DNA of 64,000 bases from Longimicrobiales bacterium (GTDB lineage Bacteria; Gemmatimonadota; Gemmatimonadetes; Longimicrobiales; Gaopeijiaceae): positions 1,312,001 to 1,376,000 of the forward strand of contig CBDFIQ010000002.1 of the NCBI GenBank assembly GCA_965248195.1. The letters are read 5' to 3'. Positions 1 through 64,000 of this stretch are shown one piece after another. Under the pieces are notes generated by a model, which was given only the letters and a program-made list of their open reading frames with translations, was not told the origin of the DNA and ran no database searches. The position numbers were made by a program, and so were the translations under genes. Each line of letters begins with the position of its first letter. Positions within the stretch are counted from its first letter, which is position 1.

Positions 1-131
1 GACGCAGGTGCAAGCTGCCTCAGGTGAGCAAGGTCAACCTCTACTTCGTGGCGGTGCTCGTGGCCATGCTCCTCATGGTCACTTACGTTCCCGTGATTCC
101 TACGTGGCCTGTGGAGCTGTTTTTCCGGTGA
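1..131 (+). CDS. 3' end of TRAP transporter large permease (DctM-like), partial
   Basis: Frame 3 reads ...VSKVNLYFVAVLVAMLLMVTYVPVIPTWPVELFFR*, resembling the 'L+TY+P...W' C-terminal helix of DctM proteins. Confidence 0.6.
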   Translation, partial: RRCKLPQVSKVNLYFVAVLVAMLLMVTYVPVIPTWPVELFFR

Positions 132-324
132 GCCCCTAACCCACCCCTGCCAAAGGCAATAAAACAAGAGCGTTTGAATATGACTGCACGCACTTATACG
201 GCCTCCGGGCCTGGTACCTGGGCGCAGGACCCCACGCACTGGCAACGCATGGGAATCGCCGGGGAGCCGATCACCCGCTGAGGCCTCCGAGACTGTCGCT
301 TGTGAGCCCCTCGAGACGATCACC

Positions 325-1811
325 TTGACCCCGCACGAAGCCGCCTCGAGACCGCTCGAACCTCCGGCCCAGAAGCGCGTTTCCGCGTTGTTCTACTGCG
401 GAATGTTCCTCGCCGCTTCCCTGTCTCCACTGGGGTCCACGATGATTGCGGTGGCGCTGCCGTCGATCGGTTCCGAGCTTGGGGTCGGAAGCGGATTGCT
501 GACTCAGTGGCTCGTCAGCAGCTATCTCATTGTTGGAATCGCCACCATGAGCCCCGGCGGAAAGCTCGGGGATCGGATCGGTCACAGGCGAGCGCTCGTC
601 ATCGGCATGACCATCTACGGGGTCGGCTCGATCGCAGGGTTTTCGTTGGCGAACCTGCCCAGCCTGGCCTTCGCTCGGATCGCGATGGCCGCCGGCGGAG
701 CCATGACGATCCCGGCGACCATGGCGTTGCTGCGGAACCTGGTCCCCCCCGAGAAGCGAGCGCGGACGTTCGGCTATTTCGGTTCCGTGATGGGCGTCGC
801 GGCCGGAATCGGCCCTCTCGTCGGAGGGGAGCTGACGGCCCTCTTCGGGTGGCGGTCCGTGTTCATCGCCAACATTCCCGTCATACTGCTCGCGCATTTC
901 CTGATCCGACGGGCCACCGCATCCGGGTCGTCCTCACGGATCGCGAGTGAATCCGACTCGTCCTCGAGGATCGCGAGCGAATCCGAGGCGTCCTCGGGGA
1001 TCGCGACCGACTCGGAAGTGTCTTCTCCCGGCGTGGACCGCCAGTCGCCTCGCTTCGACATACTGGGCAGCGTGCTGCTGGCCTTTGGCCTGACGCTGCT
1101 CGTTGTGGCGGCTCAGACTTCGGGTTCGACTACTCTCGGGGCGGCGTTGGGCGCCGCCGGGTTGCTGACGGTGTTTGTTTGGTGGGAGCGCCGTGTAGCC
1201 GAGCCCGTCCTGGACCTCAGGCTGTTTCTGCGCCCCACGTTCGCGGCGTCGAGTGCCGTCATCGGGTTGCAGAACCTGGCCATGTACGCGCTTCTCTTCC
1301 AACTCCCGATCTTCTTCGAGCAGGTGCGCAACGTCGAAGCCGGGACTACCGGGCGAACCATCATCGGCATGATGATCGCGATGGTCGTTTTCTCCCCTTT
1401 GGGGGGCCGGGTGTCGGAGTCGGTCGGCATCCGCGCGACCGCCTTCGTCGGCACGCTGACCTCGCTGGCCGGGCTCTACCTCGTGTCCGATTTCGAGGCC
1501 CTCCGGTCACCCGGCGACGCCCTCGTCGGCCTCGTCGTGATCGGAGTCGGCCTGGGACTGACTTCGGCGCCGTCTCAAGCCGCCGCGATGAGCGCGGTGG
1601 ATCGGGCCCACGCCGGAATGGGCGGAGGTGCCGTCTCCACGGCGCGCTACATCGGAGGGGTGATCGGCATCTCAGCGCTCGGATATCTACTGGGGGGGAA
1701 CAGGCGGGTGTCGAGGCGCACGGCGCTGCTATAACCGTTTATGCAGCGGCCTTGGTCCTTGCCGCCATCAGCGCGCTGATTTTGCCCGGAAGGGGCGCTC
1801 TCGAGCGGTGA
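325..1811 (+). CDS. DHA2-type MFS transporter with apparent frameshift in a G-run near 1692-1698
   Basis: Motif A GKLGDRIGHRR, antiporter motif GPLVGG and about 14 hydrophobic segments; the last TM helix (GGEQAGVEAHGAAITVYAAALVLAAISALILP) continues in another frame to 1811. Confidence 0.85.
928..1026 (+). repeat. 30-bp in-frame tandem repeat (about 3.3 copies) encoding SSSRIASESD variants in the MFS central loop
   Basis: tcgtcctcacggatcgcgagtgaatccgac / tcgtcctcgaggatcgcgagcgaatccgag / gcgtcctcggggatcgcgaccgactcggaa. Confidence 0.9.
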
Positions 1812-1929
1812 ATCGGCCGCCCGGCTGATCACGTGATGGGGAGGAGGCGTGAGGGCAACCGAGCCGATCAGCTGCCGTCCTTGCTCCTTTCAGCCCGGAA
1901 ACGTGCTGTACGGATTCCGGGTCGCCCTC

Positions 1930-2436
1930 CTAGCACCAGAAACACCAGTGATACGGCGGGCGATAGTAGGTGATCAAACGACCACACACGATGACACCTA
2001 TCCAGCAGCTCAGCGAAACGGCCGCCGCAACTTTGGCCGCCCGTGGAGCGCTGGCACCGGCGCCGGCACGCTTGACCGGGCCGAACACGAATCGATAGAA
2101 GAACAACACGTTGATTCCAGCGATTCCCATAAGCGCCAGCTTGGTCTGAAAAGCTGGATTGAACAGATACTGGTCTGGGGCGCTCGTGACGAACATGACA
2201 CCCGTCATGACGTTCAGCACGTACCCGGCTACCCCCCACGGCACCAGCCTGTGAAGCGCACTCATGGAGATGCCGCTTGCCAGACCCATCATGCGCAAAT
2301 CGAACAGGCCAACGGTTCCAATCAGCAGAGACAACCCCATGAAATGCAGCGTTTCGACGGCCGGCCACCCCCACGTCGAATGCATGAAGTCATAGATCCC
2401 CCTCTGGTGGGAAAAATCGAGAAGCGCCTGCACCAT
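1930..2436 (-). CDS. 4-TM membrane protein (DUF6644-like)
   Basis: ETLHFMGLSLLIG, FDLRMMG, NPAFQTK and GRLITY motifs; paralogous to the neighbouring gene. Confidence 0.7.
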   Translation of the reverse strand: MVQALLDFSHQRGIYDFMHSTWGWPAVETLHFMGLSLLIGTVGLFDLRMMGLASGISMSALHRLVPWGVAGYVLNVMTGVMFVTSAPDQYLFNPAFQTKLALMGIAGINVLFFYRFVFGPVKRAGAGASAPRAAKVAAAVSLSCWIGVIVCGRLITYYRPPYHWCFWC

Positions 2437-2445
2437 GATACGCCG

Positions 2446-2943
2446 TCAGTACTGATGGGAAGCCATCAGCATGTTGTGGGTATAGGCGAGCAACCGTCCC
2501 GATGTGACGGCTCCAGCCCACAGCAGGAGGGAAAGCGCGGCCAGCACCCGGGCCTTCGTTGGAGCGCGGCCGGCGTCATAGCTGGGGTCCCGCAACACCC
2601 CCTTCGCCAACGACCTGGTGATGAAGAGCGCAGCCAGTACGGCAGTCAGCTTGAGAAAGAACACCGGATTGGTCAGCGCCTTGGCCGGATAGGCCACCAG
2701 GAGTAGCCCGCCCGACAGTGAGACGACAACGAGGCTGACCCAAAGGACAGGGAAGAAGCGCCTCATCAGAGACAAGGGAACGCTAGGTGCAACGCCCAGG
2801 ATACGGAGATTCGTCGCCACATGTACTCCGACTACAAATCCCATCGCAACGGAATGGAAGACCAAGGTAGAGAAAAACGCCGGCCCGGATTCACGCATCC
2901 ACGTACTGAAGGGCGTCTCTTCTAGCCAGACGAGGTGGTCCAT
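2446..2943 (-). CDS. 4-TM membrane protein (DUF6644-like), paralog
   Basis: FHSVAMG, NLRILG, NPVFFLK and GRLLAY motifs; 9-bp gap to the downstream paralog. Confidence 0.7.
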   Translation of the reverse strand: MDHLVWLEETPFSTWMRESGPAFFSTLVFHSVAMGFVVGVHVATNLRILGVAPSVPLSLMRRFFPVLWVSLVVVSLSGGLLLVAYPAKALTNPVFFLKLTAVLAALFITRSLAKGVLRDPSYDAGRAPTKARVLAALSLLLWAGAVTSGRLLAYTHNMLMASHQY

Positions 2944-3050
2944 ACGGTCTCAGCTCAGGATGGCATCACGTGCAAGGGATACGAGTCCAACCCGGGTATC
3001 GGGGCGAAAACGCACGGTAGGTCGGGGCGCGGCATGAGACAACCCGCGAA

Positions 3051-3128
3051 GTGGCCATGCTCCTCATGGTCACCTACGTTCCCGCAATTCTTATGTGGCC
3101 TGTCGATCTGTTTTATCCTCGAGCCCCC
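3051..3128 (+). repeat. Diverged direct-repeat copy of the TRAP permease 3' end (matches 60-137)
   Basis: gtggccatgctcctcatggtcac(c/t)tacgttccc... aligns codon-for-codon with 60-137. Confidence 0.9.
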
Positions 3129-3144
3129 CTCGTAAGGAGTACGA

Positions 3145-3924
3145 ATGTCGGACCGAGTGACGGTCAGCCGTGAGGATCATCTGGCCATCGTCTCCCTGAG
3201 TCATCCAGACCGGCTGAATGTCCTGGATCGGCAGGGGTGGGAAGCACTTGCCGACATCATGACCACTCTGGGAGAGGACGCGGAGGTCCGCTGCGTCGTG
3301 ATCGAGGGTTCCGGGAATCGGGCGTTTTCCGCGGGCTCCGACATCGGGGGATTTCCACAAGAGCGGCAGACGCCCGAGCAGGTTCAGGCGTATGCCTCGG
3401 CTCTCGAGGGTGCGCTTTCGGCCCTCCAGAGCTGCCCCCACCCGACCGTGGCATTGATCCATGGTGTGTGTGTGGGTGGTGGGCTGGAGATCGCCGCGTG
3501 CTGTGACGTGAGGATCTGCAGCGAATCGAGCCGCTTCGGAGCACCGATCAACCGGCTCGGTCTCACGATGTCCTACAACGAGCTGGGTCCGCTCGTCGAG
3601 CTGCTCGGCGCTTCGGGTACCCTAGAGATCCTGCTCGAGGGCGGTCTTCTCGATGCTACACAGGCACGCCAGAAGGGTCTCGTGACCCGAGTCGTCCCTG
3701 ACGAGAAAGTCGAGGAGGAAGCGCGGGCCACGGCTCATCGCATCGCCGTAGGCGCGCCACTCGTGAACCGATGGCACAAGAAGTTCGTGCGGAGGCTGAC
3801 CGATCAACGTCCGCTTACCGGGGATGAGCGACAGGAGGTGTACGAGGCGTTTCAGACCGATGACTACCGGGAGGGCGTCCAGGCCTTTCTCGAGCGACGC
3901 GACCCGCGATTCGAGGGTAAATAG
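3145..3924 (+). CDS. Enoyl-CoA hydratase/isomerase family protein
   Basis: AFSAGSDIG, PTVALIHGVCVGGGLE and DYREGVQAFLERRDPRF crotonase motifs; AAGGAG RBS. Confidence 0.95.
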   Translation: MSDRVTVSREDHLAIVSLSHPDRLNVLDRQGWEALADIMTTLGEDAEVRCVVIEGSGNRAFSAGSDIGGFPQERQTPEQVQAYASALEGALSALQSCPHPTVALIHGVCVGGGLEIAACCDVRICSESSRFGAPINRLGLTMSYNELGPLVELLGASGTLEILLEGGLLDATQARQKGLVTRVVPDEKVEEEARATAHRIAVGAPLVNRWHKKFVRRLTDQRPLTGDERQEVYEAFQTDDYREGVQAFLERRDPRFEGK

Positions 3925-3928
3925 CACG

Positions 3929-5143
3929 ATGAGCTCCCCGGATCGGAGCGGTCCCCTGGCAGGCCTTCGTGTGGTCGAGTTCGCGCACATCATGGCCGGT
4001 CCGACGTGCGGGCGGATGCTAGCCGACATGGGGGCGGACGTGATCAAGGTGGAGCCGGTCACGGGGGGAGACGCCTCCCGTCAGTTCCGTCCCCCCGACC
4101 TGAACGGTGAGTCGGCGGCGTTCATGATGTTGAACCGCAACAAGCGTGGTGTGGCCTTGGACCTCAAGTCGACGGGGGGGCTCGAGGTCGCTCGCCGGCT
4201 GGTAGATCGAGCAGATGTGTTGATCGAGAACCACCGCACGGGCACGATGGAACGTCTGGGGCTCGGGTACGATCTGGTGAGGGAGAGCAACCCCCGCCTC
4301 ATCTACTGCGAAATTTCAGGCTTCGGTCGGACCGGGCCCATGGCGCACCTCGGTGGATTCGACCTCATTTCCCAGGGCTACAGCGGGATCATGAGCGTGA
4401 CGGGGGAGGGGGAGGGAAGACCCCCCGTGAAGTGTGCTCCACCCCTTACCGATATCACGGCGGGCGTACTCGCCGCGATGGGGATCCTGGCCGCCTACGT
4501 CGAGCGACTCGAGACGGGCAGGGGCCAGAGGGTCGACACGTCCCTTTTCGAGGCGGGCGTCACGCAGTCGTTTTGGCAGGCAGCCGTAACGCTGGCCACC
4601 GGCGTGTCGCCGGGGCCCCTCGGGTCGGCTCATCCATTGACCGCTCCCTATCAGGCATTCCAAACCTCGGACGGATGGATCACGGTCGGGGGCTCGAACC
4701 AAGCGACCTGGCACCGGCTCGTCGAGGTCGTGGAGATTCCCGAGCTCGGCGAGGACCCCCGCTTCCTGGAAAACGCCGATCGTATGCAACACGTGGCCGA
4801 GCTCGCCTCGATCCTGGGCGAGCGCTTCAAGACGCGGCCGACCGCCGAGTGGCTCGGGCTTCTCGAGGAGGGTGGCGTGCCGGCGGGTCCGGTCGCGAGC
4901 ATCGGCCAAATGCTCGAGTTCCCCCAGACGCTCGCCCGGGACATGGTCGTCGAGGTGGAGCACTCCAAGCTCGGGCCAGTCCGAACGGTCGGCTTTCCGG
5001 TGAAGTTCTCCGAGACGCCCGTGTCCATCGCACCGGGGGCCCCACTTCTGGGCGAGCACACAGCGGAGGTCTTGTCCGAGTTAGGCTACACGGACGACGA
5101 GATAGAGGAGCTCATTCGGAGCGGAGCGGCGACGGCTGAGTAG
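3929..5143 (+). CDS. CaiB/BaiF class III CoA-transferase
   Basis: GPLAGLRVVE, LADMGADVIKVE, NRNKRG and APLLGEHT motifs; ATG at 3929 chosen over the track start. Confidence 0.95.
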   Translation: MSSPDRSGPLAGLRVVEFAHIMAGPTCGRMLADMGADVIKVEPVTGGDASRQFRPPDLNGESAAFMMLNRNKRGVALDLKSTGGLEVARRLVDRADVLIENHRTGTMERLGLGYDLVRESNPRLIYCEISGFGRTGPMAHLGGFDLISQGYSGIMSVTGEGEGRPPVKCAPPLTDITAGVLAAMGILAAYVERLETGRGQRVDTSLFEAGVTQSFWQAAVTLATGVSPGPLGSAHPLTAPYQAFQTSDGWITVGGSNQATWHRLVEVVEIPELGEDPRFLENADRMQHVAELASILGERFKTRPTAEWLGLLEEGGVPAGPVASIGQMLEFPQTLARDMVVEVEHSKLGPVRTVGFPVKFSETPVSIAPGAPLLGEHTAEVLSELGYTDDEIEELIRSGAATAE

Positions 5144-5225
5144 GCCCCTGGAGGACCTGGAAGCCGAGTTGGAGGAGGTTCGTCACGCGCGGAAGGTCGA
5201 TCTCGCCAGCGCCTCCTGCGCCCCT

Positions 5226-5585
5226 CTAGAGGCCCAACTCCTTCCGCATCCGCTCCTCTCGCCGACCGAGTGCCACGGCGATGAGGATGGCCCAGAGCGC
5301 ATAACCCCCACACGCCCAGTACAGGGCCTCGGTGCCCATCCACCGGAACCACATGAACGGCCACACGGACGCCATCAGGGTATTCACGATGGACTCGATG
5401 GCGAAAGTGAACAACTCACTGACGAGGAAATCCCCAATGCCCGCGGCCTGTCGGATGGAGTTCGTGAGACTCGTGAACTCCAAGTACATGAAGGTGCCGA
5501 CGGCGAGGAGGGCGTAGTATCCCCCTCCGTGCTTTCGCCAGAGCTTTCCGACGGCACCGCCGCCACCCTCCTTCGTCTTCGTCAT
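5226..5585 (-). CDS. Hypothetical membrane protein
   Basis: 119-aa ORF with 3 hydrophobic segments, immediately downstream of the DUF3500-like gene. Confidence 0.6.
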   Translation of the reverse strand: MTKTKEGGGGAVGKLWRKHGGGYYALLAVGTFMYLEFTSLTNSIRQAAGIGDFLVSELFTFAIESIVNTLMASVWPFMWFRWMGTEALYWACGGYALWAILIAVALGRREERMRKELGL

Positions 5586-5606
5586 ACGGAACCGGCTGGA
5601 GTGAGA

Positions 5607-6839
5607 TCAGCGATTCCCTCCGCTCGATACCGATCCCGCCACGGTGGCTGGATCATGCATGTGATTCGGGTCGTTCGCGTGCTCCTCGTAGTGCTGCCTC
5701 AACAAGTCCTTCCCGTAGTCGTTCCCGTTCGGAGTCCGAACGGCGATGTGGATGTGGCTCCGGGAAGGCGGGTTCGGCTCGGTGCGGAAACTGACTGGAG
5801 TCGTGTGGTCGAACTCGATAAAGATGATGGGGCTCTGAACCCGGTAGTAGTAGAGGGCGTCGGGTCGCACATCGCCCACCCAGGTAAATCGGGTCTCACC
5901 GAGGTACTCCTGAATTTCCTCCATCCGGATGCTCGCCTGGTCATACCTCATGGCGCCGATATAAACACCGATTACATCCATCAGGCGCTCGCGCTGGACA
6001 GCGTCCAGCTGGTCCCCGCGGATGCCTGCTTCCTGCATGACCAAATTGTCTCTGAACGCCGCGCCTCGCAGGTTATTGCGCGTTTTCTCAGGGTCCACGA
6101 CGGCGATTTGACGTTGATCCCGTCGGAGCGATTCCATGAAGGCCAGGCCCACGTCTTGCTCCTCCTGGAGAACCTCGATGTCCGGGTACCTGCCCGTGTC
6201 GATCGAGACCGGCTCGGATCCCCAGAAGTTAGGCGACATCACCACCTGATCCCCCATCACGAAGTAATTGACCACCAGGTGGTGCCCATCGAGTTGCCAT
6301 CCCCAGGGCTCGGTGTCAGATGGCTCTCCGAAGATGTCGATGAAGTAGAGGTACTCTCCGTACCCGTTGTAGTCTTCGAGAACGGCCGCCAGATAACCGT
6401 CTATGCGCATGATGTCGCGCGCCTGCTCGAATCCCCGCGCGCTGAGGCCCGCCCGGACCAGGGCGAAGGCCGCTTCCCGCTGGGGGTCGCTCATGTCCCT
6501 GAAGGATAGCCCCTGCCGTGGCAGGTTGCCGACCGGGACGTTGCTCCAGTGACGCCACTCATCCGCGTCCAATCCGAAGTTGGTCTGTGCCGCTTGCTCG
6601 GGCCTCAGCATCCTGAGGTAGGCCTTGGCCGCTTCCACGATCGGCGCGGTCGAAACCCCCGTGCTGCGAATGGGGAAGAGGTCGGGGATCAGATCGCCAT
6701 CGGTAGTGACCCCAAAGAACGGCTGGTCCCGCGAATTCTGTTGTTGAGCGGCCGCGTCGGGCGGTGGGGTGACCCAGGAGGCCAAGGTGAGGGCAAGTAC
6801 CGGAAACCAGCTGATGCGACCAAAGTGTGCGCGGGTCAT
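5607..6839 (-). CDS. Secreted DUF3500-like protein
   Basis: Signal peptide after MTRAHF; WGWQLDGHHL, YYYRVQSP, IEFDH and HIH..RTPNGNDYGKDLL motifs. Confidence 0.8.
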   Translation of the reverse strand: MTRAHFGRISWFPVLALTLASWVTPPPDAAAQQQNSRDQPFFGVTTDGDLIPDLFPIRSTGVSTAPIVEAAKAYLRMLRPEQAAQTNFGLDADEWRHWSNVPVGNLPRQGLSFRDMSDPQREAAFALVRAGLSARGFEQARDIMRIDGYLAAVLEDYNGYGEYLYFIDIFGEPSDTEPWGWQLDGHHLVVNYFVMGDQVVMSPNFWGSEPVSIDTGRYPDIEVLQEEQDVGLAFMESLRRDQRQIAVVDPEKTRNNLRGAAFRDNLVMQEAGIRGDQLDAVQRERLMDVIGVYIGAMRYDQASIRMEEIQEYLGETRFTWVGDVRPDALYYYRVQSPIIFIEFDHTTPVSFRTEPNPPSRSHIHIAVRTPNGNDYGKDLLRQHYEEHANDPNHMHDPATVAGSVSSGGNR

Positions 6840-7119
6840 GGCGACCTCCATCGGGGCGAGACATGGATGAACCAACTCTATCGTGTGGACGGCCCTAACG
6901 ACAGCCCTCAGGCCACCCGGGCTGGCTTCACCTTCACGAACTCCTGAATACCGGAGGGCGAGAGCTCTCGTCCGTAGCCGCTCTGCTTGATTGCTAGTGG
7001 CCAGGGGAGAGATATCTTGAAGCCTACTCAATTCCTGAAGGGATCAGCTCCATGTCGACGACGAAATCCTCGGATCAGGTTGGTCCTGTCGTGCCGAGGA
7101 GCCCCCGCTCTTCGACCGG

Positions 7120-7611
7120 GTGACGGAACCGTACGAACGGCGCGAGCCCGCGAGAGTCGAGATCGTCGACTTCCGACCCGAGCATGCCGATGCGTTCCGC
7201 CGAATGAACCTGGACTGGATCACCCAATATTGGGAGGTCGAGGACGCCGACCTCGTTTATCTCGACCATCCGCAGGAGAAGATCCTCGATCCCGGCGGCG
7301 CGATTCTCATGGCGCTGTACGATGGCGAGGTCGTAGGCACGGTTGCTCTCGTCCCCATGGGTAGCGGGTCCTACGAGCTCGCCAAGATGGCGGTCGACCA
7401 GCACGCTCGTGGCAAGGGCATCGGATGGGAGCTCGGCAGGGCGGTGCTGGAGCGCGCCCGCGAGGTGGGGGCTACCAGGGTGTATCTCGAGTCCAACACG
7501 ATCCTCGAGCCGGCGATCAACCTGTACCGGAAACTCGGATTCGAGCCGGTGCAGGGTGGAGCCTCACCGTACGACCGGTGTAACATTCAGATGGAAATTT
7601 CGTTCGAGTGA
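7120..7611 (+). CDS. GNAT family N-acetyltransferase
   Basis: ELAKMAV..ARGKGIG acetyl-CoA motif; AINLYRKLGF. Confidence 0.92.
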   Translation: MTEPYERREPARVEIVDFRPEHADAFRRMNLDWITQYWEVEDADLVYLDHPQEKILDPGGAILMALYDGEVVGTVALVPMGSGSYELAKMAVDQHARGKGIGWELGRAVLERAREVGATRVYLESNTILEPAINLYRKLGFEPVQGGASPYDRCNIQMEISFE

Positions 7612-7728
7612 GACGGACCATCACTCGAGCTCGGCCACTTCTGAAACCGCTTTACACCCGATTTCGTAGGGATGCATGTCGGATAAACGGTTCGACAGAT
7701 GAAAGTGCAAAAAAAAGGGAACTGAAGA

Positions 7729-7806
7729 ATGAATACAGCAACATCGATACGAGACTTCTTGGGAGGGATCATCCTCCTGGCGACCGGGCTTCTGTATCTC
7801 CTCTAG
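7729..7806 (+). CDS. Possible 25-aa hydrophobic small protein
   Basis: MNTATSIRDFLGGIILLATGLLYLL* with a purine-rich upstream region; below the ORF-track length cutoff. Confidence 0.3.
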   Translation: MNTATSIRDFLGGIILLATGLLYLL

Positions 7807-8011
7807 CTCAAACTACCGCCCAGCATCGGGCTCCCGACGGGGGCGGCTCGACCGCGAGGGCTGCCAGATGGTGGGCCGTCCCTGAGAGGCTGAGCAAAAA
7901 GTCACAGCCGCGCTTGCCCACGCTCTCCGCCAGCCGTATTCTCTAACGCGCAAACGTATCACAGCCCCCAACCGCGCCCCCGCAAGCGGTGACGGATAAG
8001 GATGGATCGAC

Positions 8012-8224
8012 ATGGCCGGCCAGGTCATCAACCCGGATGCCACGCCGCCCGAACCTTCGACTTCTCCGCCCGAGTCTTCGGTTTCCCCGTGCGAGCGCCT
8101 TTGGGCTCGGTATCACAGCGGTCCCGAACGGGACAAAGTCGAGATTCTCGAGGAGCTGATCCAGTACGGGTGTCTAGAGCGGACACGTAGAAGCATCGCA
8201 AGGCCCGACGTACCGGTCACGTAG
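8012..8224 (+). CDS. Small hypothetical protein
   Basis: 70-aa ORF with AAGGA upstream, filling the gap convergent on the aminotransferase. Confidence 0.35.
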   Translation: MAGQVINPDATPPEPSTSPPESSVSPCERLWARYHSGPERDKVEILEELIQYGCLERTRRSIARPDVPVT

Positions 8225-9363
8225 CGGCTAGGATCTCCCGTAGTGCCGCCAGCAGGTAGTGCACATTGCGCTCACTACAGCTGTAGCCCATCAACCCGAT
8301 CCGCCATGCTTTACCCTTGAGGGACCCAAATCCACCGGCGATATCGATCCCGTAGTCTCCGAGGAGGCGACCTCGTACCGCGGCATCGTCGACGCCGTCG
8401 GGGATCATCACGCAGGTGAGCATGGGCAAGCGGTGCTCCGGATCCCCGAAGAGCTCGAGTCCGAGGTCGGTGAGCCCGGCCTTCAAGAGGTCTCCGCACT
8501 TCTGATGGCGGGCAAACCGCTGCTGGAGGCCCTCCTCCTGGATCAGCCGAAGCGCCGCGTGGAGGGCGTAGATGAGCGATCCCGGCGCCGTGTGGTGGTA
8601 GGCGCGATCGGGGAGCCAGTATTTCCGAATCATCATGAGGTCGAGGTACCACGTGTCGACCGGGCGGCCTCGAGAGTCGATCACTCCCACCGCCCGATCG
8701 TTGAGGGTAATGCACGCGATTCCCGCCGGTCCCCCGATGCACTTCTGTCCCCCACTGAAACAGATGTCGATCAGGCACTCGTCTACCGGAATGTGGGCGC
8801 CGCCGAGCGAGCAGACTGTGTCGACGAGGAAGATCTTGTCCCGCTCCCGCACGAGCTTGCCGATGTCCTTCAGCGGTTGCCGGATTCCGGAGGAGGTCTC
8901 ACCGTGTACGACGGCCACCATACTTGGCGTTGGGATGGGCATCGAGAGCGGTCTCGATCTGATCGGTACCCACTACCTGGCCGAAGGCGACTTCAACTCG
9001 TAGGGCCGTGCCGCCGTGCCGTTCCACGATTTCGGCCAGCCGCTGGCCGAAGAAGCCGTGGATCCCCACGACCACTTCGTCACCGGGCTCGACAACATTA
9101 CAAACGGCGGCCTCCATCCCAGACATCCCCGTGCCCGGAAGCGTGATGGCCAGCGCGTTGTCGGTCTGAAAGAGGTGGCGTAAGAGAGCCATCGTTTGGT
9201 CCATGATCGCCAGGAAATCCGGGTCGAGGTAGCCCAGGATCGGACTGGCCATGGCGCGGAATACGTGCGGATGCAGGTTGCTGGGACCCGGCCCGAGCAG
9301 GACGCGCGGGTCGTGCCCCAATTCGCCGGTCGATCCATCGTTTGTGGTTGCCATGGCTGGCAT
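8217..9363 (-). pseudogene. Alanine--glyoxylate / serine--pyruvate aminotransferase (class V), split by a +1 frameshift near 8922
   Basis: N-half LLGPGPS..GTGMSGMEAA; C-half VHGETSSG, LVDTVCSLG and GGQKC (PLP Lys); junction reads gcc aag T atg gtg. Confidence 0.85.
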
Positions 9364-9523
9364 TTACTCCCGTGTCAACGTCCCCTCGAACCCGTTCGCC
9401 TTGTTGCTTCGGTCGCAGAACGGCTTCCGGCTCGAGAGGGTCTCTTTTTGTGATCTTGGAGCGGTGCCCCGCATCCCGTAAATTGCGGCGACGCTTCCCA
9501 CACCCGAACACACAAGGTGCTAC

Positions 9524-10735
9524 GTGAGTCAATGGACGAGAAGGCCGTCTGTCGTCGTGGACGTCGGCGGGGTCGATATCGGCGGAGAAAATCCGATCGT
9601 CGTCCAATCGATGACGAACACCGACACCTCGGACGTGGACTCCACCGTCGCGCAGATCATAGCGTTGGTGCAGGCCGGAAGCGAGTTGGTCCGCGTGACG
9701 GTCAACGATGACGCCGCCGCTGAGGCCGTCCCCGAGATCGTAGCACGGCTCTCAGACGAGGATGCCGCCGTGCCGATCGTCGGCGACTTTCACTACAACG
9801 GGCATCTTCTTCTCATGAAGTACCCGGCGTGCGCCGCGGCCTTGGCGAAGTACCGCATCAACCCCGGCAACGTCGGTACCAAGCACCGGGACTCAAACTT
9901 CCAGAAGATCGTGAAGGTGGCTATCGAGCACGCGACGCCCGTGAGGATCGGGGTGAACTGGGGCTCGCTCGACCAGCGTCTGCTGACTGAAATGATGGAT
10001 GCGAACGCCGAGCGCTCCGACCCCAAAGAGGCGCGGGTGGTCCTGTTGGACGCGATGGTGGAAAGTGCGACCCGCTCGGCGATCCTGGCCGAGGAAACCG
10101 GGCTGGGGCACGATATGATCGTGCTCAGCGCCAAAGTCTCCGAGGTGCCGGATCTCGTCGAGGTCTACCGGATGCTCGCCGACCAGTGCGATTACCCGCT
10201 TCACCTGGGTCTGACAGAAGCGGGTATGGGCACCAAGGGAATTGTCGCGACCACGGCGGGAATCACCCCTCTTCTCATCGACGGGATCGGGGACACGATT
10301 CGTGTCTCCCTCACGCCGGAGCCGGGCGGCGACCGCACGGAGGAGGTTCGGGTAGCGCGGCAGATCCTCCAGTCGCTTAAAATTCGCAGTTTCGAGCCCC
10401 AGGTCACGGCCTGCCCGGGGTGCGGTCGTACGACCAGCAGCGTCTTTCAGGAGATGGCTCAGGACATCGAGACCTATATCCGTGAAAAGATGCCCGCGTG
10501 GAGTGAGGAGTTTCCTGGTGTCGAGAATCTGACGGTGGCGGTAATGGGGTGTATCGTGAACGGCCCGGGCGAGTCGAAGCACGCCGATCTAGGGATCTCA
10601 TTGCCCGGGACGGCCGAAGACCCGAAGGCCCCGGTGTACGTGGACGGCGCGCATCATTCGACGCTCCAGGGAGAGGGCATGGTGAAAGAGTTCAAGGGGA
10701 TTGTCGAAGAGTACATCCGGGCACGGTACGGGTGA
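9524..10735 (+). CDS. ispG: (E)-4-hydroxy-3-methylbut-2-enyl-diphosphate synthase
   Basis: [30 protein letters not shown] and [10 protein letters not shown] motifs. Confidence 0.97.
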
Positions 10736-10869
10736 TCGGCGTACTCTTCTCCCTCCTCCGTCGTGCTCGGGAGATCCTCGGCGGGGCCATCGCTCGAAGT
10801 GACCCAACCTGAGCACGCATCATAAGGTGATAAATAACATTATACGACATCCAAAAAGTATTAATATAC

Positions 10870-12312
10870 ATGACGATACAAGTTCGCTTCGCTCCCTCTC
10901 CTACGGGATTCCTTCACGTCGGCGGCGCCCGTACCGCTCTCTTCAACTGGTTGTTCGCCCGGCACCACGGAGGCGTGTTCGTCCTCCGTATCGAGGATAC
11001 CGACCGCGACCGCTCCAAGCCCGAGCATACCGAGGCCATCCTGGGAGCTCTTCGCTGGTTGGGTCTCGATTGGGATGAGGGTCCCTTGTTCCAGAGCGAT
11101 GGGGGGGACCGTCACCGAGCCGACGCACAGAGGTTGTTGGAAGCGGGGCTCGCCTACCGGGATTTCACCACCGCGCAGGAGCTGGCGACGGCAAGGGAGT
11201 CGGCCAAGGAGGAAGGAGCCGATCGCCGTCTTCCGAGGCGCCGGGCAGAGGCCCTACCGACCGGTGAGGCGGAGGAGCGTGCCGAGGGCGGAGAGCACCA
11301 CGCCGTTCGGTTTCTGGTCCCTGAGGGAGAGACTGTGTGGGAAGATATGGTCCACGAGGAGATGCGATTTCAGAATACGGACATCGACGACCTCGTGATC
11401 CTGCGGAGTGACGGCAGACCCACCTACAATCTGGCGGTCGCGTCCGATGATGCGGAGCACCGCATCACCCACGTCATCCGCGGAGACGACCACCTCTCGA
11501 ACACGCCCAAACAAATACTTCTGTCTGAAGCGCTCGGACACCCGGTCCCGACGTTCGGCCACGTGCCGATGATTCTCGGGTCGGACGGGAAAAGGCTCTC
11601 CAAGCGGCACGGCGCCACCTCGGTAGGCGAATACGGGAGTCAGGGCCTCCTCCCTGAGGCCATGGTCAACTTCCTCGCCTTGCTGGGATGGAGTCCAGGG
11701 GACGACCAGGAGGTGATGCGCGTGGAGGAGCTCGTCCAGCGTTTCAGCATGGAGCGTGTTCTCAAGAAGGGGTCGATTTTTGACCTGAAAAAGTTGGACT
11801 GGTTGTCGGGCCAGCACTTCAACGCCAGTACGGCCGAGGCGTTGGAGCCTGCTCTAACGGAAGGGATCGAGGCTGCCGGTCTCACGACGCGAGAGGAGTT
11901 GGAGGAGCGCCGGGAGTGGTACCTGAGCCTCATCGATCTACTGAAGACCAGGGCCCGGCGGATTCCCGACCTGGTCGACCTGGCCCGCCCCTTCCTAGTG
12001 GAGGAGCTGGAATTCGATCCCAAGGCAGTGGCGAAGCACTGGTTGAAAGCGCCCGCCGAGGTCCTCGAACAGCTCATGGCCCTCCGGACAACACTCGAGG
12101 CCGCCACATGGGAGCCGGAGTCCCTGGAAGAGGTGATTCGAGGGTATGCCGAGGAAATCTCGGTCGGAGCCGGTAAGGTCATTCACCCCTTAAGGGTAGC
12201 GGTGACCGGGCGCGATGCGAGTCCGGGGATCTTCGAGGTGCTTGCTTTCCTGGGAAGGGTCACCGTGCTGGCTCGACTCGACGACGCGATCGTCCGGCTA
12301 GAAAGCGAGTGA
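10870..12312 (+). CDS. gltX: Glutamate--tRNA ligase
   Basis: RFAPSPTGFLHVGG (HIGH) and LSKR (KMSKS) motifs. Confidence 0.97.
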   Translation: MTIQVRFAPSPTGFLHVGGARTALFNWLFARHHGGVFVLRIEDTDRDRSKPEHTEAILGALRWLGLDWDEGPLFQSDGGDRHRADAQRLLEAGLAYRDFTTAQELATARESAKEEGADRRLPRRRAEALPTGEAEERAEGGEHHAVRFLVPEGETVWEDMVHEEMRFQNTDIDDLVILRSDGRPTYNLAVASDDAEHRITHVIRGDDHLSNTPKQILLSEALGHPVPTFGHVPMILGSDGKRLSKRHGATSVGEYGSQGLLPEAMVNFLALLGWSPGDDQEVMRVEELVQRFSMERVLKKGSIFDLKKLDWLSGQHFNASTAEALEPALTEGIEAAGLTTREELEERREWYLSLIDLLKTRARRIPDLVDLARPFLVEELEFDPKAVAKHWLKAPAEVLEQLMALRTTLEAATWEPESLEEVIRGYAEEISVGAGKVIHPLRVAVTGRDASPGIFEVLAFLGRVTVLARLDDAIVRLESE

Positions 12313-12486
12313 GCCGTTCTCAGGCGCCGACGCCTCCCGCCTTTCTTGACGAGGTGGATCGTCTCGCATTAGGATAGCCCCCTCCTAGCAAACAACGCTC
12401 TTTCAAAGTTGGGAACAGGTGTTTATTCTGGAATTAAGCAGATCTCTATCAAAACGCCTGAACACGGCGCACCGTTGGAGTCCCGG

Positions 12487-13140
12487 ATGGAGCAAAGCAT
12501 CACCGAAATCGAGAGGAAGATTCTCGACTTCATGGTGCACTACCTCCGGAGCAACACGTACCAACCCTCCATTCGTGAAATCGGCGAGCGGTTTGGTATA
12601 AAGAGCACAAAAACTGTCTCCGAACACCTCCAGGCGCTGGCCGACAAGGGCTTCCTCGAACGCGATCCCTCACGTTCCAGGGGGGTCAAGATCCTCGGTG
12701 TCGACCTGAGCGCGCAGACCGTGTCCGTGCCTTGCTACCACGAGCTTCCCCAGGGGCGTGGCGGCCTGAGAACCGAGCAGGCCGAGATGCATCTGACGCT
12801 CGACCGGCGGCTTGCTGGTTCGAAGGGATCGTTCTTCGTCCGTGCTCAGGGGCCGGAGCTGGCGTCTCTCGACATCAGCGAGGGCGACTATCTGCTGGTC
12901 GAGCCGGCGGAGATCGAGGAGTTGGTCGAGGGGGCCATCGTGGTGGCGCGTGTCGAGGGCGGCCCGTCTTTCTATGAATTTTCGAAGAACGGGCGTAGCG
13001 TCTATTTGATGCCGGCCGAAGGGAATGGCCCCACGACGGCTATCGAGGATCCCGACAAACTTCATTTGATCGGGCGGGTGGTCGCGCTGTACCGCCGGTT
13101 CGACGACGCTTCGATTCTGGTCAGTGCGACGGCCCACTGA
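12487..13140 (+). CDS. lexA: LexA-like repressor; winged HTH intact, peptidase domain degenerate
   Basis: PSIREIG..FGIKS..TV..HLQALADKGFLER...SRGV LexA HTH; the S24-like C-domain lacks the Ala-Gly site, GxSM Ser and TVKR Lys. Confidence 0.75.
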   Translation: MEQSITEIERKILDFMVHYLRSNTYQPSIREIGERFGIKSTKTVSEHLQALADKGFLERDPSRSRGVKILGVDLSAQTVSVPCYHELPQGRGGLRTEQAEMHLTLDRRLAGSKGSFFVRAQGPELASLDISEGDYLLVEPAEIEELVEGAIVVARVEGGPSFYEFSKNGRSVYLMPAEGNGPTTAIEDPDKLHLIGRVVALYRRFDDASILVSATAH

Positions 13141-13210
13141 GTGATGTGCGAAGCGGGTTTCGCACGACACTAACCTCACCACCCCTCCTTTTGCCGGGGG
13201 GCGCTTCCCG

Positions 13211-13678
13211 ATGGAGACTGCACCACCGAGTGACGTCCAGTGGATGACCCGCGCCTTGGAGTTGGCCGAATCGGCCGCCTCCAGAGGAGAGGTTCCGGTT
13301 GGCGCTGTACTCACCAAGGACCAAGAGATCGTGGCGGAGGGACATAACCTCACGGTCACTTGCAATGACCCGACCGCTCACGCCGAGGTAGTGGTCATCC
13401 GGGAAGCGGCTCAGAAATTGGGCGACTGGCGGCTCACCGGATGCACGCTCTACGTGACGTTGGAGCCTTGCGCGATGTGCTCGGGTGCGTTGGTTTTATC
13501 TCGAGTCAGGCGGCTCGTCTTCGGGGCTTGGGACCCCAAGGCGGGCATGGTGGGAAGTCTGGGCAACCTGGTTCAAGACGAACGGCTGAATCATCGGATC
13601 GAGGTGACAGGTGGAACGCTCGCTGATGCGTCGGGTGATCTTCTCAAGGCTTTTTTCCAGGCGCGCCGTGGAGCGTGA
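13211..13678 (+). CDS. tadA: tRNA adenosine(34) deaminase
   Basis: GEVPVGA, DPTAHAE and TLEPCAMC motifs. Confidence 0.95.
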   Translation: METAPPSDVQWMTRALELAESAASRGEVPVGAVLTKDQEIVAEGHNLTVTCNDPTAHAEVVVIREAAQKLGDWRLTGCTLYVTLEPCAMCSGALVLSRVRRLVFGAWDPKAGMVGSLGNLVQDERLNHRIEVTGGTLADASGDLLKAFFQARRGA

Positions 13679-14981
13679 ACTCCTGGTTGCGGCCAGTCTG
13701 CTCGCTGCGGCTTGCCAGACCGTGGGCGCCCCCCGCGCACCCATCTCCGTGACCGCCGTTGCCGTGCCGGTTGATGAAGCTGTCGACGTGGTCAGGGCCG
13801 CCGGGCCTAGCTCGACGTCCCCCCGAATCTCGGAGACTCGCGGGCTCTGGGTCGTCCGGTCCACGCTCGTCCATCCCGACTCCGTGCGGGCAATGGTGGC
13901 AAGAGCAGCGGGCGCGGGCTTCAATACCCTACTGGTTCAGGTCCGAGGTAGGGGGGACGCCTACTACTCGGGTGGGATCGAGCCCAGAGCCGACGGGATC
14001 CAGGACCAACCGGCATTCGATCCGCTCGCCCTGACCCTTAGAGAGGCACACGCGCGGGGCATCGAGGTCCACGCCTGGATGAACGTCCACCTGATTTCGA
14101 GCGCATCCGTGATTTCCCGAGCCCCGAGGCATCTGGTGAATTCCCGTCCGGGACTCTTGGCTGTCCCCCAGGAGCTCGCCAGAGAACTGTATGACGTGGA
14201 TCCTGCATCCGCTCGCTACTTCGAGCGGCTCGTGGCGCACGCGATGGCCAACCCCGATGGCGTCGAGGGGCTCTACACGAGCCCGTCGGCTCCGGAGGTG
14301 AAGGAGCGAGTGTACGCGGTCGCTATGGACCTCGTGGAGCGATACGAGATCGACGGCATTCACCTCGACTATGTTCGCTATCCAAGCGCGGCATTCGACT
14401 ACTCCCGGGGTGCGCTCGAGCGATTTCGAAGTTGGATTGACGGACGGATCACGGACGATCAGCGAGCCGAATTCGTTTCGGCCTCCGAGCAGAGTCCGCT
14501 GGCGTTCGTGGAGGCGTTCCCTGAGCCCTGGGCCGAGTTCCGGAGAGATCAGATCACGGATCTGGTCGAGAGAATCTATGTGGGAGTGAAGCGTAGGCGC
14601 CCGGAGGTGCTCGTCTCGGCTGCGGTTTTTCCCGATGCGCGGGAATCCTTCCTTCACCGCTATCAGGATTGGGAGGAATGGCTCCGCAGGGGGATCGTCG
14701 ATGTGGTGGCGCCGATGGCCTACAACCCGGACGACGGCTTGTTCGACCAAGCCATCTCCCACGCAGCGGAAGTCGGCGGACCGGAACGGGTCTGGGCTGG
14801 CGTAGGAGCCTATCTGACCACGTACGAGGGCACACTCAGTAAGATCGACATCACTCAGCGTATCGGGGTACGGGGCTTCTTACTCTTTTCTTACGATTGG
14901 TCGGTGGCCTACGGACCGGCCGCGGGTGGGCAGCCGTTCCTCGAACGGGTGGGCCGTGGGGCTCCGACGCTCAATCGCTGA
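13668..14981 (+). CDS. GHL10 (YddW/DigH-like) glycoside hydrolase lipoprotein
   Basis: Lipobox LAAAC; RGLWV, QVRGRGDAYY, EVHAW, DGIHLDYVRYP and QDWEEW motifs. Confidence 0.85.
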   Translation: MERELLVAASLLAAACQTVGAPRAPISVTAVAVPVDEAVDVVRAAGPSSTSPRISETRGLWVVRSTLVHPDSVRAMVARAAGAGFNTLLVQVRGRGDAYYSGGIEPRADGIQDQPAFDPLALTLREAHARGIEVHAWMNVHLISSASVISRAPRHLVNSRPGLLAVPQELARELYDVDPASARYFERLVAHAMANPDGVEGLYTSPSAPEVKERVYAVAMDLVERYEIDGIHLDYVRYPSAAFDYSRGALERFRSWIDGRITDDQRAEFVSASEQSPLAFVEAFPEPWAEFRRDQITDLVERIYVGVKRRRPEVLVSAAVFPDARESFLHRYQDWEEWLRRGIVDVVAPMAYNPDDGLFDQAISHAAEVGGPERVWAGVGAYLTTYEGTLSKIDITQRIGVRGFLLFSYDWSVAYGPAAGGQPFLERVGRGAPTLNR

Positions 14982-15012
14982 CCGGCCGGAAGCTTCACGA
15001 GGGCTGCGCTCC

Positions 15013-17031
15013 TCACCCCTCCGCCCCTGACCCCTCCGGTACGGCGGTGCCAAACAACTTCAAGCCCCCTGCAAGAATCGCGATCGAACCGAGGAGAGCG
15101 ACCCAGACCGGCAGTCCCACCGCGGTGCCGACGTCGCCCACCACCATCGCGAGCAGCGCCACCACTAAGGCATAGGGCATTTGCGTCTTCACGTGGTCCA
15201 GGTGATCGCACGCCGCAGCTGTAGAGCTGAGTACGGTCGTGTCTGAGATGGGCGAACAGTGGTCCCCGAAAATGGCACCCGCGAGTGCCGAGCTGATGGC
15301 TCCCAACAGGATGGAGTATTCTCCGCCCGCCCCGAAACCCTCTGCACCACCCAGCGTCACCGTCAAGGGGATCACCAGCGGGATCATGATGGCCATGGTC
15401 GCCCAAGAGGTGCCGGTCGCGAACGCCATGGCGGCCGAAGTCAGGAACACGAGCACGGGGATGACTTGAAGTGGCACCGAGTCGTTCAGGATTTGTGCGA
15501 CGTACTGAGCTGTACTCAGATCCTCGGTCACCTGGCCGAGGGACCAGGCCAGCGTCAGGATGACCATCGCCAGAAACATCCCCTTCATGCCGGCCACCCA
15601 TGCGTTCAGCGCCTCCTGGACGGTCAAGATCCGCTGCACCACCGAAAGTGCGATTCCTACGACGCACCCCGCCATGGATCCCCAAAGAAGCGTCACGAAG
15701 GGGTCGGCCGCGCCGAAGATGTCCATCAAGGATGCGTCCGCGCTTGTCGAGGCGCGTCCAGACGTATACAGCCCCCCCAGGACGACCAGGATGACCGTGA
15801 TGATGGGGATCGCCGCATTGTGCCACCGAGGCCTCACTCCTTCGGGCGGCGTCACCTGAGACTCGGTCATGTCCACCGGGAGCTGCGCCCCGGACCGATG
15901 AAGCCCTCCGCCTGAAGCGGCGCGCCGCTCTGCTGCCGCCATCGGTCCGAAGTCCCGGTTCATCACGGACGTGAGAAACACGAACGCGAGTGCCAGGAGC
16001 GCATAGAACCGGTATGGGATCGTGCTGATGAATACCGCGAACGGACTGATCGATGTCAGCGTTGCAGCCAATGCCGGGTCGACGCCGGGCTGCTGTGCCG
16101 CGATGCTCATGCCGTCCGCGATCAGCGAGATTTCGTAACCCACCCACGTGGAGATCGGGAACAGAGCGGCCACGGGAGCGGCGGTCGAGTCGACGATGTA
16201 CGCGAGCTTTTCGCGGGAGATCTTGAGGCGATCCGTGATCGGTCGCATGGTGTTCCCGACGATCAACGTGTTGGCGTAGTCGTCGAAAAAGATGGCCAGG
16301 CCGGCGATCCACGTGGCGATCTTGCCGCGCCGGCTCGTACTGGCGAAGGGGCTTACGGCATCGACGATCCCCTGTGTGCCGCCGTTTCTCGAGACGATCC
16401 CGACGAGGCCTCCCAGCAAGAGGGAGAACACGACGATCTGCGTGTGTCCTCCTTCCATGTCGCCGAGCGCCGGAACGGCGTAAAGGTCGATCGTGCGCCA
16501 TGCAGCAGAGAGAGGGTCATACCCTGCCACCGCGAGCGCACCCAGCCACACACCGGCTAGAAGCGCTGTGATCACCTCCTTGAAGAGCAACGCGAGAAGG
16601 ATGGCCACCACAGGGGGGGCGAGGGAGAACCAGCCCGGCGCGAAAGGACGCGACACCTCTTCGCTCACCTGCCCGAGTTGGACCGTGAGCGGGAGCCCGC
16701 CCCGGCTGGACACCACCAGGTCGCTCACAGTGACCGTTCCACCGGCTCCGACGGAACCCGATCCCAAGACCACCCCCTGCGCGTCCCGCACCTCGAAGTC
16801 GACCGTGGAGCCGGCAGCTCCCTGGAGATCGAGCGAGAAAGGCACGCCTCCAAGGATGACCCTCGGGCCATTGACGACCTGGGGAGCGTCAGAGGTTTCC
16901 TGAGCCGACAGCGACACCGCCGAGGGACAAAGCGTCGAGACCCCGATCAGAAGCCCCAAGGCGCCAATTTTAATGCACTTCGAGGGGCTTGCAGCGGTCA
17001 AAAGACGACCGCGTTCGGAGCTCAGAAGCAT
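15013..17031 (-). CDS. NhaC-family Na+/H+ antiporter-like transporter with N-terminal extracellular domain
   Basis: IFFDDYAN, SREKLAYIVDSTAAP, FATGTSW and GDHCSPISDTT motifs; start uncertain. Confidence 0.88.
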   Translation of the reverse strand: MLLSSERGRLLTAASPSKCIKIGALGLLIGVSTLCPSAVSLSAQETSDAPQVVNGPRVILGGVPFSLDLQGAAGSTVDFEVRDAQGVVLGSGSVGAGGTVTVSDLVVSSRGGLPLTVQLGQVSEEVSRPFAPGWFSLAPPVVAILLALLFKEVITALLAGVWLGALAVAGYDPLSAAWRTIDLYAVPALGDMEGGHTQIVVFSLLLGGLVGIVSRNGGTQGIVDAVSPFASTSRRGKIATWIAGLAIFFDDYANTLIVGNTMRPITDRLKISREKLAYIVDSTAAPVAALFPISTWVGYEISLIADGMSIAAQQPGVDPALAATLTSISPFAVFISTIPYRFYALLALAFVFLTSVMNRDFGPMAAAERRAASGGGLHRSGAQLPVDMTESQVTPPEGVRPRWHNAAIPIITVILVVLGGLYTSGRASTSADASLMDIFGAADPFVTLLWGSMAGCVVGIALSVVQRILTVQEALNAWVAGMKGMFLAMVILTLAWSLGQVTEDLSTAQYVAQILNDSVPLQVIPVLVFLTSAAMAFATGTSWATMAIMIPLVIPLTVTLGGAEGFGAGGEYSILLGAISSALAGAIFGDHCSPISDTTVLSSTAAACDHLDHVKTQMPYALVVALLAMVVGDVGTAVGLPVWVALLGSIAILAGGLKLFGTAVPEGSGAEG

Positions 17032-17196
17032 GAAAGGAACCTTTCGGGGTACCAGATGCGGCTTCAATGGGCGTTCATGATGTCGGGGCGGGATGTCCTT
17101 GTAAAGCGTTGGCGCCTAGTCTACCTTCCGGCGCCTTCGTTAAGTGGGTGAGGGAATCGGGCCTTCGCCAGGAGCTCCTCTCTGCACGTCTCGATC

Positions 17197-17733
17197 ATGG
17201 ACGAACAGGCGGTGCATCGCGCCGTCGCGCGGATGGCTCGTGAGCTCGTGGAGCAAAACGAAGGACCCGCCAATTTGGCCCTCCTGGGTATTCACCGCCG
17301 CGGCGTCCAGATCGCCGACCTCATCCGATCCGAGATCGAACGCGCCGAAGGCGTCAGCGTACCGATCGGATCTCTAGACATCACCCTGTATCGCGACGAT
17401 CTCATGGCCATTGGGCCACGCCCCGTGATCGGTGCGACGGTCCTCCCTGAGGGGGGTGTGGACGAGACGGCGATCGTGATCGTCGACGACGTACTCTTCA
17501 CGGGCCGAACCGTCCGGGCGGCCCTCAACGAACTCATGGACTGGGGCCGGCCGGCGCGGGTCTCGCTCTGCGTCTTGGTGGATCGCGGGGGGCGGGAGAT
17601 TCCGATCCAACCCAACGTCGTGGGAAAGGTCATCACGGTTCTTCCCGACCAGGCCGTAGAGGTGTCCGTCCTGGATCTCGATGGCCGTTGGGGCGTCGAC
17701 ATCGTGCCACTTTCATCGGAGGCGGGGGCTTGA
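17197..17733 (+). CDS. pyrR: Bifunctional pyrimidine regulator / uracil phosphoribosyltransferase
   Basis: [24 protein letters not shown] and [10 protein letters not shown] motifs. Confidence 0.95.
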
Positions 17734-18701
17734 ACCAGCCGAATGCCTCACTCGGCAAGGACCTGGTGGGACTAGAATCTCTCTCCGCCGAGCAGATTCT
17801 CACCGTTCTGAACACCTCCGAGCCCTTCAAGGAAATCTCCGAGCGCCGAATCAAGAAGGTGCCGGTCCTCCGGGGAAAAACGATCGTGAACCTTTTCTTC
17901 GAGGACTCGACGCGCACCCGGGTGTCGTTCGAATTCGCGGAGAAGCGGCTGAGCGCCGACACGGTGAACATTACGTCGACCGGATCGTCGGTGGCCAAAG
18001 GGGAGACGCTGGTCGATACGGCCCGAAACCTCGAGGCGATGCGGATCGACATGGTCGTCGTGCGGCATGGCTCTTCCGGGGCCGCAAAGTTCCTGGCCGA
18101 GCGTATTCCCTCGAACGTGATCAACGCGGGGGACGGCAGCCACGAGCACCCGACCCAGGCGCTCCTCGACATGCTCACGATCCGGGATCACTTCGCCAAG
18201 ATCGAAGCGCTCAAGGTTTGCTTGGTCGGTGACATCCTCCATTCCCGCGTGGCTCGCTCGAATATCTTTGGACTCCTCGCCCTGGGCGCCGAAGTTGCGG
18301 TATGCGGACCCAAGACCCTGCTACCGCTGGGGATCGATGAGCTCGGGGTCACCGTCTTCTCGCACATCGAAGAGGCGATCGAATGGGCCGATGCCCTCAA
18401 CGTGTTGCGTCTTCAGTTGGAGCGGATGGAGGCAGGCTTCCTCCCCAGCTTGCGAGAGTACAATCAGGTCTGGGGCGTCTCACAGGCCAGGCTCGAACAG
18501 GCACCAAAGGAGTTGTTGATCCTCCATCCCGGGCCCATGAACCGCGGAGTCGAGATCGATAGCGACGTGGCCGACGGGCCCCACGCCGTGATTCTCCAGC
18601 AGGTGACGAACGGGGTAGCGGTCCGGATGGCGGTTCTCTATCTACTCGCGGGGGGCGCACCCGACACGGCCGAGGCGGCCAAGGGAGGAGCAGAGGTTTG
18701 A
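17730..18701 (+). CDS. pyrB: Aspartate carbamoyltransferase catalytic subunit
   Basis: [23 protein letters not shown] and HPGPMNRG motifs; TTG start overlapping the pyrR stop. Confidence 0.96.
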
Positions 18702-19990
18702 GCGGCCCCCTACTGATCCGGGGGGGACGGGTCATCGACCCCAGCCAAGCGATCGACGCCGCGCGTGACGTCCTCGTGGTGGATGGAGTCGTCGCCGGCG
18801 TCGGTGAGGGGATCGAGGCGCCCGAGGGCGCCCGCGAGATCGACGCGGCGGGACTCGTCGTGACGCCGGGCCTGATCGACGTCCACGTCCATCTCCGCGA
18901 GCCTGGGGGGGAGCACAAAGAGACGATCGCGACCGGTGCAAGGGCGGCGGCGGCGGGCGGATTCACGGCCGTGTGCGCCATGCCGAACACGGACCCGGTC
19001 GTGGACGACCCGGCGGGCGTGGGTTTCGTTCTTGCTCAAGGTGCGGCCGCGGGGGCGGCGCGCGTCTACCCGATGGGGGCCATCTCGGTGGGGCAGGAGG
19101 GCAAGCAGCTCGCGGCCATCGGCGAGATGTTCGAGGCCGGGGCGGTGGGCATTACCGACGATGGGAACCCTGTCATGGACTCGGGGCTCATGCGCAGAGC
19201 GTTGGATTACGCCCAGGCGTTCGGCATTCCGGTCGCGGATCACCCCGAAGATCTGGGGCTCTCGGGTGTAGGCGTCATGAACGAGGGACTGGTGGCCACG
19301 AGGCTCGGTCTCCACGGGAAGCCGAACGCCTCGGAGGACGTACACATCGTCCGGGACCTGCTGCTCGCCGACCTCACGGGGGGACACATCCACCTCCAGC
19401 ACGTCTCCACGGAGTACGGAGTAGATGCGATCCGGCTGGCCAAGACTCGGGGCGTGCGCGTCACGGCCGAGGCCACCCCGCACCACCTCATCCTCACGGA
19501 CGAGCGCATCGAGGGTTTCGACACCGACGCTAAAATGAACCCGCCGCTCCGCTCTTTGACGGACCGTGAAGCGGTCCGCGAGGGGTTGGCCGATGGGACT
19601 CTAGATGTCTTCGCGACGGACCATGCTCCCCATCATTACGATGAAAAGGAGCAGGCGTTCGCGGACGCACCCAACGGGATCATCGGGCTGGAGACCGCGT
19701 TGGGACTCGGGCTTACTTATTTGGTCGGAGAAGGATTCATCGACCTTCCTACGCTCATCCATCGGATGAGCGTAGGCCCGGCGGAGGCCTTCGGTCTGCC
19801 CGGAGGAACGCTGGCCGCTGGCTCGCCCGGTGACGTCACGATCATCGATCCAGAAGAAGCGTGGACGGTCGATCCGGACGGGTTTCTGTCCAAGAGCCGA
19901 AACACGCCCTTTCACGGGTGGGATCTGAGGGGGCGAGCGCGCTACACGATTGTCGGGGGTGAGATTGTCTGGGAGGCGGATCGGGGGTAG
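18698..19990 (+). CDS. pyrC: Dihydroorotase
   Basis: [21 protein letters not shown] and TDHAPH motifs; operon with pyrB. Confidence 0.95.
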
Positions 19991-20025
19991 GGCCCTAAGT
20001 GATGGTCGATCTGGTGGTCGATCTC

Positions 20026-20280
20026 TCAGCTCATCGCGCGGACCCTGCGGGTCAGATTGCTCTTCATCCGAGCCACGGTATTTGGGTGGAGGAGGTGCCG
20101 TGTGGCAGCCCGATCGAGAAGGATCTGCACCCTCCGGTACTCGACTTCGGCCGTCTTCGCGTTCTTGGCGTTTTCGACGCGCTTCACTGCCGTCCGAAGC
20201 CTGGACCGTGCGGCGCGGTTACGAGCGTTTGCATTTCGGCTCAAGCCGACGCGCTTTTTCGCACTCTTGAGATTCGGCAA
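20026..20280 (-). CDS. rpsT: 30S ribosomal protein S20
   Basis: (M)PNLKSAKKRV...RSRLRTAVK...LHPNTVARMKS; TTG start. Confidence 0.93.
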   Translation of the reverse strand: MPNLKSAKKRVGLSRNANARNRAARSRLRTAVKRVENAKNAKTAEVEYRRVQILLDRAATRHLLHPNTVARMKSNLTRRVRAMS

Positions 20281-20458
20281 TTCGGTTCTTTCGACCCTCT
20301 GGCTTCTGGCCAACACCTACGCTCAGGTTCAGCGGAAAGTATAGACGAAACGCAAGAACCCATCAAGAACCGTGTGGATAAGGGAGGGACCTGACCGATC
20401 TCCCACCGATAGGCCGGCCGGTCTAGACGTCTCTCACCGCCACGGATACCTTCCCGCC

Positions 20459-21112
20459 ATGTTGCTCTTGTCGGTTCTCCCAGTACTCATTTTCTCGATC
20501 GTTGTCCATGAGGTCGCGCACGCGTGGGTAGCTCTCAAGGAAGGTGACGACACGGCCCAATCGCTAGGTCGGATCACGCTCAATCCCCTCTCACATTTGG
20601 ATCCGATCGGATCGTTTCTCGTTCCGGTGGTCCTGTTCTTCATGCCCGGTGGCATTATTTTCGGATGGGCCAAACCGGTCCCGATCGATCCCCGGAAATT
20701 CCGTGACTTCCGCGGCGGAGACATCCGCGTTTCTCTCGCTGGCATCGTCTCGAATCTGATTTTGGCGGTCGTCTTTACGCTCATGACCGTGGTTTTCATC
20801 AACCTTCAGGGCGCCTTCCCCCTCGGGGAATCAACCTTTGGCTTTCTGATTCGGACGGCACGGTTCGGCGTGCTGATCAACTTGATCCTCGCCATCTTCA
20901 ACCTTGTCCCGATTCCACCACTCGATGGTTCCCATGTGGTTTACCACTTCTTGCCCCGAGCATGGCGCACGGCGTACCAGCGGGCCGGACGCTATGGGAT
21001 TTTGGTCATCATCGGGCTTGCGTATTTCTATCCCCCCTTCTTCACCATCGTCCTGTGGCCGGTCTTCGCCCTCTTCGGCCTCGCCGATACCTTCATCGAC
21101 CTGTGGACCTAG
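20459..21112 (+). CDS. Site-2 (M50) membrane metalloprotease
   Basis: HEVAH, GRITLNP and FNLVPIPPLDG motifs. Confidence 0.93.
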   Translation: MLLLSVLPVLIFSIVVHEVAHAWVALKEGDDTAQSLGRITLNPLSHLDPIGSFLVPVVLFFMPGGIIFGWAKPVPIDPRKFRDFRGGDIRVSLAGIVSNLILAVVFTLMTVVFINLQGAFPLGESTFGFLIRTARFGVLINLILAIFNLVPIPPLDGSHVVYHFLPRAWRTAYQRAGRYGILVIIGLAYFYPPFFTIVLWPVFALFGLADTFIDLWT

Positions 21113-21912
21113 CCGTCACCGAGAGTCCCCTCGAGCAGGAGGACTTTCTTGTCATCGACATCGAGCGCTTTCAGGGGCCGCTCGACCTGCTGCTGCACCT
21201 CATCCGTCAGCAGGACATCGATGTCTTCGAAATCCCCGTCGCCCGGATCACCCGTCAATTCCTGGCCGCCATCGAAGGGATCGAGGCCAAGGATCTGGAC
21301 AACGCTGGAGAATTCATCGAAATGGCGGCCGGGCTCATCCACATCAAGGCCCAGATGCTCCTGCCGAGGCATGGGGAGACGGAAGACGAGGACCCGAGGG
21401 CCGAGCTCGTCCGCCGTCTTCTCGAATATGAACAGATCCGAGACATCAGCCAGCTGCTGGCCAGTGCGGAGGCCGAGCGGGCCCGCAGATTCGGGAAGGG
21501 GTTCCTGGAGCCACGTCCGCGCCCCCCGATGGCAGAAACGCCGTTGGAGACGACCTGGGATGACGTATTCGCGGCCGCCCTCCTCGTTACGCCGCCGGAT
21601 CCGGAAATTCGAACTCACCGGGTTACCACCCCTCCCGTGGCGATGGAAGACAAAATGAACCTGATCCTCGGCACGCTCGATCGAGTGCGGCGGATCGAGT
21701 TCAGCCGGTTGGTGAGGCCCTTCAAAAGCCGCACACATGGCGTCATGACGCTGCTTGCGGGGCTGGAGCTTACACGGAGGCGGCGTGTGCGGCTGCGACA
21801 GGTAAAGATGTTCTCGGAGTTGTGGATGTATGCGGGCGTCGAGGGAAGTGAGGCGTCGACGGGTAAGGAAGATACGGCGGTACAGAAAGATAACGCGCTG
21901 GAGGCATCATGA
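21103..21912 (+). CDS. scpA: Segregation/condensation protein A
   Basis: FQGPLDLLLHLI and DPRAELVRRLLEYE motifs; adjacent to scpB. Confidence 0.92.
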   Translation: MDLAVTESPLEQEDFLVIDIERFQGPLDLLLHLIRQQDIDVFEIPVARITRQFLAAIEGIEAKDLDNAGEFIEMAAGLIHIKAQMLLPRHGETEDEDPRAELVRRLLEYEQIRDISQLLASAEAERARRFGKGFLEPRPRPPMAETPLETTWDDVFAAALLVTPPDPEIRTHRVTTPPVAMEDKMNLILGTLDRVRRIEFSRLVRPFKSRTHGVMTLLAGLELTRRRRVRLRQVKMFSELWMYAGVEGSEASTGKEDTAVQKDNALEAS

Positions 21913-22607
21913 ATCCGACCCAGATCGTGGAGGCTGTGCTCTTCGCGAGCGAAGCGCCCTTGAATGCTGAGGAGATCGCCCGCGCCGACGAGGCGCTCGA
22001 CGAAGATCTGATCGAGGAGGCGGTCCAGGAACTCAACGCCGCGTACTCGGAATCCGAGCGAGCGTTCGAGATCCGAGAGCTCGGCGAGGGCTACCAGCTT
22101 CTCACACGGGCGGATTTCGCACCCTACCTGGAACGATTCGACACGATTCCCAGGCCGTCTCGGCTCTCCGGGCCGGCCTTGGAGACGCTGGCCATCATCG
22201 CATATCGGCAGCCGATCGGGCGCATCGAGATGGAGTACATCCGGGGCGTCAGCTCCTCGGGTGTGATTCATACGCTCCAGGACCGGGGGCTCATCGACGT
22301 CGTGGCTCGGGGCGAGGGACTGGGCCGGCCTCTTCTTTACGGAACCAATCAGCGTTTCCTGGAGCACTTCGGGTTCCGGTCGCTGGACGATCTGCCCCGC
22401 CCGGAGGAATTGCCCATAATCTTGAGGGACCGGACGCCGCTCGAGGATCTGGAGGGCTCGGAGCCCATGGAGGAGGCGGAGTCGAGGGAAGCCGACGCGG
22501 ACGAGCCGAAGCCGGGTGTCGACGACGTGCTTTCCGACGCCGGCGACGATCCGGGCGACGGAGCTGAGGATCTGGCCCACGCAGCGGGGAATCCGGCCGA
22601 CGACTGA
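21909..22607 (+). CDS. scpB: SMC-Scp complex subunit ScpB
   Basis: LETLAIIAYRQP, IRGV and GRPLLYGT...FL..FG motifs. Confidence 0.95.
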   Translation: MNPTQIVEAVLFASEAPLNAEEIARADEALDEDLIEEAVQELNAAYSESERAFEIRELGEGYQLLTRADFAPYLERFDTIPRPSRLSGPALETLAIIAYRQPIGRIEMEYIRGVSSSGVIHTLQDRGLIDVVARGEGLGRPLLYGTNQRFLEHFGFRSLDDLPRPEELPIILRDRTPLEDLEGSEPMEEAESREADADEPKPGVDDVLSDAGDDPGDGAEDLAHAAGNPADD

Positions 22608-22619
22608 GCCTCTTCACGC

Positions 22620-23336
22620 ATGCGTATTCAGAAGTTCCTGTCCAGGGCTGGCGTGGCCTCCCGGCGGAAGGCCGAGGCGATGGTTCTCGATGGCCGGGTC
22701 CGTGTTAACGGAACCGTAGTCACCGAGCTCGGGACGAAGGTCCAACCCTTCCGAGACCGCGTGGATGTGGATGGTGCACCGGTGCGTCTTCCCGACGCGC
22801 GCTGGATCCGTTTTCATAAGCCCGCGGGCGTTCTGTGCACCGCCATGGACACCCGCGGTAGGCCCACCATCTACGATCTGCTTCCCCGTGAGCACTCTAG
22901 CCTCCGCTATGTCGGTCGGCTCGACCTCGACACCGAGGGGCTGCTCCTCTTGACCAACGACGGAGACATCGCAAACCGGCTCCAACACCCGCGCTACCAG
23001 GTGGAGCGCGAATACGAAGTGTGCGTGCGAGGGGTGCCGTCGAAGAAGGACCTCGCACGTCTCCGGTCGGGCGTGGTACTCGACGATGGCCTGGCGCGCC
23101 CGGTCCGAGTAGAGGTCGCCGCCCCGGTCGAGGAGTACGGAAATCTCACACTCGTGATGACCGAGGGCCGAAAGCGAGAGGTGCGGAGGCTCATGTACGC
23201 TGTGGGGTATCCGGTCGTGACATTGAGGCGGGTTTGCTTCGGGCCCGTGAAGCTCGGCAACCTTCCTTCGGGCAAGTGGGAGACGTTGAGCTCACACGAG
23301 GTGTTGGCTCTAGGGAAGCGCACGACGGAGGACTGA
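22620..23336 (+). CDS. rluB: RluB/RsuA-family pseudouridine synthase
   Basis: S4 domain (ASRRKAE), GRLD catalytic motif and EGRKREVRR; scpAB context. Confidence 0.85.
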   Translation: MRIQKFLSRAGVASRRKAEAMVLDGRVRVNGTVVTELGTKVQPFRDRVDVDGAPVRLPDARWIRFHKPAGVLCTAMDTRGRPTIYDLLPREHSSLRYVGRLDLDTEGLLLLTNDGDIANRLQHPRYQVEREYEVCVRGVPSKKDLARLRSGVVLDDGLARPVRVEVAAPVEEYGNLTLVMTEGRKREVRRLMYAVGYPVVTLRRVCFGPVKLGNLPSGKWETLSSHEVLALGKRTTED

Positions 23337-23411
23337 CCAGTAAGAAGGTGGGCTCCGGCGGCCTCGCCCGTGGATGGAAGTTGGAGGGCAGATTACCTTG
23401 AAGTCCAAGAA

Positions 23412-23485
<74 letters not shown>

Positions 23486-23866
23486 CTTGCGATAGGCCAT
23501 GTGCCCGAGGTCGAAATCGATATCGCCCCAAGTGGCCTCAGCTACGTGAGATCCTGGAGGATTATCGCCCTGCAGAGTGTAGTCCAAGTGATCTTGTGTT
23601 CCCGAGTCCACGTACTGCACACGGAGGCCGAGAAGGAATGGTCAACGACCTGCGAAAGGTCATGATCGATCTCCGGAAGCACTCCAGCGTTGACCTCCCT
23701 GAAGGCGTGACAATCTTCCGCCACACCTACGCCACTGCCCGCCTCCAAACGACCGATGGCGGCAAGCAAATTTCGCTCTGGACCGTGGCCAAAGAGCTAG
23801 GCCACAAGAACGTGTCGCGAGTGGAACGGAACCTGTCAACGACAATGGGACACTCTACGGGATTAA

Positions 23867-24874
23867 TTAGAGAGCAATATCCTGTGTGGTGAGGGAAGGG
23901 ATGGGAGGATTGATGTAGACGGCCTCCGGGAGCGGTTTGGGCTTCGGCACACCTGTGACGAAGCGTTCGGGATGAGCGGCCCATGCTTCGCGGAGCACGG
24001 ATTTCCTGCCGGCAATGACCTGATCGGCGTTCCCGAAGTGGACCTGCTCGGGGGTTAGCATCGAGATACCGCCATGGCGGTGCTCGGCATTGTACCAGCG
24101 GAAGAACGATCGACACAACGTCTTGGCCTGGCCCTGATCCCCGAACCGCCCGGGAAACGAGGGATGGTACTTCAAGGTTTTGAACTGAGCCTCGGAAAAC
24201 GGGTTGTCATCCGACACCTGAGGCCGGCTCAACGAGCGAGTCACGCCGAGGTCAGCGAGAAGTTGAGCGGTGCATTGGCTCGTCATTGGAGCTCCCCGAT
24301 CCGAGTGCAGGGTCAGGACCCGGGGCTGGACGCCATGCTTCAGGCAGCTCTGCTGGATCAACCGGCCGGCCAGGGCCGAGTTCTCCCGGTCCGCCACCAT
24401 CCAGCCCACGACGTAGCGGCTGTAGATGTCCATGATGACGTAGAGGTAGTAATAGCTCCACTTCTTCGGCCCGAGTAGCCGCGTGATATCCCAGGACCAC
24501 ACCTGGTTCGGCGCCGTGGCCATCAACTCGGGCTTCTTGTACTCGGGATGGGTGCGCTGCGCCCGGCGTTCCTGAACCGGCACCTCGGAGGCCAGAACAC
24601 GATACATCGTGCGTTCGCTGCACAGGTAGACCTCTTCGTCGAGCAGCGTGGCCACCACCTCGGCGGGTGAGCGGTCCACGAACCGCTCCGAACACAGCGT
24701 GTCGAAGACCTCGCCTCGTTCCGTCTCGCTCAATGCCCGGGCGGGCGTCGGGCGGGGCTGCCGTTGCCCGGTCGATGGGCCTCGACGACGGTAGAACGTC
24801 GATCGGGAGACCTCGAGAGCCGCGCACGCCGGTTTTACACCGACGTGCTTAGCCAGCTCATCGGCCGCCTTCAA
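23867..24874 (-). CDS. IS3 transposase OrfB (rve/DDE)
   Basis: DDE motifs as listed for copy 1. Confidence 0.95.
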   Translation of the reverse strand: MKAADELAKHVGVKPACAALEVSRSTFYRRRGPSTGQRQPRPTPARALSETERGEVFDTLCSERFVDRSPAEVVATLLDEEVYLCSERTMYRVLASEVPVQERRAQRTHPEYKKPELMATAPNQVWSWDITRLLGPKKWSYYYLYVIMDIYSRYVVGWMVADRENSALAGRLIQQSCLKHGVQPRVLTLHSDRGAPMTSQCTAQLLADLGVTRSLSRPQVSDDNPFSEAQFKTLKYHPSFPGRFGDQGQAKTLCRSFFRWYNAEHRHGGISMLTPEQVHFGNADQVIAGRKSVLREAWAAHPERFVTGVPKPKPLPEAVYINPPIPSLTTQDIAL

Positions 24875-25320
24875 GAGTTCGTCCCGTCGTCGAGGCTTAT
24901 CCCCAGCAGCCCCGCAACTTTTCCCTGCACGTCGATGATCAGGTGTGCCTTCCTGAGCTCATTCTCGAGCCGTGCGTTTTGCCGCTCCAGCTTGCGTACC
25001 TTCTCATCCAGCGGATTCCGCTCCGGCTTGCGGCCGCGTTTCTTCGACAGGGCCTTCAGCGACCCGCTATGCGCCGCCTTGCGCCACGTCGTCAGGTGCG
25101 ACGAGTACAGGCCCTCGCGCCGCAGGAGCTGACCCACCTCGCCGGGCTCGGTGCACCGGTCCGCTTCTTCGACGATCCGCAGCTTGTACGATGGACTGAA
25201 CCGCCGGCGTAGCGGCCTATCTACTACCTCCGGGTCCGCAGGAGCTGCCGCGCTTCGCTTGGCCTCCCCGATTCCAGGGGCACTACCATTCTCTTCCATT
25301 CTCTCTCGCAGTCCCAACAT
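24871..25320 (-). CDS. IS3 transposase OrfA
   Basis: RRRFSPSYKLRIV..LLRREGLYSSHLTTWR; 4-bp TTGA overlap with orfB. Confidence 0.92.
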   Translation of the reverse strand: MLGLRERMEENGSAPGIGEAKRSAAAPADPEVVDRPLRRRFSPSYKLRIVEEADRCTEPGEVGQLLRREGLYSSHLTTWRKAAHSGSLKALSKKRGRKPERNPLDEKVRKLERQNARLENELRKAHLIIDVQGKVAGLLGISLDDGTNS

Positions 25321-25519
25321 GTTCGTTTTCTCTGCCTTCGCCCTACTCTAATTCTTTGCGTGCTCCGTGTCTCACGTACGTTGGCAGAGAGGGGAAGACA
25401 CCTATGGCCATCCAAGCCACTATCGCCCAAGAAGTGAGGTCGTGGAGTATCGGATCGATCAGGAGCAGAGCAGGGAAGGCTAAGCGTCTTAAAGGAAGCC
25501 TTCTAGTCCGTTTAGACTC

Positions 25520-25813
25520 CTATCGCTTGACTGGTCGTACAGCCGGTCCCCCGAGCCGAAGCACTTCCTCTCCAGCGGGGGTCTGAATCACCAGGCTCGA
25601 CTCCGGCCCCGCCACCAAGACCACTGAGGAGGAGTCCGATCCGTTCGTCAGCACAAGGCGCTCGGTTGTCACCACATCCTGCGCATCGGGCACCTGGGCG
25701 GCACCCGTAATGAGTACGACTGCCAGCCCGAGCATAAACGCGAGCAGGCGGCTTCGACGCAGCGATGTCTCAAGCGTGCGGACGCGGCCTTCGAGTTGAG
25801 TCATCGAGTCCAT
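25520..25813 (-). CDS. Small membrane-anchored hypothetical protein (about 97 aa)
   Basis: AGGAGG RBS; MDSMTQLEGRVRTLE coiled coil, one TM and a beta-rich tail. Confidence 0.65.
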   Translation of the reverse strand: MDSMTQLEGRVRTLETSLRRSRLLAFMLGLAVVLITGAAQVPDAQDVVTTERLVLTNGSDSSSVVLVAGPESSLVIQTPAGEEVLRLGGPAVRPVKR

Positions 25814-25916
25814 GATCGTGAACCTCCTCCTGAAGTGGGACCATCTTCCTGAGACTCGCAGAACGGCGCAAACGGTTGTCTGATCCACAGCCAGCCACCA
25901 GCCCGCAGCCCTCCAT

Positions 25917-27483
25917 CGGAACCTGTCAACGACAATGGGACACTCTACGGGATTAATTAGAGAGCAATATCCTGTGTGGTGAGGGAAGGGATGGGAGGAT
26001 TGATGTAGACGGCCTCCGGGAGCGGTTTGGGCTTCGGCACACCTGTGACGAAGCGTTCGGGATGAGCGGCCCATGCTTCGCGGAGCACGGATTTCCTGCC
26101 GGCAATGACCTGATCGGCGTTCCCGAAGTGGACCTGCTCGGGGGTTAGCATCGAGATACCGCCATGGCGGTGCTCGGCATTGTACCAGCGGAAGAACGAT
26201 CGACACAACGTCTTGGCCTGGCCCTGATCCCCGAACCGCCCGGGAAACGAGGGATGGTACTTCAAGGTTTTGAACTGAGCCTCGGAAAACGGGTTGTCAT
26301 CCGACACCTGAGGCCGGCTCAACGAGCGAGTCACGCCGAGGTCAGCGAGAAGTTGAGCGGTGCATTGGCTCGTCATTGGAGCTCCCCGATCCGAGTGCAG
26401 GGTCAGGACCCGGGGCTGGACGCCATGCTTCAGGCAGCTCTGCTGGATCAACCGGCCGGCCAGGGCCGAGTTCTCCCGGTCCGCCACCATCCAGCCCACG
26501 ACGTAGCGGCTGTAGATGTCCATGATGACGTAGAGGTAGTAATAGCTCCACTTCTTCGGCCCGAGTAGCCGCGTGATATCCCAGGACCACACCTGGTTCG
26601 GCGCCGTGGCCATCAACTCGGGCTTCTTGTACTCGGGATGGGTGCGCTGCGCCCGGCGTTCCTGAACCGGCACCTCGGAGGCCAGAACACGATACATCGT
26701 GCGTTCGCTGCACAGGTAGACCTCTTCGTCGAGCAGCGTGGCCACCACCTCGGCGGGTGAGCGGTCCACGAACCGCTCCGAACACAGCGTGTCGAAGACC
26801 TCGCCTCGTTCCGTCTCGCTCAATGCCCGGGCGGGCGTCGGGCGGGGCTGCCGTTGCCCGGTCGATGGGCCTCGACGACGGTAGAACGTCGATCGGGAGA
26901 CCTCGAGAGCCGCGCACGCCGGTTTTACACCGACGTGCTTAGCCAGCTCATCGGCCGCCTTCAAGAGTTCGTCCCGTCGTCGAGGCTTATCCCCAGCAGC
27001 CCCGCAACTTTTCCCTGCACGTCGATGATCAGGTGTGCCTTCCTGAGCTCATTCTCGAGCCGTGCGTTTTGCCGCTCCAGCTTGCGTACCTTCTCATCCA
27101 GCGGATTCCGCTCCGGCTTGCGGCCGCGTTTCTTCGACAGGGCCTTCAGCGACCCGCTATGCGCCGCCTTGCGCCACGTCGTCAGGTGCGACGAGTACAG
27201 GCCCTCGCGCCGCAGGAGCTGACCCACCTCGCCGGGCTCGGTGCACCGGTCCGCTTCTTCGACGATCCGCAGCTTGTACGATGGACTGAACCGCCGGCGT
27301 AGCGGCCTATCTACTACCTCCGGGTCCGCAGGAGCTGCCGCGCTTCGCTTGGCCTCCCCGATTCCAGGGGCACTACCATTCTCTTCCATTCTCTCTCGCA
27401 GTCCCAACATGTTCGTTTTCTCTGCCTTCGCCCTACTCTAATTCTTTGCGTGCTCCGTGTCTCACGTACGTTGGCAGAGAGGG
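25917..27483 (-). mobile_element. IS3-family element, copy 2, 3-bp DR CAT
   Basis: Same ORFs as copy 1 (25957-26964, 26961-27410); flanks ...ctcCAT | CATggg... Confidence 0.95.
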
Positions 27484-27701
27484 CATGGGCCCCTAGAGAC
27501 TCCTTTATGGATGTTATAGCCTCGCACGAGTGCTTGTGGGGTTGGATTTAATGGTCAGTGAACATTGTTTGGGTGATGATCGGCTGAGATCGTTGCATCT
27601 TCGCACAGGGCAGGCGCTGCGGGTAGAATGAAGGGGGCTGAAACCGGCTTCATCTCGGGTCCGTAAGGCCCGTTACACGTTGATCGCAAGGAGCCGATAC
27701 C

Positions 27702-27980
27702 ATGGACCTCCAAATGCTCATCCCGATCTTCGGGATCCTCCTCGTGATGATTCCTGTCGCCGGGCTGACGTTGACGCTGACTCTCCGCTTCGCTGTCAAA
27801 CCGTTCGTAGAAACGCTCGCACAGGCGCTTCGCGAGTCAGGAAGCCTAGGGGGTGGAAGCCATCCCCAGATCGAGGCCCTGTCCGAGCAGGTAGAGTCTC
27901 TGACGGCCGAGGTGCAGCGGTTGGGTGAGGCTCAACGGTTCGACCGGGAGCTACTCACCGAGCGCATGAGTCCCGATTGA
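27702..27980 (+). CDS. Small single-TM coiled-coil protein
   Basis: AAGGAG RBS; hydrophobic N-terminus followed by a heptad-rich C-terminus. Confidence 0.7.
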   Translation: MDLQMLIPIFGILLVMIPVAGLTLTLTLRFAVKPFVETLAQALRESGSLGGGSHPQIEALSEQVESLTAEVQRLGEAQRFDRELLTERMSPD

Positions 27981-28233
27981 GCGACCGTAGGGATGACGCC
28001 ATCCGCCGCAGAACCATGTGAGCACCTGTGGGTGGCGAAAGCTCTTGAGAGCCGGGCCAGCGCTTCGGCGCTCTTCGCGCTCTGGGGCTGCCACTCATGC
28101 TGCTCTAGACTCGCAGGTGAGCACCGCACAATGGCCTTCTAACCCACGAAATCGCTCCACCCTAGCCCAGATACCGAATAAATACCGAAAAAGAGTGCTG
28201 CGCATTACTCCTCGGCGGAGTAGCTGCGGTTTG

Positions 28234-29800
28234 CCCTCTCTGCCAACGTACGTGAGACACGGAGCACGCAAAGAATTAGAGTAGGGCGAAGGCAGAGAAA
28301 ACGAACATGTTGGGACTGCGAGAGAGAATGGAAGAGAATGGTAGTGCCCCTGGAATCGGGGAGGCCAAGCGAAGCGCGGCAGCTCCTGCGGACCCGGAGG
28401 TAGTAGATAGGCCGCTACGCCGGCGGTTCAGTCCATCGTACAAGCTGCGGATCGTCGAAGAAGCGGACCGGTGCACCGAGCCCGGCGAGGTGGGTCAGCT
28501 CCTGCGGCGCGAGGGCCTGTACTCGTCGCACCTGACGACGTGGCGCAAGGCGGCGCATAGCGGGTCGCTGAAGGCCCTGTCGAAGAAACGCGGCCGCAAG
28601 CCGGAGCGGAATCCGCTGGATGAGAAGGTACGCAAGCTGGAGCGGCAAAACGCACGGCTCGAGAATGAGCTCAGGAAGGCACACCTGATCATCGACGTGC
28701 AGGGAAAAGTTGCGGGGCTGCTGGGGATAAGCCTCGACGACGGGACGAACTCTTGAAGGCGGCCGATGAGCTGGCTAAGCACGTCGGTGTAAAACCGGCG
28801 TGCGCGGCTCTCGAGGTCTCCCGATCGACGTTCTACCGTCGTCGAGGCCCATCGACCGGGCAACGGCAGCCCCGCCCGACGCCCGCCCGGGCATTGAGCG
28901 AGACGGAACGAGGCGAGGTCTTCGACACGCTGTGTTCGGAGCGGTTCGTGGACCGCTCACCCGCCGAGGTGGTGGCCACGCTGCTCGACGAAGAGGTCTA
29001 CCTGTGCAGCGAACGCACGATGTATCGTGTTCTGGCCTCCGAGGTGCCGGTTCAGGAACGCCGGGCGCAGCGCACCCATCCCGAGTACAAGAAGCCCGAG
29101 TTGATGGCCACGGCGCCGAACCAGGTGTGGTCCTGGGATATCACGCGGCTACTCGGGCCGAAGAAGTGGAGCTATTACTACCTCTACGTCATCATGGACA
29201 TCTACAGCCGCTACGTCGTGGGCTGGATGGTGGCGGACCGGGAGAACTCGGCCCTGGCCGGCCGGTTGATCCAGCAGAGCTGCCTGAAGCATGGCGTCCA
29301 GCCCCGGGTCCTGACCCTGCACTCGGATCGGGGAGCTCCAATGACGAGCCAATGCACCGCTCAACTTCTCGCTGACCTCGGCGTGACTCGCTCGTTGAGC
29401 CGGCCTCAGGTGTCGGATGACAACCCGTTTTCCGAGGCTCAGTTCAAAACCTTGAAGTACCATCCCTCGTTTCCCGGGCGGTTCGGGGATCAGGGCCAGG
29501 CCAAGACGTTGTGTCGATCGTTCTTCCGCTGGTACAATGCCGAGCACCGCCATGGCGGTATCTCGATGCTAACCCCCGAGCAGGTCCACTTCGGGAACGC
29601 CGATCAGGTCATTGCCGGCAGGAAATCCGTGCTCCGCGAAGCATGGGCCGCTCATCCCGAACGCTTCGTCACAGGTGTGCCGAAGCCCAAACCGCTCCCG
29701 GAGGCCGTCTACATCAATCCTCCCATCCCTTCCCTCACCACACAGGATATTGCTCTCTAATTAATCCCGTAGAGTGTCCCATTGTCGTTGACAGGTTCCG
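28234..29800 (+). mobile_element. IS3-family element, copy 3, no target duplication
   Basis: Same ORFs (28307-28756, 28753-29760); flanks TTG | CTC differ. Confidence 0.95.
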
Positions 29801-31433
29801 CTCGGGGGCTAACCCCCAGTCTCAGCCGAGCGGCCCGAGGCATCCCGTCCGTCTCTCGGCGCTGGATGATGTCACCACTCCGCGGGCGGTGCGATGGCTG
29901 GATGGGACGCTCCTGACTAATTGAGCAGAATCAGCGGAATCCCAGCGAGGAAGATGAGGGTGGTGATCAGTACCGCCGCGAAGCCCAGAGAGCGGAAAGG
30001 CTGCTCATTGAGGTCGGTAAACCCTCTGAGCCAGCGAAGACCGACGTTGAAGCCACCGGCTACTCGGACTGCTGCCCCCGCCGCTAGGTAGAGCCAGAGC
30101 CAAACGGACGTGAGAAAAGTGGAGTAGAAGAAGATGCCAAGTGTGACGGGAGCGAGGGTCGAATCCAATGTGAGGAGGTCACGCATATGATCGATCCACC
30201 ACTCGAAATCACCCGAGAGAGAGTAAAGAACGTCACTGAAGCTTGGAGCGAAAATCCTCTGGACAAACATGAGCAGCACGTGGCCCGCCATAGCGATAAG
30301 AGCGGTTATCACGAGATCGACGACCACCAGGGCTGCGCTTCCCCGAGCTTCGAGCCGCCGAAGGACCCAGCGTGTCTGAAGCAGCGACAGATAGTCTGGT
30401 AGGACGTTCCAAGCCCCCCACATTGCGATGTACGGGAGCACCTCCCCAAGAGAAGCCGGTCCGTCCAAAAGATCCCAACCGACATAGCCATGGATCGACC
30501 AGTAGAGGCACAACAGGACGGCCACGCTCAGAAGGGAGGCGACGGCTGAGCGGCTGATGCACCGCCACGACCAGTGCTTCTCACCGAACAACTTGTCGAA
30601 CGCTACCGCGAAGAGGCTGGGCCAGCGAGCCGCAGTGGCCTCTGGATCAACCTTCCGCAGCCACGCCGAAGCCGATCGCCTCACTGTGGGCGAGACCGCT
30701 TCCTCAGCTCTGTCAAATAGGAACCAAATCCCGCCCGCGAACACCGCCCAAGTGCCCAGATAGGAGAGCACGCCAAAGCTCGTATCCCTGGACTGGGCCG
30801 AGGCGACGCTGGCGATCGCTAGAACCAGAATCCCGCCGACAAGAAGCACCGGCAGGAACGCTACCGTTCTGGCCCTGGTTCCGATTGGCTCTACCTTTGA
30901 TCCCCCGAATTGCTCTTTCTCAGGGACGGCCAGACCATGGCCCTGGACCGCGTGGAGTTGGATCGGTTCGGCTACGTTCTTGAAGTGGAATAGGCCTAAA
31001 GACGCTGTGTCGATATTGGGCTGATTGCGAATCTCGCCCAACACCTTCTCCGAGATCAGAACTCCACGCGGCGGGCTCAGGCTTTCGATCCGAGAGGCGA
31101 TGTTGACGGCGTCACCCGCTGCTCCGAACTCGTCGAGGTGTACATCACCTTGGTGGATCCCGATGCGGACAGGGACCTCTGGCCCCTCGCGGAAGGTCTG
31201 CTGAAGCTCAGTAGCTGCTTTGACCGCGTTCACGGAGCTTGGGAAGATGCTCAGGCCACCGTCGCCGAAAAGCTGGAGGACTTCTCCGCCAACTTCGGGG
31301 ACGATCCGTTCCAGAGCTTCCCGGTGCCGACGACGGGCGTTGCGGGCGACTTCCTCGTCCTCCTGCATCATGGCCGTGTAGCCCACCACATCGGTGAACA
31401 TCACCGCGACAAGGCGACGACCCTTGGAGCTAG

Positions 31434-32245
31434 GGTCTGTTAACACTAAGGGCAATTTGTAGTATATTGGGGCTATGAAAATCACAGAGTCCCAATATCG
31501 TCGGATAGAGGCTTGCTTTCCGCATCAGCGCGGCAATGTGAGCATCTCCAATCTCGAAGTGCTTAACGCGATCCTGTATGTGGCCGAACACGGCTGCAAA
31601 TGGCGGGGGTTGCCTCCGCGTTTCGGTAACTGGCATACGATCTACACCCGAATGAATCGCTGGGCCAGGGCAGGTGTGCTGGATCGTGTCTTTGCGGCCC
31701 TGCAAGACGAGCAAATTATCCGGATCAAGATCCAAGCTCTGTCGATCGACAGTACCATCGTCAAGGTGCACCCTGATGGCACCGGCGCTCTAAAAAAAAA
31801 CGGCCCGCAGGCCATCGGCAAGTCGCGTGGAGGCTGGACCACCAAGATTCATATGGTTGCCGCAGATGCTCGAACCGCGATAACCTTCTCGCTATCGCCA
31901 GGCCACAAGCACGACGCGCCGGAAGGACGGGAACTGCTACGCACGTTGAAGCCGGTACATTCCACAGTGTCCATGATCATGGACCGGGCGTACGAGGGGG
32001 GCGAAACACGGCAATTGGTGTTGGAGCTGGGGTTTACGCCGGTCGTGCCACCCAAGCAGGGCCGTGTTAACCCGTGGCAGTATGACCGAGTCATGTATCG
32101 CCGTCGTAACGAAATAGAGCGGTTATTTCGGCGACTCAAAGGCTTCAGAAGAATCTTCTCCCGCTTTGACAAGCTCGACGTGATGTTTACCGCCTTCATC
32201 CACTTCGCGCTCATCGTCGAAGCCCTCAGATAGTGTTAACAGGCC
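31434..32245 (+). mobile_element. IS5-family element (IS427-like), CTAG target duplication
   Basis: IRs ggtctgttaacacta / tagtgttaacaggcc; CTAG at 31430-31433 and 32246-32249. Confidence 0.92.
31475..32233 (+). CDS. IS5-family transposase
   Basis: GCKWRGLP, IDST, GKSRGGWTTKIH, DRAY and Y..RN.IER.F..LK motifs. Confidence 0.93.
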   Translation: MKITESQYRRIEACFPHQRGNVSISNLEVLNAILYVAEHGCKWRGLPPRFGNWHTIYTRMNRWARAGVLDRVFAALQDEQIIRIKIQALSIDSTIVKVHPDGTGALKKNGPQAIGKSRGGWTTKIHMVAADARTAITFSLSPGHKHDAPEGRELLRTLKPVHSTVSMIMDRAYEGGETRQLVLELGFTPVVPPKQGRVNPWQYDRVMYRRRNEIERLFRRLKGFRRIFSRFDKLDVMFTAFIHFALIVEALR

Positions 32246-32703
32246 CTAGTCATCGAGCGGTGGCGTCCGACATCAGGGGGTCCTAGACATAGGAGGATCA
32301 GACCGCGTTCAACATCCGAGAGTGGGCCGGTAGGCGCAAGCAGGAGCCTGTGAGAAGCCCAGAATCGCGTCTAAGCGTCTTCGGGTTTTATTCGGTATAC
32401 CGAATAGGGGGTAGAGGGTTTCGTGGGCTTGGAGGGGCGTTATTGGCTTGCTCACCCGTACGCGACTACAGCACAACCCAAGACAATCCCAGCGCGAAAA
32501 TCACAGACGCGGGCAGCCAATCTCCCAGACCGCTCCACTTCGGGATCGCCCTGGCAACTCCCGTGGCCTGCACGGAGTAGAGTCTTGCCTAAACACATAC
32601 CATATAGTATGGTATGTTCGTGAAAGGACCGACCTTGCTGCCCGACGTAAACGATGCGCCGCTTCGCGGATGGCCCCGAGGCGGTGTGTCCATGTTCGGA
32701 GGG

Positions 32704-33354
32704 ATGACAATGCGCCCTGCCTGGGTGAGTGGCATCGGGTTGATTGTGACCTGCGGGATCCTGCCTGCATCGATTCTTGCCCAAACGGATGGTGATTCGG
32801 AAGGACGCCAACAAATCGGCTGCCTCCGTGGTCGCCCTCTTCCTGCGTGCAAGAGCTTCTGGATCGTCGAGGTGCAGGGAAGCGCACCCGTGGCCCAGAC
32901 ATCACGCACCATTCAGGGGAGCCAAGGTGGCCCTATGTCTGGAGAGGCCTTCTCCAGCGTGCTGGAGTCGAACCTGGGGCATATGGTCAACATGGGCCCA
33001 ACTTATGCGATCGGGGGCGTGGTCACAGCCGGCACGGGCAACGACGCCGCTATTATTACGGGGCTTAAGCTGCGCGCGCGCCGCTGGCTCCGCTCCGATT
33101 TGAGCCTCGAGGCTGAAGGGGGACTCCTGTGGAGGGACGGGGGCACAAGCAGGACAGCCGCAGGAGGGACCGCAGCGCTACGGCTCAACATCCGTGACCA
33201 AGGCTCGTTCCACGTTAGGTGGGACATGCTGCCGATCGCACCGGTATCCCACAGCTTCCACGATCCGCTCGACGGATCCAACAGCAGCTATGTCGATCCG
33301 GGGGGAACGCAACACGCATTATCCATCGGTATCGGGACAGGGAGTGTTCCAGGG
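32704..33354 (+). pseudogene. Secreted or outer-membrane beta-rich hypothetical protein truncated by IS256
   Basis: GGAGGG RBS, signal peptide and alternating beta-strand pattern; frame runs into the IS256 left end. Confidence 0.6.
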
Positions 33355-34730
33355 GGTAGTGTCCCTAGATTTGTGTAAAAGCGGATAAGCTGGACAGGAG
33401 GGAAAGAAAAACGGAAGCTCCTCTGTTGTTGTTCACTGTCACATGAACCCGGGAGTCCGGGTCTGCAGAGCAGGCTCGGAACCGGAGAGGAGCTTCCGAT
33501 GCAAGAGATTGTGGAGATCGGTCGGGCCACGCAAGACGAGCTACGCGATGATTTGCGCGAGCTGTTTCAAGGCGCGATCCGGCTGACGCTCGAGATGGTG
33601 CTGGAAGAGGAGCTGAAGGCCATGGTAGGTGCACGCCGCTTCGAGCGGGTGGGAAGCCGGAAGGACCATAGGAACGGCACATACCTGAGGCGGCTGCTGA
33701 CGAGCCTGGGGCAGATCGAGGTCGCCATGCCCCGGAGCCGGGACAACGGTTCGCCGGCCGACGTGATCGGCCGCTACCAGCGCAGGAGCCCCGAGCTCGA
33801 CGAGATGATGGTCGAGGCGTATGTGAGCGGCGTGTCACAGCGCAAGATGGGCGACGTCACCGAGGCGCTGATGGGCGAGCGTGTTGGGCGCTCGACGGTG
33901 AGTCGTGTGGCAAAACGGCTCGACGAGGCCGTGGAAGGGCTGCGCCGTGCGCCGATCGAGGGGCCTCACCCCTATCTGTACCTGGACGCCACGTTCTTGG
34001 ACGCCCGCTGGGCCCGCAAAGTCGAGAACGTGAGTGCGCTCGTGGCGTATGCAGTGGGCCCTGAGGGTCACCGACGGCTCCTGGCCGTCACGCTGGGCGC
34101 TGAGGAGTCGCAGCAGAGCTGGTCGGAGCTCCTCGAGCAACTCCAGGACCGCGGCCTCGGCGGTGTCGAGCTCGTGATCGCCGATGAGCACGCAGGCCTG
34201 GCAGCTGCGGTCCGCCGCTTCCTGCCCGAGGCACGCCGTCAGAGGTGTACGGTCCATCTGCAGCGTAATGTGGGGGCGAGGGTCCCCCACCGCCTACGCA
34301 AGCGCGTGGCGCGTGAGGTCTCGGTGATCTTCCAGACATCCGGACTCGCCGAGGCGAAGAAGCTCCTGGGCGAGTTCGGCGCACGCTGGAAGAAGGAGCT
34401 GCCCGAGGCCGTGGAGGTCCTGGAGCGGGGCTTCGGGGCAGCGACGCAGTTCTACGCGTTCCCCGAGGCGCACTGGCCCCGGCTGCGTACCACCAACAGC
34501 CTCGAGCGGCTGCACGGCGAGATCAAACGCAGGATCAAGGCCGCCGGCGCCTTCCCGGACCGGGCCAGCGCCCTCAGGCTCATCACGGCCGTCGCACTCA
34601 GGACCACACACGTCTGGGGCGACCGGCGTTACCTCGACCTCTCACTCCTCCAGAAACAGGAGGTCGCCCAAGCAGCCTAGCCGAAGGCGAGGAGCTTCCT
34701 CCGCTTTTACACACAAATCGGGACTTGACC
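33355..34730 (+). mobile_element. IS256-family element, copy A (1376 bp), no DR
   Basis: Transposase 33499-34680 (YLDAT, IADEH, QRCTVH, RTTNSLER); imperfect IRs ggtagtgtccctagatttgtgtaaaagcgga / tccgcttttacacacaaatcgggacttgacc. Confidence 0.95.
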
Positions 34731-34839
34731 GACCCGGACTCCCGGGTTCATGTGACAGTGAACAACAACAGAGGAGCTTCCGTTTTTCTTTCCCTCCTGT
34801 CCAGCTTATCCGCTTTTACACAAATCTAGGGACACTACC
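34731..34839 (-). mobile_element. 109-bp inverted left-end fragment of the same IS256, abutting copy A
   Basis: Reverse complement of the first 109 bp of copy A. Confidence 0.92.
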
Positions 34840-35839
34840 CCGATCGTGATCGACAGGGCCTTCGTGGCTGTCGCGCCGGCGCTGGTGACCTCCACCTCGA
34901 AATTGGTTGTATCCGCTACCGTGGGCGTACCACTGATCTCGCCCGTCGCCGTGTTGAGCGCGAGGCCAGCAGGCAGCGTCGTCGAGTTAAACATCGCCCA
35001 GGTGTAGCTACCGTCTCCGCCCGTAGCGGTCAGCGTCTCACTGTACGCTACGTTCTCCGTGCCCGTCGGCATCGGCGAACTCGTTGTCAGCGCCAGCGGC
35101 GGGAGTTCTACCGTCACTCTAGCCAGAGTTGTCAGATTCCCACTCGAGGCGGAGACCGTCGCCGAGCCCGGCCCGCTTGCGGTAACGACCCCCCCCCCAT
35201 TGAGACCGTCGCGACTAACGGGTCGGATGTGGTCCATTGTACCGATGGCCGGGGCGCTACCTCATTCCCATACTGATCCAACACGGTCGCACCTAGCGTC
35301 GCCGTGTCCCCTAGAACTGTGAACTGCAGGACGGAATCCCCGAGTATCACCCCACCAGACACGAGTTGTAGCGTAGCTGCCGTGTCGGGCACTGGGACTG
35401 CGGTGAAGGTGGCGAATACGAGGGCCGCACCAGTCTGGTTATCGATGGCGCGCGCCTCCACCGTCTGCGTATCAGCTGCTACCGTGCCCAAAGTCCACCG
35501 CTCGCGGGCCACCCCTGCACTGCCCGTGATAGCAACACCTGCAAAGACAGATCCATTACCTGAAATGACGCGGAAGTTGACCACCTGTTGCGGGACGGGC
35601 TCGTCACTAGCATCCAGTACGCGAACGACCAGCGGCTGGGGCAGTTCCTTACCTACCGTATCGACCTGGGTATTACCCGACACGATGATCAGTGACGCTG
35701 GCGGCCCCGCAGTCGTAGTAGCGGGCTCCGTCGCATTTTCGCCACAAGCGGCGACAGCCGCGAAGAACAGAGCCGGTAGCACAAGGCGTCTCAGAGTTGT
35801 CTCCCGGACGGATCGCTTTTGACGGCTACGGGGGATCAT
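34840..35839 (-). pseudogene. Surface lipoprotein with bacterial Ig-like domains; frameshift in a G10 tract and truncated by the IS256 fragment
   Basis: Lipobox VAAC; SGNTQVDTVG..LPQPLVVRVLD, WTTSDPLVATV and LPAGLALNTATGEISGTPT Ig-like motifs; C10 run at 35189-35198. Confidence 0.8.
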
Positions 35840-35947
35840 CACATCCTCGGCCAGGTAGACGGTTGCCATGCCGCCCTCGCCAAGCTCACGCTCGATGGCG
35901 TAGCGGCCTTCGAGGGCTGCGTTCAGGCGGGTGACGGGATCGGACAT
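35840..35947 (-). pseudogene. 36-codon Ser/Thr kinase N-terminal fragment fused in frame to the Ig lipoprotein
   Basis: MSDPVTRLNAALEGRYAIERELGEGGMATVYLAEDV (Gly-rich loop only). Confidence 0.8.
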
Positions 35948-36184
35948 GGTGGACAACATGCGTCAAAGGCGTGTGGCCCGGCAAGGATCTCACCCCAAGA
36001 GGAATCTGTTAATGGCGTGTGGCAAGCTGGAAGCCCCGTGGATCGTGTGTATTTGTCGTCCAAATTTCTTCGAGCTTCTCTCGGTATCGTGGATGGCCGT
36101 GAACGTCCTCGTGGCTTAGAGGGGAGTTGTCGGCTTGCGCCTGCTGAATGTGAAGACGGCCACGATCGGACTCCGATCGGAAAC

Positions 36185-36239
36185 GTGATAGCACGATGCT
36201 ATCAAAATGCTAGCAAGATGCTAGCAACGTGCTAGCGCC
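36185..36239. repeat. Five 11-bp phased repeats with palindromic core TGCTAGCA
   Basis: gtgatagcacg atgctatcaaa atgctagcaag atgctagcaac gtgctagcgcc. Confidence 0.8.
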
Positions 36240-36491
36240 TTTGGACGCCTTAGAATGGGCCTCTAGCCTCCCCTTTGTTTGTTCACAGGAGCGACCGACT
36301 CCGTGCGGATGAGTTGGTGGGAAGACGACTCTAGAAGCTGTCTTTTCGAAGGTGCCATGGGTGAATAACTTCACCCTAAGTGATTGTAGCATAATAGGTT
36401 GCGCTTAGAGGTCGCGTGACTTATGATGTCAATGTGCGGCCAGCAGGTTCGGTTGCTAGACGACGTAGGAGGAGGGTCAATCACGGCTGGG

Positions 36492-37861
36492 GGTCAAGTC
36501 CCGATTTGTGTGTAAAAGCGGAGGAAGCTCCTCGCCTTCGGCTAGGCTGCTTGGGCGACCTCCTGTTTCTGGAGGAGTGAGAGGTCGAGGTAACGCCGGT
36601 CGCCCCAGACGTGTGTGGTCCTGAGTGCGACGGCCGTGATGAGCCTGAGGGCGCTGGCCCGGTCCGGGAAGGCGCCGGCGGCCTTGATCCTGCGTTTGAT
36701 CTCGCCGTGCAGCCGCTCGAGGCTGTTGGTGGTACGCAGCCGGGGCCAGTGCGCCTCGGGGAACGCGTAGAACTGCGTCGCTGCCCCGAAGCCCCGCTCC
36801 AGGACCTCCACGGCCTCGGGCAGCTCCTTCTTCCAGCGTGCGCCGAACTCGCCCAGGAGCTTCTTCGCCTCGGCGAGTCCGGATGTCTGGAAGATCACCG
36901 AGACCTCACGCGCCACGCGCTTGCGTAGGCGGTGGGGGACCCTCGCCCCCACATTACGCTGCAGATGGACCGTACACCTCTGACGGCGTGCCTCGGGCAG
37001 GAAGCGGCGGACCGCAGCTGCCAGGCCTGCGTGCTCATCGGCGATCACGAGCTCGACACCGCCGAGGCCGCGGTCCTGGAGTTGCTCGAGGAGCTCCGAC
37101 CAGCTCCGCTGCGACTCCTCAGCGCCCAGCGTGACGGCCAGGAGCCGTCGGTGACCCTCAGGGCCCACTGCATACGCCACGAGCGCACTCACGTTCTCGA
37201 CTTTGCGGGCCCAGCGGGCGTCCAAGAACGTGGCGTCCAGATAGGGGTGAGGCCCCTCGATCGGCGCACGGCGCAGCCCTTCCACGGCCTCGTCGAGCCG
37301 TTTTGCCACACGACTCACCGTCGAGCGCCCAACACGCTCGCCCATCAGCGCCTCGGTGACGTCGCCCATCTTGCGCTGTGACACGCCGCTCACATACGCC
37401 TCGACCATCATCTCGTCGAGCTCGGGGCTCCTGCGCTGGTAGCGGCCGATCACGTCGGCCGGCGAACCGTTGTCCCGGCTCCGGGGCATGGCGACCTCGA
37501 TCTGCCCCAGGCTCGTCAGCAGCCGCCTCAGGTATGTGCCGTTCCTATGGTCCTTCCGGCTTCCCACCCGCTCGAAGCGGCGTGCACCTACCATGGCCTT
37601 CAGCTCCTCTTCCAGCACCATCTCGAGCGTCAGCCGGATCGCGCCTTGAAACAGCTCGCGCAAATCATCGCGTAGCTCGTCTTGCGTGGCCCGACCGATC
37701 TCCACAATCTCTTGCATCGGAAGCTCCTCTCCGGTTCCGAGCCTGCTCTGCAGACCCGGACTCCCGGGTTCATGTGACAGTGAACAACAACAGAGGAGCT
37801 TCCGTTTTTCTTTCCCTCCTGTCCAGCTTATCCGCTTTTACACAAATCTAGGGACACTACC
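36492..37861 (-). mobile_element. IS256-family element, copy B (1370 bp), no DR
   Basis: Transposase 36542-37717 is 391 aa: in-frame 6-bp deletion (YLYLD to YLD) and Q to R substitution relative to other copies. Confidence 0.95.
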
Positions 37862-40127
37862 CATGGAGCTGGTCCGTGGAATTCCCATTGTCGACTACTG
37901 CGACCAGCACCGCCTCACAGTCTGGGAGCGCGTTCGGCTCTTCGTCCAGGCGTGTCTGGCCGTGCAGCACGCCCACCAAAAGGGCGTCATTCACCGCGAC
38001 CTGAAACCCTCCAACATCCTGGTCACCGAAGCGGACGGGAAGCCCCTGGCCAAGATCATCGACTTTGGAGTCGCCAAGGCTGCTGAGCGGCCCCTCACGG
38101 ACCAGGCGGTTGCGACCGACATCGATCAGGTCATGGGAACTCCGGCGTATATGAGTCCGGAGCAAGCTGGTGTGCTTGGGGTGGACGTGGACACTCGCAC
38201 CGACGTCTACTCCCTCGGGATGACGCTCTACGAGCTGCTTGCGGGAGCCGGACCGTTCGAATCGGGGGCGTATCGGGGTTGGGCGAGGTTGGCCACGGCG
38301 CTGGAGCGGGAACCGCCGACGCCGAGCCGTCGACTGACCGAGCTCGGCGTGAGCCAGGTGATGGTGGCCGAGCACCGGCGGACCGACGCGTCGACCCTCA
38401 GGCGAGTGCTCCGGGGCGATCTGGACTGGATCGTCATGAAGGCCATCGAGAAGGACCGTAGCCATCGCTACGAAACCGCCGAGAGCCTAGCCCTGGAGCT
38501 TCTTCGTTACCTCGATGACGAGCCGGTCCTGGCCCGGCCGCCGAGCGCCGGGTACCGAATGGGTAAGTTCACGCGGCGTCACAAGGTGGGCGTGGCGTTC
38601 ACGGCGACGCTGGCGGTCTTGCTCGTTGGTGTCACGGTCAACCAGACGATACAAGCCGAGCGCATCCGGCAAGCTCTTGAACTTGCAGACGCCCGGCGTG
38701 GCCAAGCCGAGGGCTTGATCGACTTCGTGCTCAGTGACCTATGGCCCAAGCTCGAGCCGATCGGTCGGTTGGCGATCCTCAACGACGTGGGCGACCAGGC
38801 GATGGCGTACTTCGCGACGCTCCCGGAGGAGGAGTTCAGCGACCAGGAGCTCAGTAGTCGTTCCCAGGCTTTGTACCTGATCGGTGACGTACGCATGACC
38901 CAAGGCAATGCAGCCGAGGCCGTCGCGGCCTTTCGTGAGTCGTTACGGCTTGCAATGGAACTGAGCGCTCGTGATCCCTGGAACACTGAACGACTTTTCG
39001 ATCTCTCTCAAAGTCACTTCTACGTCGGGAACGCGGCCTACAGAGCGGGCGAACTGGGAGCCGCGGAGGCCGACTTTCAGACATACTTGGAGTTGGCCGA
39101 GACGCTCGTGGATCGTGACGAGGCCAATCTGGACTACCGCATGGAACTGGCGTTCGCCCACAGCAACATCGGGTCCGTGCGGGAGGCGCGCGGGGATCTC
39201 GAGGGGGCAGTGGAGGCCTTCTCGCTGGCCCTCGCCGCGAACGCCGATTTGGTCCGTCGGCGCCCTGATGACCCGGACTGGCTGGACGAACTCGCCGTCT
39301 CCCATAATCTACTGGGCGTGGTATACCGGAAGCTGGGGCTGTACGAGGCAGCGTTGGAGCAGCACCGTAGGGAGTACGAGTTGAGGACCCAGCTCCTTGA
39401 GCGTGATCCGTCGCATTTCTCCTGGCAGTTCGAGCTGACACAGGCGCATTACTTCATGGGAGAACTTCAGACGATCATGGGGGACGTCGAGGGCGCCTTT
39501 CGGAGTCAGGAGTCATCGGCTTCGACCCTCGATGCCCTCGTGGCCTATGACCCTACAAATACCATGTGGCGCCAGGGGGCTGCTGCCTCTCACCGACAGC
39601 TCGCTGTCACTCTAGCCAGGATGGGACGGCGCCAAGAGGCCGTTCAGTCCTTCGAAAAGGCGATCTCCAGCCTGGAGGGTCTGGTCCAAACGGATTCCAC
39701 AGGGTTCGAGTGGCGACGCTACCTGGGATCGACACATTCGACGTTCGCCCGGGCTCTTCTGGCGTTCGAGGAACCAGCGATGGCGCTTCATGAGGCCGAA
39801 ACCGCGCGAATTCTCCTTGCCGATGCTCGGGGAGATGGGCAGGGACTGCCACACGCGCGCATCGAGAACGAGCTCGCGATGGGACATGCGTTCGCCGATC
39901 TCGGAAGACCCCAGGAAGCCCATGAGGCCTGGAGCCGCGCCTTGACGTCCCTGCTGCGACTGGCAGACGGAGCGGGCGCCGCCGAGTTTCGGCCCATGCT
40001 GGCGGAGGCTTACGTCGTGCTGGATCGCCCCGTAGATGCCCGACGCGAACTGGAAAAGCTCTGGAATCAGGGATACGGGGACCAGTACCTGCGTGAGCTA
40101 GCGACCGAGAGCGGGATCGTTCCCTGA
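37862..40127 (+). pseudogene. Membrane Ser/Thr protein kinase with C-terminal TPRs, N-lobe removed by IS256
   Basis: HRDLKPSN, DFG, GTPAYMSPEQ and DVYSLG motifs, a TM near HKVGVAF and many TPR-like helices; no Gly-loop or VAxK. Confidence 0.88.
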
Positions 40128-40210
40128 GTAAGGGATCGTCGTGCTTTACCGCGCAACCGGATGGGTCCGGGACGCGGATTTCATTCAGCCTAGGATAAGG
40201 AGAAAACACC

Positions 40211-40648
40211 ATGGCCTCCCCGGAACAACAAGCAGTGCCTTCGACCTGGAATCGGAATGTCGACTACAACGCCGGGACCGATTTTCTCGACGTCTCCGTC
40301 ACCGGCAACAACCCCCCGCCCCCTGCCGCCCCAGCGGGCCAAACAAGGAACGACACCGCGGATGAAATCACCGTCTTTAGCGTAGATCGAGGGGGCGGCG
40401 GCGCCAGGATCCTTTACCACGCGCCCGGCAACGAAGTCGAACTCACCGGGATCGAGATGAAGAACGGAGATCCCATACCCGACCACCTAGAGGTTTTCGT
40501 GAACCCTCCCGGTACATTGCTGAGGCTTACCGTCACGAAGGACGACGATGACACCTCCGACGAGGTCTGGGACTATTACGTCCAAGGCACGGTCGATGGC
40601 GAGGCAAAGCAGACCGAGGATCCAAGGATCCGCAATCGCGGCCAATAA
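40211..40648 (+). CDS. Small acidic beta-rich protein ending in DPRIRNRGQ
   Basis: TAAGGAG RBS; 145-aa ORF; paralog immediately downstream. Confidence 0.8.
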   Translation: MASPEQQAVPSTWNRNVDYNAGTDFLDVSVTGNNPPPPAAPAGQTRNDTADEITVFSVDRGGGGARILYHAPGNEVELTGIEMKNGDPIPDHLEVFVNPPGTLLRLTVTKDDDDTSDEVWDYYVQGTVDGEAKQTEDPRIRNRGQ

Positions 40649-40706
40649 CACTTCGGGCTCGAGGTCATTGACGAGGTAGACCCACCTAGACTAAGGAGAA
40701 AGGACC

Positions 40707-41123
40707 GTGGCAGCTTGGAACCGGAAGATCGAAATCATTAAGCCGAGAAACCGGAAAGAGTATTTGGGCTGCAGGAAGTCCCGAGTGAACGCCAACCCGC
40801 CCCCCGTGCCCGGCCATGACCCTAGGACCGACACGGGCCCTACCATCAACCACCTACAAGAAAGATCGAGGGAAGAACGGTGCCAAGATCAAATACCACT
40901 CCATGCGTAATGAAGTGGTCCTCACCGGGATCAGGATGAAGAACGGAAGCCGTCCCTCCGACCTAACTGTTAACCCCGTCTCCCAAACGCTACTCGAACT
41001 TACCAGCAAAGGGAGGAGGACACGGACTGGAAGTATTACGTCCAAGGGTATTACATGGATGAGAAAAACAAGAAGGTTGAGCTGGAGACCAAGGATCCGA
41101 GGATCCGCAATCGCGGCCAATAA
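40707..41123 (+). pseudogene. Basic paralog of the 40211 protein with two compensating frameshifts
   Basis: AAGGA RBS; segments WNRK, NPPP, DRG..GAKI.YH..NEV.LTGI.MKNG, W.YYVQG and DPRIRNRGQ spread over frames; indels near 40848 and 41012. Confidence 0.8.
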
Positions 41124-41270
41124 CATTTGGGCTCGAGTTCGTCGACGGGGTAGACCGTGGTCACGCCTCCATGCTGTTCGAGAGGCGTTGAGTTTCGAGC
41201 GCCAGCGCCTTTTCAAGCAGACTCGCGATAGCGGGGGGGGGCGTCGCAGGCCTCGACGCCCCTCCGTGGC

Positions 41271-42620
41271 TCACGGATCGAAATTCAGCAACGCGTGTCG
41301 TCGCTCCGGGATCCTGGACCAGGGATCGATCTCCACGACGCGATAAAGTGGAGAGAACCCCAGCTTCAACTTCAACTCCATCACGGCTTCCCGCAGCGAT
41401 GCGGGGATGGCTCCCTCGGATAGCTCCCGTCCGTTCTCCTCTCTGCCGCCAGTTTCCGCTCGACCGAAGAGGTCGTTCTGAGACGTCGCGGGACCGAACT
41501 GGAAGAACTCCACCATGAGGGCCTCGACCGCACGCAGGGGAGGGGACAGGGCCATCCGAGCTCGGATGGTGAAGGCGATTCGGTCCCGCTGGGACGTGGG
41601 CTCTCGAAGGATCGTCTCCAGGGCCCACGAGCCCCCACCCTCCAGACGCGCCCCGAGGCGCACTCCCTGTATGCTCCGGCCTTTGCGCTCCAGACGGGCC
41701 AGCGTCCGTTCCAGGAGCCGGTCGAGAGCGCCGTGGAGCGTGTCCACTTGGCCCACGGGGGTGTGGAATTCCATAGAGGCGCGGATCGGCTGCGGGCGGT
41801 AGTACGGCTGGACGGGGTCGATGCGCTCACCCGTGGCCCACATCAGGGCCCTCTGTCCGTCGGGGCCGAACTGTCCGACCAGGGCAGAGCTCGGAAAGCG
41901 AATCAGGTCGCCCAGGGTCTCTATGCCGAGTCGCTCGAGTCGCTCGGTCATGACCGCATCCACCGGGAGCACGGAGACAGGACACGGGTTCAGGAATGCC
42001 GGCAACTCCTGGTCCGGAACGATCACGGGCCGGCCCGGGCCCGCTCCGGCTGCGGCCACCCAGGCCCCGAATTTTCCGGGGGCCCATCCGATTCTCGTGG
42101 CGGCCACTAGTGGGCGAGGGAAAATCTTCAGGAGCGTGTGCAGAACCCTCTCCACCTGGCGCGATGGTGAGCCGTACAGCCGGCCGAGCCCATCCATGCC
42201 GACGAAGATCCGCCCACGGCCGGCGGGCTCCACGATGGGGCTCAGGCCCGACAGGGTTTCCAGAAGCTCTTCCTGCGTAGCGTCGTAGTGGGCGGGATCG
42301 GGCTCCAGGAGGGTGAGGGAAGGGCAGAGGGCGACGGCCTGCGAGATGAGTTGCCCCGGCCGTACGCCTGCGATCGAAGCGCGCTCGGAGACTTGCCATA
42401 TGGTTCTCCGGGTGTTCTCCCCCGGAGAGAGAAGGGCTACGGACGTGCTGTCCAACTCGGGAGTTCGAACCAGTTCCAGCCGAAGCTCGAACGTGGGCAG
42501 CCAGGCGCACAGTGCCTGGCGGCTTCCACGCTGCCGGGTGGCGATGGGGCCCCTGTGATCCCACCCACAAACGCTGGGGTGGGTGGGAACACCATACATG
42601 CGTGAACGGGGCTTCGACAT
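41271..42620 (-). CDS. imuB: ImuB-like inactive Y-family polymerase
   Basis: GVRPGQ..SQA.ALCP, SPIVE, LERLGIETLGDL and PWSRIPERR; catalytic acidic motifs absent; start uncertain. Confidence 0.75.
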   Translation of the reverse strand: MSKPRSRMYGVPTHPSVCGWDHRGPIATRQRGSRQALCAWLPTFELRLELVRTPELDSTSVALLSPGENTRRTIWQVSERASIAGVRPGQLISQAVALCPSLTLLEPDPAHYDATQEELLETLSGLSPIVEPAGRGRIFVGMDGLGRLYGSPSRQVERVLHTLLKIFPRPLVAATRIGWAPGKFGAWVAAAGAGPGRPVIVPDQELPAFLNPCPVSVLPVDAVMTERLERLGIETLGDLIRFPSSALVGQFGPDGQRALMWATGERIDPVQPYYRPQPIRASMEFHTPVGQVDTLHGALDRLLERTLARLERKGRSIQGVRLGARLEGGGSWALETILREPTSQRDRIAFTIRARMALSPPLRAVEALMVEFFQFGPATSQNDLFGRAETGGREENGRELSEGAIPASLREAVMELKLKLGFSPLYRVVEIDPWSRIPERRHALLNFDP

Positions 42621-42652
42621 GGTCGGATGAGTCATCGGAGAAAACGAAACGA

Positions 42653-42671
42653 TACCGAATAAAAACCGAAA
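42653..42671 (-). promoter_or_regulatory. Candidate operator TTCGGT-N5-TTCGGT upstream of imuB, also at 28172-28190 and 32380-32397
   Basis: taccgaataaaaaccgaaa; near-identical copies elsewhere in the island. Confidence 0.55.
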
Positions 42672-42751
42672 GTCGAAGATAGGTCGAAAAATACAAAGGA
42701 GCAAGCCATCCCCGCCCTCACCGAGCGGACGCTCGATCACCCCGGCTCGTT

Positions 42752-42991
42752 GTGCCATGTGCGTGTACGGTGAAGGCAGTAGCCAAGGAGACAGGTCGGG
42801 CACCATCGACAGTCCGAGAGTGGCTCATCTCCGGGGCTCTATGTGGCTACAAGCTCAACGGTCGTGACTGGCGTGTTTCCCGCGATTCTCTCCGCAACTA
42901 TCTCCACGCGCAATCCACCCAGGCGACCGAGACAGAAGGTGAGGTGGGCAAGGTGGACATCGCGGCTTGGCGGAGGGTCCGGGGAGCATAA
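42752..42991 (+). CDS. Excisionase-like helix-turn-helix protein (probably 5'-truncated)
   Basis: TVKAVAKETGRAPSTVREWL..GAL.GYKLNGRDWRVSR matches the MerR-like/HTH_17 pattern. Confidence 0.7.
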   Translation: MPCACTVKAVAKETGRAPSTVREWLISGALCGYKLNGRDWRVSRDSLRNYLHAQSTQATETEGEVGKVDIAAWRRVRGA

Positions 42992-43171
42992 GCGTCCCCG
43001 CGAGGATTCGCCTACACCACCAACGGCAGCCCCCGCGAAGATCAGATTTCGAACGCCAGCCGGATCGAGACGGCGATCACTGAGACACATACGGCCGTTT
43101 CGAGCGTGAACGTGCACAACAACGTCCACAGCTCGGGGAGGGATTGGCCTAACTAAAGGACGAACGAGGCG

Positions 43172-44547
43172 GGTCAAGTCCCGATTTGTGTGTAAAAGCG
43201 GAGGAAGCTCCTCGCCTTCGGCTAGGCTGCTTGGGCGACCTCCTGTTTCTGGAGGAGTGAGAGGTCGAGGTAACGCCGGTCGCCCCAGACGTGTGTGGTC
43301 CTGAGTGCGACGGCCGTGATGAGCCTGAGGGCGCTGGCCCGGTCCGGGAAGGCGCCGGCGGCCTTGATCCTGCGTTTGATCTCGCCGTGCAGCCGCTCGA
43401 GGCTGTTGGTGGTACGCAGCCGGGGCCAGTGCGCCTCGGGGAACGCGTAGAACTGCGTCGCTGCCCCGAAGCCCCGCTCCAGGACCTCCACGGCCTCGGG
43501 CAGCTCCTTCTTCCAGCGTGCGCCGAACTCGCCCAGGAGCTTCTTCGCCTCGGCGAGTCCGGATGTCTGGAAGATCACCGAGACCTCACGCGCCACGCGC
43601 TTGCGTAGGCGGTGGGGGACCCTCGCCCCCACATTACGCTGCAGATGGACCGTACACCTCTGACGGCGTGCCTCGGGCAGGAAGCGGCGGACCGCAGCTG
43701 CCAGGCCTGCGTGCTCATCGGCGATCACGAGCTCGACACCGCCGAGGCCGCGGTCCTGGAGTTGCTCGAGGAGCTCCGACCAGCTCTGCTGCGACTCCTC
43801 AGCGCCCAGCGTGACGGCCAGGAGCCGTCGGTGACCCTCAGGGCCCACTGCATACGCCACGAGCGCACTCACGTTCTCGACTTTGCGGGCCCAGCGGGCG
43901 TCCAAGAACGTGGCGTCCAGGTACAGATAGGGGTGAGGCCCCTCGATCGGCGCACGGCGCAGCCCTTCCACGGCCTCGTCGAGCCGTTTTGCCACACGAC
44001 TCACCGTCGAGCGCCCAACACGCTCGCCCATCAGCGCCTCGGTGACGTCGCCCATCTTGCGCTGTGACACGCCGCTCACATACGCCTCGACCATCATCTC
44101 GTCGAGCTCGGGGCTCCTGCGCTGGTAGCGGCCGATCACGTCGGCCGGCGAACCGTTGTCCCGGCTCCGGGGCATGGCGACCTCGATCTGCCCCAGGCTC
44201 GTCAGCAGCCGCCTCAGGTATGTGCCGTTCCTATGGTCCTTCCGGCTTCCCACCCGCTCGAAGCGGCGTGCACCTACCATGGCCTTCAGCTCCTCTTCCA
44301 GCACCATCTCGAGCGTCAGCCGGATCGCGCCTTGAAACAGCTCGCGCAAATCATCGCGTAGCTCGTCTTGCGTGGCCCGACCGATCTCCACAATCTCTTG
44401 CATCGGAAGCTCCTCTCCGGTTCCGAGCCTGCTCTGCAGACCCGGACTCCCGGGTTCATGTGACAGTGAACAACAACAGAGGAGCTTCCGTTTTTCTTTC
44501 CCTCCTGTCCAGCTTATCCGCTTTTACACAAATCTAGGGACACTACC
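43172..44547 (-). mobile_element. IS256-family element, copy C, 9-bp DR AACGAGGCG
   Basis: Transposase 43222-44403; DR at 43163-43171 and 44548-44556. Confidence 0.96.
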
Positions 44548-45032
44548 AACGAGGCGCTGACCGCCTGCTTGTAAGGCCGGAGAAGGGCGTAGTCGTGGCG
44601 CGTCACCTACTCGAACCGAAGAGCCTCGAGGGGATCCGTCGTGGGGGCTCGTGAACCGGCAGGTACGAAGCGACTCGCGTCCACCCTCCAGAACCGCCAA
44701 CGCCACGCAGGCCCGAAGGGGCCGCCAGCTTAATCGCCTGTGCGCTTTGAGACCTATCGACTAGGTCTGCCAGACAGCAGTAATAGCTTGTCAGGTGTCG
44801 TCTCGGCCCAGTCGGATCGAATCTACTACTCAGTTACTCAGTAGCCGAAGGAGGCAAAAAGTACCCCTTAGTCGGATGAACCTCAAAAGAGTTATTCACA
44901 AAATGCATGCAAAACTGTGTAAATACGCGATAAATCCGGACCTACAGGTAGCCACAGAGGCACCCGGTATCTGGCATACTAGTTGCACCTTGGGTCAATT
45001 CTAGTCCACCAATATTTGGGAAAAAGTAACTC

Positions 45033-46811
45033 ATGATATCTAATCGATCAGGTTCGCATCAATCAGAATCTATGCAAGCCCTTGTTCCCATGGTGGATCT
45101 GTTCGCTGTGCTTGCGGTTGTGTTCATGATTCATTCGAACGAAGAAATCACTACCGCCCAAACGGAAAATGATGAAAGGATACAAGGGGTTGTTGCAGAG
45201 GTCCAAGAGGCGAGAAACGCGCTAGAAGCGATTGACGACGCAGAACGGGCCAGAAGAGAGCGCAGAGAATTGATGGCAAACGAGGCGACTAAGTCGCTAG
45301 AACAAATTCAAGAAGAGCGAGCGAGACAAGCAGAAGAGTTACTGGCGCAATTCACCGAAATGTTAGCGGCTCAACAAAGTAGCACCGATGCGGAATATGA
45401 AAACATCCTAGCTCGCATTGAAAACGATCTGGAACAACAGACGCAGACGGACCTGGAAGAGACAAGAGCAGAGCTGGAAATAGACCTTGAAACGCGGAGA
45501 TCGGAGTTGGCGGCGCAACAAGAACAACGCATAGAAGAGGCGAAAGAGGAATTTGACAAAATAATTTCGTCCACGGAAACGAGGCTTGCCAGTACCCAAG
45601 ATGCGCTCGATGATGCCGAACAGGCACGTGTTGACGCGTTGGCCAGACAGGCAGCACTCGACGAACAAAGGCAGGTCGAGGTGGCCAGGGCAGAGCAGGA
45701 GCTCAGAGCGCAAGCCGATCGTCAAGCCGCGAACTCGAGAAGGGAAACAGAGGCCGCGTTAGCAAGAGCCGAACAGGCACGAATTGACGAATTGGCCACA
45801 CAGGCAGCAGCACTCGACGAACAAAGGCAACTCGAGGTGGCCAGGGCAGAGCAGGAGCTCAGAGCGCAGGCCGATCGTCAAGCCGCGAACTCGAGAAGGG
45901 AAACAGACGCCGCGTTAGCAAGAGCCGAACAGGCACGAGTTGACGCATTGGCTGCACAGGCAGCAGCACTCGACGAACAAAGGCAACTCGACTTGGCCAG
46001 GGCAGAGCAGCAGCTCAGAGCGCTAGCCGATCGTCAAGCCGCGAACTCGAGAAGGGGAACAGACGCCACGCTAGCAAGAGCCGAACAGGCACGAGTTGAC
46101 GCATTGGCTGCACAGGCAGCAGCACTCGATGTGGAACGTCAAAGCGACCTAGACGCTCAGAGAACTGCGCTTGAACAAGAAAGGGAAAAAGCCCTGGCAG
46201 ACGCAGCGGATGAGCTTGCGCCTTATGTCCAGGCAGTCGAAGCCAAGAACCAGATCGTCAAAGAGCTCGATGAGAACTTCGGGGACTTCGATAATTCAGC
46301 CGTCGAAATAGACCCAGAGACAGGAACGGTAAGACTCCACTTTCAGGAGTCCTATTTTGCGATCGGATCTCACGAACTATCAGGAGAAATGAAGAGTTTT
46401 CTCAGAGCGATGATTCCCAGATATGCGCAAAGCATTTACGGAAACAGGGACGCTGCGGAGCAAGTAGAGTCTCTAAACATTTCAGGGATGGCATCGCCCA
46501 TCTATCAGGGAGTGTATATCGACATTTTCGATACATCTCCCGAAACACAGGAAGCACGCGAATACAATATGGCGCTGAGTAACCGACGGGCGGACGCCCT
46601 GTATGCCTTCATCTTCGATGAAGATGAGATGGGTGACTATGCGTTTCGTACTAGAATGGAAGCAGATATGAGCATTGCGGCACTGGGCTTCCAGAACGCA
46701 ACCCCTGTTAGGGATGCACTAGTGGGCAAACCTGCACGGTGCATACAGTATGATTGCCAGCAGGAGCAGGCTACGGTATTGCAGTTTCAGCTTTTTTCGG
46801 GAGGGTTGTAG
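45033..46811 (+). CDS. ZorB/MotB-like protein with long coiled-coil repeat stalk and OmpA-like C-terminal domain
   Basis: TM with Asp (MVDLFAVLAVVFMI); about 350-aa helical stalk; YFAIGSHELS...LNISGMAS...YNMALSNRRADAL. Confidence 0.75.
   Translation: MISNRSGSHQSESMQALVPMVDLFAVLAVVFMIHSNEEITTAQTENDERIQGVVAEVQEARNALEAIDDAERARRERRELMANEATKSLEQIQEERARQAEELLAQFTEMLAAQQSSTDAEYENILARIENDLEQQTQTDLEETRAELEIDLETRRSELAAQQEQRIEEAKEEFDKIISSTETRLASTQDALDDAEQARVDALARQAALDEQRQVEVARAEQELRAQADRQAANSRRETEAALARAEQARIDELATQAAALDEQRQLEVARAEQELRAQADRQAANSRRETDAALARAEQARVDALAAQAAALDEQRQLDLARAEQQLRALADRQAANSRRGTDATLARAEQARVDALAAQAAALDVERQSDLDAQRTALEQEREKALADAADELAPYVQAVEAKNQIVKELDENFGDFDNSAVEIDPETGTVRLHFQESYFAIGSHELSGEMKSFLRAMIPRYAQSIYGNRDAAEQVESLNISGMASPIYQGVYIDIFDTSPETQEAREYNMALSNRRADALYAFIFDEDEMGDYAFRTRMEADMSIAALGFQNATPVRDALVGKPARCIQYDCQQEQATVLQFQLFSGGL
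45615..46145 (+). repeat. 156-bp (52-aa) tandem repeat, about 3.4 copies
   Basis: gccgaacaggcacg starts at 45615, 45768, 45924 and 46080 (spacing 153, 156, 156). Confidence 0.93.
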
Positions 46812-46859
46812 GCCGCTCAAGCGGCATATTGACGCAAGCTTTTGGGTTAGGGAGTCATA

Positions 46860-49257
46860 ATGTTTAAATACGTATTCTCTTTAATTCTGGTGGTAATACT
46901 CTACTTTGTATTCTTTTTTGATATTGCGCTTACCAATGAGGCAATCGGAATCCTGTTTGTCGCGGGCATCCTTGGTTGTTTGGTTCTATTCTTATTTTTC
47001 AAGTTTGGTTTGCACTACAAAATAATGGGGCTGAATAGATTTGCGAATGCATTCTATTATTCTGTTTTCGAGTATAAGAAAGCTCAAGTAAGCCCTTCAG
47101 ACCTGACCTATATGGACAGTGTAAGGGAACAGGCGGAGGTCGCCCTTGCTGCAAACTTTGATCCCACATTGAAGACTGCCGACCTTAAGATTCCCGCTAC
47201 CCTCTATTCAGGAAAGGACCGGTCAAGTCCCGATTTGTGTGTAAAAGCGGAGGAAGCTCCTCGCCTTCGGCTAGGCTGCTTGGGCGACCTCCTGTTTCTG
47301 GAGGAGTGAGAGGTCGAGGTAACGCCGGTCGCCCCAGACGTGTGTGGTCCTGAGTGCGACGGCCGTGATGAGCCTGAGGGCGCTGGCCCGGTCCGGGAAG
47401 GCGCCGGCGGCCTTGATCCTGCGTTTGATCTCGCCGTGCAGCCGCTCGAGGCTGTTGGTGGTACGCAGCCGGGGCCAGTGCGCCTCGGGGAACGCGTAGA
47501 ACTGCGTCGCTGCCCCGAAGCCCCGCTCCAGGACCTCCACGGCCTCGGGCAGCTCCTTCTTCCAGCGTGCGCCGAACTCGCCCAGGAGCTTCTTCGCCTC
47601 GGCGAGTCCGGATGTCTGGAAGATCACCGAGACCTCACGCGCCACGCGCTTGCGTAGGCGGTGGGGGACCCTCGCCCCCACATTACGCTGCAGATGGACC
47701 GTACACCTCTGACGGCGTGCCTCGGGCAGGAAGCGGCGGACCGCAGCTGCCAGGCCTGCGTGCTCATCGGCGATCACGAGCTCGACACCGCCGAGGCCGC
47801 GGTCCTGGAGTTGCTCGAGGAGCTCCGACCAGCTCTGCTGCGACTCCTCAGCGCCCAGCGTGACGGCCAGGAGCCGTCGGTGACCCTCAGGGCCCACTGC
47901 ATACGCCACGAGCGCACTCACGTTCTCGACTTTGCGGGCCCAGCGGGCGTCCAAGAACGTGGCGTCCAGGTACAGATAGGGGTGAGGCCCCTCGATCGGC
48001 GCACGGCGCAGCCCTTCCACGGCCTCGTCGAGCCGTTTTGCCACACGACTCACCGTCGAGCGCCCAACACGCTCGCCCATCAGCGCCTCGGTGACGTCGC
48101 CCATCTTGCGCTGTGACACGCCGCTCACATACGCCTCGACCATCATCTCGTCGAGCTCGGGGCTCCTGCGCTGGTAGCGGCCGATCACGTCGGCCGGCGA
48201 ACCGTTGTCCCGGCTCCGGGGCATGGCGACCTCGATCTGCCCCAGGCTCGTCAGCAGCCGCCTCAGGTATGTGCCGTTCCTATGGTCCTTCCGGCTTCCC
48301 ACCCGCTCGAAGCGGCGTGCACCTACCATGGCCTTCAGCTCCTCTTCCAGCACCATCTCGAGCGTCAGCCGGATCGCGCCTTGAAACAGCTCGCGCAAAT
48401 CATCGCGTAGCTCGTCTTGCGTGGCCCGACCGATCTCCACAATCTCTTGCATCGGAAGCTCCTCTCCGGTTCCGAGCCTGCTCTGCAGACCCGGACTCCC
48501 GGGTTCATGTGACAGTGAACAACAACAGAGGAGCTTCCGTTTTTCTTTCCCTCCTGTCCAGCTTATCCGCTTTTACACAAATCTAGGGACACTACCAAAG
48601 GACCCTTATCTGGCCAAACTGCGGGCCAAGATTCGAGAAGCAGGGAAAATCAAGCTCGAAGCACGCCATCTCGATAGAAAAGCGGATGTGTTGTTAGGAA
48701 AAACCCAAGAAGAATTGGTGGATAAGGGCCTTACCGACAAAAAACCCACCAAAATACTAGATCGAGTGTTTGAGATCGAGAGTGGTGCGGCAGCTATTAT
48801 CGACTTGACCGTCGATGAAATTAGAAATCAAGGCTACCGTCGTGCGCCGGATTATGAAATCATCACCCAGATCGCGCTTGACGAGAATCCATATTTTTCG
48901 CGCACCTTTAGGTTCTTTGACTCGGAGGACATTGTTGGCGTCCTTTTCCGCACGCCCTTCATGATAATTCTGATCGGGATCATTGGTACATTTGCAGGCT
49001 TCTACCTGGCGTTGAGTCAGGGTGGCGATATCAAATCTGGTGCTTCCGTGGCAATTATCAGTTCGCTGGTTGGTCTTCCTGTTTCGTTATTTATGGAATA
49101 CCTAAACACGTTGTTTCCAGACGAAGGTCGATACCGACAGGCGTTCAACAAATTCAAAGTAACTCTGGAAATGCTCTTCAATCACGAACAAGAGCTTAAT
49201 AAAGGCCAAGGCGAAGGTGAAATGGAGCTCGCATTAAGCCGAACAAGAACGAGTTGA
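46860..49257 (+). pseudogene. ZorA/MotA/TolQ-like membrane protein interrupted by IS256 copy D
   Basis: Removing the IS and one DR gives a 1014-nt ORF (337 aa): two N-terminal TMs, a soluble domain, then TPFMIILIGIIGTFAG and GASVAIISSLVG channel-like helices. Confidence 0.75.
47221..48596 (-). mobile_element. IS256-family element, copy D, 8-bp DR AAAGGACC
   Basis: Transposase 47271-48452; DR at 47213-47220 and 48597-48604. Confidence 0.96.
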
Positions 49258-49354
49258 CGCATTGGCCGAACAGGAAGCAGAACTCGAAAAACAAAGGCTA
49301 CTGGAGCTGACCAGAGCAGAGCAGGAGCTGGGCCGACCCCCTAACCCACGATGA
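49238..49354 (+). repeat. Solo diverged copy of the 52-aa repeat, out of frame at the end of the MotA-like gene
   Basis: Reads AEQERVDALAEQEAELEKQRLLELTRAEQELGRPPNPR*. Confidence 0.85.
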
Positions 49355-49400
49355 CTATCTCCCTCCGTCGCTGCCGGAGGGATCAGCCAACAGCCTCCCA

Positions 49401-51116
49401 CTAAGGGGACTCCCCGCTCCCGCCTCCGATCAGCTTGTTCAGCACGATCACGGGCACGAGTCCGACGGCGATGATGAGGAGTGCAGGCACCGCGGACCGT
49501 GCCAACTGCTCGTCCGTCGCAAGTTGAAACGCGCGGGTCGCCAGGGTGTCGAAGTTGAAGGGGCGGAGAATCAGCGTGAGGGGGAGCTCCTTGAGGACAT
49601 CGACGAAGACCAGGAGCGCCGCGCTGATCAGGGTGCCACGGAGCAGGGGCAGATCCACCTTCCACAGCGTTTTCAGCGGGGGGACACCCAACGATCTCGA
49701 CGTGTCGTCGAGGTTGCCACAAAGACGTTTGAAGCCGGACTCGATCGGGTTCAGGGCCACTGCCAGGAAGCGCACGACGTACGCGAAAATCAATGCCACC
49801 AACGTTCCACTCAGCAGGAGTCCCGTGGGAGCATCGAAGGCCGCCGTCATGAACGCGTTCAACCGCCGGTCCATCCACACGAAGGGGAGGAAGACGCCCA
49901 CGGCGACCACCGCGCCCGGAATCGAATAGCCGAGAACGGCGACCTTCGACGCCAGTCGGAGCAGCGGCGTGGGACTCAGCCGTGCGGCATATCCGATCAG
50001 GAGCGCCCCCAACACCGCGATCAGCGCGGCGGCGAGCGCAAGGGAGAAGCTGTTCAGGATGAGTTGTAGGAATCGCGCGTCGAAGGCTCCCGATGCGGCG
50101 CGTCCGGCCCACGCCGCCAACTGGGAGACCGGCACCAGAAACCCCAACGCCAGCGGCAGGAGACATACGCTCGTCGCGAGCCAACGCCCCCTCCTGCCCA
50201 GCCTTCGTCTTACGGCGGGCCGATACCCTCGTGCGCCGTCATCGAAGCGCGCCCGCCCACGCTGCAGGCGCTCGAAGACGATGAGCGTGAAGACGAACAG
50301 GAGCAGGATTCCGGATAGACGCATTGCCGCGATCGGGTCATTCAGCGGGAACCACGCTCGGAAGATGCCGGTCGTGAATGTCGGTACGCCGAAATATTTC
50401 ACGGCGCCGTAGTCGTTGAGCACCTCCATCAGAACCAGCGTCAGGCCGCCGGCCACGGCCGGCCTCGACATGGGGAGGGCGACCCGAAAAAATGTGTCCC
50501 AGGGGCCGCGCCCGAGCGTACGTGCCATCTCCAGTACGGTACCGGATTGTCGGAGGAAGGACGCTCGGGCGATGACGTAAACGTACGGGTAGAGCACGAG
50601 CGCCATCATGACCATGGCTCCCTCGCGGGACATGACAGCGGCGCGGATACGCCACACTTCCATACCAGGCCATACGGCGCTCAGGGCACTCGGCAGCAGA
50701 GCGTCGTACTCGAAAACTCCGGCGTACGTGTAGGCGATGATGTAGGTGGGGATCGCCAGAGGCAGGACCAAAGCCCACTCGAAGGTCCGCCGTCCCGGAA
50801 AGTCGTACGCGGACACCAACCAGGCCGGCGCGAGACCGATCACGAGAGACAAGGCACCCACGCCGAGCATGAGGATGGCGGAGTTCCACACGTACACGGG
50901 CAGGACCGTATCGACCAGATGTCCCCAAATTTCGCTCCGGCGCCCGAGCACACCGAACAGGATCACGACGAGCGGCAGAGCCGTCAGGGCCACCACCACC
51001 AGGGCGGAGGCACTCCACCGTGTGAGGCCCCCCCGGAAATCCCCCCGCCACCGATGACGAAAAGCCCGGAGCGCGTTGGAAACGCTCCGGGCCTTCACGC
51101 CTGCAACGGCCCCTCT
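49401..51116 (-). CDS. Fe3+ ABC transporter permease (FbpB/FutB-like)
   Basis: Two EAA-type loops, LPLAIPTY, LGYSIPG and KELP.TL.LRPFNF.TLA; start uncertain. Confidence 0.9.
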   Translation of the reverse strand, partial: RGAVAGVKARSVSNALRAFRHRWRGDFRGGLTRWSASALVVVALTALPLVVILFGVLGRRSEIWGHLVDTVLPVYVWNSAILMLGVGALSLVIGLAPAWLVSAYDFPGRRTFEWALVLPLAIPTYIIAYTYAGVFEYDALLPSALSAVWPGMEVWRIRAAVMSREGAMVMMALVLYPYVYVIARASFLRQSGTVLEMARTLGRGPWDTFFRVALPMSRPAVAGGLTLVLMEVLNDYGAVKYFGVPTFTTGIFRAWFPLNDPIAAMRLSGILLLFVFTLIVFERLQRGRARFDDGARGYRPAVRRRLGRRGRWLATSVCLLPLALGFLVPVSQLAAWAGRAASGAFDARFLQLILNSFSLALAAALIAVLGALLIGYAARLSPTPLLRLASKVAVLGYSIPGAVVAVGVFLPFVWMDRRLNAFMTAAFDAPTGLLLSGTLVALIFAYVVRFLAVALNPIESGFKRLCGNLDDTSRSLGVPPLKTLWKVDLPLLRGTLISAALLVFVDVLKELPLTLILRPFNFDTLATRAFQLATDEQLARSAVPALLIIAVGLVPVIVLNKLIGGGSGESP

Positions 51117-52168
51117 TATCGCCATCCAGCCCGGTCGAAGACCATGACGGCCCTCGCGTTGAGCTCGCCCAGAACGGAAAGGTTCAGGGTATCGGGACGA
51201 AATTCTCCCCATTCAGTGAGGGTCTTCGCCCACTCGATGCCCGGCTTCACCGGATACTCATAGTTGGCTTCGGCGTACCCGGTTTGGGCTTCGGTGTCTG
51301 TCAGGAACTCCAAGAGCCGCAATGCGTTGTCCGGATTGGGTGCATGAGCGGTCACGCCGGCGCCACTCACGTTCATGTGCGCGCCGCGATCGCTTTGGTT
51401 GGGAAAGAAGACGCCGACTTTGTCGGCGAGCGCACGGTCGCGTTCGTCTTCACCGTTGAACAGGAGCCCGAGGTAATAAGTGTTCACGATGGCGAGGTCA
51501 CCGGCGCCGGCCGCGACGTCCCGGACCTGATCGCGATCCGCGCCCTGCGGCGCACGGGCCATGTTCTGGACGACGCCCTCCGCCCAGCGTTCGGCTTGTT
51601 CGTCGCCGTGGACCGCGATGATCGAGGCGAGGAGGGACTGGTTGTAGATGTTCTCGGAGCTGCGTACGAGGATCTTGCCCCGCCACTTGGGGTCGGCGAG
51701 GTCTTCGTAGGTCGAAAGATCCTCGGGCGATACGCGATCCTGGGAGTAGACGATCACCCGACCCCGCTGAGTCAGGCCGTACCAATAACCGTCCGGATCC
51801 CTCAGATGGTCGGGGACGTTCGTGTGGAGTGTCTCCGAGGACACCGCACGAAGGAGTCCACGTGCCTTGGCTCGCTGGAGGCGGCCCGCATCCACCGTGA
51901 CCAGGATGTCCGCTTCCGTGTCGGCACCCTCGGTCTCGAGGCGGGTGATCAACTCGTCGGCCGATGCCGTCTGGACGTTCACCCGGATACCCGTCGACTC
52001 GGTGAAGCGTCGAAAGAGCTCTTGATCCGTGTCGTAGTGCCGGTGGCTATAGACGTTCACGACGCCGGCGTCCTCGGCGGCTCCATCAGAACCCCCATCC
52101 CCTAAACAAGCCGCCAAGAAGACGACCCCAATGGCCATCCAAGGGCGAGCTCCGCTCAAGCGCTTCAT
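51116..52168 (-). CDS. Fe3+ ABC substrate-binding lipoprotein (FutA/FbpA-like)
   Basis: Lipobox LAAC; YSHRHY, NIYNQSL and VNTYY iron-binding Tyr motifs; AGGAGG RBS. Confidence 0.93.
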   Translation of the reverse strand: MKRLSGARPWMAIGVVFLAACLGDGGSDGAAEDAGVVNVYSHRHYDTDQELFRRFTESTGIRVNVQTASADELITRLETEGADTEADILVTVDAGRLQRAKARGLLRAVSSETLHTNVPDHLRDPDGYWYGLTQRGRVIVYSQDRVSPEDLSTYEDLADPKWRGKILVRSSENIYNQSLLASIIAVHGDEQAERWAEGVVQNMARAPQGADRDQVRDVAAGAGDLAIVNTYYLGLLFNGEDERDRALADKVGVFFPNQSDRGAHMNVSGAGVTAHAPNPDNALRLLEFLTDTEAQTGYAEANYEYPVKPGIEWAKTLTEWGEFRPDTLNLSVLGELNARAVMVFDRAGWR

Positions 52169-52191
52169 TACATTCCTCCTACATGAGGTGT

Positions 52192-52218
52192 GCTAGTTGA
52201 GAACCAATCTCATCTAGC
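52192..52218. promoter_or_regulatory. Palindromic Fur-like operator upstream of the iron transporter
   Basis: gctagTTGAGAaccaaTCTCAtctagc dyad, 24-50 bp upstream of the futA-like start. Confidence 0.65.
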
Positions 52219-52416
52219 GATCAAGAAGATCGGCTGTCCGGACGATCCATGCAAGTGAGGCACGTTTGGGAATCCTCCGGAGAGTTCCCCGGGGTTGCCA
52301 CCGAGGCATTGGCGACCACTTCCCCCGGGGATTATCTTTCGTGGCTTACCAGCCCTGTCCCATCGCGGCGGAGCTTAGACAATCCGAACATCTACGGCGA
52401 CACCCTGGAGTGCTCT

Positions 52417-53652
52417 TTGGCCGACTACACGCATGCAGTGATCCCCGCGGACGGAGACAGAATCACCAAGGAGGACGCCAAGTTGGTGGTGCCGGACCGG
52501 CCGATCATCCCCTTCATCGAAGGCGATGGCATCGGTCCCGATATCTGGCGTGCCACGCAGGCCGTAGTCGACGCGTCCGTCCAGCACGCCTACCAGGGCG
52601 CACGTCAGATCGTCTGGATGGAGATCTATGCCGGCGAAAAAGCCAATGAAAAAACAGGCGAGTGGATCCCGGAAGACACGTTCGAGGCGCTCCGGGAGTT
52701 CAAAGTGGGTATCAAGGGGCCGCTCACCACGCCGGTCGGCGGTGGGATTCGCTCTCTCAACGTGACGTTGAGGCAGGTTCTGGATCTCTTCTCCTGCATT
52801 CGTCCGGTTCGCTGGATCAAGGGGGTTCCGTCTCCCATGAAGGAGCCTGAGAGGCTCGACGTCATCATCTTTCGGGAGAACACGGAGGGTGTTTACGCGG
52901 GAATCGAGTGGGCTTCGGGCACCCCCGAGGCGGACAAGGTGCGTGCCTTCTTGGTTGAGGAACTGGGTGCGAACATCCGCGAAAACAGCGGGATCGGGAT
53001 CAAGCCGATCAGCCCTTTCGGCACGAAGCGCCATGTGGCAGCGGCGATTCGTTATGCGCTGTGCCGAAACCGGCGCTCGGCCACGCTCGTCCACAAGGGC
53101 AACATCATGAAGTTCACCGAGGGCGCCTTCCGTGATTGGGGGTACGAGGTGGCTGCGGAGGAATTCTCCGACCGCACGATCGCCGAATCGGCCGTTTGGG
53201 ACGGCGCAGATCCGACGGGAAAGCTTCTGATCAAGGACCGCATCGCCGACGCCATGTTCCAACAGGTTCTGTTGCGTCCGGACGAGTATGACCTACTCGT
53301 CACGCCGAACCTGAACGGCGACTACCTGTCCGATGCTTGCGCTGCCCAGGTGGGTGGATTGGGGATGGCGCCCGGCGCCAACGTGGGGGACGACGTCGCG
53401 TTGTTCGAGGCGACACACGGTACCGCACCCAAGTATTCCGACCAGGACAAGGTGAACCCGGGGTCGTTGATTCTTTCGGCGGTCATGATGCTGGAGCACT
53501 TGGGCTGGGACGAGGCCGCCGAAGCAGTGGAGCGGGGTATGGAGGGTGCGGTGGGCGCCAAGGCGGTGACCTACGATCTCGAACGGCAGATGGACGGTGC
53601 CCGGATTCTGAAGACGTCAGAGTTCGGCCAGGCCGTCATCGAGCATATGTAG
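52417..53652 (+). CDS. icd: NADP-dependent isocitrate dehydrogenase
   Basis: [34 protein letters not shown] and EATHGTAP motifs; TTG start after GGAG. Confidence 0.96.
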
Positions 53653-53667
53653 GTGGCAGCGAGCTCT

Positions 53668-55164
53668 ATGAACGTTCGTTGCGTGTCATGCGCCGGCGCG
53701 ACCAGCCACGACACTCCGCTCTTGGTCCTTCCCGTTCACGAGTCCGAGGAGGAGGCCGAGGCTCCAAGAGCGGCGGTGCTCGCGCCAGCCGGGCTCTCAG
53801 AGGTGCTTGCCGGCGCTTTTCCCGTGGAGGATTTAAAGCACAAGCCCGGTGAAAGCACCTTCGTCTATTTGAACGAGGGCGGCGGCCCCCGGCGTGTGCT
53901 TCTTCTTGGAGCCGGGAAACCGTCGGGCTTCGACCTCGAGGCGGCACGACGCTTTGCGGGCCACGCGGTCCGGGCGGCGGAGTCCGTCGGGGTCTCGGGC
54001 CTTACCGTGTATCTCGGATCGGGGGTGTCCGTGGATGCGGTACAGGCCGCCGCCGAAGGCGCTGTTTTGGCGGCGTGGCGATTCACGGAGATGAAGAGGC
54101 AGGATGAGGACGGCGCTCCCGCCGTGGTGGGGGAGTTCGAGGTCATGGTCGACCCCGAGGATCTCGACGCAGGCGAGACCGGCGTCCAAGCTGGTGGCGC
54201 CGTGGGACGGGCTGCCAACTTCGCTCGGACGTTGCAGTCGCGACCTGCTAACGTCGCGACGCCCTCGCATCTGGCCGACGAAGCGTCGACAATGGCCGGT
54301 GAGCACGGCCTGGAGGTCACCGTGATGGGGCCTGAAGAACTCGAGGCGGAGCGCATGCATGCGCTTCTGGCCGTCGCTCAGGGATCGGATGAAGAACCGC
54401 GTCTGATCGTGCTGCGCCACAACGGGGGGGCCGACGGCGAGGCGCCCCTGGTCCTGGTGGGGAAAGGACTCACGTTCGATGCGGGTGGGATCTCGATCAA
54501 ACCGGCCAGCGGTATGGAGGAAATGATCTTCGACATGTCCGGGGGTGCCGCTGTCATCGGAGCGATGCAGGCTGTTGCCGAGTTGAAGGTCCCGCTCAAT
54601 GTGGTGGGAATCGTGCCTTCGTCCGAGAATCTGCCCAGCGGACGGGCCATGAAGCCGGGCGACATCATCGGGTCACGAGAAGGTAAGACCATCGAGGTGG
54701 TCAACACCGATGCCGAGGGGCGCTTGATTCTTGCGGACGCTCTCTCTTACGCACAGGGTCTCAGCCCGGCTGCGATCGTCGACTGTGCGACGCTCACGGG
54801 GTCGGTGGTCATCGCATTGGGTCACCACGCCGCGGCTGTCTTTGGCACGGATGAGGAGCTCGTCGATGAGTTGAGGGAGGCGGGAGACCGGTCCGGGGAG
54901 CGCTGTTGGCCTCTCCCGCTCTGGGACGACTATCGGCGGCAGCTCGACAGCGAGGTCGCGGATCTCGTCAACATCGGAGGCCGGCCGGGCGGGAGCATCA
55001 CCGCGGCTTGTTTCTTGAAGGAATTCGTGGGGGAGTGCCGTTGGGCGCATCTGGATATTGCGGGTACGGCTTACGGCGAGGGCAAGCTCTCCTACCAGCG
55101 GAAGGGCGCGGCCGGCTTCCCCACGAGGCTTCTTGTCGAATGGGTGCGGAGTCGAGCGCGGTGA
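53668..55164 (+). CDS. pepA: Leucyl aminopeptidase (M17)
   Basis: GKGLTFDAGG, NTDAEGRL and HLDIAG motifs. Confidence 0.95.
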   Translation: MNVRCVSCAGATSHDTPLLVLPVHESEEEAEAPRAAVLAPAGLSEVLAGAFPVEDLKHKPGESTFVYLNEGGGPRRVLLLGAGKPSGFDLEAARRFAGHAVRAAESVGVSGLTVYLGSGVSVDAVQAAAEGAVLAAWRFTEMKRQDEDGAPAVVGEFEVMVDPEDLDAGETGVQAGGAVGRAANFARTLQSRPANVATPSHLADEASTMAGEHGLEVTVMGPEELEAERMHALLAVAQGSDEEPRLIVLRHNGGADGEAPLVLVGKGLTFDAGGISIKPASGMEEMIFDMSGGAAVIGAMQAVAELKVPLNVVGIVPSSENLPSGRAMKPGDIIGSREGKTIEVVNTDAEGRLILADALSYAQGLSPAAIVDCATLTGSVVIALGHHAAAVFGTDEELVDELREAGDRSGERCWPLPLWDDYRRQLDSEVADLVNIGGRPGGSITAACFLKEFVGECRWAHLDIAGTAYGEGKLSYQRKGAAGFPTRLLVEWVRSRAR

Positions 55165-57131
55165 AGCGCCCGCTCCGACGACTTCTCGCGCCCCGGGCTC
55201 AGAAGGCCGGGGCGTTCTACGTTGGAGCGATATTTTCCGCGGCCTTCATCCCCTTCCCTGCGGGGGCGCAAATCCCAGGCATCGCGGGCCCACCGCCGGA
55301 TACGGTTCTGGCCGACGCCGACTCCACCGGGCGGGCAGCCGGACCGGCCGAGGCCGATTCCAGCACGATCCTCGCCGATTCCAGCGCGATCCTCGCTGAT
55401 TCCAGCGCGATCCTCGCCGATTCAGGTAGGGTGGCGCCCAAAAGACTGCCGGTGATCTCATCCGGTCCGGGGCCCTCGTACGGGTTGGGCGTCTGGTCGT
55501 GGGATCGCGACGCACTCCAGTCGACGAGAGCGGTCACCCTTGCCGAGCTCGTCGCCCTCATTCCCGGCGTGATCGCCCTAAAGGGGGGTGACTACGGGAC
55601 CCCGGTCACCGTGATGTCGTTCGGGGCGGGAGGCGGCCGGGTCCGGGTCATGTGGGATGGCTTCGAGTGGGTACCGCTCGACGGTGGGGTGCCCGACCTG
55701 TCCCGAATTGGCCTCGCGGGCTTGGATGAGGTCCGAGTGGAGCGACACCCGGGAGAGTTACGCATCGAGCTCAGAACCAGAGAGCCGACGGCACCGGATC
55801 CCGTCAGCCTCGTGCATGTGGGGACCGGCGATCTGGGGACCAACCTCCTCAGTGGTGTCTTCGTCCATCCCAACGCTTTCAAGGGGGCGTTCACCCTGGC
55901 CTTCGACCGTGTGGAGACACGAGGCCCCGGCCTGGATGCCGGCGGCTCATTGAGCGGCTTCGCGCTCCGATACGCGATCTCCCGTGGGGATCGGGGTGGC
56001 ATCGTGGCGGAGATGAGGCGATTCGCTCCCCGCACGGACGTCGCTGACCTCGTCACCGGCTTGACGCGGAACGACTGGAATGTTCGAGCCCGGTGGCGCC
56101 TCGCCGAAGGGTTGATCGGGGAGGGCTATTGGGGTGCTTCCTCGTTGGCCGGAGGCCCAGAGGAGCCGGTCTTTGGTGCGCTCGATATCCGTCGTACCCA
56201 ACTCGGACTCCGGACCAAGTACACCGTCGGAAACCTGTGGGCTCAAGGCTCGGCGCGCCGATTCTCCGGCCACGGGGTGCCGGGTGAGAACTATGAAGTA
56301 GCGGCGGGAGGTGCTCGAGCGTCGGTGGCATCACTGGATGGATCGCTGCGAGTCGAGCGGTGGGCCGGCCGGTACGCCAGGTCCTGGAGGGCGAGGATCG
56401 AAACGGCACCCCTCTTGGGATTTTCGTTGTTCGCCTCCTATGAGGATGGAGAGACCGGAGCGCCCTTCGTGTCGGAATACGAAGCGTACCTCCGGTCTCT
56501 CAGGGTGGCCCCCCCGCTTCAGCTGGACCCTATCGAAAAACCGCGTCCACGCTTCACGAACCGTACGGCGATCCGAGCCGGTGGCAGGCTTTCTTGGCGA
56601 GGCCTGAATCTCTCCGGAGCCTGGCTGTCGATGGAGGCGGATTCGCTCCGTCCTCTCGGGCTCGCTCTCGATCCCGACGGGATCTCTTCGCCTGGAGGTG
56701 AGCGAATGGGCTTCGAAGCGACGGCCAGCATACCGCTCCCCTTGTCGGGTTTCGTGCTCCAAGGGGCCGTTCAAGCGTGGAATGGCGATCTCGCGTACCT
56801 TCCGAAGCGTCTCTGGGACGGGGCGCTGACGTATCATGGGATTTTCAAGGAATCGCGAAACCTGGAGCTATGGGGCGGACTGGGTGTGACCAGCCGAGAT
56901 CCCATGCCGATCGGGATTCTGGAATCCGGTGTGGATCCCGCCCTCCTGGATCTCATGGTCGTGCCCCTTTCGGAGGAGTGGTACACACATGTTCAGGTAC
57001 GGATCGTCACGCTGAGCGTCTTCATCCGCTGGGAGAACATCAGGGGCAAGAGCGACAATGTGGATTTCCCCAACCGTCAACAGCCTCGATTCCGCACGCT
57101 GTACGGGGTACGCTGGGTCATGAGCAACTAG
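55161..57131 (+). CDS. Outer-membrane protein with plug-like domain and beta-barrel
   Basis: Signal peptide, LAELVALIPGV plug-like segment, alternating beta strands and C-terminal YGVRW. Confidence 0.65.
   Translation: MKRPLRRLLAPRAQKAGAFYVGAIFSAAFIPFPAGAQIPGIAGPPPDTVLADADSTGRAAGPAEADSSTILADSSAILADSSAILADSGRVAPKRLPVISSGPGPSYGLGVWSWDRDALQSTRAVTLAELVALIPGVIALKGGDYGTPVTVMSFGAGGGRVRVMWDGFEWVPLDGGVPDLSRIGLAGLDEVRVERHPGELRIELRTREPTAPDPVSLVHVGTGDLGTNLLSGVFVHPNAFKGAFTLAFDRVETRGPGLDAGGSLSGFALRYAISRGDRGGIVAEMRRFAPRTDVADLVTGLTRNDWNVRARWRLAEGLIGEGYWGASSLAGGPEEPVFGALDIRRTQLGLRTKYTVGNLWAQGSARRFSGHGVPGENYEVAAGGARASVASLDGSLRVERWAGRYARSWRARIETAPLLGFSLFASYEDGETGAPFVSEYEAYLRSLRVAPPLQLDPIEKPRPRFTNRTAIRAGGRLSWRGLNLSGAWLSMEADSLRPLGLALDPDGISSPGGERMGFEATASIPLPLSGFVLQGAVQAWNGDLAYLPKRLWDGALTYHGIFKESRNLELWGGLGVTSRDPMPIGILESGVDPALLDLMVVPLSEEWYTHVQVRIVTLSVFIRWENIRGKSDNVDFPNRQQPRFRTLYGVRWVMSN
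55353..55424 (+). repeat. 21-bp tandem repeat encoding ADSS(T/A)IL x3.4
   Basis: gccgattccagc(a/g)cgatcctc units. Confidence 0.9.
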
Positions 57132-57158
57132 TCACCCTTCTAGAGACTTGTTACGCAG

Positions 57159-58052
57159 ATGATCAGAAGCATGACGGGCTTCGGAGAGGCCGAAGAGGTG
57201 ACTGAGGCAGGCGTCGTGCGCGTCGAGATCAAAACCGTCAACCATCGGTTTTTCAACGCGAACATACGAACTCCCACTGGCTTCGATCGCCTCGAGAGCG
57301 ACATCCAGTCGTGGCTCAGGCCATTTCTGAGTCGGGGCCACGTTACGTACACGCTGTCCATCGATCGGGATAGGACAGCGGCGAATGACGCGCTCCCGGA
57401 GCTGGATCTGGAGCGCGCGAAGCGGTACCGCGAGCTTCTCGAAACCCTTCGGCGTGAACTCGGCGTCGAGGCTGCGGTAGATCTGTCGCACATCTCCGGT
57501 TTCCGTGAGATTTTCCGGGCTCCGGAGCGGGAAGACGCGTCGGCCCAGGTGGAGGGGGAGGTGATCCGGAGCCTGACCCAAGCCGCGGCCGCGGAGGTGG
57601 TGGCATTGCGGGAAGCCGAAGGGACCCGGCTCCAACGAGACCTGGAAGAACATCTGCGGGCCGTCGAGGAGGCACTCGTCCGAGTTGAGGCATATGCCCC
57701 GCAGCGCCTGATGGCGGAGCGTGACAGGTTGCGCGCCGCCGTGGCCGAGCTCACCGAGACGCACACCGTCGACGAGGACCGCCTGACGAGGGAGATCGCG
57801 TATCTCGCCGAAAAGTGGGATATCAATGAAGAGATCGTACGATTCCGCTCACACGTCGAACTCTTCAATGAGGCGCTGCAAGCTGAAGCCAGTGAGCCGG
57901 TCGGGAAGAGACTCGGCTTTGTGGTCCAGGAGATGAATCGGGAGGCCAACACGATCGGGTCCAAGGCCAATGACGCACAGATCGCGCACACAGCCGTCAC
58001 CCTCAAGGAGGAGGTCGAACGCCTTCGGGAGCAGTTGGAGAACGTCGAGTGA
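57159..58052 (+). CDS. yicC: YicC/YloC family endoribonuclease
   Basis: MIRSMTGFG and QEMNREANTIGSK motifs; yicC-gmk-rpoZ-coaBC synteny. Confidence 0.95.
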   Translation: MIRSMTGFGEAEEVTEAGVVRVEIKTVNHRFFNANIRTPTGFDRLESDIQSWLRPFLSRGHVTYTLSIDRDRTAANDALPELDLERAKRYRELLETLRRELGVEAAVDLSHISGFREIFRAPEREDASAQVEGEVIRSLTQAAAAEVVALREAEGTRLQRDLEEHLRAVEEALVRVEAYAPQRLMAERDRLRAAVAELTETHTVDEDRLTREIAYLAEKWDINEEIVRFRSHVELFNEALQAEASEPVGKRLGFVVQEMNREANTIGSKANDAQIAHTAVTLKEEVERLREQLENVE

Positions 58053-58717
58053 GTTCCCTCGTGCACCGGACCTGCCCCGTCGTGCTCGCGGCGCCCAGCG
58101 GGGCCGGCAAGACCTCGATCGCGAGAGCTCTGGTAGAGACCAGCGCAGACGTCGTCTTCTCGGTTTCCGCGACCACGCGGCCCGCCCGGGACCACGAAGT
58201 GGACGGCGTCGACTATCACTTCCTGTCCGAGACGGACTTCCGCGCAATGATCGAGGCGGACGAATTCGTCGAATGGGCCGAGGTGCACGGCCACCTGTAC
58301 GGGACGTCCCGCCAGGCGCTTCAGGCCGCTCTCGACGACGGGCGATTCCTGATCCTGGATATCGACGTTCAGGGTGCAATGCGGATGCGCGAAAGGGTCC
58401 CCGACGTGGTGCTCGTGTTCGTGCTTCCGCCCTCGGCGGACGCTCTGGTGGAGCGGCTCACGGAGCGGGGCAGCGAGGGAGAAGACACCGTGGCCCGCCG
58501 GATCGAGAACGCCCGCGGCGAGCTGGAGCAGGCGGCCCAATTCGACTATATCGTGGTCAACGAGAACCTCCAACAGGCTATCGACGAGGTTCGGAGCATC
58601 GTGTCCGCCGAGGGCCGGCGCGCGGATCGAGCCATCGACTTATCGAACAGGATTCGCCAACTTCAAGGCCAGATTGATCGAATTCTCGCGGAAGATTTCG
58701 GCTTCCCGGGAAAGTGA
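58049..58717 (+). CDS. gmk: Guanylate kinase
   Basis: APSGAGKT, TTRPAR..EVDGVDY and DIDVQGA motifs. Confidence 0.96.
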   Translation: MSSLVHRTCPVVLAAPSGAGKTSIARALVETSADVVFSVSATTRPARDHEVDGVDYHFLSETDFRAMIEADEFVEWAEVHGHLYGTSRQALQAALDDGRFLILDIDVQGAMRMRERVPDVVLVFVLPPSADALVERLTERGSEGEDTVARRIENARGELEQAAQFDYIVVNENLQQAIDEVRSIVSAEGRRADRAIDLSNRIRQLQGQIDRILAEDFGFPGK

Positions 58718-58774
58718 CACGACGTAAACGTCTGACATAGAACAGCATAGAGGGCTTGGCCCGGGAGTTCCACC

Positions 58775-58990
58775 ATGCGCGTATTCACGCCCGACGAGTC
58801 CGCCCGACACACGCAGAGCAAGTATCTCGGCGTGCTGGTGGCGGCCAAGTACGCTCGGGAGCTTAATTCCTTGCCCAGAGAGACCCTCCCCCTCGGGGAG
58901 GAGAAGAAACTCACCACAAAATCCCTCGAGGCGCTTACTTCGGGTCAGATCGAGTTCCGCCTGGTCGGTCGCAGGCGTCGGGAGGACTAG
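58775..58990 (+). CDS. rpoZ: RNA polymerase omega subunit
   Basis: SKYLGVLVAAKYAREL; position between gmk and coaBC. Confidence 0.85.
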   Translation: MRVFTPDESARHTQSKYLGVLVAAKYARELNSLPRETLPLGEEKKLTTKSLEALTSGQIEFRLVGRRRRED

Positions 58991-59008
58991 AGAGGCCCGT
59001 CATAGGAC

Positions 59009-60240
59009 GTGTACTTCATCCCCGGCGACCGTGGGAGGGACGAAGGATCGTCCTCGGCGTCACCGGAGGCATCGCCGCCTATAAGGCCGTTCAGCTCGCC
59101 CGAGACCTGACGCGGCTCGGCGCCGTGGTCGACACGGTCCTTACCCCAGGCGCGCAACGGTTCGTCCAGCCTCTCTCGTTCGAGGGGGTCACGGGCCGCT
59201 CCTCCGCGACCGACCTCTTTTCTACCGAGGGAGCCGCTCTCCACATCAAGCTCGGGTCCGAGGCCGACGTCGTATGTGTGGCGCCCGCAACGGCCGACCT
59301 CATTGCGCGGGCGGCTCAGGGGCGGGCCGACGACCTCCTCACCACTACGTTACTGGCGACGAGGGCCCCGGTGCTTATTTGTCCGGCGATGAACGACCGG
59401 ATGTATTCCCACCCGCAGACGCAAGCCAACCTCCGTCACCTACAGGAGGCGCTCGCATACCGAATAGCCGGGCCCGGAACCGGCCCACTGGCGGTCGATG
59501 AGGGGAGCGGCCCCGGGCGGATGTTGGAGCCGCACGAGATCGTCGAGGAGATCGGCCGGACGCTGTCAGAGGCGTCTCCGCTGCGGGGGAAGAGGGTGCT
59601 CATCACGGCCGGCCCTACCCGCGAGGCGATCGATCCCGTGAGGTTCATCGGCAATCGCTCCTCGGGCCGGATGGGTTTGGCCCTGGCCACCGCGGCGTGG
59701 CGACGCGGAGCGGACGTGAAGGTTGTCGCGGGCCCCTTGGCTCTTCCGAATCCTTACGGCGTAGAGGTGCTCGATGTCGAGACCGCCCGGGAGATGCTCG
59801 AGTGCGTTTCGGAGCACCTTCCGGAGGCGGACGTATCGATCTTTGCCTCAGCGGTGGCGGACTACGGCCCGGCCCATCCCTCGGAAAAAAAACTGAAAAG
59901 GGCCGACGTGGGACCGGAGATGATCCTCACGCTCGCCGAGAATCCAGACGTGGCGGGAGAGACGCGTGCCGTGCGTAAAAACGGGTCAGTTTCGGTCGGG
60001 TTCGCGCTCGAGACGAATTCCCTCCTGGAAAATGCTCGGGCCAAGCTCGAGTCCAAGGGTTTCGATCTGATCGTCGCCAATGAGGCGGAGGCGGAGGGTG
60101 CTGGATTCGAAGTAGATACGAACCAAGTGGTGCTGCTCGGCGCGGACGGAGAGACCGAGGAGCTTCCTCTCTTGGCCAAGGATGAAGTCGCAGAGGTGAT
60201 CCTCGACCGTATTTCAGGGCTCGTGGAATCCGGCGGGTGA
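59009..60240 (+). CDS. coaBC: Bifunctional phosphopantothenoylcysteine decarboxylase/synthetase; apparent -1 indel in the C-run at 59020-59023
   Basis: GVTGGIAAYK (upstream of the track start), PAMN, ITAGPTRE.IDPVRFI.NRSSG and VGFALET motifs. Confidence 0.92.
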
Positions 60241-61031
60241 GTGTCGATCCGAAGGATATCCGAGACGTTGTACACTTTCTGCGGCAGCGGGAGGACCTGG
60301 GCCCCGACGAAATTTTCCTGGAGAGGCTCACGCGGGACCAAGTACTCATGGCCGTGGCCGAGGCCCGTAGGGGCGCCCAAACGGCAACGGCGGGTGCCCC
60401 GGAACGCGAGATTGCCCGTGCCGATCCGGGCGAGGGTGATGGCTCGGAGATGTCATCACCCGGAGTCGATCTGACACGCCTGAAATACTCGGAGCTAAAG
60501 GCGGTGGCCGAGTCCTGCCAACGGTGCCGGCTGGCCAAGGGCAGGACCCAAGTCGTCTTCTCCGATGGAAATCCCCAAGCGCGCCTCATGGTGGTAGGGG
60601 AGGCGCCCGGCGCCAATGAAGACCGCACCGGTCTGCCTTTCGTCGGCCAGGCGGGCAAATTTTTGGATCTCTTGCTCGCGGCGGTGGATCTCTCGCGAAA
60701 GGACTCGGTCTACATCTGCAACGTCCTCAAGTGCCGGCCGCCCGGAAATCGTGACCCTATGGCGGACGAAATCGAGCTCTGCTCACCCTTTTTGAAGCGT
60801 CAGATTGCACTGGTTGCGCCAGAGGTTATTCTGGCTGTCGGTACCTTCGCAGCGCAGTTGCTCACCGGGAACAACCGCTCGCTCGGAAAGCTCCGAGGCT
60901 CGGTGTACGCCTATGAGGGCGTGCCGTTGGTGGTGACGTATCACCCTGCTGCGCTGCTGAGGAATGCGGGCTGGACCCGTTCCACCTGGGACGATCTCCA
61001 GCTCCTTCGACAGGTCATGGACGGAAGCTGA
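60237..61031 (+). CDS. Family 4 uracil-DNA glycosylase
   Basis: CQRC, GEAPG, PFVG.AG, KCRPP and HPAALL motifs. Confidence 0.93.
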   Translation: MSVDPKDIRDVVHFLRQREDLGPDEIFLERLTRDQVLMAVAEARRGAQTATAGAPEREIARADPGEGDGSEMSSPGVDLTRLKYSELKAVAESCQRCRLAKGRTQVVFSDGNPQARLMVVGEAPGANEDRTGLPFVGQAGKFLDLLLAAVDLSRKDSVYICNVLKCRPPGNRDPMADEIELCSPFLKRQIALVAPEVILAVGTFAAQLLTGNNRSLGKLRGSVYAYEGVPLVVTYHPAALLRNAGWTRSTWDDLQLLRQVMDGS

Positions 61032-62446
61032 TGGAGACTGCGTCAATCCCCGCCGCGGTGCCCGAATACGATCGGCAGGCGCCGTACTCGTTGGAGGCCG
61101 AGATCTCGGTCCTCGGAGGCATGCTCATCGACAACGATGCGGTTGCAAAAGCGATCGAGGTCGTCGATGACTCCATGTTCTACCGGGAGGCCAACCGCCG
61201 CCTCTTCCGAAGCATGGTGCGGCTTTTTGAGCGCGGCGATGTCGTCGACGTCATCACGCTCAATGAGGATCTCAAGAACACGGGTGAGCTCGAATCTGCG
61301 GGCGGGGCGCCTTACCTCGCCGAACTCCTCGACGCAGTCCCGACCGCTGCCAACATCGAGTACCACGCCCGAATCGTCCGCGACAAGGCGCTGCTCAGGC
61401 GGCTCATCGACGCCGCGTCCGACATCATCCGGGACGTGCACGACCAGGGGGAGCGCTCCGTCGAGCAGGTCATGGATCAGGCCGAGCAGAGGGTATTCCG
61501 CGTTGCGGAGAGCCAGGCCCGGCAAGGTTTCGTTTGGATAAAAGAAATCCTCTGGCCCACGTTTGAACACATCGAGCGTCTTCAGGAGTCTGCAGGTGGG
61601 GTCATCGGGGTCCCGACGGGCTTCAAGGACCTCGATCGAATGACGACCGGCCTCCAGAATGGAGATTTGGTGATCGTCGCGGGTCGCCCCTCGATGGGAA
61701 AGACGTCTTTGATTCTGAACGTGGCACAGAGCGCTGCCATCGAGCACAACGTCACGGTCGCCATCTTTTCACTGGAGATGTCCAAAGAGCAGCTTGTGCA
61801 GCGCTTTCTTTGCGCTGAAGGCCGGGTTGACGCGCAGAAGCTCCGTCGTGGAAAGATGAGCCCCGAAGAGTACCAGCGGCTTGCCGCGTCGGCCGGGCAT
61901 TTGAACACCGCGCCCCTCTGGATCGATGATTCGCCGGGGAGCACGGTCCTCGAGATGAGGGCGAAGGCGCGGCGGCTCAAGGCCGAGACCGATCTTGGGC
62001 TCCTGATCATCGACTACATGCAACTCATGACGGGCAGCGCTCGCTCGGAGAACCGGGTCCAGGAAGTGAGCGAGATCTCGAGGGGCCTCAAGGCGCTGGC
62101 GAGAGAGCTGGAGGTTCCGGTCGTCGCGCTCAGCCAGCTCAGCCGGGCGCCGGAGCAGCGGACGGACCGACGTCCGCAGCTTTCGGATCTCAGAGACAGC
62201 GGATCCATCGAGCAGGATGCCGATCTGGTCATGTTTCTGTACCGACCCGAGTACTATTTTGGCCCGGTGGACAAGGACGGGAACTCGCTCGATGGGAAGG
62301 CGGAGCTGATCGTCAGCAAACAACGGAATGGCCCGACCGGTCTGGTCAACCTTTACTTCCACAAAGCCTACACACGCTTCGATTCGGTGGCCCAAAAATC
62401 GTCCGGGGATGAGGGTCCGGGGCTCGGCGCGCGCGACGGGCCGTGA
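61031..62446 (+). CDS. dnaB: Replicative DNA helicase
   Basis: GRPSMGKT, FSLEM, IDYMQL, LSQLSR and LRDSGSIEQDAD motifs. Confidence 0.97.
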   Translation: METASIPAAVPEYDRQAPYSLEAEISVLGGMLIDNDAVAKAIEVVDDSMFYREANRRLFRSMVRLFERGDVVDVITLNEDLKNTGELESAGGAPYLAELLDAVPTAANIEYHARIVRDKALLRRLIDAASDIIRDVHDQGERSVEQVMDQAEQRVFRVAESQARQGFVWIKEILWPTFEHIERLQESAGGVIGVPTGFKDLDRMTTGLQNGDLVIVAGRPSMGKTSLILNVAQSAAIEHNVTVAIFSLEMSKEQLVQRFLCAEGRVDAQKLRRGKMSPEEYQRLAASAGHLNTAPLWIDDSPGSTVLEMRAKARRLKAETDLGLLIIDYMQLMTGSARSENRVQEVSEISRGLKALARELEVPVVALSQLSRAPEQRTDRRPQLSDLRDSGSIEQDADLVMFLYRPEYYFGPVDKDGNSLDGKAELIVSKQRNGPTGLVNLYFHKAYTRFDSVAQKSSGDEGPGLGARDGP

Positions 62447-63171
62447 GCCGGCCCACGGGCGCTCCATCGAATTCAGAGGGGGGGGAGTTCACCGTCGGCG
62501 TGGTGCTACCGGCCGCGGGATCCGGGCGGCGCATGGGAGGGATGGCAAAACCGTTTCTCGAGCTTTGCGGTGAGCCGGTCTTGATGCGAGCGTTGCGGCC
62601 GTTCCTCGATCACCCTGCGGTTCGGGAGGTGGTCGTGTCTCTCCCGACCGCCCAGGCCGAATCCCCCCCTGCATGGTTGATCGAAGCCGACCGGAGAATC
62701 CGAGTCGTTACGGGTGGCGTGACTCGGCGAGACTCCGTATGGGCCGGCCTTCAGGCACTGTCGGAGGCGCTCGATGTGGCTGTCGTGCACGACGGGGCCC
62801 GCCCGCTCGTCTCTCGAGAGGTCGTCGGCCGGTGCATCGAAGTGGCGGGAGGTGGGGTGGGGGCGGTCGCGGGCGTTCCCGTGGTCGACACGATGAAGGA
62901 GGTCGACGACGGCGGGCACGTGGTCGCCACGCCGGATCGGTCGCGTCTCTGGCACGCGCAGACGCCCCAGGCGTTTCCGCTCGGTATGATCATGGACGCG
63001 TATCGCCGGGCCTTCACCGAGGGTTTTCCCGCGACCGACGACGCGGCTCTCGTGGAGAGGGTAGGAGGCAGTGTGGTGATGGTGGCGTCGTCAGGAGATA
63101 ATGTGAAGATCACGCGGGCGGAGGATCTCGAAAGGGCCGAGTTGATGTTGTCGCGCCTGGAACGGTGTTGA
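62443..63171 (+). CDS. ispD: 2-C-methyl-D-erythritol 4-phosphate cytidylyltransferase
   Basis: PAAGSGRRM, VHDGARP, QTPQAF, TDDA and NVKIT motifs. Confidence 0.95.
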   Translation: MSRPTGAPSNSEGGEFTVGVVLPAAGSGRRMGGMAKPFLELCGEPVLMRALRPFLDHPAVREVVVSLPTAQAESPPAWLIEADRRIRVVTGGVTRRDSVWAGLQALSEALDVAVVHDGARPLVSREVVGRCIEVAGGGVGAVAGVPVVDTMKEVDDGGHVVATPDRSRLWHAQTPQAFPLGMIMDAYRRAFTEGFPATDDAALVERVGGSVVMVASSGDNVKITRAEDLERAELMLSRLERC

Positions 63172-63187
63172 AGGGAAGCGTAGCGCC

Positions 63188-63850
63188 GTGACCGGGCCTA
63201 AAGTCATCGATTTCCGAGAGTGGACGCGAACGGCGGATACCCTCGACTCCGTATTGGCCCACCTGAGGCGGGGAGGGTTGCTGGCGTATCCGACGGAAAC
63301 GGTGTACGGATTCGGCGGCCTCCCGACCCCCGCGGTCATTGAAAGGCTCGTGACACTCAAGAAACGTGAGCCGACGAAGCCCATGCTGTTATTGGTTCAG
63401 GACGGGGAAGCCGTGAGTGATCTGACCTGGACGCCCGAGGCGATCGAGTTGGCGGACGTCTTTTGGCCAGGCTCGGTCACGCTTGTTTTGTCCGACCCGG
63501 GAGCCCGGTATCCGGAGGGGGTTCGAGGATTGGACGGGGGCGTCGCCGTCCGCGTGAGCCCCCACCCTTTGGTCCGGGAGTTGGTCTCCGGAGTCGGTGG
63601 CCCCATCGTATCAACCAGTGCCAATCGGCCCGGGGAGGCTCCAGCTTTGGATGCTCAGGGTGCTCTCGGCGCTGCTCTCGCGGCCGGGGCGGGAGAGGAT
63701 TTGTGGGTTCTCGACGGGGGAGCTCTGGAGCCCTCTCTGCCGTCCACGATCATCGACTGCTCGGGGCCAGAGGCCGTGGTTCTGCGCCAAGGCGCGATCC
63801 CCTTGGGGCGGGTTCGCTGCGTACTCCCTGGTGTCCATGACAGGAAATGA
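63188..63850 (+). CDS. tsaC: Threonylcarbamoyl-AMP synthase (YrdC/Sua5)
   Basis: YPTETVYG, K.R...KP, WPG and STSAN motifs. Confidence 0.9.
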   Translation: MTGPKVIDFREWTRTADTLDSVLAHLRRGGLLAYPTETVYGFGGLPTPAVIERLVTLKKREPTKPMLLLVQDGEAVSDLTWTPEAIELADVFWPGSVTLVLSDPGARYPEGVRGLDGGVAVRVSPHPLVRELVSGVGGPIVSTSANRPGEAPALDAQGALGAALAAGAGEDLWVLDGGALEPSLPSTIIDCSGPEAVVLRQGAIPLGRVRCVLPGVHDRK

Positions 63851-63851
63851 C

Positions 63852-64000
63852 ATGAATGATCAGGCGACCTTCAGACTCCTGTTCGTGTGCACGGGCAACA
63901 CGTGCAGGAGTCCGCTGGCTCAGGCGATCGCCGAACGTTCGTTGGGGCTGCGGGGGTGGGATGGCGTGGAGATCCGATCGGCGGGCGTCTCGGCGTCCCC
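63852..64000 (+). CDS. Low-molecular-weight protein Arg/Tyr phosphatase, partial
   Basis: LFVCTGNTCRSP P-loop; runs off the window. Confidence 0.9.
   Translation, partial: MNDQATFRLLFVCTGNTCRSPLAQAIAERSLGLRGWDGVEIRSAGVSAS

Follow-up and report, generated by a model that had tools for sequence, protein, structure and literature searches.

We found that a pair of genes in a Longimicrobiales bacterium is a distinct relative of ZorAB, the motor of the Zorya system, and differs from it in its gene order, in the site of its stalk and in the absence of effectors. The pair lies in the window, i.e., the whole stretch of 64,000 nucleotides that was analysed (contig CBDFIQ010000002.1, positions 1,312,001 to 1,376,000). 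The Zorya motor is thought to sense wall damage. Our preferred reading of the window pair, held tentatively and with slightly less than even confidence, is a wall-tethered, ion-conducting envelope motor or sensor that is not a member of Zorya. The window copy of the pair is itself broken and dead, and its only interest is in pointing to the family. Its features are as follows.

43172..44547, minus strand: second IS256 copy, identical, just upstream of the pair, with a 9-bp duplication; outside the module
44841..45032, plus strand: upstream region common to a relative's module, likely a promoter or leader travelling with the pair (blastn, promoter scan)
45033..46811, plus strand: gene 1, ZorB/MotB-like B subunit, intact, 592 aa
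45066..45140, plus strand: sole predicted membrane helix of B, bearing Asp22 (codon 45096-45098; hydropathy)
45141..46229, plus strand: predicted periplasmic helical stalk, about 360 aa
46230..46808, plus strand: ZorB-like predicted peptidoglycan-binding domain
46860..47220, plus strand: gene 2 (A subunit), 5' part, codons 1-120, with two predicted membrane helices and the start of the cytoplasmic domain
47221..48596, minus strand: IS256-family element, 1376 bp, with a Mutator transposase at 47271-48452
48605..49257, plus strand: gene 2, 3' part, with the rest of the cytoplasmic domain and two channel helices (Thr249, Ser273/274)
49237..49354, plus strand: remnant of the A-subunit tail, out of frame

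The two genes and the damage to the second

The coordinates and anatomy that an earlier note had given for both genes, including the Asp in the membrane helix and both of the membrane motifs it quoted, were borne out. Gene 1 has a single hydrophobic segment (residues ~12-36) that includes Asp22, and its stalk (residues ~40-395) contains no proline, two glycines and an A/E/R/Q-rich composition, would measure about 54 nm if straight, and carries, at 45611-46171, a 156-nt/52-aa repeat in four copies, of which two are partial. The C-terminal domain was matched by PADLOC ZorB1 (E 3e-21) and has a ZorB/Pal-like fold; all three Foldseek matches below E 0.001 were ZorB chains, with 8vvi and 8qyd_F at the top. 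Residues Y511-N512-L515-R519 (Y-N-x-x-L-x-x-x-R) have the same spacing as the wall-binding residues of E. coli ZorB. Cys570 and Cys575 of this domain are invariant, and a P-x-x-D motif is present in the helix of 86 of the 88 full-length B proteins. Gene 1 scored 33 bits against NCBIfam ZorB2, far below the cut-off of 400 bits, and gave no match to Pfam MotB_plug at E up to 1. The structural model of gene 1 has one helix spanning residues 23-84, with low confidence in that region.

Removal of IS256 and one 8-bp repeat rebuilt gene 2 in frame (1014 nt, 337 aa, one stop), as the earlier note had stated; chance restoration of the frame was ruled out, since more than 100 homologues are colinear across the insertion site. 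The 337-aa read-through is not the full gene that the note had taken it for. When compared to the relatives L068 and L007, the tail shows a frameshift near codon 332 and breaks off ~30 codons later, which ruled out this product as an intact ancestor and indicates that the stretch up to 49354 is an out-of-frame tail remnant; with its tail shifted in this way, the 3' part stops early. Within the remnant, 49237-49329 shows 84% identity to the gene 1 stalk repeat. The insertion in gene 2 is flanked by an 8-bp target duplication (47213-47220 and 48597-48604), and 82 of the 103 full-length, near-identical copies of this element are identical, supporting a recent knock-out.

The fold comparison proposed earlier led from B to ZorB chains and from A to ZorA and ExbB. 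The top structural matches of the A model were ZorA (Z 10.9, rmsd 6.7, 210 aligned; 8qyd_A, VIA), with a second ZorA match at Z 10.6 (rmsd 2.6, 90 aligned), and ExbB and TolQ followed at Z 10.5 (rmsd 4.7, 207 aligned) and Z 8.5, respectively, in a list where unrelated helical bundles at Z 10.1-10.2 score close to ZorA and ExbB. Foldseek of the A model returned no match reaching E 0.001, and ExbB and TolQ stood near the top of its list. The A model is of modest quality (pLDDT 67) and has no beta strand in its cytoplasmic domain, where residues 104-168 fall below pLDDT 50; the cytoplasmic domain of the Zorya A subunit has a beta-sheet element, according to sections of PMC12505986. Thr249 and Ser273 are invariant in 56/56 A sequences and align with ZorA2.

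Neither window gene matched Pfam MotA, MotB or OmpA at E up to 1, and PDB sequence searches gave non-significant matches to ZorA and ZorB (E 0.13 and 0.18). The OmpA-like domain and MotA-type helices of the earlier note are retained on the strength of the PADLOC match, the fold searches and the A protein of a sister family (family 2, below), which passes the Pfam MotA/ExbB PF01618 cut-off (24.3 vs 22.9 bits). A weak Pfam match to MlaE (E 5e-4, under the cut-off) was dismissed as one produced by hydrophobic helices.

The pair is lower in GC than the core, as had been noticed: 0.53 in gene 1 and 0.41 and 0.47 in the halves of gene 2 vs 0.62 in the window, with GC3 at the pair of 0.51 vs 0.75-0.78 in two core genes. 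The surrounding segment that the note called an island (about 23.4-49.4 kb) consists mainly of IS elements and kinase/cyclase genes; within it, the pair alone is strongly low in GC3. In blastn of the window against L007 the match begins at 44841, and a promoter scan of 44841..45032 found no sigma-70 consensus site on the plus strand.

A conserved family with B before A

Relatives of the pair share the B-before-A order claimed for the window: in 119 of the 120 informative loci the gene immediately upstream of A is B, and B is never downstream. A published survey pairs the gene downstream of A as the B subunit, as described in part of PMC12505986, so by the method given there a B-then-A clade would be mis-paired. 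Across the family the B stalk measures 264-670 aa (40-100 nm), differing by whole repeats. Tails longer than 100 aa occur in 22 of 132 complete A proteins, all in one derived clade (110/132 have less than 100 aa), and close intact relatives of the window A have tails of 120-560 aa; thus the long stalk that the earlier note placed on B stands, but not its absence from A in this subclade. The sequences indicate that the cytoplasmic tail of A in this one subclade, window locus included, was gained by copying the B stalk, a history read from a quick tree of A.

Comparison with two distant relatives gave a dN/dS of 0.11-0.15, i.e., slow evolution, and the pair is under purifying selection. It is present in 27 of 74 genomes of one gammaproteobacterial family and rare elsewhere, being patchy and at low frequency in several phyla. 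The pair is lower in GC than its flanks and its sites differ among relatives; flanking genes are unconserved even inside that gammaproteobacterial family, and of the 3 copies known from the host genus 2 are broken. Judging by record titles, many of the carriers come from sediment. A search of viral contigs, plasmids and phages for relatives gave no match.

In the B-domain tree, Bd1167-Bd1168-Bd1169 of Bdellovibrio bacteriovorus is a sister clade (support 96/91). Bd1167 is annotated as a 'microtubule binding protein', a label that is misleading. This operon shares the long stalk and the B-first order, as do its gammaproteobacterial relatives, family 2 (B then A in 12/12 loci with both genes called); from its position and size, Bd1168 is the candidate A subunit. 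It differs in the motif of its B helix, in A (about 25% identity, three predicted helices) and in a third gene, Bd1169 (794 aa), which is absent beside both the window family and family 2. The operon is expressed in attack phase with a peak in the motile phase, its products are abundant in the proteome, and its knock-outs are as fit as predators as before, with no loss measured (W 1.5-2.0). It looks like a life-cycle-regulated chromosomal operon, and it offers a genetically tractable predator with published expression data and a mutant library.

Neighbours, proposed mechanism and alternatives

No effector, flagellar or Tol/Ton gene adjoins the pair, in agreement with the earlier note. Models of Zorya effectors (ZorC/D, ZorE, ZorF/G) matched 0 of 196 flanking proteins in a scan that left out the third-nearest ones (79), and a scan at E 1e-25 of the 93 flanking proteins nearest to the pair named no TonB/TolA neighbour. 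Named neighbours were metabolic or transport genes. Across 141 loci we observed no conserved third gene, the top ORF clusters being either shadow frames over the two genes or families of a generic kind. A ZorE query was positive in one carrier genome out of 50, where the match follows a canonical Zorya II pair at another locus; control Zorya II loci had the order A-B-E. An EH_Signature (ZorC) search gave 0/50 and also 0 in control genomes; lacking a positive control, its result carries no weight. FliG was not found in the host genome (91.8% complete) and was present in 25 of 50 carrier genomes, many of these incomplete; a flagellar stator was rejected by this test and a Tol/Ton energiser on the type of the B domain.

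In the mechanism that we propose, five A subunits likely ring two B helices, a putative 5:2 assembly, in a ZorAB-like membrane motor. The stalk and wall-binding domain of B would be periplasmic, and A would have four helices with both of its large soluble parts in the cytoplasm. Strain on the long, wall-anchored stalk would lead to conduction of protons past Asp22, with coupling and gating likewise putative. The stalk (40-100 nm) far exceeds the membrane-to-wall gap quoted for E. coli (about 9 nm) and varies by whole repeats, suggesting a slack or slanted tether and not a ruler. Most of the periplasmic loop from which ZorA builds its blocking collar is missing in A, and B gives no match to a MotB plug, so that gating would fall to the B helix itself. 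The motor may deliver ion flux, or it may exert force on a partner encoded elsewhere that attaches to the conserved cytoplasmic domain of A; its likely role would be in the cell envelope, as a tether or a sensor of strain, and not in phage defence.

The nearest characterised relatives of the pair are defence proteins, an observation that runs against the envelope reading, as do the modest A model, the scores of unrelated bundles near those of ZorA, and the unimpaired predation of the Bdellovibrio knock-outs.

An alternative that is unlikely, yet the most serious of its kind, is phage defence without an effector or acting in trans: breach of the wall by a phage would pull the stalk and open the channel, and the cell would depolarise (abortive infection or dormancy) or signal to an unlinked nuclease, with the A tail of the subclade recruiting an effector as the tail of ZorA does. 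Profile, fold and tree all place ZorB closest among characterised relatives, and a long cytoplasmic A tail was gained independently; the patchy spread over several phyla, low GC, differing sites with unconserved flanks and frequent breakage (2/3 of host-genus copies) also fit defence genes. However, the pair is highly conserved in sequence and missing from viral contigs, plasmids and phages, ZorE was negative in 49 of the 50 carrier genomes, and both Zorya papers, in the sections cited, describe the other Zorya components as required for defence (PMC11946911, PMC11890865). The earlier note had called the pair possibly anti-phage and had looked to defence-island enrichment and partner genes; with a plausible defence gene within two genes at just 3 of 61 genome loci, and a sister operon that looks life-cycle-regulated, that idea gains little.

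The pair could also supply energy to an envelope machine that is not linked to it, whether for surface motility, a pilus, secretion or import, in the manner of AglRQS, TolQR and ExbBD, such that the motor moves along or pulls the wall through its stalk and drives a partner encoded elsewhere. We consider this quite improbable. ExbB and TolQ are among the top A fold matches, expression of the sister operon in Bdellovibrio is highest in the motile attack phase, and sediment organisms are frequent among the carriers; against this stand the lack of a shared third gene, the movement of two genes alone between phyla, unexpected for part of a larger machine, the FliG counts, and a B subunit that terminates in a wall-binding domain and not in an ExbD/TolR domain.

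Least probable, and in our view very doubtful, is a passive membrane-to-wall tether or periplasmic scaffold, in which the stalk would serve to stiffen the envelope or to set its spacing, with ion flow irrelevant. The stalk does dominate B and is highly variable, and Bd1167 is described as a crescentin-like coiled-coil protein in part of PMC2797640, but a passive tether would need neither the ion-path residues Asp, Thr and Ser, which are the most conserved positions, nor the A subunit retained beside B in 119/120 loci.

A bolder form of the envelope-sensor reading, which we regard as rather unlikely, is that this effector-less, two-gene mobile relative of Zorya is a complete wall-strain sensor, in which a periplasmic cable of 40-100 nm would open and close the channel and nothing but ion flux would be put out, and that one lineage re-invented the ZorA tail by copying the B cable onto A, so that its motor has a rod on either side of the membrane and the two match. 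If true, it would be a living model for ZorAB arising from an envelope-sensing motor.

Comparison with Zorya and other known systems

That the pair is a distinct one of ZorAB/MotAB type, as first proposed, is supported by PADLOC, by fold and by the gene order. Reference structures of ZorAB are those of E. coli type I (8qyd), Shewanella type I (8vvn) and Sulfuricurvum type II (8vvi), as listed in sections of PMC11946911 and PMC11890865. The window family resembles Zorya in the Asp of the B helix, the fold of the wall-binding domain and its Y-N-L-R residues, the channel helices of A with their Thr and Ser, and the B-domain tree, where ZorB is sister to the clade of the window pair; in the model, the B membrane segment would also run on as a continuous helix with no MotB-type plug. 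It differs in having B before A, whereas zorA precedes zorB in zorABCD, zorABE and zorGABF (PMC11946911), and in having 264-670 aa between the B helix and the wall-binding domain, whereas the domain of ZorB joins its membrane helix without a long linker (PMC11946911) and five ZorB2-type control proteins are 223-235 aa long. Furthermore, no ZorC/D/E/F/G lies beside the window family, most of its A proteins are tailless and the tail, where present, is a copy of the B stalk, and its A has four predicted helices with a short periplasmic loop, compared to three in ZorA.

With MotA-MotB and PomA-PomB the family shares four predicted A helices, the Asp of the B helix and an OmpA-like wall-binding domain, but there are no adjacent flagellar genes, the MotB plug is not matched, and MotB sequences of carrier genomes form a separate clade in the B-domain tree. 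The A-subunit fold is shared with TolQ-TolR and ExbB-ExbD, whereas the window B carries an OmpA-like domain on a stalk in place of an ExbD/TolR domain. An alphaproteobacterial pair, PRK09039 (NCBIfam), presumably also has a long stalk on its MotB-like subunit and no flagellar context; its models gave no match to the window pair at E up to 10. When compared to Zorya, the clade retains the channel and the wall anchor, drops the effectors and carries its rod on the periplasmic subunit instead, and in one branch A acquires a cytoplasmic tail through a traceable duplication, which bears on the origin of the ZorA tail; the clade as a whole bears on what Zorya-type motors do outside defence.

The window pair and its lesions

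The two genes of the pair share one orientation and are separated by a gap of 48 nt, with gene 2 (the A subunit) starting at 46860 and split by an insertion sequence that has further copies in the window:

45033-46811, plus strand: gene 1 (the B subunit), 592 aa
47221-48596: IS256 within gene 2, 1376 bp with 8-bp direct repeats either side (Pfam Transposase_mut, E 5e-100)
33499-34680, 36542-37717, 43172-44547 and 47221-48596: IS256 copies in the window

As the earlier note had proposed, removal of IS256 and one 8-bp repeat rebuilt gene 2 in frame, with 337 codons, one stop and colinearity with its homologues. The host genome carries 103 full-length copies of this IS256, 82 of them identical to the gene 2 copy, indicating that the insertion is recent and belongs to a genome-wide burst rather than reflecting selection on the locus. 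Duplications of 8 or 9 bp flank 57 of the host copies and none was found at 45, where rearrangement between copies may have occurred. The tail of the window A (a cytoplasmic C-terminal extension) is also frameshifted and shortened, as are some relatives' tails (loci L072, L080 and L086), indicating, together with IS256, two separate lesions in the window copy. In genome G011, a different IS interrupts B, and most of A has been deleted.

The low GC ascribed to the pair was borne out (0.41-0.53 vs 0.62 for the window), and among the gene calls for the window only the pair has a GC3 near 0.5. The remainder of the 23-49 kb region consists of IS elements and kinase, cyclase and Y-family polymerase genes. 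Just upstream of an IS, at 41271-42991, lie an ImuB/Y-family polymerase-like gene (minus strand) and a small excisionase-like HTH_17 gene (plus strand), which may be left over from an integrated element. The frame at 40211-40648 encodes 145 aa without a family match and is followed by a similar, apparently degenerate frame (40816-41100).

Identity of the two subunits

B contains a single hydrophobic segment with Asp22 inside it, and of 88 full-length homologues, 86 keep the P-x-x-D motif. The segment is followed by some 360 helical residues, including a 52-aa repeat, and the last 200 residues match the PADLOC profiles ZorB1 (E 3e-21) and ZorB2 (E 2e-12); the match to NCBIfam ZorB2 was far below its cut-off. 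When the AlphaFold model of B (pLDDT 64 overall, about 80 in parts of the C-terminal domain) was subjected to the Foldseek check suggested earlier, the three matches under E 0.001 were all ZorB chains, followed by Pal, MotB and OmpA domains. Y511, N512, L515 and R519 of B are spaced as the wall-binding Y151, N152, L155 and R159 of E. coli ZorB (PMC11946911), and two invariant cysteines would fit a periplasmic location.

Hydropathy of A revealed four segments (near 1-19, 29-47, 230-258 and 265-287), and its direct profile match was weak (PADLOC ZorA, E 0.003). When the intact homologue P0054 was modelled (pLDDT 67) and compared with 48,161 chains, E. coli ZorA, type II ZorA and ExbB ranked first (Z 10.9, 10.6 and 10.5), in a ranking where unrelated bundles reach Z 10.2; Foldseek returned ExbB, ZorA and TolQ, none under E 0.001. 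A profile built from A of the window pair's family matched A of the sister family (Bdellovibrio Bd1167-type long-stalk pairs) at E 1e-14 to 1e-18, and one of two sister-family A proteins scanned passed the Pfam MotA/ExbB cut-off. This bridge offers stronger support for the identity of A than the direct profile and fold matches. Thr249 and Ser273, which align with ZorA2, are invariant in 56 of 56 sequences, and their helices are joined by a loop some 13-15 residues shorter than that of ZorA2 or the sister family. We consider it highly probable that the two proteins form a real ZorAB-type complex.

Spread, pairing and neighbours of the family

Searching with the 3' half of gene 2 yielded 507 A homologues among 2470 candidates (65-89% identity among the 120 matches listed), and no A relative was found on viral contigs. 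The 141 loci analysed comprised 61 from genomes and 80 from metagenomes, the latter being the best of 208 matches. By record label, most carriers are Gammaproteobacteria; a few are Myxococcota, and Acidobacteriota and Longimicrobiales are represented by one each. Among named relatives, the Longimicrobiales one is nearest. In support of the B-before-A order, B lies directly upstream of A in 119 of the 120 loci with more than 400 nt upstream of A, and downstream in none. The sole exception, the Acidobacteriota locus L067:9938-11764, lacks an upstream B and encodes a tailed A of 608 aa whose 5' part is missing. The record of L029 (genome G080) is labelled Haliangium; it was placed in the gammaproteobacterial family of genome G079, where its A protein also groups, and the label looks unreliable. 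Values of dN/dS were 0.11-0.15 vs two distant loci and 0.2-0.4 vs four close loci, with one value of 0.75 at very low divergence. Homology between the window and locus L007 is confined to 44841-49329 with different flanks, indicating that the pair moves as a unit.

Prevalence searches were each centred on a carrier and covered mostly incomplete genomes. With the host counted, the pair occurs in 3 of 61 relatives, all within the host genus; matches were found in 2 of 301 genomes of the host phylum (host included), 2 of 301 Myxococcota, 2 of 121 in the family of genome G086, and 5 of 400 Gammaproteobacteria, where 2 matches belong to the window pair's family and one of these is the genome on which the search was centred. 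For the family of G079, a count from the match table gave 42 of 74 genomes (27 with the window pair's family, 32 with the sister family, 17 with both).

The absence of an adjoining effector held up, since Zorya effectors matched at 0 of 61 genome loci (196 flanking proteins, PADLOC). A role in defence, which the earlier note had thought possible, we regard as unlikely: at E 1e-15, PADLOC matched 7 of the 104 flanking proteins closest to the pair and 9 of the 92 next closest, nearly all in generic domains (methyltransferase, ABC ATPase, kinase, MutY, subtilase, HIT), and plausible defence genes lay at 3 of 61 loci (L014, JetB; L043, helicase; L045, PDC-M21B). An unmatched background figure of 1.5%, given in a review abstract (PMC13434031), predicts about 3 among the 196. 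As a control, the canonical Zorya pair in L183 was recovered at E 2e-86 and 2e-90, and the sole ZorE match in 50 carrier genomes lies directly behind it; plasmid Zorya II loci have the order A-B-E. The canonical Zorya II pair (L183:7548-9483, genome G089) is followed by a short ZorE-like frame, possibly decayed, and G089 also has the reversed pair. That the pair energises an unlinked machine seems less likely still; a crude custom ORF picker found no shared third gene flanking the pair, and a FliG search gave no match in the host genome and matches in 25 of 50 carrier genomes.

Stalk, tail and comparison with known systems

The B stalk (predicted to be periplasmic) spans 264-670 aa across the family. 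The long stalk described on B was present, and the implied lack of a tail on A does not hold for the clade of the window A: A extends more than 100 aa beyond the motor domain in 22 of 132 complete proteins (maximum 560 aa). At three loci tested, tail and own-locus B stalk share 44-54% amino-acid and 68-77% DNA identity (159-243 bits vs 69-90 for the best of 30 shuffles), and the motif closing the B stalk also ends many A tails. In a quick A-domain tree rooted on a long branch, built from 62 dereplicated domains together with the window A and six sequences of the sister family, every tailed row falls into a single clade of 15 (SH-aLRT 100) nested among tailless ones, with the window A inside; L075, missed by the tail pattern, carries a tail and was counted.

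A B-domain profile found 500 proteins among 1.84 billion representatives, the window pair's family being followed by many of 500-800 aa with the same layout; the sister-clade members with a name are 'microtubule-binding proteins' of Bdellovibrionota. Many Gammaproteobacteria that carry the window pair's family also have a second B-then-A pair, of the Bdellovibrio type and with no third gene (L178-L182, L184-L190, L199-L201; 767-980 aa for B and 297-308 aa for A), and a phosphate/phosphonate-type ABC operon often lies nearby. In a B-domain tree of 49 rows (including five type II ZorB and 17 MotB/OmpA, with type I/III ZorB outside the set), the window pair's family and the Bdellovibrio type join at 96/91. 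The long-stalk proteins together form a clade (100/98), and type II ZorB is its sister vs the MotB/OmpA rows, at a point where long branches meet. A third lineage is hinted at by P0310, a long-stalk B of 790 aa placed outside both families. Several carrier genomes hold a short MotB-like family (214 aa; L214-L216, L218) on its own long branch.

The sister protein P0444 is likely Bd1167, as it has the same annotation and its 498 aa plus 24 N-terminal residues seen in P0434 add up to the 522 codons of Bd1167. In one sheet of PMC3627812, Bd1167, Bd1168 and Bd1169 form an operon with RPKM of 932/35, 1354/23 and 527/14 in attack vs growth phase (columns assigned from the sheet name); PMC12546842 gives 41, 16 and 52 unique peptides with a common mid-cycle dip. 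Genes so named have Tn-seq fitness of 1.5-2.0 in PMC6561027, indicating no predation defect, and a passage of PMC2797640 terms Bd1167 crescentin-like. Bd1168 (301 aa) resembles the sister A in position and size only.

Pairs of the ZorAB type assemble as A5B2 rings, with ions moving past the B Asp (PMC11946911; PMC11890865), and this ion-path core would be retained here. Since the ZorA collar loop is short and no plug was seen, the B helix is the likely gate; it would run on into a stalk that exceeds the 9 nm membrane-to-wall gap several-fold, and strain or displacement between wall and membrane would open the channel. With no linked effector, the pair would deliver ion flux or a force acting on an unlinked partner. 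Our tentative reading, at somewhat under even odds, is that the pair serves as a tether or sensor of the envelope; a passive tether we hold improbable.

The pair would work like ZorAB yet falls outside Zorya on four tests of membership. A stator survey places B downstream of A (10.1101/2024.07.22.604496; PMC12505986), and our literature search, with subscription papers mostly outside its scope, turned up no account of a Zorya relative with B first and a long stalk. What is new here is the two-gene form, its spread, and a tail copied from the stalk.
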